Source: an uncultured Gammaproteobacteria bacterium (GTDB taxonomy: Bacteria; Pseudomonadota; Gammaproteobacteria; UBA9214). From it: a stretch of 64,000 nucleotides of DNA. Of this stretch, positions 1-64,000 are shown piece after piece. A program made the translations under genes and the position numbers. The first letter of the stretch is position 1; the number at the start of each line of letters is the position of its first letter. The DNA is taken from NCBI GenBank assembly GCA_963748215.1, contig CAVVHS010000008.1, forward strand, positions 160,001-224,000, in the 5' to 3' direction. Below the pieces are notes generated by a model. It was not told the origin of the DNA, did no database searches, and was given only the letters and a program-made list of their open reading frames with translations.

Positions 1-260
1 TCGCACTCGACAGGTACGCCGAGGCCGCCGGCATCCTCTGCGGCCAGTCATTCAGCAGCCGCGCGGCCGCCTGGCGGGCGTTGGTCAACCTGCTCGCGGA
101 ATGGACAGCACGCCTGGAACTGCCGCGCCTGGGCGATTATGGACTCGCTGAGAACGGCCTCGACCACGTCGTCGCGCATTCGCGCGGCAGCAGCATGAAG
201 ACGAATCCGGTTTTGCTGACCGACGACGAAATCAGGACCTGCCTCCAGGAGCGGCTGTAA
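1..260 (+). CDS. Iron-containing alcohol dehydrogenase family protein, C-terminal part (runs off window)
   Basis: Frame ending TAA 258-260 reads ...LPRLGDYGL...VAHSRGSSMKTNPVLLTDDEIRTCL, a typical Fe-ADH C-terminus. Confidence 0.75.
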   Translation, partial: ALDRYAEAAGILCGQSFSSRAAAWRALVNLLAEWTARLELPRLGDYGLAENGLDHVVAHSRGSSMKTNPVLLTDDEIRTCLQERL

Positions 261-513
261 ACGGGTTTATTCCGACCCGCCATGGGCATACGAAGCCATT
301 ACCCGATTTTCGTGGCATTTAGACGCCACAGCACGACATTTCCTGGAAATTGCCAACGCATGCAGCACAAGCGATTGCCCGACGCGAGCAAAATTCATAC
401 CGGTATTCCATTTTTGCCCGATTTTTCTGTATAAATATAAATAGATCCCCTGAAATGCCACACACGACGGGCAACCCGGGCAGGATCTGATCCACCCCCA
501 CACGGAGCAGCTG

Positions 514-2715
514 GTGAAGGTTGTCTATGTCATTGCCTGGCTAACCATATTTGCCTTCCTTGGCTGGAGCGGCAATCTGCTGATGAGAATTCAGACCTAC
601 TGGGCCGAAACGAATAATCTGCATTCCCAGCAGAAGGATCTCGGCACACTGACCACCGCACTGCAGAATCTGAACCGCCCCGGCAACGACGTGCTGGAAC
701 ACTATCATGTGACATTCAACCAGGCGCAATTCGAGAACTATTCTCGCCAGTTCCAGACAGCGCTCGACGCGGTCATGAAATGGGCGCCGGGCGAGAAGAC
801 ACTGGATCCACTGATCACAAGCCTGCATGAGGAGCAGACCAGCATGTCGGCGCGTTCCCTGGAAATCTTCGCGCTCGCCGGGGAGCGCGAGGCATTGCGT
901 ATGGCTGGAGCGAGCCAGGATTCAATCAGGGAAAAGGAAACCCTGGCGGCGACCAACATGGCACGAATGGATCAGGCCTTCCAGAACGGGTTGCAAATCC
1001 TGCTCCTGGCCAAGGAATACGTGGTCGAGCAGGAACTGGAGATGGAATTACTGCAGCGCGACAACTTCAAAGAACTCTACATCATGCTGTTTGTCGCCCT
1101 GGTAGCATCAGGGCTTAGCGTGGAGCTGATACGACGTACCATCCGCCAGCGGGAAGCGCTCAGAGACAGCTCGACACGCATCAATGCGATTATGAATAAC
1201 GTGGTCGACGGTATCATCACCGTTGATGAAAAGGGTAGAGTCGAGTCATCCAATCCTGCAGCCGATTCCATGTTCGGATACAGGAAGAATGCACTTGTCG
1301 GATTGCCCTTCATAAACCTGCTTGAGCCGGCGTGTCAAAAGAGATACTTGGAACAGGTGAATGGCTACAAGGGCACGGCAGTGACGCCATTCACCCTTGT
1401 TGACTGCGAACAACCTGGAAAACGCAAGGACGACTCCTGCTTTCCGATGGATCTCGCGGTAAGTCAGGTGACAGTGCAGGGGCGGCGCCTGCTGATTCAT
1501 ATCGTGCGGGATATCACTGTACGCAGACGCGCAGAAGACAGTATGCGCCAGGCAGCAAGCGTGTTCGAGAATATCAATGAGGGCATTATTGTTACGGATG
1601 CGAACGGTACCATCCAGTCAGTCAATCCTGCATTTACCCAAATCACCCAGTACAGCAAGGAGGAGGCTGTAGGGAAGAATCCGCGCCTGCTGCAATCAGG
1701 CATTCAGGATAAGGCGTTCTACAAGGATATGTGGGCATCGATTCTTGAATCCGGCACCTGGCAAGGCGAGGTATGGAACCGGCGCAAGAACGGTGAAACC
1801 TATCCAGAGTGGCTTACCATCAACACCATCAAGGACGAACGGGGCCGCACAATAAACTATCTTGGTGTAACCTGGGACATTACGGAGCTGAAGGCATCCG
1901 AACGCATGATGGAAGAGTTTATTGCCACTGTCAGTCATGAATTGCGCACACCCTTGACCTCGGTACTCGGCTCCCTGGGACTGCTGATCCAGGGTGACGG
2001 CGGCCCGATACCGGACAAGGCGAACAAGCTTGTCCACATGGCATACAGCAACAGCGGTCGCCTGGTAAGGCTGGTCAGCGATATTCTCGACTTCGAGAAG
2101 ATGTCAGCCGGCAAGATGAAGTTCCAGCTCAAGGTGCAGAAATTACTGCCCCTGATACAGCAAACCATCAATAGTAACAGCGCAATCTCCGTACAGTCAG
2201 GGGTCACTATCGAGCTGGTGAAATCGACACATAATGTACTGGTGACATGTGACGCAGAACGGCTGATGCAGGCGGTAACGAATCTCCTGTCAAACGCCAT
2301 CAAATTCTCCACACCGGGTGATCGGGTCGAAGTCGCGGTCACCCGTCAGCAACAGAATATAAGGATCGCGGTTACCGATCACGGGCCGGGCATACCGGAG
2401 CATGCTCACGCGGAAATCTTCAAGAAGTTCACCCAGCTGGATGCGCCCAACCAGCAGCACAAGAGCGGAATCGGCCTGGGTCTGAGTATTGCGAAGCTCA
2501 TCACTCAGAAGCACGATGGGAACATTTATGTTGAATCCCGGCCCGGCGTACACACGACCTTCAGCATCGAGCTGCCTGAATTCCGGAATACTTCCGACAG
2601 CAGCAGGTCCACCTTGAAAGCCGGGCTGTTCCCAGTCATGCAGACAGTTGATACAGAGATGTATGATGCAGGCGGGGAAACAGGAAATCCCCCAATAAGC
2701 ATACCGAGGCATTAA
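514..2715 (+). CDS. Membrane sensor histidine kinase with two PAS domains
   Basis: 2 TM segments, PAS repeats, H-box VSHELRTPL, NLLSNAIKF, DHGPGI, GIGLGL. Confidence 0.93.
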   Translation: MKVVYVIAWLTIFAFLGWSGNLLMRIQTYWAETNNLHSQQKDLGTLTTALQNLNRPGNDVLEHYHVTFNQAQFENYSRQFQTALDAVMKWAPGEKTLDPLITSLHEEQTSMSARSLEIFALAGEREALRMAGASQDSIREKETLAATNMARMDQAFQNGLQILLLAKEYVVEQELEMELLQRDNFKELYIMLFVALVASGLSVELIRRTIRQREALRDSSTRINAIMNNVVDGIITVDEKGRVESSNPAADSMFGYRKNALVGLPFINLLEPACQKRYLEQVNGYKGTAVTPFTLVDCEQPGKRKDDSCFPMDLAVSQVTVQGRRLLIHIVRDITVRRRAEDSMRQAASVFENINEGIIVTDANGTIQSVNPAFTQITQYSKEEAVGKNPRLLQSGIQDKAFYKDMWASILESGTWQGEVWNRRKNGETYPEWLTINTIKDERGRTINYLGVTWDITELKASERMMEEFIATVSHELRTPLTSVLGSLGLLIQGDGGPIPDKANKLVHMAYSNSGRLVRLVSDILDFEKMSAGKMKFQLKVQKLLPLIQQTINSNSAISVQSGVTIELVKSTHNVLVTCDAERLMQAVTNLLSNAIKFSTPGDRVEVAVTRQQQNIRIAVTDHGPGIPEHAHAEIFKKFTQLDAPNQQHKSGIGLGLSIAKLITQKHDGNIYVESRPGVHTTFSIELPEFRNTSDSSRSTLKAGLFPVMQTVDTEMYDAGGETGNPPISIPRH

Positions 2716-2790
2716 TCCGGGGATCCCGGCGACGACACCTTAACAACCCCGCGGGGACAGAGCGATTCGACCCTGCCGTGCAGGTCCTAT

Positions 2791-3486
2791 ATGCCAAATA
2801 CCGTTACGGAAAAAACGATGAAAGTCCTGGTCATAGAAGATGATGCAGATATCAGCAATATGCTGACCTATTACTTCGATGCAAAGGGCCATGAGGTCAT
2901 GAATGCACACGACGGACTGGATGCACTCAGACAGTTCAAGGACCAGAATCCAGACCTGATCCTGCTGGATATCATGCTGCCCAAACTGGATGGCTGGGCA
3001 GTACTTGAGGCCGTGCGTGCACAAAGCAAGGTGCCGGTAATCCTGCTAACCGCGCTGGGTGATACAGAGGATGTCGTGAAGGGCCTGTCACTCGGGGCCG
3101 ATGACTATTTACGTAAACCGTTCGAGATTCGGGAACTCGAGGCACGCATCATCAGCATAGCTCGACGCCTGGAACAGCCCCCACCAGACCTGATCAAATG
3201 CGGCAATATAACCATCAATGACCGCTCCAAGACCGTGACAATCGATAACAAGGAAGTATCGCTGTCGCCCAAGGAATATGATTTACTGAAACTACTGGCA
3301 AGCGACCCGGGCCGGGTATTTACCAACGCCGAAATCGTCGACCACATCTGGGAAGGCCACGACCGCGCAACCAGCATAGACGTCAAGCAGTGTATATACC
3401 ACCTGCGCAACCGGATTGAACACGAACCACAATCACCACAACTGATTCAGAACGTAAAGGGTTTTGGCTACAAGCTCGTTACCTGA
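2791..3486 (+). CDS. OmpR/PhoB-family response regulator
   Basis: REC (IEDD, LLDIMLP, KPF) plus winged helix (LSPKEYDLL, VKGFGYK); directly downstream of the kinase. Confidence 0.95.
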   Translation: MPNTVTEKTMKVLVIEDDADISNMLTYYFDAKGHEVMNAHDGLDALRQFKDQNPDLILLDIMLPKLDGWAVLEAVRAQSKVPVILLTALGDTEDVVKGLSLGADDYLRKPFEIRELEARIISIARRLEQPPPDLIKCGNITINDRSKTVTIDNKEVSLSPKEYDLLKLLASDPGRVFTNAEIVDHIWEGHDRATSIDVKQCIYHLRNRIEHEPQSPQLIQNVKGFGYKLVT

Positions 3487-3819
3487 CATCCAGCACAGAT
3501 GCCGTGCACCCTCGCCGCCAGTCAAATACCTGTCTTCTACTCGCAGGCTACCTTTTTTCTACTTTTCAACCATGTAACGCTGATCATTAATTTTGTAGTG
3601 TGAAAGTCGAACGCTAGAGTGATTTACGAGCACCACACGCTTTGACACAAACCATGCTGCAATGAGAGATAACAGAAGATCGTATTGCCGCGTGGCGACT
3701 GATGTTTTGACACGACATGGCGACTCATACAATCAAGCAAGCTTATTCGAGCCGACTCCTGCAAAGAGATACACCGTCTGCCCGGGGTCAGTGGCACCTG
3801 GCGAGTATGGTAAGCATCA

Positions 3820-4122
3820 TTGGCACAGGTTGCAGGCGCGAATTCCGCGAGTAGCAAGCCGCTGCGATTTAAAGGAGTGCATCACGTACGTGGGCGCGTA
3901 ACGACGCCGATCCTAACAACAATAGAGTACCCGGCATTGAATAACATACGCGAAAGAAGAATCCAGGCAAAAGATCGACGCCGGTACAAACGGAATAGAT
4001 GGCCTTTTGTCGGCTTAAACTACAGAAATCGGGTTCCAGGCAAGGATAACCGCGGGATTCCGGACAGGCGAATAAACAACATACAGGCAGAATGGATAGA
4101 CGAGATGGTCATTGATACCTGA
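3820..4122 (+). CDS. Small Arg-rich hypothetical protein (start uncertain)
   Basis: ERR..DRR..DRR motifs with acidic C-terminus; terminator downstream. Confidence 0.4.
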   Translation: MAQVAGANSASSKPLRFKGVHHVRGRVTTPILTTIEYPALNNIRERRIQAKDRRRYKRNRWPFVGLNYRNRVPGKDNRGIPDRRINNIQAEWIDEMVIDT

Positions 4123-4222
4123 TCTTGCATAGCGCGTTTTCCGTGGTGTCACTCACTCCCCAATGTTTGACGCCATAACTTGGACCAGGCGAAATCAGCT
4201 GAATAGTCTGAATCTGAGTCCT

Positions 4223-4250
4223 CCCCCCGTCTATGACGGGGGTTTTTTTT
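4223..4250 (+). terminator. Rho-independent terminator
   Basis: CCCCCGTC-TAT-GACGGGGG followed by T8. Confidence 0.85.
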
Positions 4251-4424
4251 GATAAACGGGCGGGAGCAGAATCAATTGAACAGATGCTTGTCCGGAGCAG
4301 CAATGGTGTCTGACATCCGACGCGGCGACAAACGCAGTCTTTCCTTGCTCAGGGCATCGCAAATCGAACATTTCCGGTGCCACCGCTGTCATGCCATCGA
4401 ATCGTAACGGCGGGCAAGTCCCGA

Positions 4425-5102
4425 CTAGTCCACGCGCCGGGCGAACCAGATGATGTAGCGCGCACCTTTTGATCCGTGTGCGCGGACACGCACCTCGTCC
4501 ACCTCGAAGCCCACCTTGCGCAGTCGTTGCTGAAAGGCCGGGTCCGGGCCGGCCGACCAAACGGCCAGCACACCCTGCGGACAAAGCGTCGCATACGCCG
4601 CGTTCAGCCCGTCCTCGCCGTAAAGCCAGTCGTTCTCCTTGCGCGTGAGCCCCTCTGGGCCGTTATCCACGTCCAGCAGGATGGCATCGAAGGCCTGCCG
4701 GCCGTACGCCAGGAGGCGGGCAATATCCCCCGCATGCACGCTTACCCGCGGATCCCGCAGCGGATGTCCGGCACCCTCCCCCAGCGGCCCGCCGTTCCAT
4801 TCCACCACGGCCGGCACCAGTTCAGCCACCACCACCTCGGCCTGGTCACCGACGTGGCGCAGCGCCGCGGCCAGGGTAAAGCCCATACCCAGCCCGCCGA
4901 TGAGCAGGCGCGGTTTCAGGTTGTCCCCGAGCCGGGCGCAGGCCAGTTCGGCCAGCGCATCTTCAGAGCCGTGGGCACGGCTGTTCATCAGCTCGCCACG
5001 ACCCGCGATCCTGATCGAGAATTCGTCGCCACGCTGGTACAGGTGCAGCTCTCCGCCATCGCCGGGCACCTGTGCGCTGTCGAGCAGGTTCCAGGGCGTC
5101 AT
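4425..5102 (-). CDS. Spermidine synthase-like SAM-dependent methyltransferase fold protein
   Basis: ELMNSRAHGSE, LIGGLGMGFT, ILLDVDNGP motifs. Confidence 0.85.
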   Translation of the reverse strand: MTPWNLLDSAQVPGDGGELHLYQRGDEFSIRIAGRGELMNSRAHGSEDALAELACARLGDNLKPRLLIGGLGMGFTLAAALRHVGDQAEVVVAELVPAVVEWNGGPLGEGAGHPLRDPRVSVHAGDIARLLAYGRQAFDAILLDVDNGPEGLTRKENDWLYGEDGLNAAYATLCPQGVLAVWSAGPDPAFQQRLRKVGFEVDEVRVRAHGSKGARYIIWFARRVD

Positions 5103-5255
5103 GCGCAAACCGTTCCCGGGCGAGCGGCTCGCGGCCGGCAAGGTGAAAGGTATGCCTTAGGTTGCAAGGTGCGCTCCGCTGTCATGTCCGCGAGCGGATC
5201 GCCGGATCGGGGTTCGTTCATTCCACCTCGCGCCTTGCCGATGCACCCCATCCGA

Positions 5256-5540
5256 TCACGAACGCGGCGGCACCGGACCCTTGCCGGCAGCATCGTCCAC
5301 GTGCTTCTCGGCCTTTTTCACGCGAATCCTGTTGCCGCCGATGTCCTGTGCATTCAGCGCCTTGATGGCCACCCTGGCCTCGCCCGCACGGGGCATTTCG
5401 ACGAAGCCAAAGCCCTTGGATTTCCCCGTCGCCTTGTCCATCACCAGCGTGCAGGACTGTACGGCCCCGTACGTCTCGAACAGGGCCAGCAACTCGGCTT
5501 CCGTTGTCTCACGGGACAGGTTGCGCACCAGAATTTTCAT
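5256..5540 (-). CDS. RRM-domain RNA-binding protein
   Basis: MKILVRNL (RNP2) and SKGFGFVEM (RNP1). Confidence 0.92.
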   Translation of the reverse strand: MKILVRNLSRETTEAELLALFETYGAVQSCTLVMDKATGKSKGFGFVEMPRAGEARVAIKALNAQDIGGNRIRVKKAEKHVDDAAGKGPVPPRS

Positions 5541-5766
5541 AATTGCACCGGATAGATGTTCACGCGGGTAAATGACCCGTCTTCGCATGGGACCGTCGCC
5601 ACCCGGAAAACAGGGTTGGCCTGCGGCGGCCTGGCCCACCAGGCGGAAAGTGTATCCCTGTTTGACCGGCCCCGCTGCAGTTTCGTCTGGCGCGGGATCG
5701 GCAGCGGCGGCTGTTTTCCCGTTGCCAGCACATGGCACGTCAATTCCGCAGATGCAGCAACAGCAG

Positions 5767-7602
<1,836 letters not shown>

Positions 7603-8638
7603 CGCGCCCATTGTACCCGATGGGCCGCGGCTGGATGGGGTGGCCGGTCGGTTGACGGATCAGCGATGACTGTCTCCACTCCTCCGCCCATGGCGGGAAT
7701 TGATGTAAGCAGTTGAATTCAGGGTGACTACCGGCGGGCCTGAAGCACCGGACCGGCACCATGGGCGGCACTGGCGGGCTTCATCTATCTGTTTTTATTG
7801 GCTAATTGAGGAACGTCGCTGCCTGAATCGCAGGACATCGCACAACGGCTCCGCGCCGAAACCCATAACGCCCCGTGTCATAACGTATTACCCCCCTTTT
7901 GCACGGGTGGCGTGATCGCCTCGAACCGCAAACCTCGATACCTCGATTCGACGTTGTGTTCTGCTGCCGATTGCGGCGTTTCCATCACATTCACAGCCAG
8001 TTCCCCGGCAAAGTTGCATCCGCAAAGCCCATTTGTAAGCATGGCGCTGTCTACGGGACCGGGTGCAGTCCATACTCTCGACTCCTGCGTCCGTGGTGAC
8101 GGTGTAACCGGATGCCCTGCTCAAGGACCACGCCGGTTGCCGGAGCAGAATGTTTCGCGCTTGTACCGGGGCCGGGACGAGGCGGCGCCGGAGGTGGAAA
8201 CGGAGGGCTTCATCACCCCCAGCGTGCTGCTGAGGAATGGCAAGCATCGTCCGGCGGCACTCAACAGTGAAGCTGACTCAGTGACCGGCGGGCAACATGG
8301 ACATTATTCTGACTACGTGTTTGCTTGCCGGAAATGCAGGATTGCACGCATAGCCGGGACGGCAAGGAAGCCGGCCAGGTGAAAGGCGCGGTGTTACGAA
8401 GCAGGCAGCAGCGATCCGGCAAGAGGACGGGATATTTTACCCGCGCCACGGCGTCCGCCATGTCATCCCGGGGCGTGCACTGATGCCTGGCCTGTGAAGG
8501 TGTCGAAAGACGGACGCATGCCGGTCATGGCATCTTGTAGGCGAATAGTGTTCGGTGTTGATGAGCGTTCATGGAAATTCCCGGTGCACAGAGATACAGC
8601 TTGCAGGACATGCTCGAAAGATCAGGCCTAAAGGTTTC

Positions 8639-11150
8639 ATGATGAACTGGATCGACTGGACCCGGAGCCGCCTGCGTGGACGACCGGATAGCGAGCATGA
8701 GCAGGCGCTCATCCGCGTTGTCATCATGAGCCTGATCTTTCTCTATTTTTCAACCACGGAACTGGATCAGGTCACCCTGCTTGCCGGCAGCTATCTGGCC
8801 GTGTCAGCCGTTCTGTTCACCTGGATCCTGATTTCGCCGGCAATGAATGTGACCCGGCGGGTGCTGGGAATGGTCGGCGATATGGCAGGGGCCTCCTTCG
8901 GCCTGGCCCTGGCGGGCGATGCGGGTTCCCCGCTGGTCGCCCTTTACCTCTGGGTCATCGTCGGCAACGGGTTTCGCTATGGCGTGAACTATCTTGCGTT
9001 ATCCACGCTATTTGCCGTGGCTGGCTTTACTGCTGTCCTGGTGCTGGATCCATTCTGGTCAAGGCACTTCTGGTTCGGCTCCGGTTTGCTGATCACCCTG
9101 ACGCTGGTGCCGCTGTACATGGCCGGTTTGATTCGGAAACTGCATCGGGCGATCAAGGTGGCGGAGGAAGCCAGCCATACCAAATCACGGTTTCTGGCCA
9201 AAATGAGTCATGAACTTCGCACACCTCTCAACGGCATTATCGGCATGAGCGATTTGCTCACAACCACATCGCTCGACAAGGAACAGCAGGAATATGTCGG
9301 AGCCATTCAGACATCGGGGCATATCCTGCTGACATTGATCGAGGATATTCTCGATATTTCGAAAATTGAAGCCGGCAAGCTTGTCACCGAAACAGAGCCG
9401 TTTGACTTGCACGCGTTAGTGAACAACACCGTCAAGACATTTGCTTTCCAGGCCCGGGAAAAGGGTCTTTATCTGAATTGCCACATCGATCCTGCGACAC
9501 CCTTCCGCTTGCAGGGCGACGAATTGCATTTGCGACAGATTTTGATGAATTTGCTGAGTAATGCCATCAAGTTTACCGGGCAGGGCGGTGTCAATATCAT
9601 GGTTCACAGCCTTGAAAAGGCACCGGATGAGCGTGAGTGGATCCGTTTCAAGGTGACTGATACCGGCATCGGCCTTTCGGAAGAGGCCCAGCAGCAGATC
9701 TTCGAGAGTTTTGTCCAGGCCGATGCCTCGGTTACCCGCAAGTATGGCGGCACAGGTCTTGGAACAGCGATTTCCAGGGAATTGGCTACGCTGATGGGGG
9801 GCCGCATCGGCCTGGAAAGCGAGGAAGGCAAGGGAACGACGTTCTGGTTTGAACTGCCCTTTGAACGCCAGCCCGGTGCCAGCAAAGAGGAGCTTGCCCC
9901 TTCCTCTTTTTCCGATATGCGTGTGCTTGTGTTGCTGAGCGATGCTGTCATCCCGGAAGTGGGAAAGGCCCTGGAAAGATGGGGGGTGCAATTCGAAACC
10001 GTCGCGGGAACAGCGCAGCTGTTCTCCCGGCTCGTCGCCGCCAGTGAACGCTCCAGGCCTTTCAGCACCGTGATTGTCGAGAAAGAATTATTGAGCATGG
10101 GTCCCGCACAGCTTGCAGACTCCATCAAAGAGGAGACCATGCTTGCCGATGTGTCGTTGATTCTCGTCGAGTCAAGGCTTGATTCGGAGGACATGAAATC
10201 CCTGATGATGACGGGCTACTCTGCGGTACTGTATATACCGGTCAATGAATCTCTGCTGTTTAATGCGGTGCATGAGGCTTGCGCCGAACATTCGCCTGTG
10301 CCGGGCGTGGCCTCGATGGCCGACTACTTCAGGAAAAGAGATGCAGCCCGGGGCGCGCGCGTACTCGTGGCGGAAGATAACGAGGTGAACCAGACCGTGC
10401 TCAGGGCCATTCTGGAGCATGCCGGGCATCAGGTGCATATCGCAGGTGATGGCGAAGAGGCGCTGGATGTACTGACCGAAAGAGACACGGATTTTGATAT
10501 TGTGATTCTGGATATGAATATGCCGAAAATTTCCGGCCTGGATGTGCTCAAGGCCTATCACTTTATGGACACCGAAATGAATATGCCAGTGATCATGCTC
10601 TCGGCGAATGCCCTTCCGGAAACCATCGGGGAATGCCGGCAGGCCGGGGCCAATGATTATCTGACGAAGCCGGTTGATGCCAGGAGCCTGATTGAGGCCA
10701 TCGACAGGCTCACCCGGCCGGTGAGGGCGCATGACAGCGGCGTGGCTGATATCCAGCCGTTTCCGGCCGCAAAGGAAATCGCCAGGCCAGCATGGCGTTG
10801 TATTGATCCGGAATCGCTCGACAATCTGAAGAAGCTCTCGCCCAGGCCTGATTTTGTCCAGAGAGTGCTAAAGCAGTTCATGCATGACGGGGAAAAACAT
10901 CTTGCCGCACTGCAGGATGCCTCATCGTCCAATGATCAGGAAGCCTTCCTGGAAATTGTGCATGCATTCAAGGGAAGCGCGGCGACTCTAGGGGCAAGCT
11001 CGGTCGCCCGACAGTGTGTCGAGGCGGAAAACAAACAGCCGCAGGAACTGGATCGCGCAAGCATGAACGACTATGTTGCGCAGGTTGTCAGCGGTGTTTC
11101 ATGGCAGCTGCAAGGAACTGGAAGCATACCTGGAGCAAACCCGGCAGTAA
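8639..11150 (+). CDS. rpfC: RpfC-like hybrid sensor kinase (TM sensor, HisKA, HATPase, REC, HPt); apparent +1 frameshift near 11084
   Basis: PDSEHEQALIR N-terminus, ~5 TM, SHELRTPLNG, REC, HPt HAFKGS. Removing one G at ~11084 gives ...AQLSAVFHGSCKELEAYLEQTRQ* ending at 11150. Convergent with rpfF. Confidence 0.82.
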
Positions 11151-11538
11151 TTGTATCCGCTGTTTTGCAGGATCTCCTGGCGGGTGACAACAAGGCAGGC
11201 TTACCGCTGGACAGTTGCAAAGCGCCCTCGCTGGCCCGTAATCCAGCTGTCCTGCCGAATTACGGGCTGCCTACCTGGCCACCAAACCGGAATCCCGAAG
11301 CGTCTTCCATGGCCCGGAATCCTGTCAGACGTATGCTGTATGAACTGTGCGACGGGAAATACGCCCGACTTCCTCCGTGTGCTCCTTGTTTTGACATTAC
11401 ATGTACCTCGCAAAAGGGCAGGACAGCCGGACGCGCATAGGCGCGGCCAAGGGGCACGAATCATGCCAGGCCCGGCTCAATCCCGCAGACGCTTGGCCAT
11501 TTCCGCCACCCCGCCCTTTTGCAACTACACCCGTTATA

Positions 11539-12456
11539 TCAAATGGCCGTCCGCCTGCTCGCTGCAATTTCCTTGTGTCCGACAGGCTGCTGGCTGCGTT
11601 GTGATTTTGCGGATTGTCTTGCAACAAGGCGTTCCATCATGCGCAAGCTCTTGTCCTCAAGGCGCAATGCAGCGTCGACCCAGGCAGTGGTGATGCTCTT
11701 CAGTTCTTCGTAGGTCACCGGGTTGCAATACTGCCTGGCCCTGCGGAAAGCCCGAAAACCATTCTGGGCTCTCTCTTCCCGATGGATGTAGTCGAGGACG
11801 GCCTGTTCTCCCTGCCCGTCCTCGGCCAGCACATCGACAATGCCCATCTCATGCAATTCCCCGGCAGAATAGAGGCATCCGCCAAGAATCATCCGTTCCG
11901 CCTGGACTGCGCCGACCTTCCGTGAAAGGAAACTGTAGGCGCCCATACCGGGAAAGAGATTAAACAGAATTTCCGGCATACCCATTTTTGCACTGCGTTC
12001 GGCTACGAGCACATCCGCTGAAATGGCATATTCCATACCGCCACCCAGGGCATCACCCTGAACCAGGGTAATGGTTGTAATGTCCTTGCCAAGATGGGTG
12101 TAATGCTGAAACAGTGTATCGATGCATGAGATGGCATAGTGCATCAGGCCATCCCTGTCGCCGTTACGGATAAGTCCGATGAAGCGATTCAGGTCTCCCC
12201 CGAGATTGAACACACCCGGAACCCTGGATGCCAGCGCAATATAGCGCACATCGTCAGGGTATGATGGGCTGCTCAGCTCGTCATACCATTGCTGCATTTC
12301 GCTGATTAACGTCGGCGTGCAGCAAGGCAGCGGCTTGGCATCCATGTAATACCAGGCAAGCCGGTACTCTTCGTCGTACTGGATTTCCAGCTCCGTGTAT
12401 ACGTTGCGATGCATGTCGGGGTGCAATTGCTGGACTGCTTGTGGCAAGAGTTTCAT
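11539..12456 (-). CDS. rpfF: DSF synthase RpfF (crotonase/enoyl-CoA hydratase family)
   Basis: FNLGGDL, ALGGGMEYA and MGMPEILFNLFPGMGAYSFL (both catalytic Glu present). Confidence 0.9.
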   Translation of the reverse strand: MKLLPQAVQQLHPDMHRNVYTELEIQYDEEYRLAWYYMDAKPLPCCTPTLISEMQQWYDELSSPSYPDDVRYIALASRVPGVFNLGGDLNRFIGLIRNGDRDGLMHYAISCIDTLFQHYTHLGKDITTITLVQGDALGGGMEYAISADVLVAERSAKMGMPEILFNLFPGMGAYSFLSRKVGAVQAERMILGGCLYSAGELHEMGIVDVLAEDGQGEQAVLDYIHREERAQNGFRAFRRARQYCNPVTYEELKSITTAWVDAALRLEDKSLRMMERLVARQSAKSQRSQQPVGHKEIAASRRTAI

Positions 12457-12983
12457 CGTTTGTTGCTCCTTAGGTTGGCGGTGCGCTCAGTGTGATATGT
12501 ACCACGAGATGTGTGGACCTTCGATACGGATTTTGTTTGGTACCGGCACCCGGCAGGCAAATTGGCCTGCGTGGTTCCGGAATATGCTCCTCGGACAGGA
12601 AACGTGCCGATTATAAGCCAGCGGTGTCTGGCAGACCGGCGGGGTGAGGAAAGCCCCTGCGCACCGGCACAACAGCGCAGGCTGGCGGGCAAAGCAACGA
12701 CTGGCACGGAAAGACCGACAGGCTTTTGGCGGAGTTGTCCGGCAGGGGGCTGGACGATCCGGCTGCATGCTTCCAGGGCGTCGTTCGGTGCGCGTCGGGA
12801 TCTGCCGGGCACTTGCCGGGAGCTAGCACGCAACGCGACACGGCGGCGGAACCGGATAACCTGACCGAGGCCGCCAGCCGGGCGAAGAGAATCTCTCGTA
12901 ATAATCCCGTAGCGGCCATGCGCGCGGGGCGAACCCACCCAGGTGCCGCCTAATGGTCTGTTATAGACGGACGACACGGATCC

Positions 12984-13013
12984 ACGGGTGGACCTGAACC
13001 ACCGACACCGGCA
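12984..13013 (-). repeat. Highly degenerate copy of tRNA-Met 3' half (putative oldest attR)
   Basis: ACGGGTGGACCTGAACCACCGACACCGGCA vs tRNA ACGGGTGGACTTGAACCACCGACCCCAGCA; downstream flank resembles the flanks of the other att copies. Confidence 0.65.
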
Positions 13014-13722
13014 GTCTGTGCGGCAGTGCATGGCTGTTTTTTGTTGTTTACACGGCATTAAACGGGGCTTCGGTGGCCCCGGCGTCACAGCAGTGCATCA
13101 TCGTGTCCCGGGGAAGTCCCTTACGATGGGTTGAGGATGCTCGATCAGGCCGGCCTCATAAGCCACTGGACCCGACTTAAAGACATTCGCCACGGGGACG
13201 CACCTGAATGTGCCCGGCCCGGTCACGGCAGCGATCCGCGAAAATGTCATTCGGAAGTACGTCACGCGGTCCTGAATCACCTGTAACCGTCCATGTCGAA
13301 AAGGACGCGCCAGGAAAACGGCTTGCCCGGTGACACTTAGTCTTCCTGTGCCGCGACGAGGCACTGGCCATGCACAGAACCCTGCCGGAACGTTTCCGAG
13401 CCACCCCCGGGGTGAGGTGCGAAATTACGGGCTGCTGGAATAGCCTCGCTGGAATTTCATCAGTTACTGACGGGGATTCGCCGGCACATGGTAAAGGTCA
13501 GGAGTTCTCGAGGCATTTCGAACTGCGCCGCCCCCACTTACAATGAATCGTTTATTCAAATCGCACTGACCACGGCATCCGGCCTCTTTTGGCCCGCAGC
13601 GGATTTCATGCCTGGCTGCGTTTCGAACACATCGTCGATGCCGTCCGAAAAACAACGCCTGTCTGTTAAACTTGCATCGCCGGCCATACTGCAGCTGGCA
13701 ATGCCATGGAGACGAAAAAAAG

Positions 13723-14424
13723 ATGACCAGATTCCTTATGTTGGTGTTATCAGTCCTGTTCACATTCAGCGTGCAGGCCACCGGGTTACCGCCTGCATTC
13801 AAGGCCCATTACCTGGTCAAGAAGGGACCAATTGAACTCGGTCGCGCAACCCATGAACTGAAGTATGCTCCCGGCGGAGAACTGGTATACGAGTCCGGTT
13901 CCGACACGACCGGCCTGGCTGACCTGCTGTTCTCCGATCACATTCGGGAAACCACGCGACTGAAGCATGATGGCGCACGCCTGCTGCCGCTGGAATATCG
14001 CTATAATCGCAGCGGCAAGCGCAAGCGCACGATGTCACAGGAGTTCGACTGGACACTGGGCAAGGTCATCAGTCGTGTCGATGACACGGTTACCGAGTAT
14101 CCCCTGCCCCCCCATACGCTCGATCCGAGCGGTTACCAGGTCAGCCTGATGCTTGACCTTGAGAAGGGAGAACGGAAGTTCACTTACCCGATCTCGGGAA
14201 AGAATGACATACGCAGCTACGATATCGAGCATATCGGTGATGAACGCATCGATACCGTACTGGGAAAACTGAATACCGTTGTTATCCAGCGCAACGACAA
14301 GCGAATCACGACCATGTGGTGCGCCTACGATCTGCATTTTCTGCCTGTAAAAATCCAGCACGAAGAAAATGGCGGTGTCTTTACTGCTTACCTGGAATCG
14401 GTCGAAGGACTGGCCATGCCATGA
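13723..14424 (+). CDS. DUF3108-type exported beta-rich protein
   Basis: Signal peptide; GDERIDTVLGKLNT and WCAYDLHFLPVKI motifs. Confidence 0.8.
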   Translation: MTRFLMLVLSVLFTFSVQATGLPPAFKAHYLVKKGPIELGRATHELKYAPGGELVYESGSDTTGLADLLFSDHIRETTRLKHDGARLLPLEYRYNRSGKRKRTMSQEFDWTLGKVISRVDDTVTEYPLPPHTLDPSGYQVSLMLDLEKGERKFTYPISGKNDIRSYDIEHIGDERIDTVLGKLNTVVIQRNDKRITTMWCAYDLHFLPVKIQHEENGGVFTAYLESVEGLAMP

Positions 14425-14892
14425 CAACAGGCTGGCTCACTCACTGCAACGGCTGCAGGACCGGTACTGTCAAATCACCACATTCTGTGTGCTGTGGCAG
14501 GATCGGTGTGCGGCAATGACGGACGACAAGCCGGAATAATCCAGTGTCCGTTATTCATCGGTCGTCCATTTCTGACCTGCGCGGTCATACACACAGACAG
14601 ACCGGAGCCGAACTGACACAGGCCTGGGCCACAGAGTTATTGCCAGCGCACCTTCATGCAACTTCGACGTGGTAATCCACGGGGAAGACCGGCAATGCGC
14701 ATGGCCGGGGAATGGACTACGCACCATGGCAGCCCCTGCCCTTGAACACAAGCGCGGGATGCCCCTGTAGATCCATGACCTACATCGCCGTGCCTTACCG
14801 CTCCGGATTCGAGCATGATTATGCAGGTGTCTGTCAAAAATCGATTCTTGATGTCACGCTTATATCAAGCGGGATATATATTCCGGTTATTA

Positions 14893-14913
14893 ACTGGAAT
14901 ATTTTATACCTGT
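14893..14913. promoter_or_regulatory. Putative NsrR operator upstream of DsrC-like fusion
   Basis: ACTGGAAT-ATTTT-ATACCTGT imperfect inverted repeat with NsrR-type spacing. Confidence 0.5.
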
Positions 14914-14981
14914 TTTAACATTATCAGGCTGTACCGTGAGGAGTCCAGCACCATTCCGGATTGACTGCGGGAGACAGGATC

Positions 14982-15626
14982 ATGCTGCGTATCCATGTAT
15001 CAATGAAATTCACCAACCAGCCGGTCAAGCGAACACCGGTGATTCTCTATCTCGATACCAACCCTGAACACCCGATCGAGGGTGCTACCGACCGCACTGG
15101 CACAGCGGAATTCGACATACCACCCGCGAGCGGCAAGGTGATGATTAACGGCGCCGCGCGCTACCATGGCCGCCTGGAGGGCGATGTGGATATCAGTCTC
15201 TGGTCACCAACCGACGCGGGCACGGTCGCCGAATCCGGGACACCCGGTGGCGATGCAGGCGGCAGCATCGCCTACCCCGGCATGCAGACCCGCACGCTCA
15301 GTATCGATGGAACCGAAGTACAGACCGACAGCGAGGGTTACCTGGTCAATCTCGATGACTGGTCGGAAGCCTTTGTGCGCGCAGAGGCCGAACACGAAGG
15401 CCTTGCGCTTACGGATGAAGTCTGGGAGGTGATCCGTTTCCTGCGGGATTTTTACGAGCAACACCGGGTCCAGGCCAATGTGCGTGAGATCATCAAGCAT
15501 TTCCGCAAGGTGTGGGGACCTGAGCTGGGCAGCAATCACCATCTGCATGCCATCTTTCCGCGAGGCGGCCCGCAGAAACAGGGCAACCGGCTGGCGGGAC
15601 TGCTGCGCACCAAGGGTGAACACTAG
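14982..15626 (+). CDS. TusE/DsrC-family protein lacking C-terminal Cys, with an extra N-terminal beta domain
   Basis: TDSEGYLVNLDDWSE...LTDEVWEVIRFLRDFY...FPRGGPQKQGNRLAGLLRTKGEH; ~100-aa N-terminal extension. Confidence 0.88.
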   Translation: MLRIHVSMKFTNQPVKRTPVILYLDTNPEHPIEGATDRTGTAEFDIPPASGKVMINGAARYHGRLEGDVDISLWSPTDAGTVAESGTPGGDAGGSIAYPGMQTRTLSIDGTEVQTDSEGYLVNLDDWSEAFVRAEAEHEGLALTDEVWEVIRFLRDFYEQHRVQANVREIIKHFRKVWGPELGSNHHLHAIFPRGGPQKQGNRLAGLLRTKGEH

Positions 15627-15786
15627 GAGCCTGTCGGATTTGGCACTGATCTACTGCGCCGGCGGGACAGCGGCCCATTTTCCGATCCTCCTCGTCAAAT
15701 AGCTACGGCTATTCTCCTCGAACGATCGAAAAAATGACCTCGTTCTCCCACCCGGCTCGCTACGATCGCCCAAGTCCGACAGGCTC
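15627..15786. mobile_element. MITE (160 bp) with 17-bp terminal inverted repeats and CTAG flanks
   Basis: GAGCCTGTCGGATTTGG ... CCAAGTCCGACAGGCTC (16/17 match); CTAG at 15623-26 and 15787-90. Confidence 0.85.
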
Positions 15787-15827
15787 CTAGCCCGCATGCG
15801 GCATCACGGGCGTCTTCAGGTTCGGGA

Positions 15828-16262
15828 CTATGCGATGTGCAATAACCGCACCATGGCCGAGCGGTTTGCAAGCAGGTCAGCCAGCGTGTAGGTATCGAGC
15901 ACGGCATAAAATGCCTGTACTGCCTTATGAAAGGCACCGCGCAGCTTGCACGCGCTTTCGATACGGCAGTCCGAAGCATCGGTTGAAAAGCATTCCACCA
16001 GCACGCTGCCCGCCTCTGACTTGCGGACTATCTCACCAATGCGGATACGGTCCGGAGCGATTTTGAGTTGTACCCCGCCCCCTTTGCCACGCGTCGTTGT
16101 CACATAACCCTGCGACGACAGAAACAGTATGATTTTCATCAGGTGATTTTTGGAAATGCCATAGGCTTCCGCAATTTCCCCCACGGACGCGCGCTGGTCG
16201 CGGTGCGTGCCAAGGTAGATCAATATGCGTAGCGAATAATCTGTAAATGTCGTCAGTCGCAT
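15828..16262 (-). CDS. nsrR: Rrf2-family NO-sensing repressor NsrR
   Basis: MRLTTFTDYSLR, ISKNHLMK, RGKGGG, three Fe-S Cys (ECF..C..C); divergent from nnrS. Confidence 0.88.
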   Translation of the reverse strand: MRLTTFTDYSLRILIYLGTHRDQRASVGEIAEAYGISKNHLMKIILFLSSQGYVTTTRGKGGGVQLKIAPDRIRIGEIVRKSEAGSVLVECFSTDASDCRIESACKLRGAFHKAVQAFYAVLDTYTLADLLANRSAMVRLLHIA

Positions 16263-16372
16263 GTAGGAGTACCAGTATTCACCCTGCCTGCAGGACCGGC
16301 TCGAGTCACAACATCTTCAACCACCGGTGGTTTGCCAGCGATACACATGGATTTAAACCGGCGGACAATAAT

Positions 16373-16393
16373 TGTAGTATATTATATACCTTT
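16373..16393. promoter_or_regulatory. Putative NsrR operator between nsrR and nnrS
   Basis: TGTAGTAT-ATTAT-ATACCTTT; same right half-site (ATACCT) and spacing as 14893-14913. Confidence 0.5.
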
Positions 16394-16510
16394 TCAAGGT
16401 TCTGTGTCTGAATTCCAGCGAACCCGGTCGTTACGAACAGACGGACGCAGCCTGTTGCCTTGCATCCGACCATGAAGATAGAAAACAACCCGAACCTGCA
16501 TTGAACCACT

Positions 16511-17716
16511 ATGATGACGCCAGTAACGAATATTGATGACCCGGAATCCAGACCCGTTCCCCGGTTCGCACTTTTCGAACTCGGTTTCAGGGCATTTTTT
16601 CTGTTCGCGGGCATTACCGCATTGCTGCTGGTGCCAATCTGGGTTTACGCCTATGTACGGGGCTATCTGGAGTTCGGCTATTACAGTGCCCTGACCTGGC
16701 ACAGTCATGAAATGATTTTCGGGTACGCAGCAGCGGTGATAGCAGGATTTCTACTGACCGCAGTGCGTAACTGGACCAACATCCAGACGCCCCGCGGAGT
16801 CGCGCTGGCAAGCCTGGTTGCGCTATGGCTGGCAGGCCGGGTGGTACCGTTCTTTTCCGGGGTGATGCCGCACTGGAGTATTGCTGTTGTGGACATGGCA
16901 TTTCTCCCTGTGCTTGCTGTCACCCTCTCGGTTCCGCTGCTGCGCAGCCGGCAGAAACACAATCTGGTATTTCTGTTCGTCCTCGCCGCCCTGACAGTGG
17001 CCAACATCATGGTGCATTTGCAGATCCTCGGGATTACCGAGGCAACAGCAAAACACGGCATCTATTTCGCCGTTTACCTGATCGTGCTCCTGATCGCGAT
17101 TCTCGGCGGACGGGTCATACCGTTCTTCACAGAGAAGGGCATTGTCGGCGCCAGAATCAGGCGATGGGCAACCGTCGAGTATGTTTCATTGGGCAGCCTG
17201 GGTGTATTGACAGTGCTGGATCTGGTGGACGCAGCGCCGCCAGCAGTTATCGTCTTTGCAATACTCACCGCGCTTGGACACGGGATACGGCTGTTTGGCT
17301 GGTACCAGCGGACGGTCTGGTCAGTCCCGTTACTCTGGGTGTTGCACCTGGGCTACGCCTGGCTGGTGGCGGGTTTCATACTGAAGGCGTTGTCTGCGGC
17401 CGAACTGATCAATCCCATGCTGGCTATCCATGCATTCACAGCAGGTGGCATTGGCACAATAACGCTCGGCATGATGGCGCGAGTAGCGCTAGGCCACACG
17501 GGGCGTGTATTACGCGCAGGACCGGCCATGACCTGGTCCTTTGTGCTTGCCAACCTTGCGGGTGTTTCACGGGTATTTTTATCGTTACTATCCCCTGGCA
17601 GATACAGCGAATGGATTGTATTGGCCGGCGTCTTGTGGAGTGTGGCGTTCGCGATATTCGTGATTACCTATTCCGGTATCCTGATTCAGCCTCGCCTAGA
17701 CGGGCGGCCGGGTTGA
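16511..17716 (+). CDS. nnrS: NnrS family NO-response membrane protein
   Basis: LGFRAFF, WHSHEMIFG, GGRVIPFFT, LHLGY, MMARVALGHTGR, PRLDGRPG. Confidence 0.95.
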   Translation: MMTPVTNIDDPESRPVPRFALFELGFRAFFLFAGITALLLVPIWVYAYVRGYLEFGYYSALTWHSHEMIFGYAAAVIAGFLLTAVRNWTNIQTPRGVALASLVALWLAGRVVPFFSGVMPHWSIAVVDMAFLPVLAVTLSVPLLRSRQKHNLVFLFVLAALTVANIMVHLQILGITEATAKHGIYFAVYLIVLLIAILGGRVIPFFTEKGIVGARIRRWATVEYVSLGSLGVLTVLDLVDAAPPAVIVFAILTALGHGIRLFGWYQRTVWSVPLLWVLHLGYAWLVAGFILKALSAAELINPMLAIHAFTAGGIGTITLGMMARVALGHTGRVLRAGPAMTWSFVLANLAGVSRVFLSLLSPGRYSEWIVLAGVLWSVAFAIFVITYSGILIQPRLDGRPG

Positions 17717-17834
17717 GGTTCCATCGGTTCGTCATCCTTGAGCTGAAACCCCTTGCATGACGTTCCACACCTGATAGCTTCAGACGAATATTTTCAGCAT
17801 TTTTCTGGCGGGATACCGTCATTGTTCAAGCCGG

Positions 17835-18032
17835 GTGCGCGATGCCGCGGTCGAAACACTGGAGGGTTTCCTGGAGTCACCCTCTCCATTTATCTATCGC
17901 GCCACCTTGCAGCCGGGTCAGGGACTGATCAGCAACAACGTCCTGCATGACCGATCCGGGTTTGACGACGATAAAGGGCACACCCGGCAGCTTTACCGGC
18001 TGCGCTATTACCAGCGCATGACTGCTACCTAG
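17835..18032 (+). pseudogene. C-terminal remnant of a TauD/TfdA-like protein
   Basis: LQPGQGLISNNVLHDRSGF...RQLYRLRY; no upstream coding part. Confidence 0.65.
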
Positions 18033-18131
18033 AAACCAAACGGGGTCAGCGCTCTTCTTCGTACAGATCAGGCTGAAATCCGGTTCGAGGATAGGAATAT
18101 GGCTACTGGACTCTTACCCAACCGGCTGCTG

Positions 18132-18599
18132 TCAGATATCCCATTGCCGCTTTATCTTCGAAGTATCGAACTCAGCCAGTTTGCGTAACAGCTCATCGCG
18201 GCTGGTTTTCAGGATATGACTGGCCATGGGCAGGAAGATATCCTCCTCTTTCTCATGATGCTTGATCATCTGGTAGTCGAGATGCGCCAGGCACTCGAGT
18301 ACGTGGTCCGAGTCCCGGGTCCTGATGACCCGCGCCGTGTCCCGGATCAGGCGGATGATATCGGTATGCTCCTCCCGCAGCGCCATGGTCGGACCCTGTG
18401 GTGCCTGGGGTGATGATTCATAGGCGGGATACAGCACCTCTTCCTCCAGGGCCATATGCCGCTTCAGGTGCGTAACGAGTTCATGGATTATCTGATCAAC
18501 GGCCCTCCAGTCCTCTGTTTCCACGGCATCCCGGCATCGGGACAGCAGGTTTTCATACAGGGAGTGTTCATGTACCAGCCAGTTGTCCGTGCGGTTCAT
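18132..18599 (-). CDS. Hemerythrin (HHE) domain protein
   Basis: H..HMALEEEVLYP..EH..HHEKEEDIFLP. Confidence 0.9.
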   Translation of the reverse strand: MNRTDNWLVHEHSLYENLLSRCRDAVETEDWRAVDQIIHELVTHLKRHMALEEEVLYPAYESSPQAPQGPTMALREEHTDIIRLIRDTARVIRTRDSDHVLECLAHLDYQMIKHHEKEEDIFLPMASHILKTSRDELLRKLAEFDTSKIKRQWDI

Positions 18600-18626
18600 G
18601 GGCGGATAATCCTTATTACAGTCGTT

Positions 18627-19112
18627 CTAACCGAGTGTGCGTTCGTAGAGTGGCAAGGCCTGCCGTGCGAGCCGGCTTACCTGCCTGGGCAACCAGAGTG
18701 AATCCACGTCCAGGCCGTCCAGAAAATTCTTCACCTCCAGACCCAGTTCCGTGTCACCTTCCATGCGCAGCCGGCGCTGGAAAAACAGGGTATCGGCGTC
18801 CTCGCGCCGCGCGGTCAGCAGCAGGAACGCGTGCAGGGTGCCGGTAATGGACAGGTCGACCATGGCTTTCACCCGGCTGGCTGCCAGCGCCCCCTGCTGC
18901 AGGGTAATACAAAAGCTCAGTTGCATGTCGCGAACATGAATCCGTACGGTGCGCCCCTGGAGGAAGTCCAGTTCGCCGTTCCGCAAGGCACGGGCAAGAA
19001 TGCGGTTGAGGACGGTCACGACCGCCATGCCGTGCACCCCGCGTGGGATAATGGCAAGCGGCACTGACAACAGATGGGGGAACAGCGGTGCCCTGGTTTG
19101 TGAATCAGTCAT
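18627..19112 (-). CDS. ubiT: SCP2 lipid-binding protein, UbiT-like
   Basis: GELDFLQGR, EDADTLFFQRRLRMEGDTELGLEVKNFLD. Confidence 0.78.
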   Translation of the reverse strand: MTDSQTRAPLFPHLLSVPLAIIPRGVHGMAVVTVLNRILARALRNGELDFLQGRTVRIHVRDMQLSFCITLQQGALAASRVKAMVDLSITGTLHAFLLLTARREDADTLFFQRRLRMEGDTELGLEVKNFLDGLDVDSLWLPRQVSRLARQALPLYERTLG

Positions 19113-19195
19113 AGGTAGTCTCCTGCGTGCAGTCCCGGATCGACCGGGAGACCAGCGGATTCGCGTATTGTCCGTCATGTTCACGCAGCGCAGCC

Positions 19196-19209
19196 TTGAT
19201 TGTGATCAA
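19196..19209. promoter_or_regulatory. FNR/DNR/ANR box
   Basis: Perfect TTGAT-TGTG-ATCAA ~85 bp upstream of the ubiT-like start. Confidence 0.85.
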
Positions 19210-19520
19210 GTCCCTCTACGCACATCGCCCGGTTCCTGCCCGGGCAAGCAAGATCCTGACAGTCAGCGCGCCTGGACCAGCCACAGCCGGGATTTGTCGT
19301 GAAAGTGCAGCCACCAGATGTATCAAAGGGATGAGAATTGGTCGGGGCGAGAGGATTCCATCCTCCGCCCTCCGGCACGCCATGCCGCCACAAGGGTGAT
19401 ACTTATTGTTATTACTGTTAATTTCCGGGGTGGGCGTTACACCGGCCGCAGGAATTCCTGACCATACCGGATTCGAAAGCGGGGTAACCTTACCTGTCCG
19501 GTTTCGCTCGCCCCGCTCCG

Positions 19521-19619
19521 TCCCATGGCAACCGCCAGGATCATCAGTACGATGTAAACCTGCATGATCAGTGGGGGTAGAAATACCGACAGATCGGCAA
19601 ACGGATTGCTGGTAATCAT
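19521..19619 (-). pseudogene. aprM: N-terminal remnant resembling AprM (APS reductase membrane anchor)
   Basis: MITSNPFADLSVFLPPLIMQVYIVLMILAVAMG matches the AprM N-terminus as I recall it, then similarity stops; GGAGG RBS present. Confidence 0.6.
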
Positions 19620-19913
19620 TTCAATTACCCTCCATCCTGGCCAGCTCTTTATGAACCAGGCTAACGACGGTATGGCCGCTTCGAGCGCCAGCCACCAACC
19701 GGGATATCCGTATGAGACAAGTCGATCAACGGACATGCATCAGCACTGTATCCCCGCCACCCTGTTCACGCTTCAGGTCGATGTTTAGGTAGCGGGTCTC
19801 GACTTCTCAAACGCGCTGCCACAGGAAGCTGTGGCGACCCCAGGCAACGCGACTTCAATCGATAATAACACCTCCTATTCTGCAGAAAATCATGCAGTGT
19901 ATAAAAAATATGG

Positions 19914-20207
19914 ATCTTCCCCTGATTGAGTGGGTAACACATCAATTCAGACGAGACGCATTGCCTCTAATGGTAATAGGCCGAATTCATTCGGCCATTC
20001 ATGTTCCAGCAGGCGTGCTGCGGTGATATCCGTAAACAAAGGATGACGACCGCGGGTAACGGTGGTGATGCAATAGACGTGATGGTGCAGGGAATGACGC
20101 CCCCTGCGCAATGCGTCACAGGACAGGGCGACCTCCTTGTTTCCTATGGCAACAGGCTGTTGGCCGAATGAATTCGGCCCTGCAACGGTAATCTACCCGC
20201 TCGATTT
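19914..20207 (-). mobile_element. Internally deleted RAYT (REP-associated tyrosine transposase) relic with REPs, copy 1
   Basis: Minus-strand CDALRRGRHSLHHHVYCITTVTRGRHPLF; REP palindromes GGCCGAATTCATTCGGCC at ~19979 and ~20162. Confidence 0.7.
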
Positions 20208-20363
20208 GGGTAAGAGTCAAAAATATTTGACGCCCTTTTCCCCCGCGTCTACGTACAGCTTGCAGCCACCGCCGAAAGCCACTCTGGCGCGTCCGGGAGC
20301 ATAATCGGCCATGTTTACCTGCGCCGGGCCTTTGGTGAAACCGCCTGTCTTTCCCTCGTGCAC

Positions 20364-21116
20364 TCAGCCCTGGTCGCCGCGCGCGCATGGTGCACGATAC
20401 GGCTCGGGAACATTCTCCGGGCATTCGCCACAGCGTTCATTGCCGGGCACGGCAAAGTCGATTTTGCGCGGATAAGGCAAGTCCATGTTTTCCATGATCC
20501 TGACAAATTCCTGCAGCGTCTTACCCTTGCCCAGGCGTGGATTGCGCGCCTTTTCCTGTCCAATCGTAGTAATGAAGCGACCCTCGTAATCGTGGCAGGG
20601 ATATACCAGCGTCTCGTCCGGCAGGGTAAAGAATTTCTCGTGAATACTGCGGTAAAGGGTTGCCGCATCGCCGGACTGAAAATCCGTGCGGCCGCAGGCA
20701 TCAATCAGCAGGGCGTCACCGCTGAACAGCAGCTTGTGCGTGCCGTTGTCGACAAGATAGGCATGATGGTGGCTGGTGTGGCCTGGCGTGAACAGCGGGT
20801 GCAGCACGATATTGCCTATACGGAATGGCTCACCCTCCCTGACGCCGATATCGGCACAGGGCAGTTCGTCAATGGCCGGAAAGACCATGCGGCTGCCGGT
20901 CAGTTCGCGCAGACGTCGCGCGCCTGTGAGGTGATCGGCATGAACATGCGTGTCGATCGTGTAGTCGAGCTTCAGACCCATCGCCTGCAGGATGGACACA
21001 TCGCGCTGCGCGGTATCCAGCACCGGGTCGATCAGTGCCGTTTTGCCGCTGTCCGGACAACTGACCAGATAGGTAAAGGTGCTCGAGTCGGGCTCGAATA
21101 ACTGCCTGAAGATCAT
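20364..21116 (-). CDS. ETHE1-type persulfide dioxygenase (MBL fold)
   Basis: FRQLFEPDSSTFTYL, THVHADH, TPGHT, CGRTDFQ, HDY, PGNERCG. Confidence 0.9.
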   Translation of the reverse strand: MIFRQLFEPDSSTFTYLVSCPDSGKTALIDPVLDTAQRDVSILQAMGLKLDYTIDTHVHADHLTGARRLRELTGSRMVFPAIDELPCADIGVREGEPFRIGNIVLHPLFTPGHTSHHHAYLVDNGTHKLLFSGDALLIDACGRTDFQSGDAATLYRSIHEKFFTLPDETLVYPCHDYEGRFITTIGQEKARNPRLGKGKTLQEFVRIMENMDLPYPRKIDFAVPGNERCGECPENVPEPYRAPCARGDQG

Positions 21117-21416
21117 ATGTCCTCCTGCGTGTGGCGATTTCGTCATTGTCGCCTGTAAACGATTGCCTGGACAGTCCTGCTCCCGAAGAAACCGCCCCTG
21201 GCCTGTCTACCCGCCAGGTCCTGCTGACATCCGCCTGAATCCATTAACCGCGGTCTCACTCCGCTTCAGCAGCTGGAATACTGGAAGCCTGTTACGCACA
21301 TCGCTCCGTGCCGGATACCACCCGTGGACAGGCGTGAAAGGCGCCGATCGGTCCGGACATACCAGGCATACGCGGTTTAATCGCATGCCGGGCCATGCCA
21401 GGCTTCGACCCGTCGC

Positions 21417-23051
21417 TTATCCATACACCCTGCGGCCCAGATGCTGTGCAAGGCGGCACATCACAGGTGAGGCGTCGTCGGCCTGCAAATGCACGTTGAT
21501 CACGCTCGGCCGGCCGGTCGTGGCCAGGGACCTGTGCAGGGCGTCCCCGAACTCATCCTCGGTTTTCGCACAGTAGCCGCTGGTGGGCCCGATCAGTTCG
21601 CCGATACGCTCATACTGCCACTCGGCGATATTGTTGAACGGGCCATCCAGGATGAAACGCTCCGTGCTGTAGCCATGATTGTTGAATACGATCACCACCG
21701 GGTCCAGGCCGAGGCGCGCGAACGTCGACAGTTCGGTGCCGGTCATCTGAAAGGCCCCGTCGCCCACCAGGATGAGCGGCCGCAACCCGGGCAGGGCGAT
21801 CTGCGCGCCCAGCGCCGCAGGGACAGCGAATCCCATTGAGGTATAAAAGGCCGATGCCAGGAAATGCGTGCGCTCGTGAACGCGCAGATCCAGCGCGGCA
21901 AACAGGCAATCCCCCACATCGCAGACCACGCTCATGTCCGGCGTCAACGCCGCGTTGAGGCTTGCGATCAGGCGCGCGATGGTCATGGGCTTGCCGGGCA
22001 CGGCCGCAGGCAGCTTCGGCTCGGGCACATGCTGTGGCCAGGCGCAGGCATGCGGGGTGACGACATCACATAGAGCGGCAAGAAAATCACGCAGATGGAC
22101 ATCGGTATAGCGATGATGGCCGATGGTCACCTGGTCCTGGCTGGCATGGATCAGTCGCGCCGGATCCAGTTGCGCGGTGAATATGCCGGTGTCGACGTCG
22201 TTGACCGTCGCACCCAGCATCAGGAGCAGGTCGGCACCCTCGACACGCGCGCGGACAGCTTCCGGTCCCATGGCGCCCTCGTAGACACCCAGATAGGCCG
22301 CGTGGCGTTCGCCGACTACGGATTTTCCGGTCAGGGTGGCAGCCACCGGGATACAGGCGTTCAGTACCAGCCGGGTCAGACTGTCCTGCAGTCCGCGGCG
22401 ATGGATCTCGACACCGGCCAGTATCATCGGCGTGCCTGCACGGTCGAGCCGCTGAAATGTCTCGTCAACGGCCTCGGCCAGTGCGCCGGGATCGCTGTTA
22501 TCAACTCCGGTCTCTGCGGCCGGGATCGGAAAACCTTCCACGTTAATCTGATCCCGGGGCAGTTCCAGGTATATCGGCTTGCTGTACCGGCGTGCTGCCT
22601 GCAGGCAGCGGTCGATATCACGGCAGGCGGTCAGCGGGTCATCGAGACTGGCGCTTGCACAGGTGATGCGCTCGAAGATCTCGCGCTGGAAGCGGAACGG
22701 GCCAAAGCGGTGATGTATCAGCGGGTCCTTCCGCTGCTCGTCGATTCCCGGCGCACCACTGATGACCACCACGGGCGAGGACTCCGCGTGCGCCCCGGCT
22801 ATCGCGTTGACCACGTTCAGGGCGCCGACGCCATAGGTCACTGCCAGCGCACCAATGCCGCGGCAGCGGGCGTAACCATCGGCCGCAAAGGCGGCGGTAT
22901 CCTCGCGGGTGGTGCCGATATGCCGGATCGGGCTGTGCAACAGTTTCCGGTAGAACCCCAGCACATAATCACCGGGCACGCCGAAGACATGGTCAACACC
23001 GGATGCCTGCAATTGACCCAACAGGTAATCAGCTATTGCGGGTGCTTTCAT
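21417..23051 (-). CDS. ThDP-dependent alpha-keto acid decarboxylase (indolepyruvate/pyruvate decarboxylase family)
   Basis: FGVPGDY, AADGYAR, IHH, GDGAFQMT...FNNHGY. Confidence 0.92.
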   Translation of the reverse strand: MKAPAIADYLLGQLQASGVDHVFGVPGDYVLGFYRKLLHSPIRHIGTTREDTAAFAADGYARCRGIGALAVTYGVGALNVVNAIAGAHAESSPVVVISGAPGIDEQRKDPLIHHRFGPFRFQREIFERITCASASLDDPLTACRDIDRCLQAARRYSKPIYLELPRDQINVEGFPIPAAETGVDNSDPGALAEAVDETFQRLDRAGTPMILAGVEIHRRGLQDSLTRLVLNACIPVAATLTGKSVVGERHAAYLGVYEGAMGPEAVRARVEGADLLLMLGATVNDVDTGIFTAQLDPARLIHASQDQVTIGHHRYTDVHLRDFLAALCDVVTPHACAWPQHVPEPKLPAAVPGKPMTIARLIASLNAALTPDMSVVCDVGDCLFAALDLRVHERTHFLASAFYTSMGFAVPAALGAQIALPGLRPLILVGDGAFQMTGTELSTFARLGLDPVVIVFNNHGYSTERFILDGPFNNIAEWQYERIGELIGPTSGYCAKTEDEFGDALHRSLATTGRPSVINVHLQADDASPVMCRLAQHLGRRVYG

Positions 23052-23125
23052 GAAATCCTCTTCTTGCAGCCGGTGTGTTTGACCTGCTCACAGGGACAAG
23101 GTTTTCGCAGCGCCATTTTTCACAT

Positions 23126-23689
23126 TCAGTCCAGCAGGCGACGACTCGCTCCTGACAAAGGATAGCGCTCCCTTTCGATTCGGTAATACGCCCGCAACAA
23201 ATCCTCCTCCAGCCCCGTCTGACGCCGGATTTCGTGCAGCGGCAAGTCGAGGTACGGACCGAAGTCGACCCGGTTCAGCGCCTGGCAACCGGAGATGCCA
23301 CCCAACCGCACGGCATCTCTGAAGATACACACCGCCGTATCGTCAAATGTATAAGGCGCCGGGTACACACGCCGCGCCAGCGTGCCGAACAGCCATTCCT
23401 CGAAGCAATGCACGCGCTTGGTGCTGCCCATGGTAAAGCCGATGGTAAAGGCCTCGTCCGCCGTGAGCAGGCCGCGTCCGAGCAGGATGTGGATGCGGTC
23501 ATGCGCCGCGAGGTCCACCGCGCCGTGAAACAGCGTCATACCGGGTAATCGGTACTTGGGGTTCTCCAGCAGACGCACGATCAGCGGAATCGCCCGCTGG
23601 CGGGTGCCAACGGCGGCCAGGCTGTCCAGACTGTGGCGCAGGGTCAAGTCACTGCGCGACAGGGGTATATGCCACTCCGACCAGTTCAT
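23126..23689 (-). CDS. Hypothetical protein with Coq4-like HDxxH-x11-E metal-binding motif
   Basis: HDRIHILLGRGLLTADE; start overlaps the putA stop (ATGA). Confidence 0.65.
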   Translation of the reverse strand: MNWSEWHIPLSRSDLTLRHSLDSLAAVGTRQRAIPLIVRLLENPKYRLPGMTLFHGAVDLAAHDRIHILLGRGLLTADEAFTIGFTMGSTKRVHCFEEWLFGTLARRVYPAPYTFDDTAVCIFRDAVRLGGISGCQALNRVDFGPYLDLPLHEIRRQTGLEEDLLRAYYRIERERYPLSGASRRLLD

Positions 23690-26607
23690 ACATCCTTCAC
23701 CTCAGGTGCAAAACCGCGCCGCGCGGTGTTTTCCGTGATACAGACCGTATCCGTGAACTGCCTGAGATAATCCGTCCCGCCGGCCTTGCTGCCCGTACCG
23801 CTCAGCCGGAAACCGCCGAACGGCTGGCGTGACACCAGTGCACCGGTGATCTTGCGGTTCAGGTACAGGTTGCCGGCCCGGAACGCCGTGCGGGCCAGCT
23901 CCAGGTGCACGGGACGCCGTGTATAGACACCACCCGTCAGGGCGTAGCGGGTACTGTTGGCCAGCTCAAGGGCCTGTTCGAAGGTGTCCGCCCGCAGCAC
24001 GGCCAGTACCGGCCCGAAGATCTCTTCCTGCGCGAGCGGATCATCCCCCGCGACATCCGTGAAGATGGCCGGTGAGAGGTAATAGCCTTCCTCTGGCAGG
24101 TCATCGCGCACCGGCGTGACCAACCGTGCCCGCAACCTGCCCGCGTCGATCACCTGTGCGATGCGCCGCTGGGCGACGGCATCGATGATCGGCCCCAGCA
24201 GCCGGCCGGGGTCCCGGGGATCACCGATGGTCAGGCTGGCCGTCGCCGCCTGCAAGCGTTCCATGAAATTCCCGTATATACCGCCCACCACGATCACCCG
24301 CGAGGCCGCGCTGCATTTCTGTCCCTGGTAACCGAAGGCGGACTGCAGCACACCCGGGATCGCGGCATCCAGATCGGCGTCGTCGTCGATGATGATGGCG
24401 TTCTTGCCGCCCAGTTCGGCTATCACCCGCTTGATGTGGTTCTGCCCCGGCGCAAACTGCGCACCGGTCTGGATCAGCTGCGTACCGACCTCGCGCGAAC
24501 CGGTAAAGGCAATGATGGCCACCTCGGGATGCGCAGCCAGGTACGCACCGGTTTCGCGGCCTGGACCGGGCAGGAAATTGACCACGCCCGGCGGAACACC
24601 GGCCTGCATGACCAGGTCCATGAAGCGCGCCGCGATCACCGGTGTCAGCGAGGACGGTTTCAGGATGGCGGTGTTGCCCGTGACGATGGTCGCCGCAAGC
24701 ATGCCGGTGAGTATGGCCAGCGGAAAATTCCACGGCGCAATCACCAGGCCGACACCCCGCGGCCGGTGTAGCAGGATGTTATGTTCGCCGCCCAGTTCGA
24801 CCACCTCGCCTGCAGTCAGCCGTACTGCCTGGTGCGCGTAATAGTTCAGAAAGTCGATTGCCTCGCAGACATCGGCATCCGCCTCGCACCAGTGCTTGCC
24901 GGCCTCCAGCACCTGCCAGGCGGCGTGGTAGTCGCGCCGCTCTACCAGCAACGCGGCAATCCGGCGCAGGTACCCGGCGCGTTCGTCTGCCGTCAATGCG
25001 CTCCACGCCGGCAAGGCCGCGCGTGCTGCCGCCAGTGCCTGGTCTGCCTGCGGCCGGCCAGCGCTGGCCACGGTACCGATGACCTGGTCGGGGTGGGCCG
25101 GGTTGACCGAGGTGATGTGTCCGGTGCCGGCGACCGGCTCGTGGTCGATGCGCAGCGTATAGTCCTGACCCAGTTCGGCGTGGACCGCCGCGAGGGCATC
25201 ACGCACGGCCGTGCGTTCCGGCGCGGCGACGAAACGGTGCACCGGCTGGTTGCGGAAGGTACGTGTATCGTCCGCAGCTGCCGGCAGCGCATGGACTTCC
25301 GGTCGTGCCAGACTGTGTACGTCACGCCTGATCCGGCCCATACCGGTATCGAGGATGGTCTGGCCACTGGTGTTCTCCAGCAGGCGGCGCACCAGGTAGG
25401 CCATGCCCGGCAGGGTTTCCCCGTACGGGACATACACCCGCAACGGGTAACCCAGCGCGACCAGTGCCTGTTTCAGGTCGTCCGCCATGCCGTACAACAT
25501 CTGGAACTCGTAAGCCCCGTCATCCAGACCATACCGTTCCGCCAGCGCCATGCCACAGGCCAGGCTGCGGACGTTGTGTGTTGCCACTGCCGGGAATACC
25601 GAATCACGATGCGCGAACAGGCGTTCGAGGCAGGCCTCGAAACAGGCATCGGTCCGAGCCTTGCGGTCCCATACCGGCAGCGTCCAGCCGTGCTGATGCG
25701 CAAGGATGGACTCCGCGTCCCAGTAGGCACCGCGCACCAGACGCACCTTGATCGGGGCACCGCGCAGCTTTGTCCAGTCCAGCAGTGCCTGCAGGCACTC
25801 CGGCGCATCGTGCAGGTAGGCCTGGACTACGATACCCGCATGCGGCCAGTCACGGAATTCCGGCTCCATGAGCAGTTCCCTGAAACACTGCAGGACGATG
25901 TGCTTGACATCGTAGTGTTCCATGTCGAACGTCAACCCGGCCTGTGCCGTGCGCGCCGCTGCGAGTATCGGACGCAGGCGGGCGCAGATGGCGTCGACAC
26001 TGCCACGCGGATCTGCCGGGTGGATACGGGAACTGAGTGAGGTGAGCTTAAGCGAGACCTCGGGCAGAACCGTACCGGCGCGGTCGCGTGGCAGGCCCGC
26101 CAGCAGATCGAGGTAGGCCTGTTGATACGCATCGGCCTCGCGCTCGCTGACCACAGCCTCGCCCAGCAGGTCGAGGCTGTAGTGCATGCCCCGGCTGCGC
26201 AGCCGCGCGAGGGTGCGCAGTGCACGCGGCAGGGTATTCCCGCCCATGAAGCGCCGTGACAGGCCACGCAGCGTGGCACGCACCAGCGGTGCGGCGATCG
26301 GAGCAGCCCAGGGCGCATCACTATGGCGCAGGCTCCAGTGGCTGACCGCCGGCCACGGCAGTTCCACGTCGGCAAAATATTCCTGCATGTGTGCGACCAG
26401 TACCGCGTCGTCCTGCAGCACCGGCAGTACGTCGATGAAGCGCAGCGTCTGCAAGCGAAACCCGGGGTCCTGGATCGCGCGCTCGACGAGTCCGTCGAGC
26501 CAGCCGCCACCTGCCGTTTTCGCTGCGAGGTCGGCCGAGTCGAGCAACCGGCTGCCCAGCGCGTGGATGCGTTCCTCGAGATCGGCCATCGCAACAGACA
26601 CCGGCAT
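23686..26607 (-). CDS. putA: Bifunctional proline dehydrogenase / P5C dehydrogenase PutA
   Basis: DLLGE, RLVRGAYWD, ATHN, EFQMLYGM, YLVRRLLEN; ALDH motifs ELGGKN, GQKCSA, EEIFGP; start uncertain. Confidence 0.92.
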   Translation of the reverse strand: MPVSVAMADLEERIHALGSRLLDSADLAAKTAGGGWLDGLVERAIQDPGFRLQTLRFIDVLPVLQDDAVLVAHMQEYFADVELPWPAVSHWSLRHSDAPWAAPIAAPLVRATLRGLSRRFMGGNTLPRALRTLARLRSRGMHYSLDLLGEAVVSEREADAYQQAYLDLLAGLPRDRAGTVLPEVSLKLTSLSSRIHPADPRGSVDAICARLRPILAAARTAQAGLTFDMEHYDVKHIVLQCFRELLMEPEFRDWPHAGIVVQAYLHDAPECLQALLDWTKLRGAPIKVRLVRGAYWDAESILAHQHGWTLPVWDRKARTDACFEACLERLFAHRDSVFPAVATHNVRSLACGMALAERYGLDDGAYEFQMLYGMADDLKQALVALGYPLRVYVPYGETLPGMAYLVRRLLENTSGQTILDTGMGRIRRDVHSLARPEVHALPAAADDTRTFRNQPVHRFVAAPERTAVRDALAAVHAELGQDYTLRIDHEPVAGTGHITSVNPAHPDQVIGTVASAGRPQADQALAAARAALPAWSALTADERAGYLRRIAALLVERRDYHAAWQVLEAGKHWCEADADVCEAIDFLNYYAHQAVRLTAGEVVELGGEHNILLHRPRGVGLVIAPWNFPLAILTGMLAATIVTGNTAILKPSSLTPVIAARFMDLVMQAGVPPGVVNFLPGPGRETGAYLAAHPEVAIIAFTGSREVGTQLIQTGAQFAPGQNHIKRVIAELGGKNAIIIDDDADLDAAIPGVLQSAFGYQGQKCSAASRVIVVGGIYGNFMERLQAATASLTIGDPRDPGRLLGPIIDAVAQRRIAQVIDAGRLRARLVTPVRDDLPEEGYYLSPAIFTDVAGDDPLAQEEIFGPVLAVLRADTFEQALELANSTRYALTGGVYTRRPVHLELARTAFRAGNLYLNRKITGALVSRQPFGGFRLSGTGSKAGGTDYLRQFTDTVCITENTARRGFAPEVKDV

Positions 26608-26623
26608 TCCCGGGCCGGACCGT

Positions 26624-26827
26624 TCAGGCAACACGTGTAAACGTGTACTCGCTGCCCTGGCGCCGGGCCTTGATACCCGTACGTTCAAACAGGATTTCCT
26701 GCCCGTCATCGATATTGCGCGGGTCGCCGCAGACGGCAATAAAGCCTTCCCGGGTGACGCCGCAGTGTATGAGGCCGAGCTTGTCGTGTTTTGCGGGTGC
26801 CAGCGTCAGTGTGTCGGTATCAGACAT
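26624..26827 (-). CDS. Small hypothetical protein (67 aa)
   Basis: Strong AAGGAGG RBS, globular composition, first gene before putA. Confidence 0.7.
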   Translation of the reverse strand: MSDTDTLTLAPAKHDKLGLIHCGVTREGFIAVCGDPRNIDDGQEILFERTGIKARRQGSEYTFTRVA

Positions 26828-26909
26828 CGTTATTACCTCCTTCCCAGTGCATTGACCATCGCGCCCGGAAGCTGGACGGCTACCTGTAGTCTAGTTCAGG
26901 AACGCCGGG

Positions 26910-27404
26910 CTAGCGGTAGGCGGCATCCGCGCGCCGGACTGCCGCGATCTGCTGCTCATGGCGCTCGCCGATGGCCAGCAACTGCTCCTTGTGGATTTCC
27001 TCCTCGCCACGGTTCTCGAAGTGGAACTCGAAAATGCGCGTCAGCACGATGGCATCGGTAGGACAGGCCTTCTCGCAGAACCCGCAGTAGACGCACTTGA
27101 ACAGGTCGATGTCATAGCGCGTCGTGCGCCGGCTCCCGTCCGGCGCGAGCTCGGAATCGATCGTGATGCACACGGCCGGACATACCGCTTCACACAGCTT
27201 GCAGGCGATGCAGCGTTCCTCCCCGTTCGGGTAGCGACGCAAGGCATGCAGCCCGCGGAACCGCACCGATTGGGGCGTCTTCTCATCCGGATACTGCACA
27301 GTGATCTTGCGTGCAAAAAGGCGTCGACCCGTCAGCCACATGCCGCGCAGCAGCTCGAGCAGGAGCAGGCTTTTCAGGTATTGCGCCAGGGTGTTCATAG
27401 GCAT
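26910..27404 (-). CDS. nuoI: NADH-quinone oxidoreductase subunit I (stand-alone copy)
   Basis: [46 protein letters not shown]. Confidence 0.92.
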
Positions 27405-27591
27405 GATGCGGCTGCTGTGATGTCCCTTTCGGCATTGGGGATTTCCGGTCAGCAGTTCCCGGCATACATACTCAGCTTAGTCGAGAACCTGCCGTGTGTT
27501 GCACGCTATGTATTGCCGCATTGACAAACCGGAGGGTTGCGCTTGAATTAAGGAAGCGCTGCATGGCTATAAACAGGCCGGGACTCGAACG

Positions 27592-27984
27592 ATGCACTGT
27601 TTGCAGGATGTTGAAAGATTACTGGTGCACCTGCTGGTACTGACCGGCTGCCTGCTGGCGGTCGTCACGGCATTCGAGCCCCAGGCGACCGGCGCCTGGC
27701 ACCTGGTCGCCGCCTGGATGATGTGCGGCCTGATTCCGTACATTGTCTACGGAAGCATAACGACGATTCTCGATGGCTGCACGCTGCTGACGGCCGGGCT
27801 AGTGCTGCTGACGGCTGACCTGGTCGCACGCTACGGTCTTGGACTCACCGCCGCCGCACAACCGGACCTGCAGGCACCGGTCTGGCTGAGCACGGTGCTG
27901 GTGCTCGCAGTCCTGCCGGCGGGCACACTGGTCGGAACATGGCTTTCCCGGCTACCGGCCTGCCGGCGCAGCGCAAACCTGTGA
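27592..27984 (+). CDS. Hypothetical membrane protein (~4 TM)
   Basis: Four hydrophobic segments. Confidence 0.6.
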   Translation: MHCLQDVERLLVHLLVLTGCLLAVVTAFEPQATGAWHLVAAWMMCGLIPYIVYGSITTILDGCTLLTAGLVLLTADLVARYGLGLTAAAQPDLQAPVWLSTVLVLAVLPAGTLVGTWLSRLPACRRSANL

Positions 27985-28228
27985 GTGGCGAATTCGCGAC
28001 TATTACCCGGAAACGCTAGCCATACAGTCCGGTCCCCGAAAGTAACCGTCGCTGCACTTCCCTGCCATGAAGGACCTGCTATTCTTATAGACAGCCGGTT
28101 TCACTCGTAACCGGACTAACTGTTTATTACAGCAGACAAGCATTGCACAGGTAAGACAGCAGGTCATGCGCCTCACTCAGTGTCGCGACCGGCATGCAAT
28201 GCATCCGTCAGAGAAGTGCGGGAGAATG

Positions 28229-28690
28229 ATGATGACTGAACAACTCGACAAAACTGCAGTAGTCACCAACCTCAACAAGATTCTCGAACTGGAGCTTGCC
28301 GGTGTTGTGCGCTACACCCACTATGCCCTGATGATCTTCGGATTCAACCGCATCCCCATTGTTTCCTGGATGCAGGCGCAGGCCAATGAATCTCTGGCCC
28401 ATGCCCGGGAGGCCGGTGAGCTGATCACGCTGCTCGGCGAACATCCCTCGCTGGCTATCGGTCCACTGCTGGAAAGCCACAAGCACGACATCGGTGATAT
28501 CCTGCGCGAATCCCTGGAACACGAGCGGGCGTCGCTGGTGGCCTACCGGGAATTGCTCCTGCTGGTGGAGGGCCGCTCGGTACAATTGGAGGAGTATGCC
28601 CGCCGCATGATCTCCCTGGAAGAAATGCACCAGGGCGACGTGGATAAAATGTTGCGCAAACCGGGTGAAGTTGGCGTCTCCACTGATTGA
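28229..28690 (+). CDS. Bacterioferritin/ferritin-like protein
   Basis: ELELAGVVRY, ESLAH, ESLEHE, EEMH di-iron ligand pattern. Confidence 0.85.
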   Translation: MMTEQLDKTAVVTNLNKILELELAGVVRYTHYALMIFGFNRIPIVSWMQAQANESLAHAREAGELITLLGEHPSLAIGPLLESHKHDIGDILRESLEHERASLVAYRELLLLVEGRSVQLEEYARRMISLEEMHQGDVDKMLRKPGEVGVSTD

Positions 28691-28742
28691 AGCCGACGAC
28701 AGTATTGGACGTTTACCGTATTGATTTGAATTGGGGGGATTT

Positions 28743-29108
28743 ATGGCTGATATCAATGCTTACATTACCAGACCGAGCCTTGACGCTCCCGAACGCATGG
28801 ATCGGCACAATGAGCTTGCACACTGGAACCGTGATAGCGCCATGGAATTGGCTGCACACGAGGGGATCATATTGGGCGACGGGCACTGGAAGGTGATCTT
28901 CTTTCTACGCCGCTACTACCTCGACCACGGATGGCCCGCCTATCCCCGCATCCTGATCCGCGATCTGGACAAAGCGTTCGCCGACGACGGCGGCACACGG
29001 TATCTCTACCGGCTGTTCCCGCGGGGCCCCCTGGCTCAGGGTACGTATATCGCCGGCTTATCCGTGCCGGCCAATGTGACGAACAAGTCATTCGGGTACA
29101 TGCAGTAG
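28743..29108 (+). CDS. TusE/DsrC-family protein lacking C-terminal Cys
   Basis: LAAHEGIILGDGHWKVIFFLRRYY...YLYRLFPRGPLAQGTYIAGL. Confidence 0.88.
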   Translation: MADINAYITRPSLDAPERMDRHNELAHWNRDSAMELAAHEGIILGDGHWKVIFFLRRYYLDHGWPAYPRILIRDLDKAFADDGGTRYLYRLFPRGPLAQGTYIAGLSVPANVTNKSFGYMQ

Positions 29109-30285
29109 CGGCACATGGCACGCCCGTGCAGCGCCACTTGATTTGCCCTGCCGAAGGCTTTCCTACCGATGCCGGCGATATCCATGGCATTGCTATCTGC
29201 CGCATGTTCATCATGGCCAACACATCCAGAGGCGCACCGAAAGACCCCGGCACTGACAATGATCCGCGCTTCAAGTAACACAGTGGCAAGCAAACCCGCG
29301 AATACAGGATACAGACGAAATCAAGGCAATCCTTTATACACCACTATCGCATCCCTTCGTCGAACGGCAGATCCGGACCATTCGTCGGGAATTCCCTGAC
29401 CGGACGCGCTTCTGATATACCAGCGGACTGGAACGAAAGCTGGCTGAATTTCACCAGTATTACAATTCGCACCCTGTACATGCTGCGCTCAAGGAAATCA
29501 CTCCCTCATCGACGCCCGGGTAAAGCATAAGTCGCCACACTGAGATCAGCCAATTCCAGGGGAAATCGCGTTTTCGTGGCCTTTATCAACTGTCTGCAGC
29601 TGAGAAACAGTTATCCGCCACACACAGGAACAAGCGCGTCGCGTTCTTCGCAATCGACGTTTACCTGCGCATGAACAGTTACAAGCCAAAGAACGATGCA
29701 AACAAGGTACGCCGGATCCTGATCGGACGGCTGAAACCAAATCGCTGTAATTTCGATGAAATGCTGCCGTGGAATCGTGCCCATGCGGTAAAGACAGGTT
29801 AAGGAAGGACAGTCCAGCATGCTGAGTGGGGTACAGGCTGACTTGATCCGGCAGAGCCGGAAAAACGGCCTGATGTTTCAGCATCAGGGAATAACACAGC
29901 AACAGGTCCACGGTGGCGCATTTTTCACCGGTGATGCGCGATAACTCAATCGTACGACTTCACGGAAGCCAAAAACTGCAACCCGCACAGAATTGCAACA
30001 TGCTACGGGACGCAGCGGAGCTGCCCGATCTGAAAACACAATCCGCTGACCTTTAATGAGATCCAGTCGACAGAATCCTGCAGGACAGGATGCGGCATCG
30101 AATCGTGTGCACCTCATCAATTAATATGATGAGCTATTTCCCGGGGAAGGCCTATAGTAATAGTCTAACCATTGCCACATCCTGTGCCGCCAGCCGGCAG
30201 CTTTACAAAAGATGGAGTTTCCGCAGGGAGCGGCGCATAACGCGCAGCCTTACGAGCGGCAGGCGATGAGTTACAGGAGCCAAAC

Positions 30286-30603
30286 ATGTCCACAGCATCA
30301 CCCGCCCGTAACACACCCGTCATCAAGTTCGAAAACCTGAACTGGATCGCCTCCGACCCACTGCCACGCGATCAGACCCAAAGCCACCGCTTGCACGAAC
30401 CCGAGCATCGCATCAACACTATCGACCCCATGACAGGCAACGATATCGAGAACGTCACGAGCCACCCCTCCCTGGAGGATGGTGAGCTGACTATGTATTT
30501 CGAAACTGATGATACCCGCAGGGCGTATATCGAAATGCCGCTCGATCATCCCAACCAGCATTTGCCTCATCCGGCCACCGATGACGATGACCGTGGCGGC
30601 TGA
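30286..30603 (+). CDS. Hypothetical protein, degenerate YHS-like motif
   Basis: AGGAG RBS; DPMTG...MYFETDDTRRAY. Confidence 0.65.
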   Translation: MSTASPARNTPVIKFENLNWIASDPLPRDQTQSHRLHEPEHRINTIDPMTGNDIENVTSHPSLEDGELTMYFETDDTRRAYIEMPLDHPNQHLPHPATDDDDRGG

Positions 30604-30692
30604 AACACACAGGGCATAACCGTTCGCAAGAGCAGTCACCGAAGCACCGTTTTACCGGAAACAGCCAGCCACTACCGGCTGACACAAGAACC

Positions 30693-31661
30693 TTGATCGC
30701 TGACGAATCCCTGGATACAACCTGGCAGGACAGCATCTTCCGTCAACGTGAAGAACTGGCGAGGATGCTGCGCGAACCGCTTGCCCTGCTGGCAAAATGT
30801 TGCGTTCCGGTCTGGAGTGACCGGGACCGGCTCAATGCCGTGCTGCTGCAGGGCTTCTCGGGCATTCCGTATTGTTGCTACCTCTATGTCATCGACAACG
30901 GTGCCGTGCAGCTCAGCGATAACATCATCGATACCGGGCTCATGCCCGGGCACTTTCAACGCAATCGCGCCGAACGTCCCTATATGAAGGAAGCAATGCC
31001 GGCATGGGGTTTCCTGTTGTCGGATGCGTACATCAGCCTGTCCGCGCATCGGCCATCACTGACCGCGCTGCAAGTGGTTGCATCGGATGCCGGTACCCAG
31101 CTGGGCTATCTCGGTGCGGATTTTGACCTGCGCAGACTGCCGGTGACCTCGGCGCTATACCAGGAGCCAGGCAGATGGCGGCAGGTGAAAGGCGACCCGG
31201 CTATTCGCGGCGCCCTGTTTCAACAGACCCGCATCGAGAGTCCCATGGACCGGAATATTGATAATGCACTGTCTATCCTGGAGGAGCTGCTCACGGAGCG
31301 CGGCATCTTCCAGTGCCAGATTCACTTCTCGAGCAGCCAGGTCACGATCTGGACAAGCGATGATCCGCTGCGTTATCGCATCCTCGACCAGGAAGTGCTC
31401 GGGGATCCTGACATCTGCCTGCTGTACCCGTCACGGCCCTATCCCGTCGCCGCCACAATACCGCGCTCCGGGATCACCCGGATACTGGACGGGATGCAGG
31501 CGCTGCGCATGATCGACGCGAACATCTACCTGCGCACGGGCTCCATCAATATTTACAACGGCATGGTAAGCCTGACCTTTTCCTGCGACGGGTCGCATTA
31601 CATGCGCTACGACGAATTTCTTGCCAAGGGCACCGCCTTCTGGTCCGGTATTGCGGCTTGA
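30693..31661 (+). CDS. PDC/Cache-like sensor domain protein with C-terminal domain of unknown function
   Basis: RAERPYMKE, LSDAYISL..RPSLTA, LGYLGADFDL; start uncertain. Confidence 0.75.
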   Translation: MIADESLDTTWQDSIFRQREELARMLREPLALLAKCCVPVWSDRDRLNAVLLQGFSGIPYCCYLYVIDNGAVQLSDNIIDTGLMPGHFQRNRAERPYMKEAMPAWGFLLSDAYISLSAHRPSLTALQVVASDAGTQLGYLGADFDLRRLPVTSALYQEPGRWRQVKGDPAIRGALFQQTRIESPMDRNIDNALSILEELLTERGIFQCQIHFSSSQVTIWTSDDPLRYRILDQEVLGDPDICLLYPSRPYPVAATIPRSGITRILDGMQALRMIDANIYLRTGSINIYNGMVSLTFSCDGSHYMRYDEFLAKGTAFWSGIAA

Positions 31662-31903
31662 GCAGGCAGTCGCCCGTATGCCCGGGCCCGGCACGTGATC
31701 GTTTACCTGTTGCGCCTGATGAAATTCGCACGCCTCGGGATCTTCCCGGTTCTCATCCCGCTATTGTGTCCAGGATGCAGCGATACGCTCAGGCCCCGGC
31801 GCTATCGTGCATATCGCCTGGCGGGCTTGAGAAAGCCGGGTCCCCGGCAGTCCATCGGGTTTCCCGATCTCCCGGTCACTTCGGCAGCAGCGCGTTAACT
31901 TCC

Positions 31904-32173
31904 TCAAAAATCCCCGGTTGACAGGATGTATGCACAGGTTCCCTTATCCCCGTGCGTATAGACCTTGTCTGCAACCTCGTGGATCTTTTTCCGCGCGGCA
32001 TCGAATGCCTGCAGAAACCCCGATTCGACGCCACTCATATCCGGACAGAGCTGCTTGAGAGCGTCCGCTTCAATGAAGAAGGTAATTTCGATCGTGCTGT
32101 CATATCCCCAAAAGCAGACGCGGCTTCTGTCGGCATCAAAGCTGCGGCACGGGTTGGGAAAGCTCAGTCTCAT
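31904..32173 (-). CDS. DUF1488-family protein
   Basis: FPNPCRSFD..VCFWGYD..EITFFIEADAL; translationally coupled to hflC. Confidence 0.75.
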   Translation of the reverse strand: MRLSFPNPCRSFDADRSRVCFWGYDSTIEITFFIEADALKQLCPDMSGVESGFLQAFDAARKKIHEVADKVYTHGDKGTCAYILSTGDF

Positions 32174-33167
32174 CGCTGGACACCGTAAGCCTGGACCGGA
32201 TCGCCGGCGCCACCCGGCGTCATCCCCTTCAGGAATTTGAACAGGTCACTGTCCGTGGACAGTACCAGGGTCGTGTTTTCGGCGATGATGGACTTGTAGG
32301 ACTGCATGGTGCGCGTGAATTCATAGAACGCCACCGCTTCGGGGCTCTGGTTGTAGGCCCTCGCGTAGATTTCGGTGGCCTTCGCGTCCGCCACGCCGCG
32401 GATCTCCTCGACCTGCCGGTAGGCCTCGGACTGGATCTTGTTCAGGTCACGCACCCGGTTGCCGCGGATTCTGGCGGCCTCGCCGTTGCCTTCCGACAGG
32501 AAGCGTTCTGCGATCTGGCGCCGTTCGCTGATCATGCGATCGTAGATCTTCGGGCGCACGCTTTCGTTGTAGTTGATGCGTTTGAAGCGGATATCGAGCA
32601 ACTCGATACCGAACACCCGCACCTTCTCGGCCGCCGCGGCGAAGATCTCCTGCTCGACCAGCTTGCGTCCCTTCTTGATCGGCACCAGCGATCCCATGTC
32701 AGCCGTTCCGCGTCGGTCAGCAGGGCATCGCGCAGCGGCACGCGATCCTTGGTGGTGCGGATGATCTCGATCAGCTCGTGCTTGGCGACCGCGTTGCGGG
32801 TCTCGCTGCCCAGGATGTCGTCCAGGCGGGACTGCGCGCTGCGTTCATCGCGCAGGCGCAGGAAGTACTGCAGCGGATCGGTAATCCGCCAGCGGGCGAA
32901 CAGATCGACCGAGATGTAGAGCTTGTCCTTGGTCGGCATATCCGACGGATTGCCGTCCCACTCGAGCACCCGCTTGTCGATCGGATTGACCTCCTGGATG
33001 AAGGGCACCTTGAGCTTCAGGCCGGCGGTAGTCACCGGCTCGCCGACCGGCTTGCCGAACTGGGTGATGATCATTTGCTCGACTTCGCTCACCGTGTAGA
33101 TCGAACTCATCAGCGACATAGGTCACGATGCCCAGCGACCGCCAGTGATGACTATTTGTCTGTTCAT
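32170..33167 (-). CDS. hflC: Protease modulator HflC (split by apparent frameshifts)
   Basis: ITQFGKP, PTKDK, RMISER, FYEFTRTMQSY across ORFs 32532-33119 and 32170-32697. Confidence 0.88.
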
Positions 33168-34230
33168 GGCTGCACTCGCCTTCTGGGCATCGAGATTGAG
33201 CAATGGCAGAATGCTGCGTGTCTGCTCATCGACAATGATCTTGGAGCGTATGCCCGGCATGACGTCCTGCAGGGTCTCGATATAGATGCGGCGGCGGGTG
33301 ACCTCCGGGGCCTTGCTGTATTCCGCCAGCAGGGCATTGAACCGGGCGACGTCGCCTTCCGCTTCATTGATCCGCTTGAGCCGGTAGCCGTCGGCCTCGC
33401 GGATGCGCTGATCCTTCTCGCCCTCGGCCAGCGGGATCACCTTGTTGTAATCGCGCCGCGCCTCGTTGATCAGCTTCTCCTTCTCCTGCTGCGCCTGGTT
33501 GACCTCGTTGAACGATTCCTGCACCGGCTGGGGCGGGTTGATGTTCTTCAACTGCACCTGGTCGATGCTGATCCCCATGGCGTACTTGGTGGAGAGCGCC
33601 TGCATCTTGGCCAGCGCCTCCGTTTCGATTTCCTGCCGGCCGATGGTGATCACCTCGTCCACGGTGCGATCGCCGACGACTTCGCGCATGACGGATTCGG
33701 ATACGTAGCGCAGGGTTTCACTCGGTTCGCGGACCTCGAACAGGAATTTGACGGGATCCGAGATGCGGTATTGCACCACCCATTCCACCAGCGCGGCGTT
33801 CAGGTCACCGGTCACCATCTCGGTTTCCCGCTTGCCGTCGCGCGGCCCCTGGTACGGATCACTGGCGCCCGGGGTCGTGAAGCCGAATTCCTGCTTCAGC
33901 TGCCGCTTGACGGGAACGATGGTCGCCACATCGATGCCCAGTGGCAGCTTGAAATGCAGTCCCGGCTGGAACGTCCTTGAGATACTTGCCGAACCGTTGC
34001 ACGACAGCGACCGAGTCGCTCGGCACGGTGTAATAGGCCGTCCATGCGCCCAGGGCAACCAGCGCGAGCAGGGCCAGGACGATCATGCCGCGCCCGCCGC
34101 CACCCGGCAGCATCTGCCCGAACTGCTCCTTCCCTTGCCGGATCAGGTCCCCGAGATCGGGGGGTGTGCCCCCGCTGCCCCCGCTACCCCAGGGGCCACC
34201 CTGACCGCCGTTACCGTGTTGTGATGGCAT
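33164..34230 (-). CDS. hflK: FtsH modulator HflK (split by apparent frameshifts)
   Basis: GPWG..PPDL N-terminus, MVTGDLN, INPPQPVQESFNEV, APEVTRRRIYIET. Confidence 0.88.
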
Positions 34231-34392
34231 CGGTATTCCTTATGTCGTGTACGATAAAAGTCAAGCCCGGAGGAACGATCATACCTTCATTCTCGCCCCG
34301 TTCCCTGGCTTGACGGTCGATATCCTCCTGTACGCCCCGGGTCCGCTCGCCGGTGGCGGCCCTGTCCCGTGCTGGCTGTATCGCGATGCTGT

Positions 34393-34764
34393 TCAGTAGC
34401 TGGTACCAAACGAACTGTCGGTGGCGTTTGCAGGCGTGCGCAGGTTGGCAAGGCGGCTGCCCTGGGTAACCGGGCCGCCGGCAAACAGGCTATAGAGATA
34501 CCTGTTCCCGCCCTGTGCGGCAAATTGTTTGTTAAGGGCCCGGGCCGTTGTCCTGGCAAATCTCGGCAGGCCGTGTTCGAGATACTGCTTGCGCAGGTAA
34601 GCAATCACGTCCCAGTGTTCGTCGGACAGGCTGATACCTTCGTGCATTGCCAGCTTCGCGGATTTGTTCCGGTTCCAGCCCTGGTCGATGAGTTCCGCCA
34701 GTCGAATGCCGGCGTACTGACTGGATGTTTCGGAGTCCTGAGCGTTGTTTGTAAATTGTGTCAT
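34393..34764 (-). CDS. TusE/DsrC-family protein lacking C-terminal Cys
   Basis: EGISLSDEHWDVIAYLRKQY...YLYSLFAGGPVTQGSRLANL. Confidence 0.88.
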   Translation of the reverse strand: MTQFTNNAQDSETSSQYAGIRLAELIDQGWNRNKSAKLAMHEGISLSDEHWDVIAYLRKQYLEHGLPRFARTTARALNKQFAAQGGNRYLYSLFAGGPVTQGSRLANLRTPANATDSSFGTSY

Positions 34765-35092
34765 GGGCTTTTCCTGGATAAATGAAGACTATTGCACACT
34801 GTGCTGGTCCTTGCCATCAGCAAGTCGTGCATGGCGACGGTGGCAAATCGAAGGCCGCGCGAAGCGGGAATGACGGGCAACAATGACGGTTTGGCCAATG
34901 TTGTGCGGCAGGGAGACTTGCAGGGTTACAGACCTGTTTCTCCATATAGCATCCTCCCTTTATGCCGCCAAAGCAAATCAATTGAACTGATATGGCTGGA
35001 TATCACTAACTATGAATCATGCTGGAAATCACAGGAAGCAGCATTTGTCGCGGGATACCGGTGGAATATCGCGCACAAAGTTTCTTTATCGA

Positions 35093-35453
35093 ATCTTCCC
35101 CTGATTGAGTGGGTAACACATCAATTTAGACGAGACGCATTCCATCTAATGGCAAGGTTGCTGGTCGAATGAATTCGGCCCTGCTGTAGGGTCGAATTCA
35201 TTCGACCAGCGGTGTTTCTGTAGGGTCGAATTCATTCGACCATTCGCGAACCAGCTGGCGTGCTGCGGTGATATCCGTAAATAAAGATGACGACCGCGGG
35301 TAACCGTGGTGATGCAATAGACTTGATGGTACAGGGAATGACGCGCCCTGCGCAATGCGTCACAGGACAGGCTGACCTCCTGGTCTCCAATGGCAATAAC
35401 GGCTGTTGGTCGAATGAATTCGACCCTACAACGGTTATCTACCCACTCGGTTT
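35093..35453 (-). mobile_element. RAYT relic with four REP palindromes, copy 2
   Basis: Collinear with 19914-20207; GTAGGGTCGAATTCATTCGACC at 35186 and 35220, inverted copies at ~35163 and 35408. Confidence 0.75.
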
Positions 35454-35541
35454 GAGGAAGAGCCTCTTTTTCAAGGTTCGGCAGACTGTTTTGTCGCAGC
35501 ACCAGATGATAGCCGGGATTCGGTGGCGATCGGGAATACCT

Positions 35542-38500
35542 TCAACTCAATTCCACCTCGACGTAGTGATCCCGGCGATCGTCCACCAGGGGGATGAGGC
35601 CGTACGGCCGCCCTGCACCGTCCACGGCAACTCCCTCTATTACTGCGCCGTCCAGCGTCACGCGGCTCACCTGCTCCGGTGTTTCTCCAACACGCCTGAC
35701 GGTGATCGTGGTAGACCGTCTCGCGATAGCGGTAGTGGATTTTGTACGACTCCCAGTGGGCCGGTATACAGGGTGCAATGCGCAGATGGTCGACTTCCAG
35801 TTGCAGGCCCAGCAGCGTTTCCACGAGTCAGCCGGTACATCCAGCCCGCCGCCCCGGTGTACCAGGTCCAGCCACCCCGGCCCGTGTGCGGCGGCGCAGC
35901 GTAGATATCCGCGCACATGACATACGGCTCGACCTTGTAGCGTTCGATGGCGTCCGGCTGACTGCCGTGATTGACAGGATTGAGCATGGCGAACAGTTCC
36001 CACGCCCGCTCCCTGTCACCCAGCATGGCAAACGCCATCGTGGTCCAGATCGCGGCATGGGTATACTGGCCACCGTTCTCGCGGACACCGGGCACGTAGC
36101 CCTTGATATAACCGGGCTCAAGGTCGGATGTATCGAAGGGCGGTGTGAGCAGCTGGATCAGCTGCGCATCGCGCCGCACCAGGCGTTCGTCGACCGCCGC
36201 CATCGCCTGGCGGGCCCGCACGGGATCGCCGCCGCCCGAAATGACCGCCCAGCTCTGGCTGATCGAATCGATCTGGCATTCGTCATTGTCGGAGGAACCC
36301 AGGGGCGTACCATCATCGAACCAGGCCCGTCGATACCAGCCGCCGTCCCAGGCATGGGCCTCGATGTTGCTGCGCAGCAGTGCAGCCTGCCCGGTGCAGA
36401 ATTCGGCAAATGCCGCGTCATCACGGTCGCGCGCCAGGCCTGCAAACAGCTGCAGATTCTCGTACAGGAACCACGCCAGCCAGACGCTCTCGCCCTTGCC
36501 GTCACGACCGACGAGATTCATGCCGTCGTTCCAGTCGCCGCAGCCCATCAGCGGTAATTGATGTTCGCCGAAGCGTAAACCATGTTTGATTGCACGCACG
36601 CAATGTTCATAGAGGCTCGCCGCCTCCGCCGAACGCTGCGGCTGGTCATAGTACGCCTCCTCTTCCGGATTCAGCTCGCGGCCCTCCAGGAAATGTACCG
36701 ACTCGTCGAGTACGCCCGTATCGCCGGTCGCCAGCACATAACGACAGGTTGCATACGCCAGCCACAGGTAGTCATCGGAGAAATGGGTGCGCACGCCTTG
36801 CCCATTGGGCGGATGCCACCAGTGTTGCACGTCACCCTGCAGGAACTGGCGCCCGGCGCAACGGAGCAACTGCTCGCGGGCGAGCCAGGGTGTCGCATGG
36901 ATCAGTGCCATGGTGTCCTGCAACTGATCGCGGAAACCGTAGGCGCCGCCGGACTGATAGTAGCCACTGCGTCCCCAGAGCCTGCAGGACAGTGTCTGGT
37001 AGACCAGCCAGCCGTTGGCCAGATACGTCCAGCGCCGGATCCGGCGTTTCCACGTGCACAGCACCCAGGGTGTGGTTCCAGTGTCCCCACACCGTCTTCC
37101 AGTGCCTGGCGTGCGCCGGCCGGTCCGCCGAATTGCTGGATGAAATGCTGCGCTTCGTCGGTGTTGCGGGCCGCGCCGAATATGAACACGATCTCGCGCT
37201 CCTGTCCTTCGGCCAGTTCGATCCGGGTCTGGATCGCGGCGCACGGATCGAGGCCCGCACCCGTCCTGCCTGACAAGCGCTCGCGGCGCATCGCCGCCGG
37301 GCTGGCCAGCGAGCCGTTGCGACCAATGAACTCGGTCCGGTTTCCGGTCACGGTACGTTCCCGTTCGCTGACCTGGGCAAAAACGACCCGATTGGCGCAT
37401 TCGCGGCCGTAGGCATTGCGCGCAAACAGCGCCCCGCTGTGCGGATCCGTTTCGGTAACAATGTGCATCAGATTGGCATGCCGCCACTCACCCAGCACCA
37501 GTTCCCAATACCCGGTCAGCGACAGGCGACGCGGGCGGCCGCGAATGGTTGCGCAGCTTCAGCACCACGAACTTCACCGGTGCGTCCATGGCGACGTAGG
37601 TGAACAGTTCCGAGGAAATACCGGCTTCGTAATGTTCGAACACGCTGTAGCCGAACCCGTGCCGGCACACATAGCCGGACTCGACCGCAGGCGGGCAACG
37701 GCGTCGGCGACCAGAATGCCCCCGTTTCCTCGTCGCGGATGTACAGCGCCTCACCGCTGCTGTCGCCAAGCGGGTCGTTGTGCCAGGTGGTCAGCCGGAA
37801 CTCGTGCGCGTTTTCCACCCAGGTATAGGCGCTCCCGCTCTCGCTGACGACCGTGCCAATGTGCGGGCTGGCGATGACATTGACCCACGGCGCCGGCGTG
37901 CTCTGCCCGGGCTCGAGGGTGACGACGTATTCACGTCCATCAGGTGTGAAACCGCCCAGGCCGTTGCAGAAAATGCGTTCGCGCTCCGCCAACGGGTGGA
38001 TCGTTTCATCTGCCGGTTGCTGCACCGGTTCCAGACGGATTGGCAGGCGCTCTGCCGGCACGCGACGCATCACCTGCTCCGCCAGCGTCTCGGCGCTATC
38101 GGTGAGCACGACACGGGCGACCGTCTGGAACAGGACCCGGTCCTCCTCGGACAGTTCTTCGGCGCGCCGCACGAAGACACCGCCCGGTCTGTCGATAACC
38201 TGCGCTTCGGGACCCGTGTTGATCAGCCCCATGATCAGGTCCTGCAGCACCGCCCGGTAACCCGAAAAATCCTCGTTCACGATCACCAGGTCGGCAGTCA
38301 ACCCCTTCATCCGCCAGTAGGCATGGGCCTGCAGCACCTGTTTCACCAGGTCGATGCGGTTCAGGTCACCGATGCGTACCAGGACGATCGGCAGATCGCC
38401 CGAGACGGCAAAGCGCCACAGCCCGGACTGACCAAGCTGGTTGCGGGCAATGACGCTGGGCGCGGCGCGGCGCAAGGCATTGCCGTAAATGACCGAACTG

Positions 38501-41500
38501 GCCAGGCGGCCATAGACCTGCGCATCGGCTTCGGTTGCGTTGAGATGGCGCAGCACTTCCTGGCTCTGGAACCATGCCATTTCAAAGGCACGTTCAACGA
38601 AGTGCCGGTCACAATACTTCTCAAGTAAAGCCAATGCGGCCTCGCGCGTGTCCGCGACACCGGAGATGATCTGTACGGTCGCCGATTCGTCAGGTGACAA
38701 GGTGATGGTGCGGCGAATCGCCACGATGGGATCGAGCACCGAACCTTCCGTGTTCGACAACACCGACGGGCTGGAACGGCTGTCCAGCACCACCGGGTTG
38801 GCCACAGTTCGACTCCGTCCGATGAATTTGGCGCGATCGGTTTCGTAAGACGGTTCGTCGGCAACCGTGCCGGGTGCTGCCAACAGGTGAAACATCCACG
38901 GCACCTGCTCCCCCGGTGTGCGGCGACGCCGGGTACAGAGGATCGCCTGCCGGTCGGGCAGTATTTCGGTTTGCACGAACAGGTTGCTGAATGAGCGATG
39001 GGCCAGATCGGCATTCAGCGGCGCCAGCACGACCTCCGCGTAACTTGTTACCTCGATATGACGGGTACGCGACGACTGGTTGGTGAGCGTGACGCGGCGA
39101 ATCTCGACGTCGTCTTCGGGTGAAACGCTGATCTCGGTGTGCGTTTCGATCGCCTGATCGCGCCGCCGGTATTCAGCGCGCGCCTGCACGAAGATCGCCT
39201 CGTAGTGGTCGGCCTTGCGCAGTGTCGGCTGATACGCGGTTGACCAGTAACGCCCCGTGTCGCTGTCGCGCAGGTAGATAAATGTGCCCCAGCAATCACA
39301 CGTGGCATCCTCGCGCCAACGGGTGACAGCCAGGTCGCGCCAGCGGCTGTAACCGCCACCCGCATGGGTCGCCATGACGTGATACCGGCCGTTGGACAAC
39401 AGGTGTACTTCAGGTATCGGCGTGTTCGGGTCGGTAAACACGCGCATGATCGCACCTGCCTCGGCAGTGGGAGAGCGCGCGGCGGCACTTACTTCTGCCG
39501 CGTGCGGATGCAAGGTAGCGCCCTGCTTCGGCACCCGCTCCTGCAGCAACAATTCCGTCGCCTGCGCGAGGGGGTCAGACATGAATCGGCGCTGCATCGG
39601 CCGGTTGAGCAATACATGCTCAAAGGCCAACAGGCTCATGCCTTGATGATGCGCCATGAAAGTACGCACGATGGCGTGATGCTTGCCCCGCGGCACACGC
39701 GATGGCGTGTAATCGATCGCCTCGTAGAACCCATAGTCGCCGAGGAAACCATTCGCAGCCAGCGTCTGCAGGTTGCGACACGCTTCCAGCGGCATCACCG
39801 TCAGCGCCAGTGCACTGGCGTAAGGCGCGATGACCAGGTCGTCTCCCAGCCCGCGCTTGAGACCCAGCCCGGGCACGCCGAATGCCCGATATTGATAGAC
39901 CTGGTGCATATCGGTGGCGTTATAGCAGGACTCGGAAATACCCCAGGGCACAGCACGTTGCCGGCCGTATTCGATCTGGCGCGACACTGCGGCCTTGCAG
40001 GTCTGCTCCAGCAAGGTGTTCTCGTAACTCGGCATGATCAGCCGCGGCATGAGGTACTCGAACATCGAACCGCTCCACGAAATCAGGCTCACGTCACCGC
40101 CATGACTGGTCAGCAGGCGACCGAGTGCGAACCAGTGCTTCTGCGGCACCTGTCCCTGCGCGATGAGCAGGAAACTGGCCAGGCGCGCCTCGGATGCCAG
40201 CAGGTCATAGCAGGACGGATCGCGGCGCCGTTCGCCCACGTCGTAACCTATGGTCAGCAGACCGCGCGATGTATCATAGAGAAATTCAAAATCCATCACC
40301 GCCAGTTCGCGGCAGCGATCCACCAGATCGTCGATGATTCTGATCCACTCCACCGCGCCTTTATAACGGGGCACTGCCGCCGCGTCTGCGCCGGCTGACG
40401 ACGGCGATTCAGTGCCAACAGTGCGTGCTCTGGCCAATTCCGCCAGGGTCGGGATGTTGCTGAAGTTTCGTGGCTCCGGCACCAGGAATCCAAGGTCATC
40501 GCGCAGTGCACGGGATTGCCGGTCGAATGCCTGCGCCCAGTAATACAGTTCACCATCGATATCAATATCCGCTGGCAGCCATGCAACCAGTCCCCCGCCG
40601 GTACGGTGAATCTCATCCAGCACGCTATCGGCGGCAGCCAGTGTCCGCGGCTGCCCGTTCAGCGTAAGCTTATGCAGTGTGTCCTGCAGAAACCGTACTT
40701 TTTTTGCAAGATCCGGGACCGGTGACGCGGGCAGGTGTTCGGCAAGCACCTGCAAGGTATCCTGCAGCCCCTGAAACGCGTTTGCTGACAGCACCGGCTG
40801 ATCTTTCAACTCGACCAGTCCCGCTTGCAGGGTGAGCAGGCTGCCCGCCAGGTTGCCGCTGTCCACCGAAGAGACGTATTGCGGGCGCAGCGGTTGCAGC
40901 GTGCGCGTGTCGTACCAGTTGTAAAAATGGCCACGGTAGCGTTCCAGCTTTTCCATCGTCGCCAGTGTGTTCCCGGTACGCCGCAGGAATTCTCCGGCAG
41001 CAAATGTAACCGAAATCGTACGCTGCCAGATTCGCCAGCAGCGCCATGCCAATATTCGTAGGCGAGGTACGCGAGGCGATGACCGGCGCCGGATATTCCT
41101 GGAAGTTATCGGGCGGCAGCCAGTTGTCCTCCGGACCGACGAAGTCCGCGAAGAAGCGCCAGGTGCGCCGGGCCGATGCCCGCAGGAATGCCCGTTGCTC
41201 AACGCTCAGGTCCGGTGCGGGGGACAAAAGCGGCTTGCTGATCCACCAGCCGACGACGGGCGACACCAGCCAGAGCAACAGGATGGGTGCCCAGACGAAC
41301 CACTCTGTCGAGCGGGTATGCCACAGTGCAAAGGCCAGCACCACCGCCAGAACAGGCGCGATCCACATCTCCCTGAAAAAATCGGCCAGCGTACGGCGCG
41401 CGTTGCGACTTGCATAGGAGCGGCAGTATGCCAGAGCAACAATCCGCGTCGCGTGAACAGCATCCGCACACCCGAGCGCAGGATCGCATCCAGGCAAATC

Positions 41501-44260
41501 AGCGCGTCGTAGGGCAACAGGACCAGAGTCAGCAATGCAAGCATGATCGGGCGGCCCGCGGATTTGCCTGTCAGGATCAGGTGCACCAGCCAGTCACGTT
41601 CTTCCGGCTTGCGGATGAGCTCGATCACGGCTCCCAGCAAAGTGGGCAGGAACACCACAGCCGCGACCAGCAGCGTCCAGAACCACGCCGGCCCCGGACC
41701 AAACAGCCAGCCACCTGCCAGCAAGGCAAGCAGCGACGGTGGCACCAGGCTGCGCCGAAGATTGTCGAAAATTTTCCATACCGACAAGGCCGATGAGCGG
41801 GTTCGGTTGCCGCTTGGCCTGCGATCCATTTGATCCTGACGATCCGGGCGGCCCGGGCACGCGCGGCAGCAGCCAGCCGGCAAGCTGCCAGTCGCCGCGT
41901 ATCCAGCGGTGTCGCCGGCTGGCCTCGATGGCGTAACTGGCCGGATGCTCTTCAATGAGGTCGACATCGGTCACCAGTGCCGAACGCGCATAGCCGCTTT
42001 CCAGCAGGTCGTGACTGAGAATGAGATTCTCCGGAAAGCGTCCATCGACGGCCTGACGAAACGCGTCCACATCGTAGATGCCCTTGCCGATAAACGACCC
42101 CTCGCCGAAAATATCCTGGTAGACATCCGAAACCTCGCGCGTGTAGGGATCGATGCCTGATTCGCCCGCGAACAGTTTCGTAAAGCGTGACTGGCCTGCA
42201 CTGGTCAGGCTGATCGAAGCGCGTGGCTGCAGAATCGCATAGCCTTCGACAATGCGTCCCTTGTCTGGCATCGTACACCGGCCGATTGAGCGGATGGGCG
42301 ATGTTACCTATCAGTGTGCGTGCCGCATCGCGGGGCAGTTGCGTGTCGGTATCCAGGGTGATGACGTACTTGATCGAAGCGAGGATGGAGGTATCACCGA
42401 CAATATCCGAGAATGCCGTTTGCTCCCCGCCCCGCAGCAAGGCATTGAACTGCTCCAGTTTGCCGCGCTTGCGCTCATAGCCCATCCACACCCGCTCAAC
42501 CGGATTCCACACTCGGGGTCGGTGAAACAGATAGAAGATGCACGGGCGGTCCTCGCGGTAGGTCTCGTTGAGCGCCTCGACGGCTGCGCGCGCGTGGGCG
42601 AGCAACGCGTCATCGTCTGGCAGCGTGCGCTCGGGTGCATCACGGAAATCCGTCAGCAGGGCAAAGAACAGATTCGGATCGCGATTACCGAGATAGCGGA
42701 TCTCCAGGGCTTCGAGCAAGATCATCGATCTCCTGCGGCCTGCCCAGCAAGGTGGGGACAATCACCATCGTGCGGTGAGCGGCTGGAATGCCTTCGCGAA
42801 AAATCCAGTCGGGGTAAGGCCCGGGGCGGCAAGACGAGCGTGACCAACAGGTTCACCAGTGGCACGGCCAGCGCCGAGACGCCGATGAAGCCGGTGATCG
42901 CAAAAAACCAGTACCGCCAGTCACCCGGGCTCGAACCCGCCGAAAGAGAGCAGCACGACCGCTGTCAAAAGCAGCGTGAGCAGCAGGATGGGGCCGAGAT
43001 AAAGGAACAGGCGGAAATGCCGGCTCGCCCGACTGGCTCGTCTGGTCCACGACAAACGGCAGCCGACCGCACGCTCCAGACTCTGCCGTCCGCGATCGAT
43101 CAGGTAGTAGCCGACATGCGCGCTGCGGTCATTGCTACCCAATCGCTCTGCCGCCGTCTGCGCGAGAACAATGGCTTCGCGTGCCACCACTGACTCACTG
43201 CACGAACTGTGCGCACAACCCCGGGCCACGTCTTCGATGACATGCCGGTACCGGTCGCGGGTGGCGAAATCCTGGCTGGCGTGCATCCCCGTCGGGTCTT
43301 CACGCAATGTCTGTTCGACGACACTGAGCGACTCGACGAAATCCTTCCAGTCCATTGCACCGATGAAACGCAGACTGCCGATACTGTTGGCGATGGAGAT
43401 CTGGTTGGTTGCGGCCGTGCGGCCGGCCACCGCCGACAACTGTGTTGCGGTCACCCCTTGTTCGATGAGTTTTTGCTCGAGCCAGGTCTGAACGAAGGCC
43501 ATGGCGGGCCCCTGGGCCTGGAGCCTGGCGTAAAACTCCTCCACAAACGGCGCGGTCAGCGGCACATCGGCATTGGCAAACTCGGCAAGCAACTGGATTA
43601 GCTGTTTCGGTTCCTTTTCGGCCGTCGCGAGCATGCGGTCTGCCCAGGTGATGGCCGCATCGCGCTCCTCGCGCCGACGGGCGATACGCAAGCCAACGCG
43701 GCGCAGGTTTTCCAGCAGCGCCAACTGCAGCATGATCGGGAATGCCCACAATTCGCCCAGCTTTAACGGTTCAGCACTCTGATAGGCGGCGACGAACTGG
43801 GTGGCATTGTCACTGTCGACACGACCATCCATGTGTGAGATCAACTCCAGCGCCAGATCATAGATACGGGGGAAACCGGCTGACAGGCCATCAGCCAGTC
43901 GCGGCAACTGCCGGCTGTAGCCGCGCGGCAGATGCCGACGTGCCAGACCGATCTGCTGCTCGATGAGATAGAAATTGTCGAGCAACCAGGCCTCTGCCGG
44001 CGCGATCCGTTGTCCCGGCCTGGCTGCGGCTGTCACCAGGTCATACGCCGCCAGCAGAACGCGCGCATTGTCCGCCAGTCGTGGCAGCAACCGGTCCGGC
44101 CCCGGACGCGGATCGATGCTATGCTGGCCAGCCAGCGTTACCGCGTGACGCTTCAGTTGCTCGATGCTGAACAACTCCGAGCGCAGTAACTCAGTATCCT
44201 GCTCGTTCCGCAGCGCATTGCGTGTGCGTGACGAAACACCGAAGCCTTTGATGACTATGC
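35542..44260 (-). CDS. Cyclic beta-1,2-glucan synthase (NdvB/Cgs-like; glycosyltransferase, glucoamylase-like and GH94 domains), broken by multiple frameshifts
   Basis: [86 protein letters not shown] over consecutive ORFs; start approximate. Confidence 0.9.
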
Positions 44261-44344
44261 CATTCTCCTTGCTTGAAACCGGGGTGACCGGCACAACACC
44301 GGTCTTGTGTACTGCGTTTGCCTATAACTCATACTACGCGTCAG

Positions 44345-44740
44345 TAGCGAGCCGAGAATGGATGTTCCCATAGCCGGATAAACCGCTCAACAGCGCGATA
44401 CCTGCCACCGCGGAAACGACTGATGCCAGGAAATACCCGATTTGGCGCTGTCGACCGGATTCCGGCTGAAATCCGGGTTGGTAATGAACAGTGCCATCGT
44501 GAAACCGATACCGAAAAGCACCATCCAGGGTCCGGGAATGTCCAGCGCGACATGGAAGAAAAACACGGTCATCAAGCGGTCGTTGTTGCACTCTCTCAAC
44601 GAACTGACGAACTCAAATGCCACGAGTTAAAGGGTCGAACGATATCTCCTGGAGATTCTCATAAAGATGAGTCCACGGGGAATTTGACAGCCCGAGGGCT
44701 GCGATAGTGAACATCAGGAGTATGGCCCCGCCGGTGGTCT
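44345..44740 (-). pseudogene. nhaA: Deleted Na+/H+ antiporter NhaA remnant
   Basis: Fragments GGAILLMFTIAALGLSNSPW, NDRLMTVFFF, GIGFTMALFI, ASVVSAVAG compressed into ~400 bp; 5' end abuts a MITE. Confidence 0.7.
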
Positions 44741-44744
44741 CTAA

Positions 44745-44854
44745 GGAACCTCTGATTAATTCGCCATGCCGGCGCAAGCCGGCATCCAGGCTATTGAAAA
44801 CACTGCATCCCGGCATGCGCCGGGATGACGATGAGTGAATTAATCAGAGGTTCC
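44745..44854. mobile_element. MITE (110 bp) with perfect 18-bp terminal inverted repeats and CTAA target duplication
   Basis: GGAACCTCTGATTAATTC ... GAATTAATCAGAGGTTCC; CTAA at 44741-44 and 44855-58; internal GC hairpins. Confidence 0.88.
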
Positions 44855-45067
44855 CTAACTTGAAAAACCGGGAAAACAGTTTTGTCAGCCGGTCATAAAC
44901 TCCTTTGGCAGTCGGATGATCTCAATAAACGCCTGGATAGAGATAATACAGGCCACCGTACGCCCGCCATCACAGCGTCAGGCCAACATATGCTGAATGC
45001 CTGGCCGTGCCCGCTAAGCCGATGTGGTGTTACTGATCAGGCTGGAGTGCAGTCTTTCAGATCGGAT

Positions 45068-45196
45068 TTAACGAACCCCGTTATCACCCAGCAAACTCTT
45101 TGACTCCTTCCTGGACTTCTTGGCGGCCTTCTTTTCTTTTGGCGTCAGGACAGCTTTCTTCTTCTCTTCCTTGTTACTTTTTCGTTCTTTCGACAT
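45068..45196 (-). CDS. Small Lys-rich protein (42 aa; not in ORF track)
   Basis: GGAG RBS; MSKERKSNKEEKKKAVLTPKEKKAAKKSRKESKSLLGDNGVR*. Confidence 0.7.
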   Translation of the reverse strand: MSKERKSNKEEKKKAVLTPKEKKAAKKSRKESKSLLGDNGVR

Positions 45197-45293
45197 GGTG
45201 TTTCTCCAGTTGATTGTTTGATTATCTTCAGCCTGCTGCTGACAGGCCCGGCCGTCCAGGCCGCATCGACATATTCAGAACTGCCTGATCCCT

Positions 45294-46082
45294 TCATGGC
45301 AGAACACAGTTCTCTTTTCGCTTATTGTAGGACCGATTACATTCCCAGTCGGTTCCGGCAACATTGAGATACGCGTTCTCCGGCACTCTCACAGCGACGC
45401 AAGCCTCGTTGGACGCTAGAAAACCGCGCTCGCACTCCCAGCCAGTCCCGTAGGAGGAATCCGTCAAATAGCCGTTCGGCGGCACCTTAACGGCGACACA
45501 GGATTCATTCATCGCGCGATATCCGCGCTCGCACTCCCAGCCCGAACCGGTGGTGGAGTCCAGGTAATATCCGTTCGCCGGTATCTGGATGGCAACACAG
45601 GAGTCATCGACCTCACGATAACCCCGCTCACAATTCCAGCCGCGTCCGAAGGAGATATTTGTCGGGTATGCATTGACAGGCAACTTGATCGCTGCGCAGG
45701 AATCCTTAAGCGCCCGGTAACCCCGTCCGCACCGCCAGCCATCCCCGTAGGGTGAATTCGTGGAGTATGCATTGGCTGGCACCCTGACGGCTGCGCAGCC
45801 CCCGTTGAGTTCCCGATACCCTCGCTCACACTCCCAACCGCTCCCGTAGGAGGCATTTGTCAGGTATGCATTTGCAGGTACCTTGACAGCTGCACAAGCC
45901 CCGTTGACCGCTCGAAAGCCCTGGTTACAGTCCCATCCTTTGCCATAATCCTTTGCGCGAGCATTCTCGGGCACCCCGGAGGAACCGTCCTGGGCGAACA
46001 CATGGCCGTGCACAATCGCCAGCAGCGCGAGAAGAATCAGCGCGCGCATGGAAAAAACAGGTGTTTGTCGCAATCTACTCAT
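45294..46082 (-). CDS. Secreted Cys-rich tandem-repeat protein (7 repeats of ~33 aa)
   Basis: Signal peptide; repeated P-x-N-A-Y...G-W-x-C-x-R-G-Y...C. Confidence 0.85.
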   Translation of the reverse strand: MSRLRQTPVFSMRALILLALLAIVHGHVFAQDGSSGVPENARAKDYGKGWDCNQGFRAVNGACAAVKVPANAYLTNASYGSGWECERGYRELNGGCAAVRVPANAYSTNSPYGDGWRCGRGYRALKDSCAAIKLPVNAYPTNISFGRGWNCERGYREVDDSCVAIQIPANGYYLDSTTGSGWECERGYRAMNESCVAVKVPPNGYLTDSSYGTGWECERGFLASNEACVAVRVPENAYLNVAGTDWECNRSYNKRKENCVLP

Positions 46083-46095
46083 GAGAAAATCCTTA

Positions 46096-46194
46096 TTATG
46101 ATGACACTTGAAGAAAGATTACCAGGGCGATGGAAATCGTGGCTGACAGTAACATCAGCAACCACCAGGTAAACCGGAAAGTTCTTTGCGTCAT
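46096..46194 (-). CDS. Putative single-TM small protein (32 aa)
   Basis: MTQRTFRFTWWLLMLLSATISIALVIFLQVSS*, ending 13 nt before the repeat-protein start. Confidence 0.4.
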   Translation of the reverse strand: MTQRTFRFTWWLLMLLSATISIALVIFLQVSS

Positions 46195-47162
46195 GGCACT
46201 TGCGCCCCTATGGCCGATTGATATAGCTAGCCGGAGAGGAGCAGCCAGGCAAAGCGGCTGTTATTCCTGATCGGTTAGTGGTGCTGTAAAGCACTCACCG
46301 GCCGAAATTTCCCTGGGAGAAAATAGGGGGAGGTAAGAGCTTGGATAATACACCCGCAGGCATCAATGTGTCCAAGCCTTTAATCCATACAGGGGTTAAA
46401 TTATGACGATCACAGCACCCCGGTCATGACACGTTCAGCAAGTGACCGATGTCGCTGCCAGCGTCATCGGTCAAGGCAAGAGATCTCTGATGAAATATGT
46501 AACGCGGTAGCGCGGCGTTGCTTACCTGAATTCATTTCCGCACCCTCTTTCGAACCGATTATCACGACGCACTTAACCGCAGTGGCCGGAACACTCTCCA
46601 TGCCAGGCTTCCGGGGAACAGCCAGAACCGGGAAGCGTCGCAGATAAATCTGCTGTCCTAACCCGTGTCAAAAGATAAATGTACACAGCTACGGATCGTT
46701 CCGCCAAACGCGGTTGCGTCACACACATCTCACACCGCTTATCAGGACATTCCCGGGCAATCCGCAAGGTGGATTGCCATCACGCATCATTCCTGCAATA
46801 CGATTCAACCCTGTTTATGGTCGTACCAGGGACCTGCTGAACAGATACGGCATTCTTTATGCTGTATTCGGGACGCGACCGGTTCACAGTTGCCCGTCGT
46901 TGGTTCAACGGCTGGTGACAGAGTGCCCGCTCATGCGGTCACTACAATTTTACGGGAGATTGACTGGCGGAAGGTCAAAATACCGTGCTTGCTCCACCCC
47001 GCCTTCATCTTTCATCGATGAGCTGAACCGGGTGGCAGTGATGCATGACCGGGACAACGAATTCGCGAGGGTGCTGCAAGCTGGCATGCGCGAGCAGGTC
47101 CCGCAAATCTCCCGAATGGAATTTTGACGCGACATGGAAAAACTCGTAACTTACTGATTTAA

Positions 47163-47209
47163 TGGTGGCTACGGGTGAACCTGAACCACCGACCCCGGCA
47201 TGATGAGTG
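47163..47209 (-). repeat. Degenerate copy of tRNA-Met 3' half (att site)
   Basis: TGGTGGCTACGGGTGAACCTGAACCACCGACCCCGGCATGATGAGTG; 4 mismatches to 61035-61081. Confidence 0.88.
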
Positions 47210-47404
47210 GCAGGGTTGGATTGTATCCAACTGTTTTACATGCGAAAAAATGGGACGTCTGTTGCCTCGATTGCGCAACGGTGCATAAGCGTACAGGATT
47301 CTGTCCCGTAAACTCCCGAAGCGATCAGGCACGGACGTTCAACCAAACCAGTCTGCCAAGGATGCAGGCTTGACATATCTGGCTTCGTCAACCATGCTTC
47401 GGTC

Positions 47405-47617
47405 ATGCACAGCATCAAGATCAGCTCCAAGGTCGACGAAGCTACCTGGAACGAACTCAAGGCGCTTGCCGCCGAGACGCACCAGAACGTCTCCGGCCTG
47501 CTCACCGAAGCGATTCGCGAGTTTGTCGCCAGGAAACGCGTACGGCCGGAAGTGTTGAATCACCTCGAGCAGTCCATCGCCGAAAACGAAGAACTGGGCA
47601 AGCTGCTTGCCAAGTGA
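47405..47617 (+). CDS. Antitoxin, ribbon-helix-helix/CopG-like
   Basis: IKISSKVDEATWNELKALA...VSGLLTEAIREF; coupled to Doc toxin. Confidence 0.8.
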   Translation: MHSIKISSKVDEATWNELKALAAETHQNVSGLLTEAIREFVARKRVRPEVLNHLEQSIAENEELGKLLAK

Positions 47618-47993
47618 CCGCGTTGCCTTCCTGAGCCGGGACGAGGTGCTGGCCATCCACAGCACCCTGCTGGATCGCTTTGGAGGGCCCGCGGGGGTGC
47701 GTGATTTCGGGCTGCTGGAAAGTGCCCTGTACCGCCCCCGGACCGGTCACTACGCTGACCTCGCCGAGATGGCCGCCGCGCTGTTCGAATCGCTCATCAT
47801 GAATCACCCCTTCGTCGACGGGAACAAACGTGTCGCGTTCTTTGCGACCGATGTGTTTTTGCGCCTGAACGGTTACAAGTTGAAGGTGGATGCGAACCAG
47901 GCTCACCGGTTCCTGATCGGGCTGCTGGAAAGCAATCGCTGTACGTTTGATGAATTATTGCCGTGGATTCGTGAGAACGTGATTGAACTATAG
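47607..47993 (+). CDS. doc: Doc (death-on-curing, Fic family) toxin
   Basis: GVRDFGLLESAL, NHPFVDGNKR. Confidence 0.92.
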   Translation: MPSDRVAFLSRDEVLAIHSTLLDRFGGPAGVRDFGLLESALYRPRTGHYADLAEMAAALFESLIMNHPFVDGNKRVAFFATDVFLRLNGYKLKVDANQAHRFLIGLLESNRCTFDELLPWIRENVIEL

Positions 47994-48410
47994 GTAAATC
48001 CCGCATTGCTCGTGGCTCGGATTACGGGGATACGGTCAACAACCGCCAACAGACTGTACAAAACGGAGAATAACAATCCGGGCAAGAGCAGTCGAAGTGC
48101 CAGCCACGTGTACCCCATACTGCCGGATGTTGTACTCAATTATGCCGGTGCCCGTTGCATCGATTGCACAACCATGCATGACTTACTCAACACAGTCCGG
48201 GAACATCCCGTACGGATTGATTGGGGATTCTGGAAAGTATACCTGCACGCGTTCAATATTATCCGGTAACAGGCGGAGATGATGCACACTGCGCCAGACA
48301 TGCCGACCAGCCGCACGTACCGTTACTGACACCCGCCAGCAGGCACCCTGACAGATAGCCAGCATCACCCCTGCTCGTGCAAGCATCCGACGAAAACGGT
48401 GCCGCCGACG

Positions 48411-48447
48411 GTGAAACACCATTTCACTGCGTGAAGCGTGCTTGCAC
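48411..48447. promoter_or_regulatory. Tandem putative enhancer sites for a sigma54 activator
   Basis: GTGAAA-N5-TTTCAC and GTGAAG-N5-TTGCAC, 20 bp apart, ~120-160 bp upstream of the -24/-12 element. Confidence 0.55.
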
Positions 48448-48568
48448 ATGCCTAACCGGCTGAGTTGGCAGGCAGTTGTTCTGCTACTACTCCAAAGATA
48501 CTGCAGCGGAATTTCCCGGCGGTGCCACGAGTGTTGGCATCTACCTGTTTAATCATCAAATTAGCAGC

Positions 48569-48583
48569 TGGCATGGGTATTGC
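48569..48583 (+). promoter_or_regulatory. Sigma54 (-24/-12) promoter of nirK
   Basis: TGGCATG-GGTA-TTGC. Confidence 0.8.
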
Positions 48584-48685
48584 TTTGTTCCTGATACGTC
48601 GCAATAAACCTGAGCGGCGCGGGAAGTGCCGCCGCGAGGCGGACTACATAAATTCAAACAACATCAAGCAAAGGGGAAAAATACC

Positions 48686-49720
48686 ATGAACCAAACAACA
48701 ACGCGGCTATTGAATGTACTGGGGACCGCCGTCCTGGGGTGTCTGTTGAACGTATCCGCGGCCACTGCGACTCCCGTGGTTGCCACCGTGGCCAAAGACC
48801 CCACGGATGTCCCGGCGCCTATCCGTCGGAGCAAGCCGACAACCGTGACAGTGAACCTGATCGCCACGGAAGTCATAACCGAGATCGCACCCGGCAAGAA
48901 GGCGTGGGTGTGGACGTTTAACGACACCGTGCCCGGGCCCATGATTCGGGTGATGCAGGGGGATACGGTCGTGATCAACCTCACCAACGACATGAATAAC
49001 GAAGAACCGCACAACATCGACTTCCATGCGTCCATGGGACCGGGCGGTGGTGCGTCGGTGACCAACGTTGAGCCGGGTGAAACCGCGACCCTGAGCTTCA
49101 AGGCCCTCAAACCCGGCGCGTTTATTTACCACTGTGCCGGCGAGGGCATGGCCTGGGAGCATATCACCTACGGCATGTACGGCCTGATCATGGTCGAACC
49201 CAAAGGTGGTCTCAAGAAAGTGGATCGCGAGTTCTACGTGGCGCAGCAGGACTGGTACCATGACGTTCTGAGCGGGGGTGCCCATGGGCTTCCGGATTAC
49301 GTTTATATTCTGGACGACGACAAGGCCCTGGATGAACACCCGAGCATGTACACCTTCAACGGGCACCAGCAGGCACTGGCCGACCCGGCGCTGTTCGGAG
49401 ATGCCATGCATTCACGGCAAGGTGACAAGGTGCGCTTCTTCTTCGTCAACGGTGGGCCGAACAAGTCCTCGGCCTGGCATATCATCGGCACGATCTTCGA
49501 CGAGGTCTACAGGAGCGACCCGAAGGATGCCGTGCGCGCCGAGGAAACCGTGGCAGTACCGCCCGGCTCGGCGGCCGTGTTCGAGCTGACCACGCCGGTG
49601 CCCGGCAAGTACCTGCTGGTTGACCATGCCTTGTGGAGAGCACCGAAGGGTGCCGCCGGCTTCCTCACTGTCGACCAGACCGGTGCCTGGCCGGACGACA
49701 TCTTCTCGCCGCAACCGTAG
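48686..49720 (+). CDS. nirK: Copper-containing nitrite reductase
   Basis: Signal peptide, PHNIDFH, YHCA..EHITYGMYG, WHIIG, LVDH. Confidence 0.92.
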   Translation: MNQTTTRLLNVLGTAVLGCLLNVSAATATPVVATVAKDPTDVPAPIRRSKPTTVTVNLIATEVITEIAPGKKAWVWTFNDTVPGPMIRVMQGDTVVINLTNDMNNEEPHNIDFHASMGPGGGASVTNVEPGETATLSFKALKPGAFIYHCAGEGMAWEHITYGMYGLIMVEPKGGLKKVDREFYVAQQDWYHDVLSGGAHGLPDYVYILDDDKALDEHPSMYTFNGHQQALADPALFGDAMHSRQGDKVRFFFVNGGPNKSSAWHIIGTIFDEVYRSDPKDAVRAEETVAVPPGSAAVFELTTPVPGKYLLVDHALWRAPKGAAGFLTVDQTGAWPDDIFSPQP

Positions 49721-49865
49721 CGTACGGATGCCGCGACGAGTCTACGCGCCCGTCCTGTTGCCCTTGGCGGCAGGGCGGGCGGGTCTGTCCTGATGTCCCT
49801 CTCCCGACTGCAGGAATCGCCTGACGTGGCGGGCAAAAGAAGCCACGCGCCCGAATCAGCCACCG

Positions 49866-51371
49866 CTAGTTCCTGTAGTCGGCGGGCTTCAGCCCGTAAG
49901 ACCGCAGCTTCATGTAGACCGCGCGGGTCGTGAGCCCCATATCCGCAGCCACCCGTTGGATGCTGCCGTGGTGCCGGGACAGACTCTCCACAAGGTACAG
50001 ACGCTCTTCCGTCTCAATGGCGCGACGCCGGCGATCTTTCCAGCCCTGGCCCGACTCGGTCCCTGGTGCTTCACATGTTGCCAGATCGGCGGCATCAATC
50101 AGCAAACGATCCAGCGCTGGCCCCGGGCTGAACAGGAAGCTGCGTTCGAGCACGTTCTCCAGCTCACGCACATTCCCCGGCCAGTCACGGACGAGCAGTT
50201 GTTTCATCACACCCTCGGTTACGGGTAATTTCGGCTTGTGGTACTTGGCACTGAGACGGTCGAGAATGTGCTCGACCAGGGCAGGGATGTCCTCTGGCCG
50301 TTCGCGCAGGGGCGGAATGTGAATATTGATGACATTAATACGATAGTAGAGATCACTGAGGAAGTCGCCAGCCTCGATGGCTTGATCCAGCGGCCGGTTG
50401 GTGGCGGCGATGATGCGTGCATTGGTGTGCAGCACCTCATGCCCCCCCAGCCGTTCGTACTCGCCTTCCTGCAATACACGCAGCAGTCGGGTTTGCGCCG
50501 TTGCCGACAATGCATTCACCTCATCCAGAAACAGGGTTCCATCCTGCGCCCGCTCGAAAAGACCGTGGTGTATTGTTGTCGCCCCGGTAAAAGCACCGCG
50601 CTCGTGTCCGAACAGGGTGCTTTCAATCAACGCGTCCGGAATAGCGCCACAGTTCACTCCCAGGAATTCACCGTGTGTGCGAACACTGTTTGCGTGAACC
50701 GTGCGCGCGACAAGCTCCTTGCCGGTCCCTGTCTGACCGGTAATGAGTACGGTGGCAGAGGTGGGAGCAACACACCTGGCCGCCGCCAGGACATGCTGCA
50801 TCGCCGGTGACCGTGCTATCACGCAACGAGCCGTCGCAGGTTCAGGGACCGCTTGGCAGCCGAGGCGGTCATATTCCGTACCAGGTACGTTCCGGGCCTG
50901 TTCCGCACACAGATAGATACAAAAACCGCAGCTGTCGCCGGTACGTGTGATCAGCCGGTCCACGGCGATCTTCGCGTAGCCGAAGTTGCGAGCCGCAATG
51001 CTGCCAAAGATGCCGAGCGCCGTTTGACACAGATCCGTCACATCAGCGCATGACCGTCGCACGAATGGACAGCGCCGGTTGATAATGTGGATCATGCCCT
51101 GGCTTTGCACCGAGGCGTTCAAATCGCCGCCCGCGCCATTGACCATTCGGGCCACAAGGGTGGCATAACTGCCCTCCTCCAGCACGGAGTCGACGAGACC
51201 GAGCTCGATCCGATAGCTGTTTTCCAGCGCCTTGATAGCGCCCGCGTCGGGCCGCGGTGCGAGGGCATGCGGGGTGCTGCGACGGTCTGCACGCGCTCGC
51301 GACATACTAAGTGCGCATGTCACAAAGGGAGTGCCCCTGGAGTCAGAATGATGTGAACGTTCCCTGTCCAT
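49866..51371 (-). CDS. Sigma54-dependent activator with Cys-rich V4R/MetOD1-like N-terminal sensor (start uncertain)
   Basis: RCPF..DLC..GIFGSIAARNFGYAK..C; GQTGTGKE, GAFTGA, WPGNVREL, Fis-type HTH. Confidence 0.88.
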   Translation of the reverse strand: MDRERSHHSDSRGTPFVTCALSMSRARADRRSTPHALAPRPDAGAIKALENSYRIELGLVDSVLEEGSYATLVARMVNGAGGDLNASVQSQGMIHIINRRCPFVRRSCADVTDLCQTALGIFGSIAARNFGYAKIAVDRLITRTGDSCGFCIYLCAEQARNVPGTEYDRLGCQAVPEPATARCVIARSPAMQHVLAAARCVAPTSATVLITGQTGTGKELVARTVHANSVRTHGEFLGVNCGAIPDALIESTLFGHERGAFTGATTIHHGLFERAQDGTLFLDEVNALSATAQTRLLRVLQEGEYERLGGHEVLHTNARIIAATNRPLDQAIEAGDFLSDLYYRINVINIHIPPLRERPEDIPALVEHILDRLSAKYHKPKLPVTEGVMKQLLVRDWPGNVRELENVLERSFLFSPGPALDRLLIDAADLATCEAPGTESGQGWKDRRRRAIETEERLYLVESLSRHHGSIQRVAADMGLTTRAVYMKLRSYGLKPADYRN

Positions 51372-51584
51372 ACCGTCCCCCCCCCCCCCGGGTTGCCGCG
51401 CACGCGACAGGATGGAATAAGTACAAGGTTAGATCAATGTTAGTATATGGTCATGGCCATTTCTACCTGCAAAAGCGATCATTAAACGTTTTCGGGATGA
51501 CTCCGATTGGTGATTGCGTCAAGATCCGGAGGTGCCGTCCCATGGTTCCCGAGGTTTCGCGGCGCTTCAATGCACAAAAGTAAA

Positions 51585-51761
51585 CGTCGCTTGCTGGCGA
51601 CCGGCGTGTCATTCGAGGACCGTCAGGATCTGCCGGGATACATGGCGGGACGCATTACCACGCACTACCCGGCGGCGAAGTTGGTGAACCTCATCGAGGC
51701 CGCCAACCGGGTGTGCGGACAAAGGTCCCGCAATGATTGTGTTGCGCAGTGCGCAGCATAA
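51585..51761 (+). pseudogene. C-terminal relic of a tyrosine integrase
   Basis: RRLLATGVSFEDRQDLPGYMAGRITTHY..LIEAANRVC: box II with catalytic Tyr retained and LGH degenerated; abuts the att copy. Confidence 0.75.
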
Positions 51762-51790
51762 TTCGTAATATATTGATTCAGCGGGATATA

Positions 51791-51837
51791 TGGTGGCTAC
51801 GGGTGGACTTGAACCACCGACCCCAGCATTATGAGTG
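51791..51837 (-). repeat. Exact 47-bp copy of tRNA-Met 3' half (attR)
   Basis: Identical to 61035-61081. Confidence 0.95.
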
Positions 51838-52027
51838 ACTGAGTTGGCTTGTATCTATCTGTTTTACATGCGATTAAATGGGGCGTCTGTTGCTTCGATT
51901 GCACAACGATGCGTAACCGTGCAGGACTGTGTCCCGTAAAAGTCCCGAAGTCAGTTACTGCGGATTTCCGATCAGAACGGCCTCCAGGTTGGTTGACGCG
52001 TCCGGTTTCGTCAACCACGCTCCAGTG

Positions 52028-52450
52028 ATGCCCAGCATCAAGATCAGCACGAAGGTCGACGAGGCCACCTGGAACGAACTCAAGGCGCTCGCCGCTGAGA
52101 CACACCAGAACGTGTCCGGCCTGCTCACGGAAGCGATCAGCGAGTAAGTCGCACGCAGGCGTGTGCGGCCCGTAGTCCTGAATCACCTCGAGCTGTCCAT
52201 CGCCGAAAACGAAGATCTGCCCAGGCTTCTTGCCAATTAGCCGCGTTGCCTTCCCGAGCCGGGACAAGGTACTGACCATCCACAACACCCTGCTGGAACG
52301 CTTTGGTGGACAGTGGGTATCCGTAATTACGGTTTGCTGGAGACTGCGTTGTACCGCATCCAGACCGGTCACTACGCCGATCTTGTCGAGATGGCGGCTG
52401 CCCTTTTCGAACCGCTCATCATGAACCGCCCCTTTCGTCGACGGGAATAA
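52028..52450 (+). pseudogene. Degenerate second copy of the RHH/Doc toxin-antitoxin module
   Basis: Collinear with 47405-47826; premature TAA 52145-47 in antitoxin; toxin start lost, frameshifted and truncated after the F..DGN motif. Confidence 0.85.
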
Positions 52451-52599
52451 CAGCCATGACCCTGCGCGTGGTCAGCCATAGGATCGGAGTGATTTGCATC
52501 CCGGCAAGCCATCCCTTAGGGTTGCCTCATCCATTGAGCCGGGACATTGCCCCGGCCGGTACCATACATCATATACCGGTATATTCTCCGGCCCTGGCT

Positions 52600-54168
52600 G
52601 TGAACACTGACAGAGACAAACTCACCACCGGAGGGCGGTCGACAAGAACCACGGGGCTCGTGCTGGCTGCTGTTGCAGGCGCGGCCGTGATGGTGGTCGA
52701 ACTGGGGGTCGCGCGCGTTCTGACCCCGGTGTTCGGCGGTTCCATTTCGGTGTGGGCGATCGTGATCGCGACCACCATGCTGGCGCTGGCCGCCGGTTAT
52801 GCCTACGGCGGCTATCGGGCCGACCGCAGTGGGGGAATGGTGGTAGCGGGTCGCGCTGCGGTCATCGGAGCGCTGCTGTGCGCCGCCATTCCCCTGATTC
52901 GCCTGCCGCTGATCGAGGCCACCATCGAACTTTCCACGCTGGCCGGTGCAGCCACCGTTGCCCTCATCCTGATCGCACCGTCGTTGTTCTTTCTCAGCCA
53001 GGTCTCACCGGCGCTGATCCGCGGACTCGCGTCAGACGGCGTCACCCATGTGGGTATCACGGCGGGTGGCATCTACGCGGTATCCACGCTCGGCAGCCTG
53101 TTCGGCACCCTGGCAGCGGTCTGGCTGTTCCTCTATCTGCCGCTCGCGAGCGGGTTCCTGGCGACGGCGGTCCTGGTGGCGCTGCCGGTGCTGCTGTTAA
53201 GGCCCGTCGCCGCAGGCACTGCCCTGGCGGGGATGGCGGTCCTGCTGGCGCTATCAGCCGGCCCGCTGGTAAAACTGTCCGCGGGCGAGGTCATTCACGA
53301 GCAGGGCTTCAGTCTGCTGGAGACACGGAACTCTCCCTACGGTGAACTGCGCGTGATCGAGCAGCAGGACAGGGTCCGCTACATGCTGGTCAATGGATTC
53401 GACCAGGGCGGCATCTTTCTCTTCAGCGGCGAGTCCGCCTACGATTTCGATGACGGCCTGATTGGCCTGGCGGACATGTACGCCACGGCGCCCGCCGACC
53501 GGGTCCTGCTGATCGGGCTGGGCCCCGGTGTCATTGCAAACACGCTGGCAGAGAGGGGTCTGCAGGTCGATGTCGTGGAGATCGATACCGAGGTCTATCG
53601 GATCGCGCGCGACTATTTCGGTTACGGCGGCGAGGTCATCGTGGATGATGGCAGGCGTTTCCTGCGGCGCACGCAAGAGACCTGGGACATCATCATCGTC
53701 GATGCTTTCGCCGGTGGCAGCCCGCCATGGCAACTCTACACACGCGAGGCCTTTGCCCTCTACCAGGCACACCTGAATACCGGCGGGGTCGTGGTGCTCA
53801 ATTTCATCGGTAGCCATCTGGACCCCGGGCAGCGTCCGGCGCTCGAGGCAGTGGCCAGCACGGCGCGGCAGGTGTTCGCCACGGTCGATGTCTATCCCAG
53901 CCCCTGGGAAGCGGTGGACTATCCCACACGCAACATCTTCATCGCCGCGGCCGCGGCACCGCTCCCGGCCGGTCGGCGTGAGCGCGGGGACCCGTTCGAG
54001 GCCGACACCCTGTCGGAGGCGCTGGCCCGCACCCTGCCCATCGAGGTCGACGCGGGGCGGGTACTGAGGGATGATTCGGCGCCGCTGGAGCCGCTGGTGC
54101 GCCGCACCACCGAGATACTGCGCAACCGGGTGCGCGAATATCTCCCGGTCGGCCTGTTGATCCGCTAG
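52600..54168 (+). CDS. Fused membrane domain / spermidine synthase-like methyltransferase
   Basis: ~7 TM (GAAVMVVEL, YAVSTLGSLFGT), VLLIGLGPG, VEID, DGRRFL, IIVDAF; start uncertain. Confidence 0.85.
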   Translation: MNTDRDKLTTGGRSTRTTGLVLAAVAGAAVMVVELGVARVLTPVFGGSISVWAIVIATTMLALAAGYAYGGYRADRSGGMVVAGRAAVIGALLCAAIPLIRLPLIEATIELSTLAGAATVALILIAPSLFFLSQVSPALIRGLASDGVTHVGITAGGIYAVSTLGSLFGTLAAVWLFLYLPLASGFLATAVLVALPVLLLRPVAAGTALAGMAVLLALSAGPLVKLSAGEVIHEQGFSLLETRNSPYGELRVIEQQDRVRYMLVNGFDQGGIFLFSGESAYDFDDGLIGLADMYATAPADRVLLIGLGPGVIANTLAERGLQVDVVEIDTEVYRIARDYFGYGGEVIVDDGRRFLRRTQETWDIIIVDAFAGGSPPWQLYTREAFALYQAHLNTGGVVVLNFIGSHLDPGQRPALEAVASTARQVFATVDVYPSPWEAVDYPTRNIFIAAAAAPLPAGRRERGDPFEADTLSEALARTLPIEVDAGRVLRDDSAPLEPLVRRTTEILRNRVREYLPVGLLIR

Positions 54169-54285
54169 CGCGCAGCCGCCGTGTGCCGGCGGCGCATCAG
54201 TATCTGCTAATTTGCAATCCGCCGGCGTTGGTGATTTTATGGAACGAGGATGTGAGGTGGACGCCGGTGACCGGTTGAATGCCAC

Positions 54286-54345
54286 TGACAGATCTGACAG
54301 TCCTGGCTGACAGATATGTCAGCGTACTGCATGACAATAATGTCA
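54286..54345. promoter_or_regulatory. Three TGACA-N4-TGTCA-type enhancer sites
   Basis: TGACAGATCTGACA (54286), TGACAGATATGTCA (54308), TGACAATAATGTCA (54332). Confidence 0.65.
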
Positions 54346-54438
54346 TGATAAATGGCAGTCGTGCCAGCCAGATATGGCAAACTTCAAATCAATATACGAA
54401 GAAAGTACTAGTACGCTGAGGCTTATCTCAAGTCAAAC

Positions 54439-54453
54439 TGGCACATTAATTGC
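54439..54453 (+). promoter_or_regulatory. Sigma54 promoter of the multiheme cytochrome gene
   Basis: TGGCACA-TTAA-TTGC. Confidence 0.85.
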
Positions 54454-54569
54454 TAGCAAGATCTGTAACCGTAATCGATACGGGTTCGGTGCTTTTTAAC
54501 AAAATCGGAAAGGTTCGGAATCGTAGCTGATTACGAACCATCTCAAGATCCCATCAGGGGGGGCCAGGC

Positions 54570-57500
54570 ATGACAACAACACATTTCCTGCATATTACGC
54601 GTCGTATGCTGGCGGCCATCGGGGGCGGCGCCATACTGGCACTCGCTGCCGCGCCGGCGCTGGCCGCGCCGGGCGGCGGTGGCACGCCCATCTCCTGCAA
54701 CAGCATCAGTCCCTACCAGTGGTACGGTGGGCGTACCGGTTATCTACACCGTGAGTACCTCGGGCGGCAAGGGCGGCAAGTCCTATGCCTGGACCTTCTC
54801 CGGGCCGGCAGCGCCGACGGCCTCCACTCTTGCTACGCCCTCGGTGACCTACAGCGCCGCCGGCACCTTCGGGGTCAGCGTGCATGTCACCGACAGGAGC
54901 GGCGAGTGCACCGCCAACGCCAACATAACGATAGCGGGCGGGACCAACAATCCGCCGGTGGCCAACAACGACAGCTATGACGCCACCGATGGACAGACGC
55001 TCAGCGTCGGCGCCCCGGGTGTGCTCGGCAATGACACGGACGAGACACCGGCAACGCTGACCGCCGTGCTGCAGACGGGGACGACCAAGGGAACGCTGAA
55101 CCTGAATGCCAGCGGTGCCTTTACGTATGACTACACCGGCACGGGTCCCTTCCCCGGACACGGACAGCTTCACCTACCAGGCGCAAGGACGACATCAACC
55201 AGCTCTCCAACACCGCCACCGTCACGATCACCATCGCGGAAGGCGGCGTCACGGGTGGCTCGCCGGTGGGCCGTGGTGACACCTACGCGACCCCGGTCGG
55301 CACCGCGCTCAACGTGACGGCCTACCGTCTCGCGGGCGTGCTGTACAACGACTTCGACACCGATGCCGGCGGCAACAACATCGGCAACGCCGGCCTGACG
55401 GCAACAACTGGTCAGCGGCCCGACCAACGCCGCGAGCTTCTCCTTCAATGCGGACGGTTCGTTCAGCTACACGCCGAGCACGAGCCTGAGCGACAACGAC
55501 AACGACAGCTTCACCTACCGGGCCAGCGACGGCAGCAACCTGTCGGCCGTCACCACGGTGAACATCAATATCCTGTCGAAGCAGACGGACTTCAAGATCA
55601 TCATGAACTACGAGCTGGGCATGCACTGCACCGGCTTCGAGTTCGCCTACTGCTGCGTACTGCCGCCCTACAACTCCATCCTGGCGCAGGTCGTCAAGCC
55701 GCAGACACCGGGTGACCCGGTCACCGGCGCCGACTTCCCGCGCCTGCTGGAAGGCGACCACAACAACACCGATGGCCTCGGCCGGCCGATCGTGATGCGT
55801 GACGCGGCCCTGGACGGCAACGGCAACTTCAAGAAGTATTTCCTGGAGTACTACCACGACGCGCAGCCGCGCCACGAGGGCCAGGGCAAGGTCCAGACCT
55901 CGACGCTGATCAGCGCGGTCGAGGGCAACTCGCTGTTCTACACATCGACGATCTACGACTCGGCGGCACCGGATACCAATGGCAAGCTGGTCTACGGTCA
56001 CCTACGAGGGCGCCGACGGCGTGGTGCTGGGCGACGGGGATTTCAACGACCCGACCGACAACTACGCCAACGGCTGGCTGAACCACTTCTACATCTACGC
56101 CGACCTGGAAGGCAGCAACCCCGCCGGCACCAGCCTCGACTCCGCGAAGATCCGTCTCGGCGTCACCGGTCATGTGGAGTACCCGGCCGACGTCGGTGCG
56201 GCCCTGCAGCCCATGGGCCCGACCGGCAGCGCGGCCGGCTTCGACAACGTGCTGACCTTCTCGGGCGACACCGGCACCGTGGTCTACACCCAGATGAAGG
56301 TGCTGGAGAACCTGCCGGTCATGCTGACCTCGCCGGACATCTGGGAGGCCCTGGGCCTGCCGCTGACGCCGTTCGAGGACAGCATCGACTTCTTCGGCGA
56401 TCCCGGCGCGGTGGACGAGGACTCGATCCGTCCCTACGTGGCGATGAAGGCGCACCTGCATGTCGCGAACTGCGATGCCAACGGTCAGAACTGCACCCAG
56501 GGCAACGCGGTGATCGGCAGCAACGGCAAGCCGGTGATCGGCCACGGCACGGCGCCGATCGACATCCCGAACTGCGAGCGCTGCCACTCGGTGCCGGCCA
56601 TGACGGGCAGGGCAACCGAACATCAACAGCCCGAGCTACATCCGTCAGCGACTTCACCTTCCCGCACGGCGGCACCTATGCCGGCGCGACACTGGAGGCG
56701 GTGACCGACGCGGAGAACAGTTTCTGGGATGCCTACTACGGCATCGTCGCCGGGCGTGGACTCCGACTGGTACTCGCGCCTGAAGGGTGCGGCGATCAAC
56801 ATGCTGGCGCTGCATGACTTCGACCAGGGCACCAGCTTCACGGCCAACTGGCCGTCGGGCAGCTGCCAACGAGTGCCGGCCTGCCGCAGAACACCCGCCT
56901 CGGCAAGGAGAGCGTGATCTGCCAGAAGTGCCATGCGGACAACGTCATCGCGGTGGTGAAATCCGCCTACAAGGATGCCGGCCTGACGCAGGTCATCAAG
57001 CCGATCACCGAGGCGATCCACTGGCGCCACCGTGAGATCAGCGAGGGTGGCAGTATCGACTTCGCCGATAGCGGCGGGCCGCAGCGGCGGTTGCCAGGGC
57101 TGTCATCCGGCGCACCGCTCCGACGGCGTGATGGACGGCTATCCGATCACCCTGGGCGGCGACAACGCACAGGCCAACAGCGACAACCGCGCTGGCCAGT
57201 GGCGGCTGCTTCGTCGGCCGCGACGTGCACTCCAACCCGATGAAGGACGTCGACGGTGCCGAGACGCCGTCACACCTCAACGCGGTCGGCAGCTGGCTGG
57301 CCGACAACGTGTTCAACAACCAGGATGGCGTGGCCGGCGTGGCCGGCACGACACCGCGGTCTCTGGTGCACCAACTGCCACACCCAGCTGGGCCAGGAGA
57401 TGTGGAAGGCCGAGAACTGTCCGGACCTGATCAACGGCGACTGCATCACCAACCCGCGCGGTCGGACCGACGCTGGCGGCGGTGGCCGCGGCCGTCGGCG

Positions 57501-58596
57501 TGAGCCAGGCGCAGGCGATCGCCTGGCTGGATCCGACGGCCGGCAACCCGCTGGGTGACTTCACCCATGCGATCTGGGATCCGAGCATCGCCGATGCGAA
57601 TCTCGCGATCATCGAGGTCCGCAACGGTGCACCCTTCGGCACCACGGATGCAGACGGTGACTTCTCGGTGCGCATCCTGGACTTCTGCACCACGCCGGAC
57701 TGCGTGTCGGCAGCCCAGGCCGTGCTCAGACGGCGAGGGCAATGGCGGTCGGCGGTGGCGGTGCCGTTCTCTGCGGCCACCGACGGTCGCGACCACTGGC
57801 TGGCCCGGGCGAACCGCACTGCGCGGACTGCCATGCGGCACCGTACGTGGAGCAGAGGGCGGCAACGCCGGCGAGGTCAATGCCTGGGGCGACACCAGTT
57901 CAGCCGCCGTTCAACTACCCGCGCAAGGCGAGCCTGATGCGCTACTCGACGCGGCCACCAGGACATCACCTGCCAGGGTTGCCACGAGTCGATCCATGGT
58001 CTGTATCCGGTGACGCCGACCATCGACATCGACCAGCTACGCGCAGGCGGCGGCGCTGAACCATGACGGTTCGCACGGCCCGCTGAAGTGCGGCACCTGC
58101 CACACGGTGGGCACCAACGGTCATCCCGACCTGGATCCGCAAGACATCGATCTTCGGCGGGAATCTGGACGCGGCGACGACCTGGGCGCATACCTACACC
58201 GAGGATGCCGATCCGCTCGACTCGACCTGCCAGAACTGCCACGGCGATCGCCGCAGCAAGATCGGCGAGGACAAGGGCAAGTGGCTGCGGCACTCGTTCC
58301 TGGGCCGCATCGGTCGCCTGACGCAGGACAAGGCCGAGATCTCGGCGCTGGGTCACGTGGCGGGCGATCCCGACACCAACGGTGACGGTACGCCGGATCG
58401 CACGGCGACGCAGATCGCCAACACGGTCTGCACCGCCTGCCACTCGCTCAACGGCGGTCCCTCGGGCAACTTCCTGAGCCTGGCCACCTGCAGCAACCCG
58501 ACCTGGAAGCAGCACCTGGTGCAGGGTCGCCTGTCCGAAGTGACCTGGGAGTTCATCTCCGAGTCACAGAACGGCGGCTCGACCTGCGGCTGGTAG
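54570..58596 (+). CDS. Large secreted multiheme c-type cytochrome with N-terminal PKD and Ig/cadherin-like repeats (one gene broken by many frameshifts)
   Basis: Signal peptide; PKD-like YAWTF; NNPPVANNDSY..GVLGND repeats; MNYELGMHC..CCVLPPYN; nine CXXCH (CERCH, CQKCH, CQGCH, CTNCH, CADCH, CQGCH, CGTCH, CQNCH, CTACH). Confidence 0.85.
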
Positions 58597-58650
58597 AGTC
58601 CCCACGGTCCCGCCGGCACCCGGTGCCGGCGGGACTCTCACGCAAGCGAT

Positions 58651-58681
58651 GGAGGGGGAGCCGTTCCCCCTCCTTTTTTTT
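58651..58681 (+). terminator. Rho-independent terminator
   Basis: GGAGGGGGA-GCCGT-TCCCCCTCC plus T8; another long hairpin at ~58607-58635. Confidence 0.88.
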
Positions 58682-58838
58682 GCCCTGCATACACGGCCGG
58701 ATCCGTCCGGTTCCCGACCGTTGTCTCGGCGGGTAGACAAATTCCGCCGCGTTGACTGCCGGGACGGGAACGGGAGCCTGCCGCGGGTTGTCTCACTGCG
58801 GTATCATGACAAACCTATAGAATTCGGGAACATGCCTT

Positions 58839-60350
58839 ATGAATCGTGTAATTGACAGCGCCTTGCGCGCACTCCTCCTGACGACGGGCCTCGGGCTGCT
58901 GGCGGCCTGTGATTCCGCGTCGCACCCCTCGGCGGCCGTAGCCGAAGAGGCCGCGCCGGCGGCGTCGCAATCCGCGGCGACCGCGGCACCGTCCGACGAC
59001 GTGATCGCCCGGGTCGGTGACCAGGCCATTCACTTCAGCGAGCTGAATACGATGCTGAACAGTTCGGCGGTGGTGGGGGTCTCGATCCCCGCCCTGGGTA
59101 CACCGCAGCGCGATACCGTGCGTATCACGCTGCTGGACAAGATGGTTGACGCCAACCTGCTCTACCTGGACGCCCTGCGCCAGGGGCTGGACAAGGACCC
59201 GGCCTATACGCGGGAGACAGGCAATTTTTCGGATGCCATTCTGCAGGGGCTGTACCGTGACCGGGTCATGCTCGCAGGTGCCGAGGTCAGCGCGGCGGAC
59301 ATCGAGACATTCCACAGGGAAAATTCCGTGGAAGGTGCCGAGCTGACCGATGAACTGCGCACCGTGATCGCGGCGAATCTGCGCAAGCAGCGACTCGATG
59401 CGCAGAGCGAGACGCTGCGCGCCCGTCTGCGCGAGGGCGTGACCGTGGAACTCAACGATGCCGCGCTGGATCCGCTCCAGGACGCCGAACGTCCGAATGA
59501 TACCGTGCTGGCAACCATCGACGGGGTGGCACTGACCTGGAGCGAGGTCAAGGACCGCCTCGGTACCCAGGTGAGTTCCGCCTCCGGCGAGGACCGCCGC
59601 GCGGCGGTGAATGCGCTCGTGGACATGCGCATCAGCGTGGACAAGGCCCGGGCTGCCGGACTGGACCAGGACCCGGCGTACACGGCCCGGGTCGGGGAAT
59701 ACCGCAAGACCAGTCTCATCAATCTGCACCGCGGCAACCTTGCGGCCGGGATGGAGCCGGATGACGCAGCGCTGCGTGCCTACTTCGAGGCGAATCGTGC
59801 GCGCATCACCGTACCGGAATTTCGCAAGGTACAGATGGTGGTGCTGAAGTCGCGGGAGGAGGCCGAGGCCATCAAGGCCCGGGTCGAAGCCGAGGATCTG
59901 ACCATGTACCAGGCGGTCGCCGAGCATTCCATCGCGCCCGAGGCGGACAAGAACCTGGGCGAGATCGGCTGGGTGGCCAAGGGCAAGGCGCTGCCGGAGC
60001 TGAACGATGTCGTGTTTTCCCTGCAGCCGGGCGAGATCGGCGGGCCGGTGCAGGTCGGTGACGTCTGGCACCTGGTGACGGTACAGGATTTGCGGGATGC
60101 GAAGTACACGGATCTCAGCGAGCCGGCCACCCGCAAGCTGGCTCGGCGGATGTACATCCACGACAAGCTGGCTGGCTATAGCGCGGATTTGCGCAAGAAC
60201 GACTTCTCGGTCGAGGTCTACGAGGACAGGCTGATTGCGCTCGCCCAGCAGGAGGCGGACATGGTCCGGCAGCTGTCGGAGAAGGCAGGCGAGCCGGGTT
60301 CGGTCACGCAGCAGCGCATCAAGGAACTGCAGAAGATCTACGAGCAGTAG
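58839..60350 (+). CDS. Lipoprotein with SurA-like and parvulin (PpiC) PPIase domains
   Basis: Lipobox LLAAC; EHSIAP..NLGEIGWV..GEIGGPV..WHLV. Confidence 0.85.
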   Translation: MNRVIDSALRALLLTTGLGLLAACDSASHPSAAVAEEAAPAASQSAATAAPSDDVIARVGDQAIHFSELNTMLNSSAVVGVSIPALGTPQRDTVRITLLDKMVDANLLYLDALRQGLDKDPAYTRETGNFSDAILQGLYRDRVMLAGAEVSAADIETFHRENSVEGAELTDELRTVIAANLRKQRLDAQSETLRARLREGVTVELNDAALDPLQDAERPNDTVLATIDGVALTWSEVKDRLGTQVSSASGEDRRAAVNALVDMRISVDKARAAGLDQDPAYTARVGEYRKTSLINLHRGNLAAGMEPDDAALRAYFEANRARITVPEFRKVQMVVLKSREEAEAIKARVEAEDLTMYQAVAEHSIAPEADKNLGEIGWVAKGKALPELNDVVFSLQPGEIGGPVQVGDVWHLVTVQDLRDAKYTDLSEPATRKLARRMYIHDKLAGYSADLRKNDFSVEVYEDRLIALAQQEADMVRQLSEKAGEPGSVTQQRIKELQKIYEQ

Positions 60351-60353
60351 GCG

Positions 60354-60848
60354 ATGTCCACGAGTCGTGGCGCATACAGGCGTAGTTGGGGCGGGATGCG
60401 GCGTGCCCTGCCGGCGCAGCGCCGTGCGGTGGCCACAGGTACCTGCGGCCTACTGGTGGCCGTTCTGCTGCTGGTCTGTCCGGGTGCGCCGCTGCGGGCG
60501 GATGATTTCCTCTCGCCCGGTATTGCACCCGTGGACCTGCAGCAGCGGCTCGCCAGTGACCGGGCGCCGCTGGTCGTGGACCTGCGTGCGCCGGTCGAAT
60601 ACAGCATTGCCCACATCCCCGGCGCGATCAATGTGCCTGTCACCGAACTGGAGGCGCGCATCGAGGAACTCAGGAACCCGAACGGCGTGGTGATCTACTG
60701 TCTCAACGGCAGCCGCACGCGCCAGGCCGAGCCCATCCTGTACGCTCACGATATCGATAACTTCTCCCGCCTGGAGGGCACGCTGCAGGCCTGGCTGAAG
60801 CAGAATCTGCCGTATGAGAAGGGCGGGGTGCAGCGCACCGGCTGGTAG
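60354..60848 (+). CDS. Exported single-domain rhodanese (sulfurtransferase)
   Basis: VVDLR..EY..AHIPGAINVP, active-site YCLNGSRT, LEG..AW; signal-like segment; start uncertain. Confidence 0.87.
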   Translation: MSTSRGAYRRSWGGMRRALPAQRRAVATGTCGLLVAVLLLVCPGAPLRADDFLSPGIAPVDLQQRLASDRAPLVVDLRAPVEYSIAHIPGAINVPVTELEARIEELRNPNGVVIYCLNGSRTRQAEPILYAHDIDNFSRLEGTLQAWLKQNLPYEKGGVQRTGW

Positions 60849-61034
60849 GCGAACGGCCTGCGGCCGGAATCAATAGAATCAATAGGGTCAGACTCGATTG
60901 ATCAGTCATCAACAGCGAATGCTGTCGATCCGGATGCGGAACAACGGGAGCTATGCCTGGCAGCGCAGGAGTAGTAAAGATGCTACGCTCCAATCCCAGA
61001 GCGACATTAATAACACGCTGAATTTATTGGAAAA

Positions 61035-61111
61035 TGGTGGCTACGGGTGGACTTGAACCACCGACCCCAGCATTATGAGTGCTGTGCTCTAACCAGCTGA
61101 GCTACGTAGCC
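61035..61111 (-). tRNA. tRNA-Met (CAT), elongator type
   Basis: GGCTACGTAGCTCAGCTGGTTAGAGCACAGCACTCATAATGCTGGGGTCGGTGGTTCAAGTCCACCCGTAGCCACCA cloverleaf with encoded CCA. Confidence 0.97.
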
Positions 61112-61237
61112 AAAAGGGGTGCAAAGGGTACCCGAAAACCCGGTGCGGGGACAAGCTCCCTCGCAGCCCGGATCGTGCGTTGCGCCATGCGCACCGCGCA
61201 TGGAACGGTCACACCCGGATGGTGTATACCGCGCGCC

Positions 61238-62330
<1,093 letters not shown>

Positions 62331-62339
62331 ATTGATTCC

Positions 62340-62403
62340 GCAGGGTGCGTCATGCGCACCATTACTGTCTGTCAACGTGTCTGGTGCGCGTGGCGCACCC
62401 TAC
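62340..62403. repeat. Inverted pair of GTAG-type REP palindromes
   Basis: GCAGGGTGCGTCATGCGCACC ... GGTGCGCGTGGCGCACCCTAC between pth and ychF. Confidence 0.65.
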
Positions 62404-62404
62404 G

Positions 62405-62983
62405 CTATTTAATGGTGTGCAGGTCCTTCATCGCCGCCTCGACCTCGCCGGCCAGAAGGCGCGGCAGGACGTCGATGGCCGCCTCGATAGCCTGGTCGAT
62501 CAGCCGGCGCTCTTCCGCTGTCGCCGGCTTCAGCACGTGGCCGGTGACGTCTTCCCTGTGACCGGGATGACCGATACCGATGCGCAGGCGCAGGAAATCA
62601 TTGCCGCCCAGCTGCGGTATCAGGTCGCGCAGCCCGTTGTGACCGCCGTGCCCGCCGTCCTTCTTCAGCCGCACCGTGCCGGCCGGCAGGTCCAGCTCGT
62701 CATGCACGACAAGAATGCCGTTGCGCGGGATCTGGTAGAACCGGGCCAGTGCGGACACCGGCCCGCCGCTGCAGTTCATGAACGCCTGCGGCTTCTGCAG
62801 GCGACAGTCATGCCCGTGCAGGGTGCAGCGCGCCACCTCGCTCTTGTGCCTGTTGTCGGCCTGGAAATGTGCACCGCAGCGGCGCGCGACCTCGTCCACA
62901 AACCAGAACCCGGCATTATGCCGGGTCTGTGCGTACTTGTTTCCGGGATTACCCAGCCCGGCGACGAGCTGTATCGCAACCAA
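62405..62983 (-). CDS. pth: Peptidyl-tRNA hydrolase
   Basis: GLGNPG, TRHNAGF, HDELD, GGHNGL, RLRIGIGHP. Confidence 0.97.
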   Translation of the reverse strand: MVAIQLVAGLGNPGNKYAQTRHNAGFWFVDEVARRCGAHFQADNRHKSEVARCTLHGHDCRLQKPQAFMNCSGGPVSALARFYQIPRNGILVVHDELDLPAGTVRLKKDGGHGGHNGLRDLIPQLGGNDFLRLRIGIGHPGHREDVTGHVLKPATAEERRLIDQAIEAAIDVLPRLLAGEVEAAMKDLHTIK

Positions 62984-62995
62984 AGCAGCGTGCGC

Positions 62996-63652
62996 CTAGT
63001 CGCTCTCGCCCGGTGTGGCCTCGCCCTCGCCCTCGCCCTCGGGAGCTGCCTCCTCTTCCGGCTCCTCTTCCTCGACACGCGGGGCATGCAGACTCACGAC
63101 CGCATGGTCATGATCCTCGCCACGCTCCAGCTCGACCAGGGTCACGCCCGCAGGCACGACCAGTTGGGAGAGATGGATCGAGTCACCGATTTCAAGACCG
63201 GTGACATCGACCTCGAGGTACTCCGGCAGGTCCTTCGGCAGACATTCCACCTCGACATCGGTCAGTTCGTGTGACACCAGGGCACCGGCCTTGACGGCCG
63301 CCGAGGTGTCTTCACCGAGGAAGTGCAGCGGCACGTTGGTGCGCAGCGTCTCGGTCATGTTCACGCGCTGCAGGTCGACGTGCATGATGACCGGCCGGCT
63401 CGGGTGACGCTGCAGGTCACGCAGGATCGCCGGCGTTTCCGTGCCGCCGATCCTGATGGTCAGGATGTGCGAATAAAACGCCTCGTGCTCGAGGTTGCGG
63501 AGCACCTGGTTGTGGGACAGCGTCAGTGATTCGGGATCCTTGTCGCCACCATAGATGATGGCAGGTACCTTGCCGGCACGACGCAGGCGGCGGCTCGCAC
63601 CCTTCCCCAGGTCAGTGCGCGACTCGGCAGTTAATTCAAAGCTGATAGCCAT
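62996..63652 (-). CDS. rplY: 50S ribosomal protein L25/Ctc
   Basis: GKGASRRLRR..VPAIIYGG, HVDLQRV; long Ctc form with acidic tail. Confidence 0.97.
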   Translation of the reverse strand: MAISFELTAESRTDLGKGASRRLRRAGKVPAIIYGGDKDPESLTLSHNQVLRNLEHEAFYSHILTIRIGGTETPAILRDLQRHPSRPVIMHVDLQRVNMTETLRTNVPLHFLGEDTSAAVKAGALVSHELTDVEVECLPKDLPEYLEVDVTGLEIGDSIHLSQLVVPAGVTLVELERGEDHDHAVVSLHAPRVEEEEPEEEAAPEGEGEGEATPGESD

Positions 63653-63685
63653 GTGACTTCTCCAACAAAAAAGCACCATGCGGTG

Positions 63686-63718
63686 CAGGTAAAGCCTCTC
63701 CCGCGACCAGGAGAGACA
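63686..63718 (-). promoter_or_regulatory. Putative L25 autoregulatory leader hairpin
   Basis: TCTCC-TGGTCGC-GGGAGA hairpin with GGTCGC in the rplY 5' UTR. Confidence 0.45.
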
Positions 63719-63764
63719 GGGTATCGCGGCATCATCATTACAATGCCGCGACGGTTAAAATCAT

Positions 63765-64000
63765 TCAGTCCATGAACAGCGAGCTGACGGACTCTTCGTC
63801 ACTGATGCGGCGCATCGTTTCCGCCAGCATGGCGGCGACACTCAGCTGCCTGATCTTTTCACAGCTGCGCGCGTTCTCGCGCAGCGGGATGGTGTCTGTC
63901 ACCACCAGTTCGTCCAGTTCCGATGCCTCGATGTTGTCGACCGCCGCACCCGACAGCACCGGGTGTGTACAGTAGGCCACCACGCGCCGTGCACCTTCAT
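63765..64000 (-). CDS. prs: Ribose-phosphate pyrophosphokinase, C-terminal part
   Basis: [24 protein letters not shown]; prs-rplY-pth-ychF synteny. Confidence 0.95.

Follow-up and report, generated by a model that had tools for sequence, protein, structure and literature searches.

The window analysed here, a 64,000-nucleotide stretch from an uncultured gammaproteobacterium, raises the question of whether a run of broken reading frames forms one multiheme cytochrome gene, how its product would be matured and switched on, and what that product does. Much of the chemistry of sulfur, iron and nitrogen in sediments is driven by multiheme cytochromes, and to our knowledge only a few of their families have a known function. 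The explanation that we favor, with a probability of about 60%, is a stalked nonaheme cytochrome that is intact in nature, served by a foldase, governed by a sigma-54 switch and active in an extracytoplasmic redox role. Taken alone, what this explanation says of the gene, its family, its partner and its regulation is highly probable.

The cytochrome gene starts with the ATG at 54570 and ends with the stop codon at 58594–58596. Plain tblastn of the paralogs merged the frames and made the placement of breaks impossible, and a frameshift-aware alignment was used instead. In this alignment, positions 54570–58596 of the plus strand cover residues 1–1339 of P0085, a 1339-aa metagenome protein, with 1057 of 1323 aligned columns identical (79.9%), 19 frame changes and 0 in-frame stops. 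As the initial annotation had proposed, the fragments thus form a single open reading frame. The translated signal peptide has no lipobox, and no Cys follows its cleavage region. Pfam searches of the 5′ fragments returned PKD_4 (28.6 bits, cut-off 27), Cadherin_4 (E 9.2e-13), Big_9 and Cadherin_5, confirming the PKD-like and Ig/cadherin-like repeats noticed at the outset. The conserved core is identical to the intact C7 paralog at 708 of 1064 positions (66.5%).

The beta-rich domain of the core carries the motifs LGMHC (55615), YCC (55648) and LPPYN (55660), and this non-heme LGMHC domain spans ~330 aa. Nine CXXCH motifs, at 56573, 56920, 57092, 57367, 57820, 57971, 58089, 58228 and 58429, are spread over all three frames of the broken gene; the count is exactly the nine first claimed, and the chance expectation is roughly estimated at ~0.06. 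With several CXXCH motifs and a signal peptide, the product is predicted to be a c-type multiheme cytochrome. All nine motifs are invariant in a 59-sequence family alignment. Further motifs are GGCFVGRDVH (57201), ENCPD (57412) and TCSNPTWKQH (58486). In the same alignment, every residue of LGMHC, YCC, LPPYN and GGCFVGRDVH shows no or almost no variation. TCSNPTWKQH keeps its C, W and H to that degree and ENCPD its Cys, with variable residues at the remaining positions of both motifs. The extra Cys/His motifs pointed out earlier are therefore present, with conservation that holds for GGCFVGRDVH and only in part for TCSNPTWKQH and ENCPD.

Table 1 Features of the cytochrome locus, in positions of the 64,000-nucleotide window
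Feature	Position	Strand	Details
Sigma-54 enhancer-binding protein, 501 aa	49866..51371	-	Sigma54_activat E 5.9e-65; candidate regulator
Candidate upstream activator sites	54306..54379	.	Two exact TGACA-N4-TGTCA dyads and a degenerate third
Sigma-54 -24/-12 element TGGCACATTAATTGC	54439..54453	+	TGGCAC-N5-TTGC; 117 nt before ATG
Secreted nonaheme c-type cytochrome gene (predicted)	54570..58596	+	~1340 aa; 19 frame changes in assembly
Sec-type signal peptide (MTTTHF...AAAPALA/AP)	54570..54668	+	Translation; aligns to P0085 N-terminus
Stalk: one PKD domain and two cadherin-like/Big_9 repeats	54685..55569	+	Pfam; alignment to C6 paralog repeats
Conserved family core, ~1000 aa	55579..58593	+	Beta-rich domain, then nine CXXCH; C-terminal CGW
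Terminator-like GC hairpin, then T8	58651..58673	+	10 pairs, 7 G-C; 55 nt past cytochrome stop
Parvulin-type PPIase lipoprotein, 503 aa, SurA/PrsA-like	58839..60350	+	Rotamase_2 E 4.2e-19; lipobox LLAAC
Exported single-domain rhodanese, 164 aa	60354..60848	+	PF00581 E 8.7e-15; loop CLNGSR
tRNA-Met (CAT)	61035..61111	-	Downstream edge of cluster

A sequence search returned 378 clusters (90% identity) at E ≤ 0.001. Among the best 120 of these 378, identity ranges from 54 to 100%, the whole query is covered except in five (one at 84%, the rest at 98–99%) and no name is informative; family members are annotated only as hypothetical. Species-representative genomes hold 156 confirmed stretches, and several copies per genome occur in the family. 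The carriers are mostly sulfur oxidizers and include Thiogranum, Sulfuricaulis, Sulfurifustaceae, Ca. Thiodiazotropha and Sedimenticolaceae, together with Chromatiaceae, Desulfocapsa, Methylomirabilis and Nitrospirota MAGs. About a quarter of the core positions are invariant among the 59 sequences, and core identity between phyla is about 50–60%. The N-terminal modules differ among close homologs (PKD, cadherin-like, choice-of-anchor D, tandem-95 and TSP3), and some members, such as P0007 and P0088, are stalk-less. The core has no match to a family-specific model in Pfam or NCBIfam, the ESM Atlas search yielded nothing beyond unnamed or generic cytochrome clusters, and a literature search, with supplementary tables outside its scope, found no description of the family. 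Judged by sequence, the core is a widespread and strongly conserved family with no characterized member.

Searches of the Protein Data Bank with phmmer and a family profile gave no match, including none to a solved multiheme enzyme. The predicted models, built without hemes, combine beta-rich with heme-rich domains. For the whole-core model (1032 aa, pLDDT 66.6, pTM 0.71), Foldseek found nothing at E ≤ 0.001 (best 0.29), and the best VIA-align hit, a Velvet domain at Z 5.3 (131 residues aligned, rmsd 4.5), was set aside as a generic beta-sandwich. The C-terminal 458-aa model, likewise without hemes, was predicted with higher scores (pLDDT 83.5, pTM 0.80); Foldseek again found nothing at E ≤ 0.001, and 7 of 48,161 chains reached Z ≥ 2, with a best value of 2.6. 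NrfA, OTR and HAO are absent from the fold-search lists of these heme-free models and gave no sequence match in the Protein Data Bank. Since the models lack hemes, the blank fold searches do not show a new fold. With that limit on the models, the Pfam, NCBIfam, Protein Data Bank and fold searches agree with the early statement that the protein matches no characterized multiheme enzyme. We found neither a name, a family model nor a structural relative for this family.

The product of the next gene is a parvulin lipoprotein, as originally described, with its lipobox and with Pfam scores of 70 bits for Rotamase_2 (cut-off 27) and 51.4 bits for Rotamase (cut-off 21.7); it passes the cut-off of no named NCBIfam equivalog. 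A PPIase gene lies directly downstream of the cytochrome gene on the same strand in 51 of 55 eligible loci, in line with the expected co-occurrence with homologs, and the pairing is found in all three loci of this genome. We take the lipoprotein to be the dedicated foldase of the cytochrome. The two genes are not necessarily co-transcribed, since a strong terminator-like hairpin separates them.

The rhodanese gene starts 3 nt past the PPIase stop; its product scores 55.5 bits on PF00581 (cut-off 22.2), with a predicted active-site Cys loop of C-L-N-G-S-R. A rhodanese gene lies near all three cytochrome loci of the genome and downstream in 11 of 50 loci, so that its presence here is upheld while its steady co-occurrence with the family is not. 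A TlpA/ResA-like thiol-disulfide oxidoreductase is commoner than rhodanese (32 of 50 loci) and is encoded directly upstream on the same strand in 13 of its 32 loci. Clustering of the neighbors of 78 loci recovered only the PPIase, the activator, the TlpA-like protein, rhodanese and lineage-specific genes. Because this clustering revealed no conserved porin, periplasmic MtrA-like cytochrome or quinol dehydrogenase gene, an electron route to a surface protein is missing.

The cytochrome gene also appears to be under sigma-54 control. The -24/-12 element is the sole match in the window, yet at least one match arises in 24 of 100 shuffles, and the element is therefore weak on its own. It is credible because it is conserved across homologous loci: an exact element precedes the ortholog in G024, a species of the same genus, and 13 of 64 homologous loci have such an element, with 0.005 expected per 800 nt. 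Two exact dyads (54308–54321 and 54332–54345) lie 131 and 107 nt upstream of the element, followed by a degenerate copy (54353–54379), and the repeat families D1, I8 and I9 cover these candidate activator sites. TGACA-N4-TGTCA has only these two matches in 64 kb, a number reached in 0 of 100 shuffles, and of 62 homologous loci 15 have it close to the start of the gene, compared with 10 background occurrences in 909,248 nt. Of 74 homologous loci, 32 have a sigma-54 activator gene in the vicinity of the cytochrome gene, and the genome encodes RpoN (515.5 bits). The element, dyads, activators near homologs and rpoN thus bear out in silico the sigma-54 control first suggested. The activator gene in the window adjoins a NirK gene and lies 3.2 kb from the cytochrome gene, and for this reason its product may not be the cognate regulator; no Pfam family matched its N-terminal 185 aa. 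The gene immediately upstream, at 52456–54168, was rejected as a regulator, since it encodes a fused MFS/spermidine-synthase-like protein.

The locus had been proposed as possible island cargo. This was not borne out: Pfam found no integrase or transposase family in 48.6–64 kb, and G024 keeps the upstream gene, cytochrome, PPIase and rhodanese in the same order. The tRNA-Met gene right past the rhodanese gene is the only island-like sign.

In the mechanism that we propose, an AAA+/Fis-HTH activator, with a PAS sensor domain in some lineages, would bind the dyads and turn on transcription. After export, the apoprotein would receive its nine hemes and fold with help from the membrane-anchored parvulin foldase, and a periplasmic thiol-active helper (TlpA/ResA-like in most loci, rhodanese here) would assist. 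The mature protein would act as an extracytoplasmic electron-transfer or redox protein of sulfur-oxidizing bacteria, most likely at the cell surface and held out on its stalk. Since it has a signal peptide and variable N-terminal modules of the kind usual in surface proteins, the cytochrome is predicted to be extracytoplasmic and possibly at the surface. As for its activity, surface electron exchange with insoluble partners falls slightly short of an even chance, and activity as a sulfur-compound oxidoreductase is rather unlikely. The very high conservation of the core makes the protein look more like an enzyme than a fast-evolving electron conduit.

A different whole reading, raised in the initial annotation and regarded here as unlikely, is that of a periplasmic or surface oxidoreductase for (poly)sulfur or another sulfur compound. 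Its site would be an oddly ligated heme or the non-CXXCH Cys/His sites (MHC..YCC and GGCFVGRDVH), and rhodanese would feed or remove sulfane sulfur. The prevalence of sulfur oxidizers among the carriers, a DsrC-like gene in the window, rhodanese near all three loci of the genome, invariant Cys/His residues outside the heme motifs and the strongly conserved core are consistent with this reading, and a multiheme polysulfide reductase, MccSep/ExtKL, offers a precedent (PMC13510729). However, rhodanese is present in only 11 of 50 loci, which makes the rhodanese-based argument for sulfur chemistry thin, against 32 of 50 for the TlpA-like gene of maturation type. Moreover, neither sequence searches of the Protein Data Bank nor fold searches with heme-free models revealed likeness to MccA, OTR, HAO, NrfA or TsdA; CXXCK and CX11-17CH motifs are absent from the three paralogs of the genome; and there is no Sec codon, the paralog frames being open.

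Beyond the favored reading of a stalked cytochrome with an extracytoplasmic redox role, a more specific version is doubtful but worth stating. The family may be a new class of multiheme redox enzyme held outside the cell on a stalk, in which an invariant non-heme site made of MHC...YCC in the beta-rich domain and GGCFVGRDVH binds an additional cofactor or a catalytic heme with a Cys ligand, the substrate is insoluble (elemental sulfur, metal sulfides or metal oxides) and a dedicated PAS-activator/sigma-54 switch controls expression. If so, sulfur-oxidizing Gammaproteobacteria, including lucinid symbionts, would gain an unrecognized electron exchange with solids.

A further reading takes the copy in the window for a true pseudogene, a third paralog in decay, and it turns on the frame breaks. 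They lie near 54711, 55153, 55196, 55404, 56002, 56606, 56646, 56746, 56859, 57070, 57191, 57354, 57469, 57728, 57751, 57807, 57949, 58028 and 58125. Nineteen changes within 4 kb, against intact neighboring genes and two intact paralogs (1761 and 1941 aa) in the same genome, favor decay, and the confinement of the breaks to one gene counts against errors of the assembly consensus. On the other hand, ~1340 codons free of in-frame stops, the identity to P0085 and the uniform kind of the changes (a single extra base in 16 of 19) argue against decay, as do cytochrome copies similarly fragmented in the few-contig assemblies of relatives.

Four public runs yielded short-read contigs that have 1-nt indels where breaks are predicted. 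Among the 32 contig records listed, the gap count matches the number of predicted breaks falling within the record in 22 and is no lower than that in 31. Over 54505–55630, the records show 0–1.3% substitutions with the predicted indels present; at the first four break sites, the indels of contigs with 0–0.5% substitutions, from two studies, are exactly those predicted, and the records at 55021/55023–55342, from two different studies, have 0 substitutions and 2 gaps. Indels in such excess over substitutions are typical of consensus error and not of decay. Explicit indel rows also appear in the contig alignments at 56000, 56751, 57802, 57949, 58028 and 58121. Past about 55650, the contigs diverge from the cytochrome gene by 2–7%, and for the later breaks they thus represent intact relatives rather than the same strain; that these indel-free contigs could be other strains leaves some room for a pseudogene. 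Since the indels of the short-read contigs coincide with the breaks, the 19 breaks are most likely consensus errors of the assembly, and a pseudogene is quite improbable.

Other explanations of the breaks were rejected. Programmed frameshifting or phase variation does not fit 19 sites without a shared slippery context and with intact relatives, and a selenoprotein does not fit paralogs without an in-frame stop. The shifts at 58361 and 58437 and the stop at 58385, seen in the alignment to the C7 paralog, are false; they vanish in the alignment to the closer relative P0085, and the frame 58087–58596 is open.

For the favored reading, in which the gene is intact in nature, the fragmentation of long family genes in few-contig assemblies means that automatic annotation can be expected to label them as pseudogenes or overlook them. 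The family is unusually conserved, multi-copy and carried by ecologically important sulfur oxidizers, and its fixed foldase partner and conserved activator/sigma-54 switch provide direct experimental handles.

Among known systems, the deca- and undecaheme cytochromes MtrC, OmcA and UndA of Shewanella are likewise large, secreted and multiheme and combine beta-rich with heme-rich domains. That the present protein is a divergent outer-surface metal-reducing cytochrome of this type is very improbable: the C-terminal pentaheme part has a weak Pfam likeness to MtrC/MtrF II/IV (PF22113; 35.6 bits for an intact paralog against a cut-off of 30, with no single stretch passing) and UndA was retrieved at Z 3.8 when the heme-free whole-core model was used for the wide search (137 residues aligned, rmsd 5.2), but the protein has nine unevenly spaced hemes, no lipobox, no mtrAB-like partners conserved among the 78 loci, no sequence match to a solved chain of MtrC type and no fold match that convinces, even for the confident C-terminal model. 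It also differs in its Ig-like stalk and the non-heme LGMHC domain.

The octaheme sulfite reductase MccA/SirA is encoded next to a dedicated peptidyl-prolyl isomerase, MccB, and here too a multiheme cytochrome gene adjoins a PPIase gene. The present system differs in that the paralogs lack a CX15CH-type motif, NrfC/NrfD-like partners are not conserved in the 78 loci, the sequence matches no solved chain and the PPIase is a parvulin lipoprotein.

MccSep/ExtKL of Geobacter is a pentaheme selenoprotein polysulfide reductase of ~49 kDa with a Cys-ligated heme, an Ig-like stem and selenocysteine, forming periplasmic tetramers, with a rhodanese-like ExtH in its cluster (PMC13510729). The two share multiple hemes with an Ig-like beta-sandwich, Cys residues beyond the heme motifs and a rhodanese-family gene, whereas the present protein has nine hemes, a ~1000-aa core, no Sec and rhodanese in a minority of loci. 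Protein Data Bank searches detected no relation by sequence.

In Ca. Tenderia electrophaga, UetJ carries eleven CXXCH motifs without any further domain and was mis-annotated as a pseudogene, and the uet cluster encodes a PPIase (UetB), a porin, triheme c7 proteins, a cupredoxin and NHL proteins (bioRxiv 10.1101/2022.05.06.490989). UetJ resembles the present protein as a predicted extracellular multiheme cytochrome of uncultured chemolithoautotrophic Gammaproteobacteria with a PPIase in the cluster. The two differ in that the present protein has nine CXXCH motifs with PKD and cadherin domains, and the 78 loci lack conserved NHL, cupredoxin, porin or triheme c7 neighbors.

Finally, the downstream gene product resembles the parvulin foldases PrsA and SurA in its parvulin domain and N-terminal chaperone-like region, and PrsA in being a lipoprotein. 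It differs from both in scoring below the named equivalog cut-offs and in being tied to one client family.

No reading frame of the cytochrome gene is open throughout, and the reading switches among all three frames. A frameshift-aware alignment matches the full coding stretch, from the ATG (54570) through the final sense codon ahead of the stop (58594‒58596), to residues 1‒1339 of P0085, the closest public homolog, which is a 1339-aa metagenome "hypothetical protein". The two share 1057 of 1323 aligned columns (79.9% identity), with 19 frame changes, of which 16 correspond to a single surplus base in the window and three to a single missing one. Since the alignment runs from end to end without an in-frame stop, the fragments described in the initial annotation form one ORF. 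Its other statements on the product also stood: Pfam recovers the PKD and Ig/cadherin-like stalk, the count of nine CXXCH motifs is exact, and all the extra motifs listed are found. The locus is most likely one gene, predicted to be intact in nature, whose product is a stalked nonaheme cytochrome belonging to a widespread but undescribed family.

Features of the cytochrome locus in window positions
Feature	Position	Strand	Remarks
NirK, copper-containing nitrite reductase	48626-49720	+	TIGR02376, 297.4 bits (cut-off 296.3)
Sigma-54 activator	49866-51371	-	3.2 kb from the cytochrome gene; back to back with the NirK gene
-24/-12 element	54439-54453		
Cytochrome gene	54570-58596	+	predicted product ~1340 aa (frameshift-aware alignment)
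Sec signal peptide, without lipobox	N-terminus of cytochrome	+	translation
PKD domain and two cadherin-like/Big_9 repeats	stalk of cytochrome	+	Pfam
Core, ~1000 aa	begins KQTDFKIIMNYELGMHC, ends CGW	+	holds exactly nine CXXCH
Terminator-like hairpin	58651-58673		downstream of the cytochrome gene
Parvulin PPIase, 503 aa	downstream of the cytochrome gene		lipobox LLAAC
Rhodanese, 164 aa, exported	starts three bases after the PPIase stop		intact CLNGSR loop
tRNA-Met	61035-61111		after the rhodanese gene

The frame breaks may reflect assembly error or a true pseudogene. Public runs were searched for the stretch, and Logan contigs of four runs from two studies, one of which runs may be the source sample, were aligned to it. 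Among the indel rows listed (49 more exist), those at 56000, 56751, 57802, 57949, 58028, and 58121 match predicted break sites. The gap count equals the number of predicted break sites inside the record in 22 of the 32 contig records listed and is at least that number in 31. Gap-matching records cover 16 of the 19 break sites, and a 17th, at 56746, is covered by the indel row at 56751. Across 54505‒55630, the contigs carry indels yet only 0‒1.3% substitutions relative to the window, and two records from different studies (55021/55023‒55342) show no substitutions and two gaps. Beyond ~55650, the contigs are 2‒7% divergent and would thus represent intact relatives, not the same strain. A pseudogene draws support from this divergence of the contigs that are free of the breaks, and from the concentration of indels in one gene while its neighbours and the two paralogs are clean, which is also a caveat to the assembly-error reading. 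Decay of the window copy is nevertheless improbable, because indels outweigh substitutions in the contigs, no nonsense codon occurs in ~1340 codons, and a single error type dominates. These observations argue for consensus error, and we place the probability that the 19 breaks are assembly error at roughly 0.85.

Four same-genus relatives with few-contig assemblies (G024, G018, G002, and G017; loci L019‒L022) have likewise fragmented cytochrome genes, split into 2‒4 open frames each. Such assemblies probably under-call the family or flag its members as pseudogenes. Elsewhere in the window, five consecutive ORFs on the minus strand (35667‒44294; 606, 1228, 253, 269, and 457 aa) encode GH94 catalytic, GH94 supersandwich, and glucoamylase domains and are together as large as a cyclic beta-1,2-glucan synthase. 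These ORFs could be the pieces of a single giant gene broken, as in the cytochrome, by frame errors or stops.

The host genome (3.5 Mb, nine contigs) holds two intact paralogs, each with one additional N-terminal CXXCH. One, on contig C7 (1761 aa), combines a choice-of-anchor-D domain with three PKD domains, and its core shares 66.5% identity (708/1064) with the window copy. The other, on C6 (~1941 aa), bears a TSP3 repeat along with five cadherin-like repeats. A distant relative on C6 (974 aa) has an LGMHC..LPPF motif and nine CXXCH, without the terminal C-G-W. When the C7 core was searched against a 5.8-billion-protein collection (7,997 candidates scored), 378 clusters matched at E ≤ 0.001. 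In the best 120 of these 378, identity is 54‒100%, the whole query is covered except in five (one 84%, the others 98‒99%), and the N-terminal Pfam content differs among members; the names are solely "hypothetical", "PKD repeat", "VCBS repeat", "Bacterial Ig domain", and generic cytochrome labels. A profile run against 1.84 billion representatives at 50% identity produced 476 matches at E ≤ 0.001, many of them fragments, with 280 at ≤ 1e-10 and 136 at ≤ 1e-30. Species-representative genomes yielded 156 confirmed stretches, and 78 loci were retained (47‒82% identity to the query). The carriers are mostly MAGs of sulfur-oxidising Gammaproteobacteria (Thiogranum, Ectothiorhodospiraceae, Sulfuricaulis, Sulfurifustaceae, Ca. 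Thiodiazotropha, Sedimenticolaceae, and Chromatiaceae), joined by some MAGs of Desulfocapsa, Desulfobacterales, Methylomirabilis, Nitrospirota, and Methylococcaceae. Within the window's genus, 16 of the 24 other genomes searched have DNA matches.

About a quarter of the core positions are invariant in a 59-sequence alignment, including the nine CXXCH, M-H-C-T-G-F-E-F, Y-C-C, G-G-C-F-V-G-R-D-V-H-S-N, and more Cys and His residues. In the family alignments A1 and A2, C-G-W is almost always the C-terminal end of the main family, and an invariant Cys lies ~28 residues before it; the pair may serve as a sorting signal or form a disulfide at the terminus.

The PPIase is a family-wide partner of the cytochrome, as initially proposed, since a parvulin homolog lies directly 3' on the same strand in 51 of the 55 loci (among the 78) with at least 2.2 kb downstream. 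The two genes are also paired at all three loci of the window genome. The rhodanese, proposed as a second dedicated partner, is present and intact at the window but lies downstream in only 11 of the 50 loci that extend at least 4.5 kb beyond the cytochrome. A TlpA/ResA-like thiol-disulfide oxidoreductase occurs anywhere in the locus in 32 of these 50, and in 13 of the 35 loci with a TlpA-like match the gene precedes the cytochrome by 222‒392 nt on the same strand. In the 2.5 kb that follow the PPIase, a rhodanese is found in 9 of 50 loci, a TlpA-like gene in 4, both in none, and neither in 37. The rhodanese is optional and occupies the position of thiol-redox maturation helpers, so a maturation role would fit at least as well as substrate handling. 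The C7 locus has a TlpA-like gene and a rhodanese on the opposite strand. The C6 locus (L010, G000:C6:700001-720000) is a larger second cluster in the order 1941-aa paralog, parvulin, rhodanese, 493-aa coiled-coil FKBP-type PPIase, 974-aa relative, and TlpA-like gene, with a Calx-beta protein upstream. Ccm genes occur in a few of the family's loci, and no conserved porin, periplasmic multiheme partner, or quinol dehydrogenase was found among them.

Taken alone, the -24/-12 element is not significant. Among 64 homologous loci, however, 13 have an exact TGGCA[CT]-N5-TTGC close to the start of the gene and on its coding strand, where 0.005 would be expected per 800 nt; the G024 ortholog is one of them, and the C7 paralog has TGGCAT-N5-TTGC ~280 nt upstream. 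Two exact TGACA-N4-TGTCA dyads, adjoined by a third, degenerate copy, lie 107 and 131 nt upstream of the window element; they are the sole two in 64 kb, and none of 100 shuffles gives two. The same dyad stands near the gene start in 15 of the 62 loci compared, whereas a background of 909 kb gives 10 matches. Element and dyad occur together in 8 loci, the dyad being 63‒134 nt upstream of the element and in one case 435 nt. Sigma-54 activator genes are present in 32 of 74 loci (within the fetched flanks), and in L009, L021, and L022 they stand upstream of the paralog or orthologs; those adjoining Sulfuricaulis genes encode PAS, AAA+, and Fis-type HTH domains. Because the element and dyads are conserved, activator genes are nearby, and rpoN is found in the window genome, the earlier proposal of sigma-54 control is strengthened, and the family is predicted to have a conserved sigma-54 switch. 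The link of the window activator to the cytochrome gene is uncertain, given its distance and its position beside the NirK gene. The hairpin after the cytochrome gene suggests that the latter is largely its own transcription unit.

The cluster had also been suggested to be island cargo, which the findings do not support. In G024, an MFS/spermidine-synthase-like gene (58.7% identity over 489 aa to the window's upstream gene) is kept beside the ortholog, PPIase, and rhodanese in the same order, Pfam finds no integrase or transposase family in 48.6‒64 kb, and the tRNA-Met is the only island-like sign.

The neighbouring region 44300‒48600 has lower G+C (0.54‒0.56) and few long ORFs, and contains a secreted Cys-rich repeat protein (45294‒46082, minus strand) and a Phd/Doc-like pair (~47312‒47993) with an HPFVDGNKR motif. 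A 221-aa protein ending in a DsrC domain (14961‒15626), an NnrS protein (16511‒17716), and a hemerythrin (18132‒18599) are hints that the organism oxidises sulfur and copes with NO or oxygen stress.

For the cytochrome we commit to a predicted extracytoplasmic role in electron transfer or redox chemistry; exchange of electrons at the surface with insoluble partners ranks slightly above an enzyme acting on sulfur compounds. The core is not covered by any Pfam or NCBIfam model, and its last ~300 aa give only weak generic matches (Cytochrome_C7, and MtrC/MtrF II/IV, which scores 35.6 bits without any single stretch passing). Among all Protein Data Bank sequences, phmmer and the family profile found nothing relevant, the best cytochrome row being cytochrome c7 (E 1.9). 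Two AlphaFold2 models, both lacking hemes, were built from an intact paralog (1032-aa core, pLDDT 66.6, pTM 0.71; last 458 aa, pLDDT 83.5, pTM 0.80). Foldseek gave no match to either heme-less model at E ≤ 0.001, and VIA-align gave a top Z of 5.3 (generic beta-sandwich; UndA, 3.8) for the heme-less core and 2.6 for the heme-less C-terminal part. The paralogs contain no CXXCK, CX3-4CH, or CX11-17CH motifs, and no description of the family was found in the portions of the literature available to the search. The initial view that the protein matches no characterised multiheme enzyme agrees with these searches, and in its testable features the window cytochrome differs from the MtrC-type, MccA, MccSep/ExtKL, and UetJ proteins.
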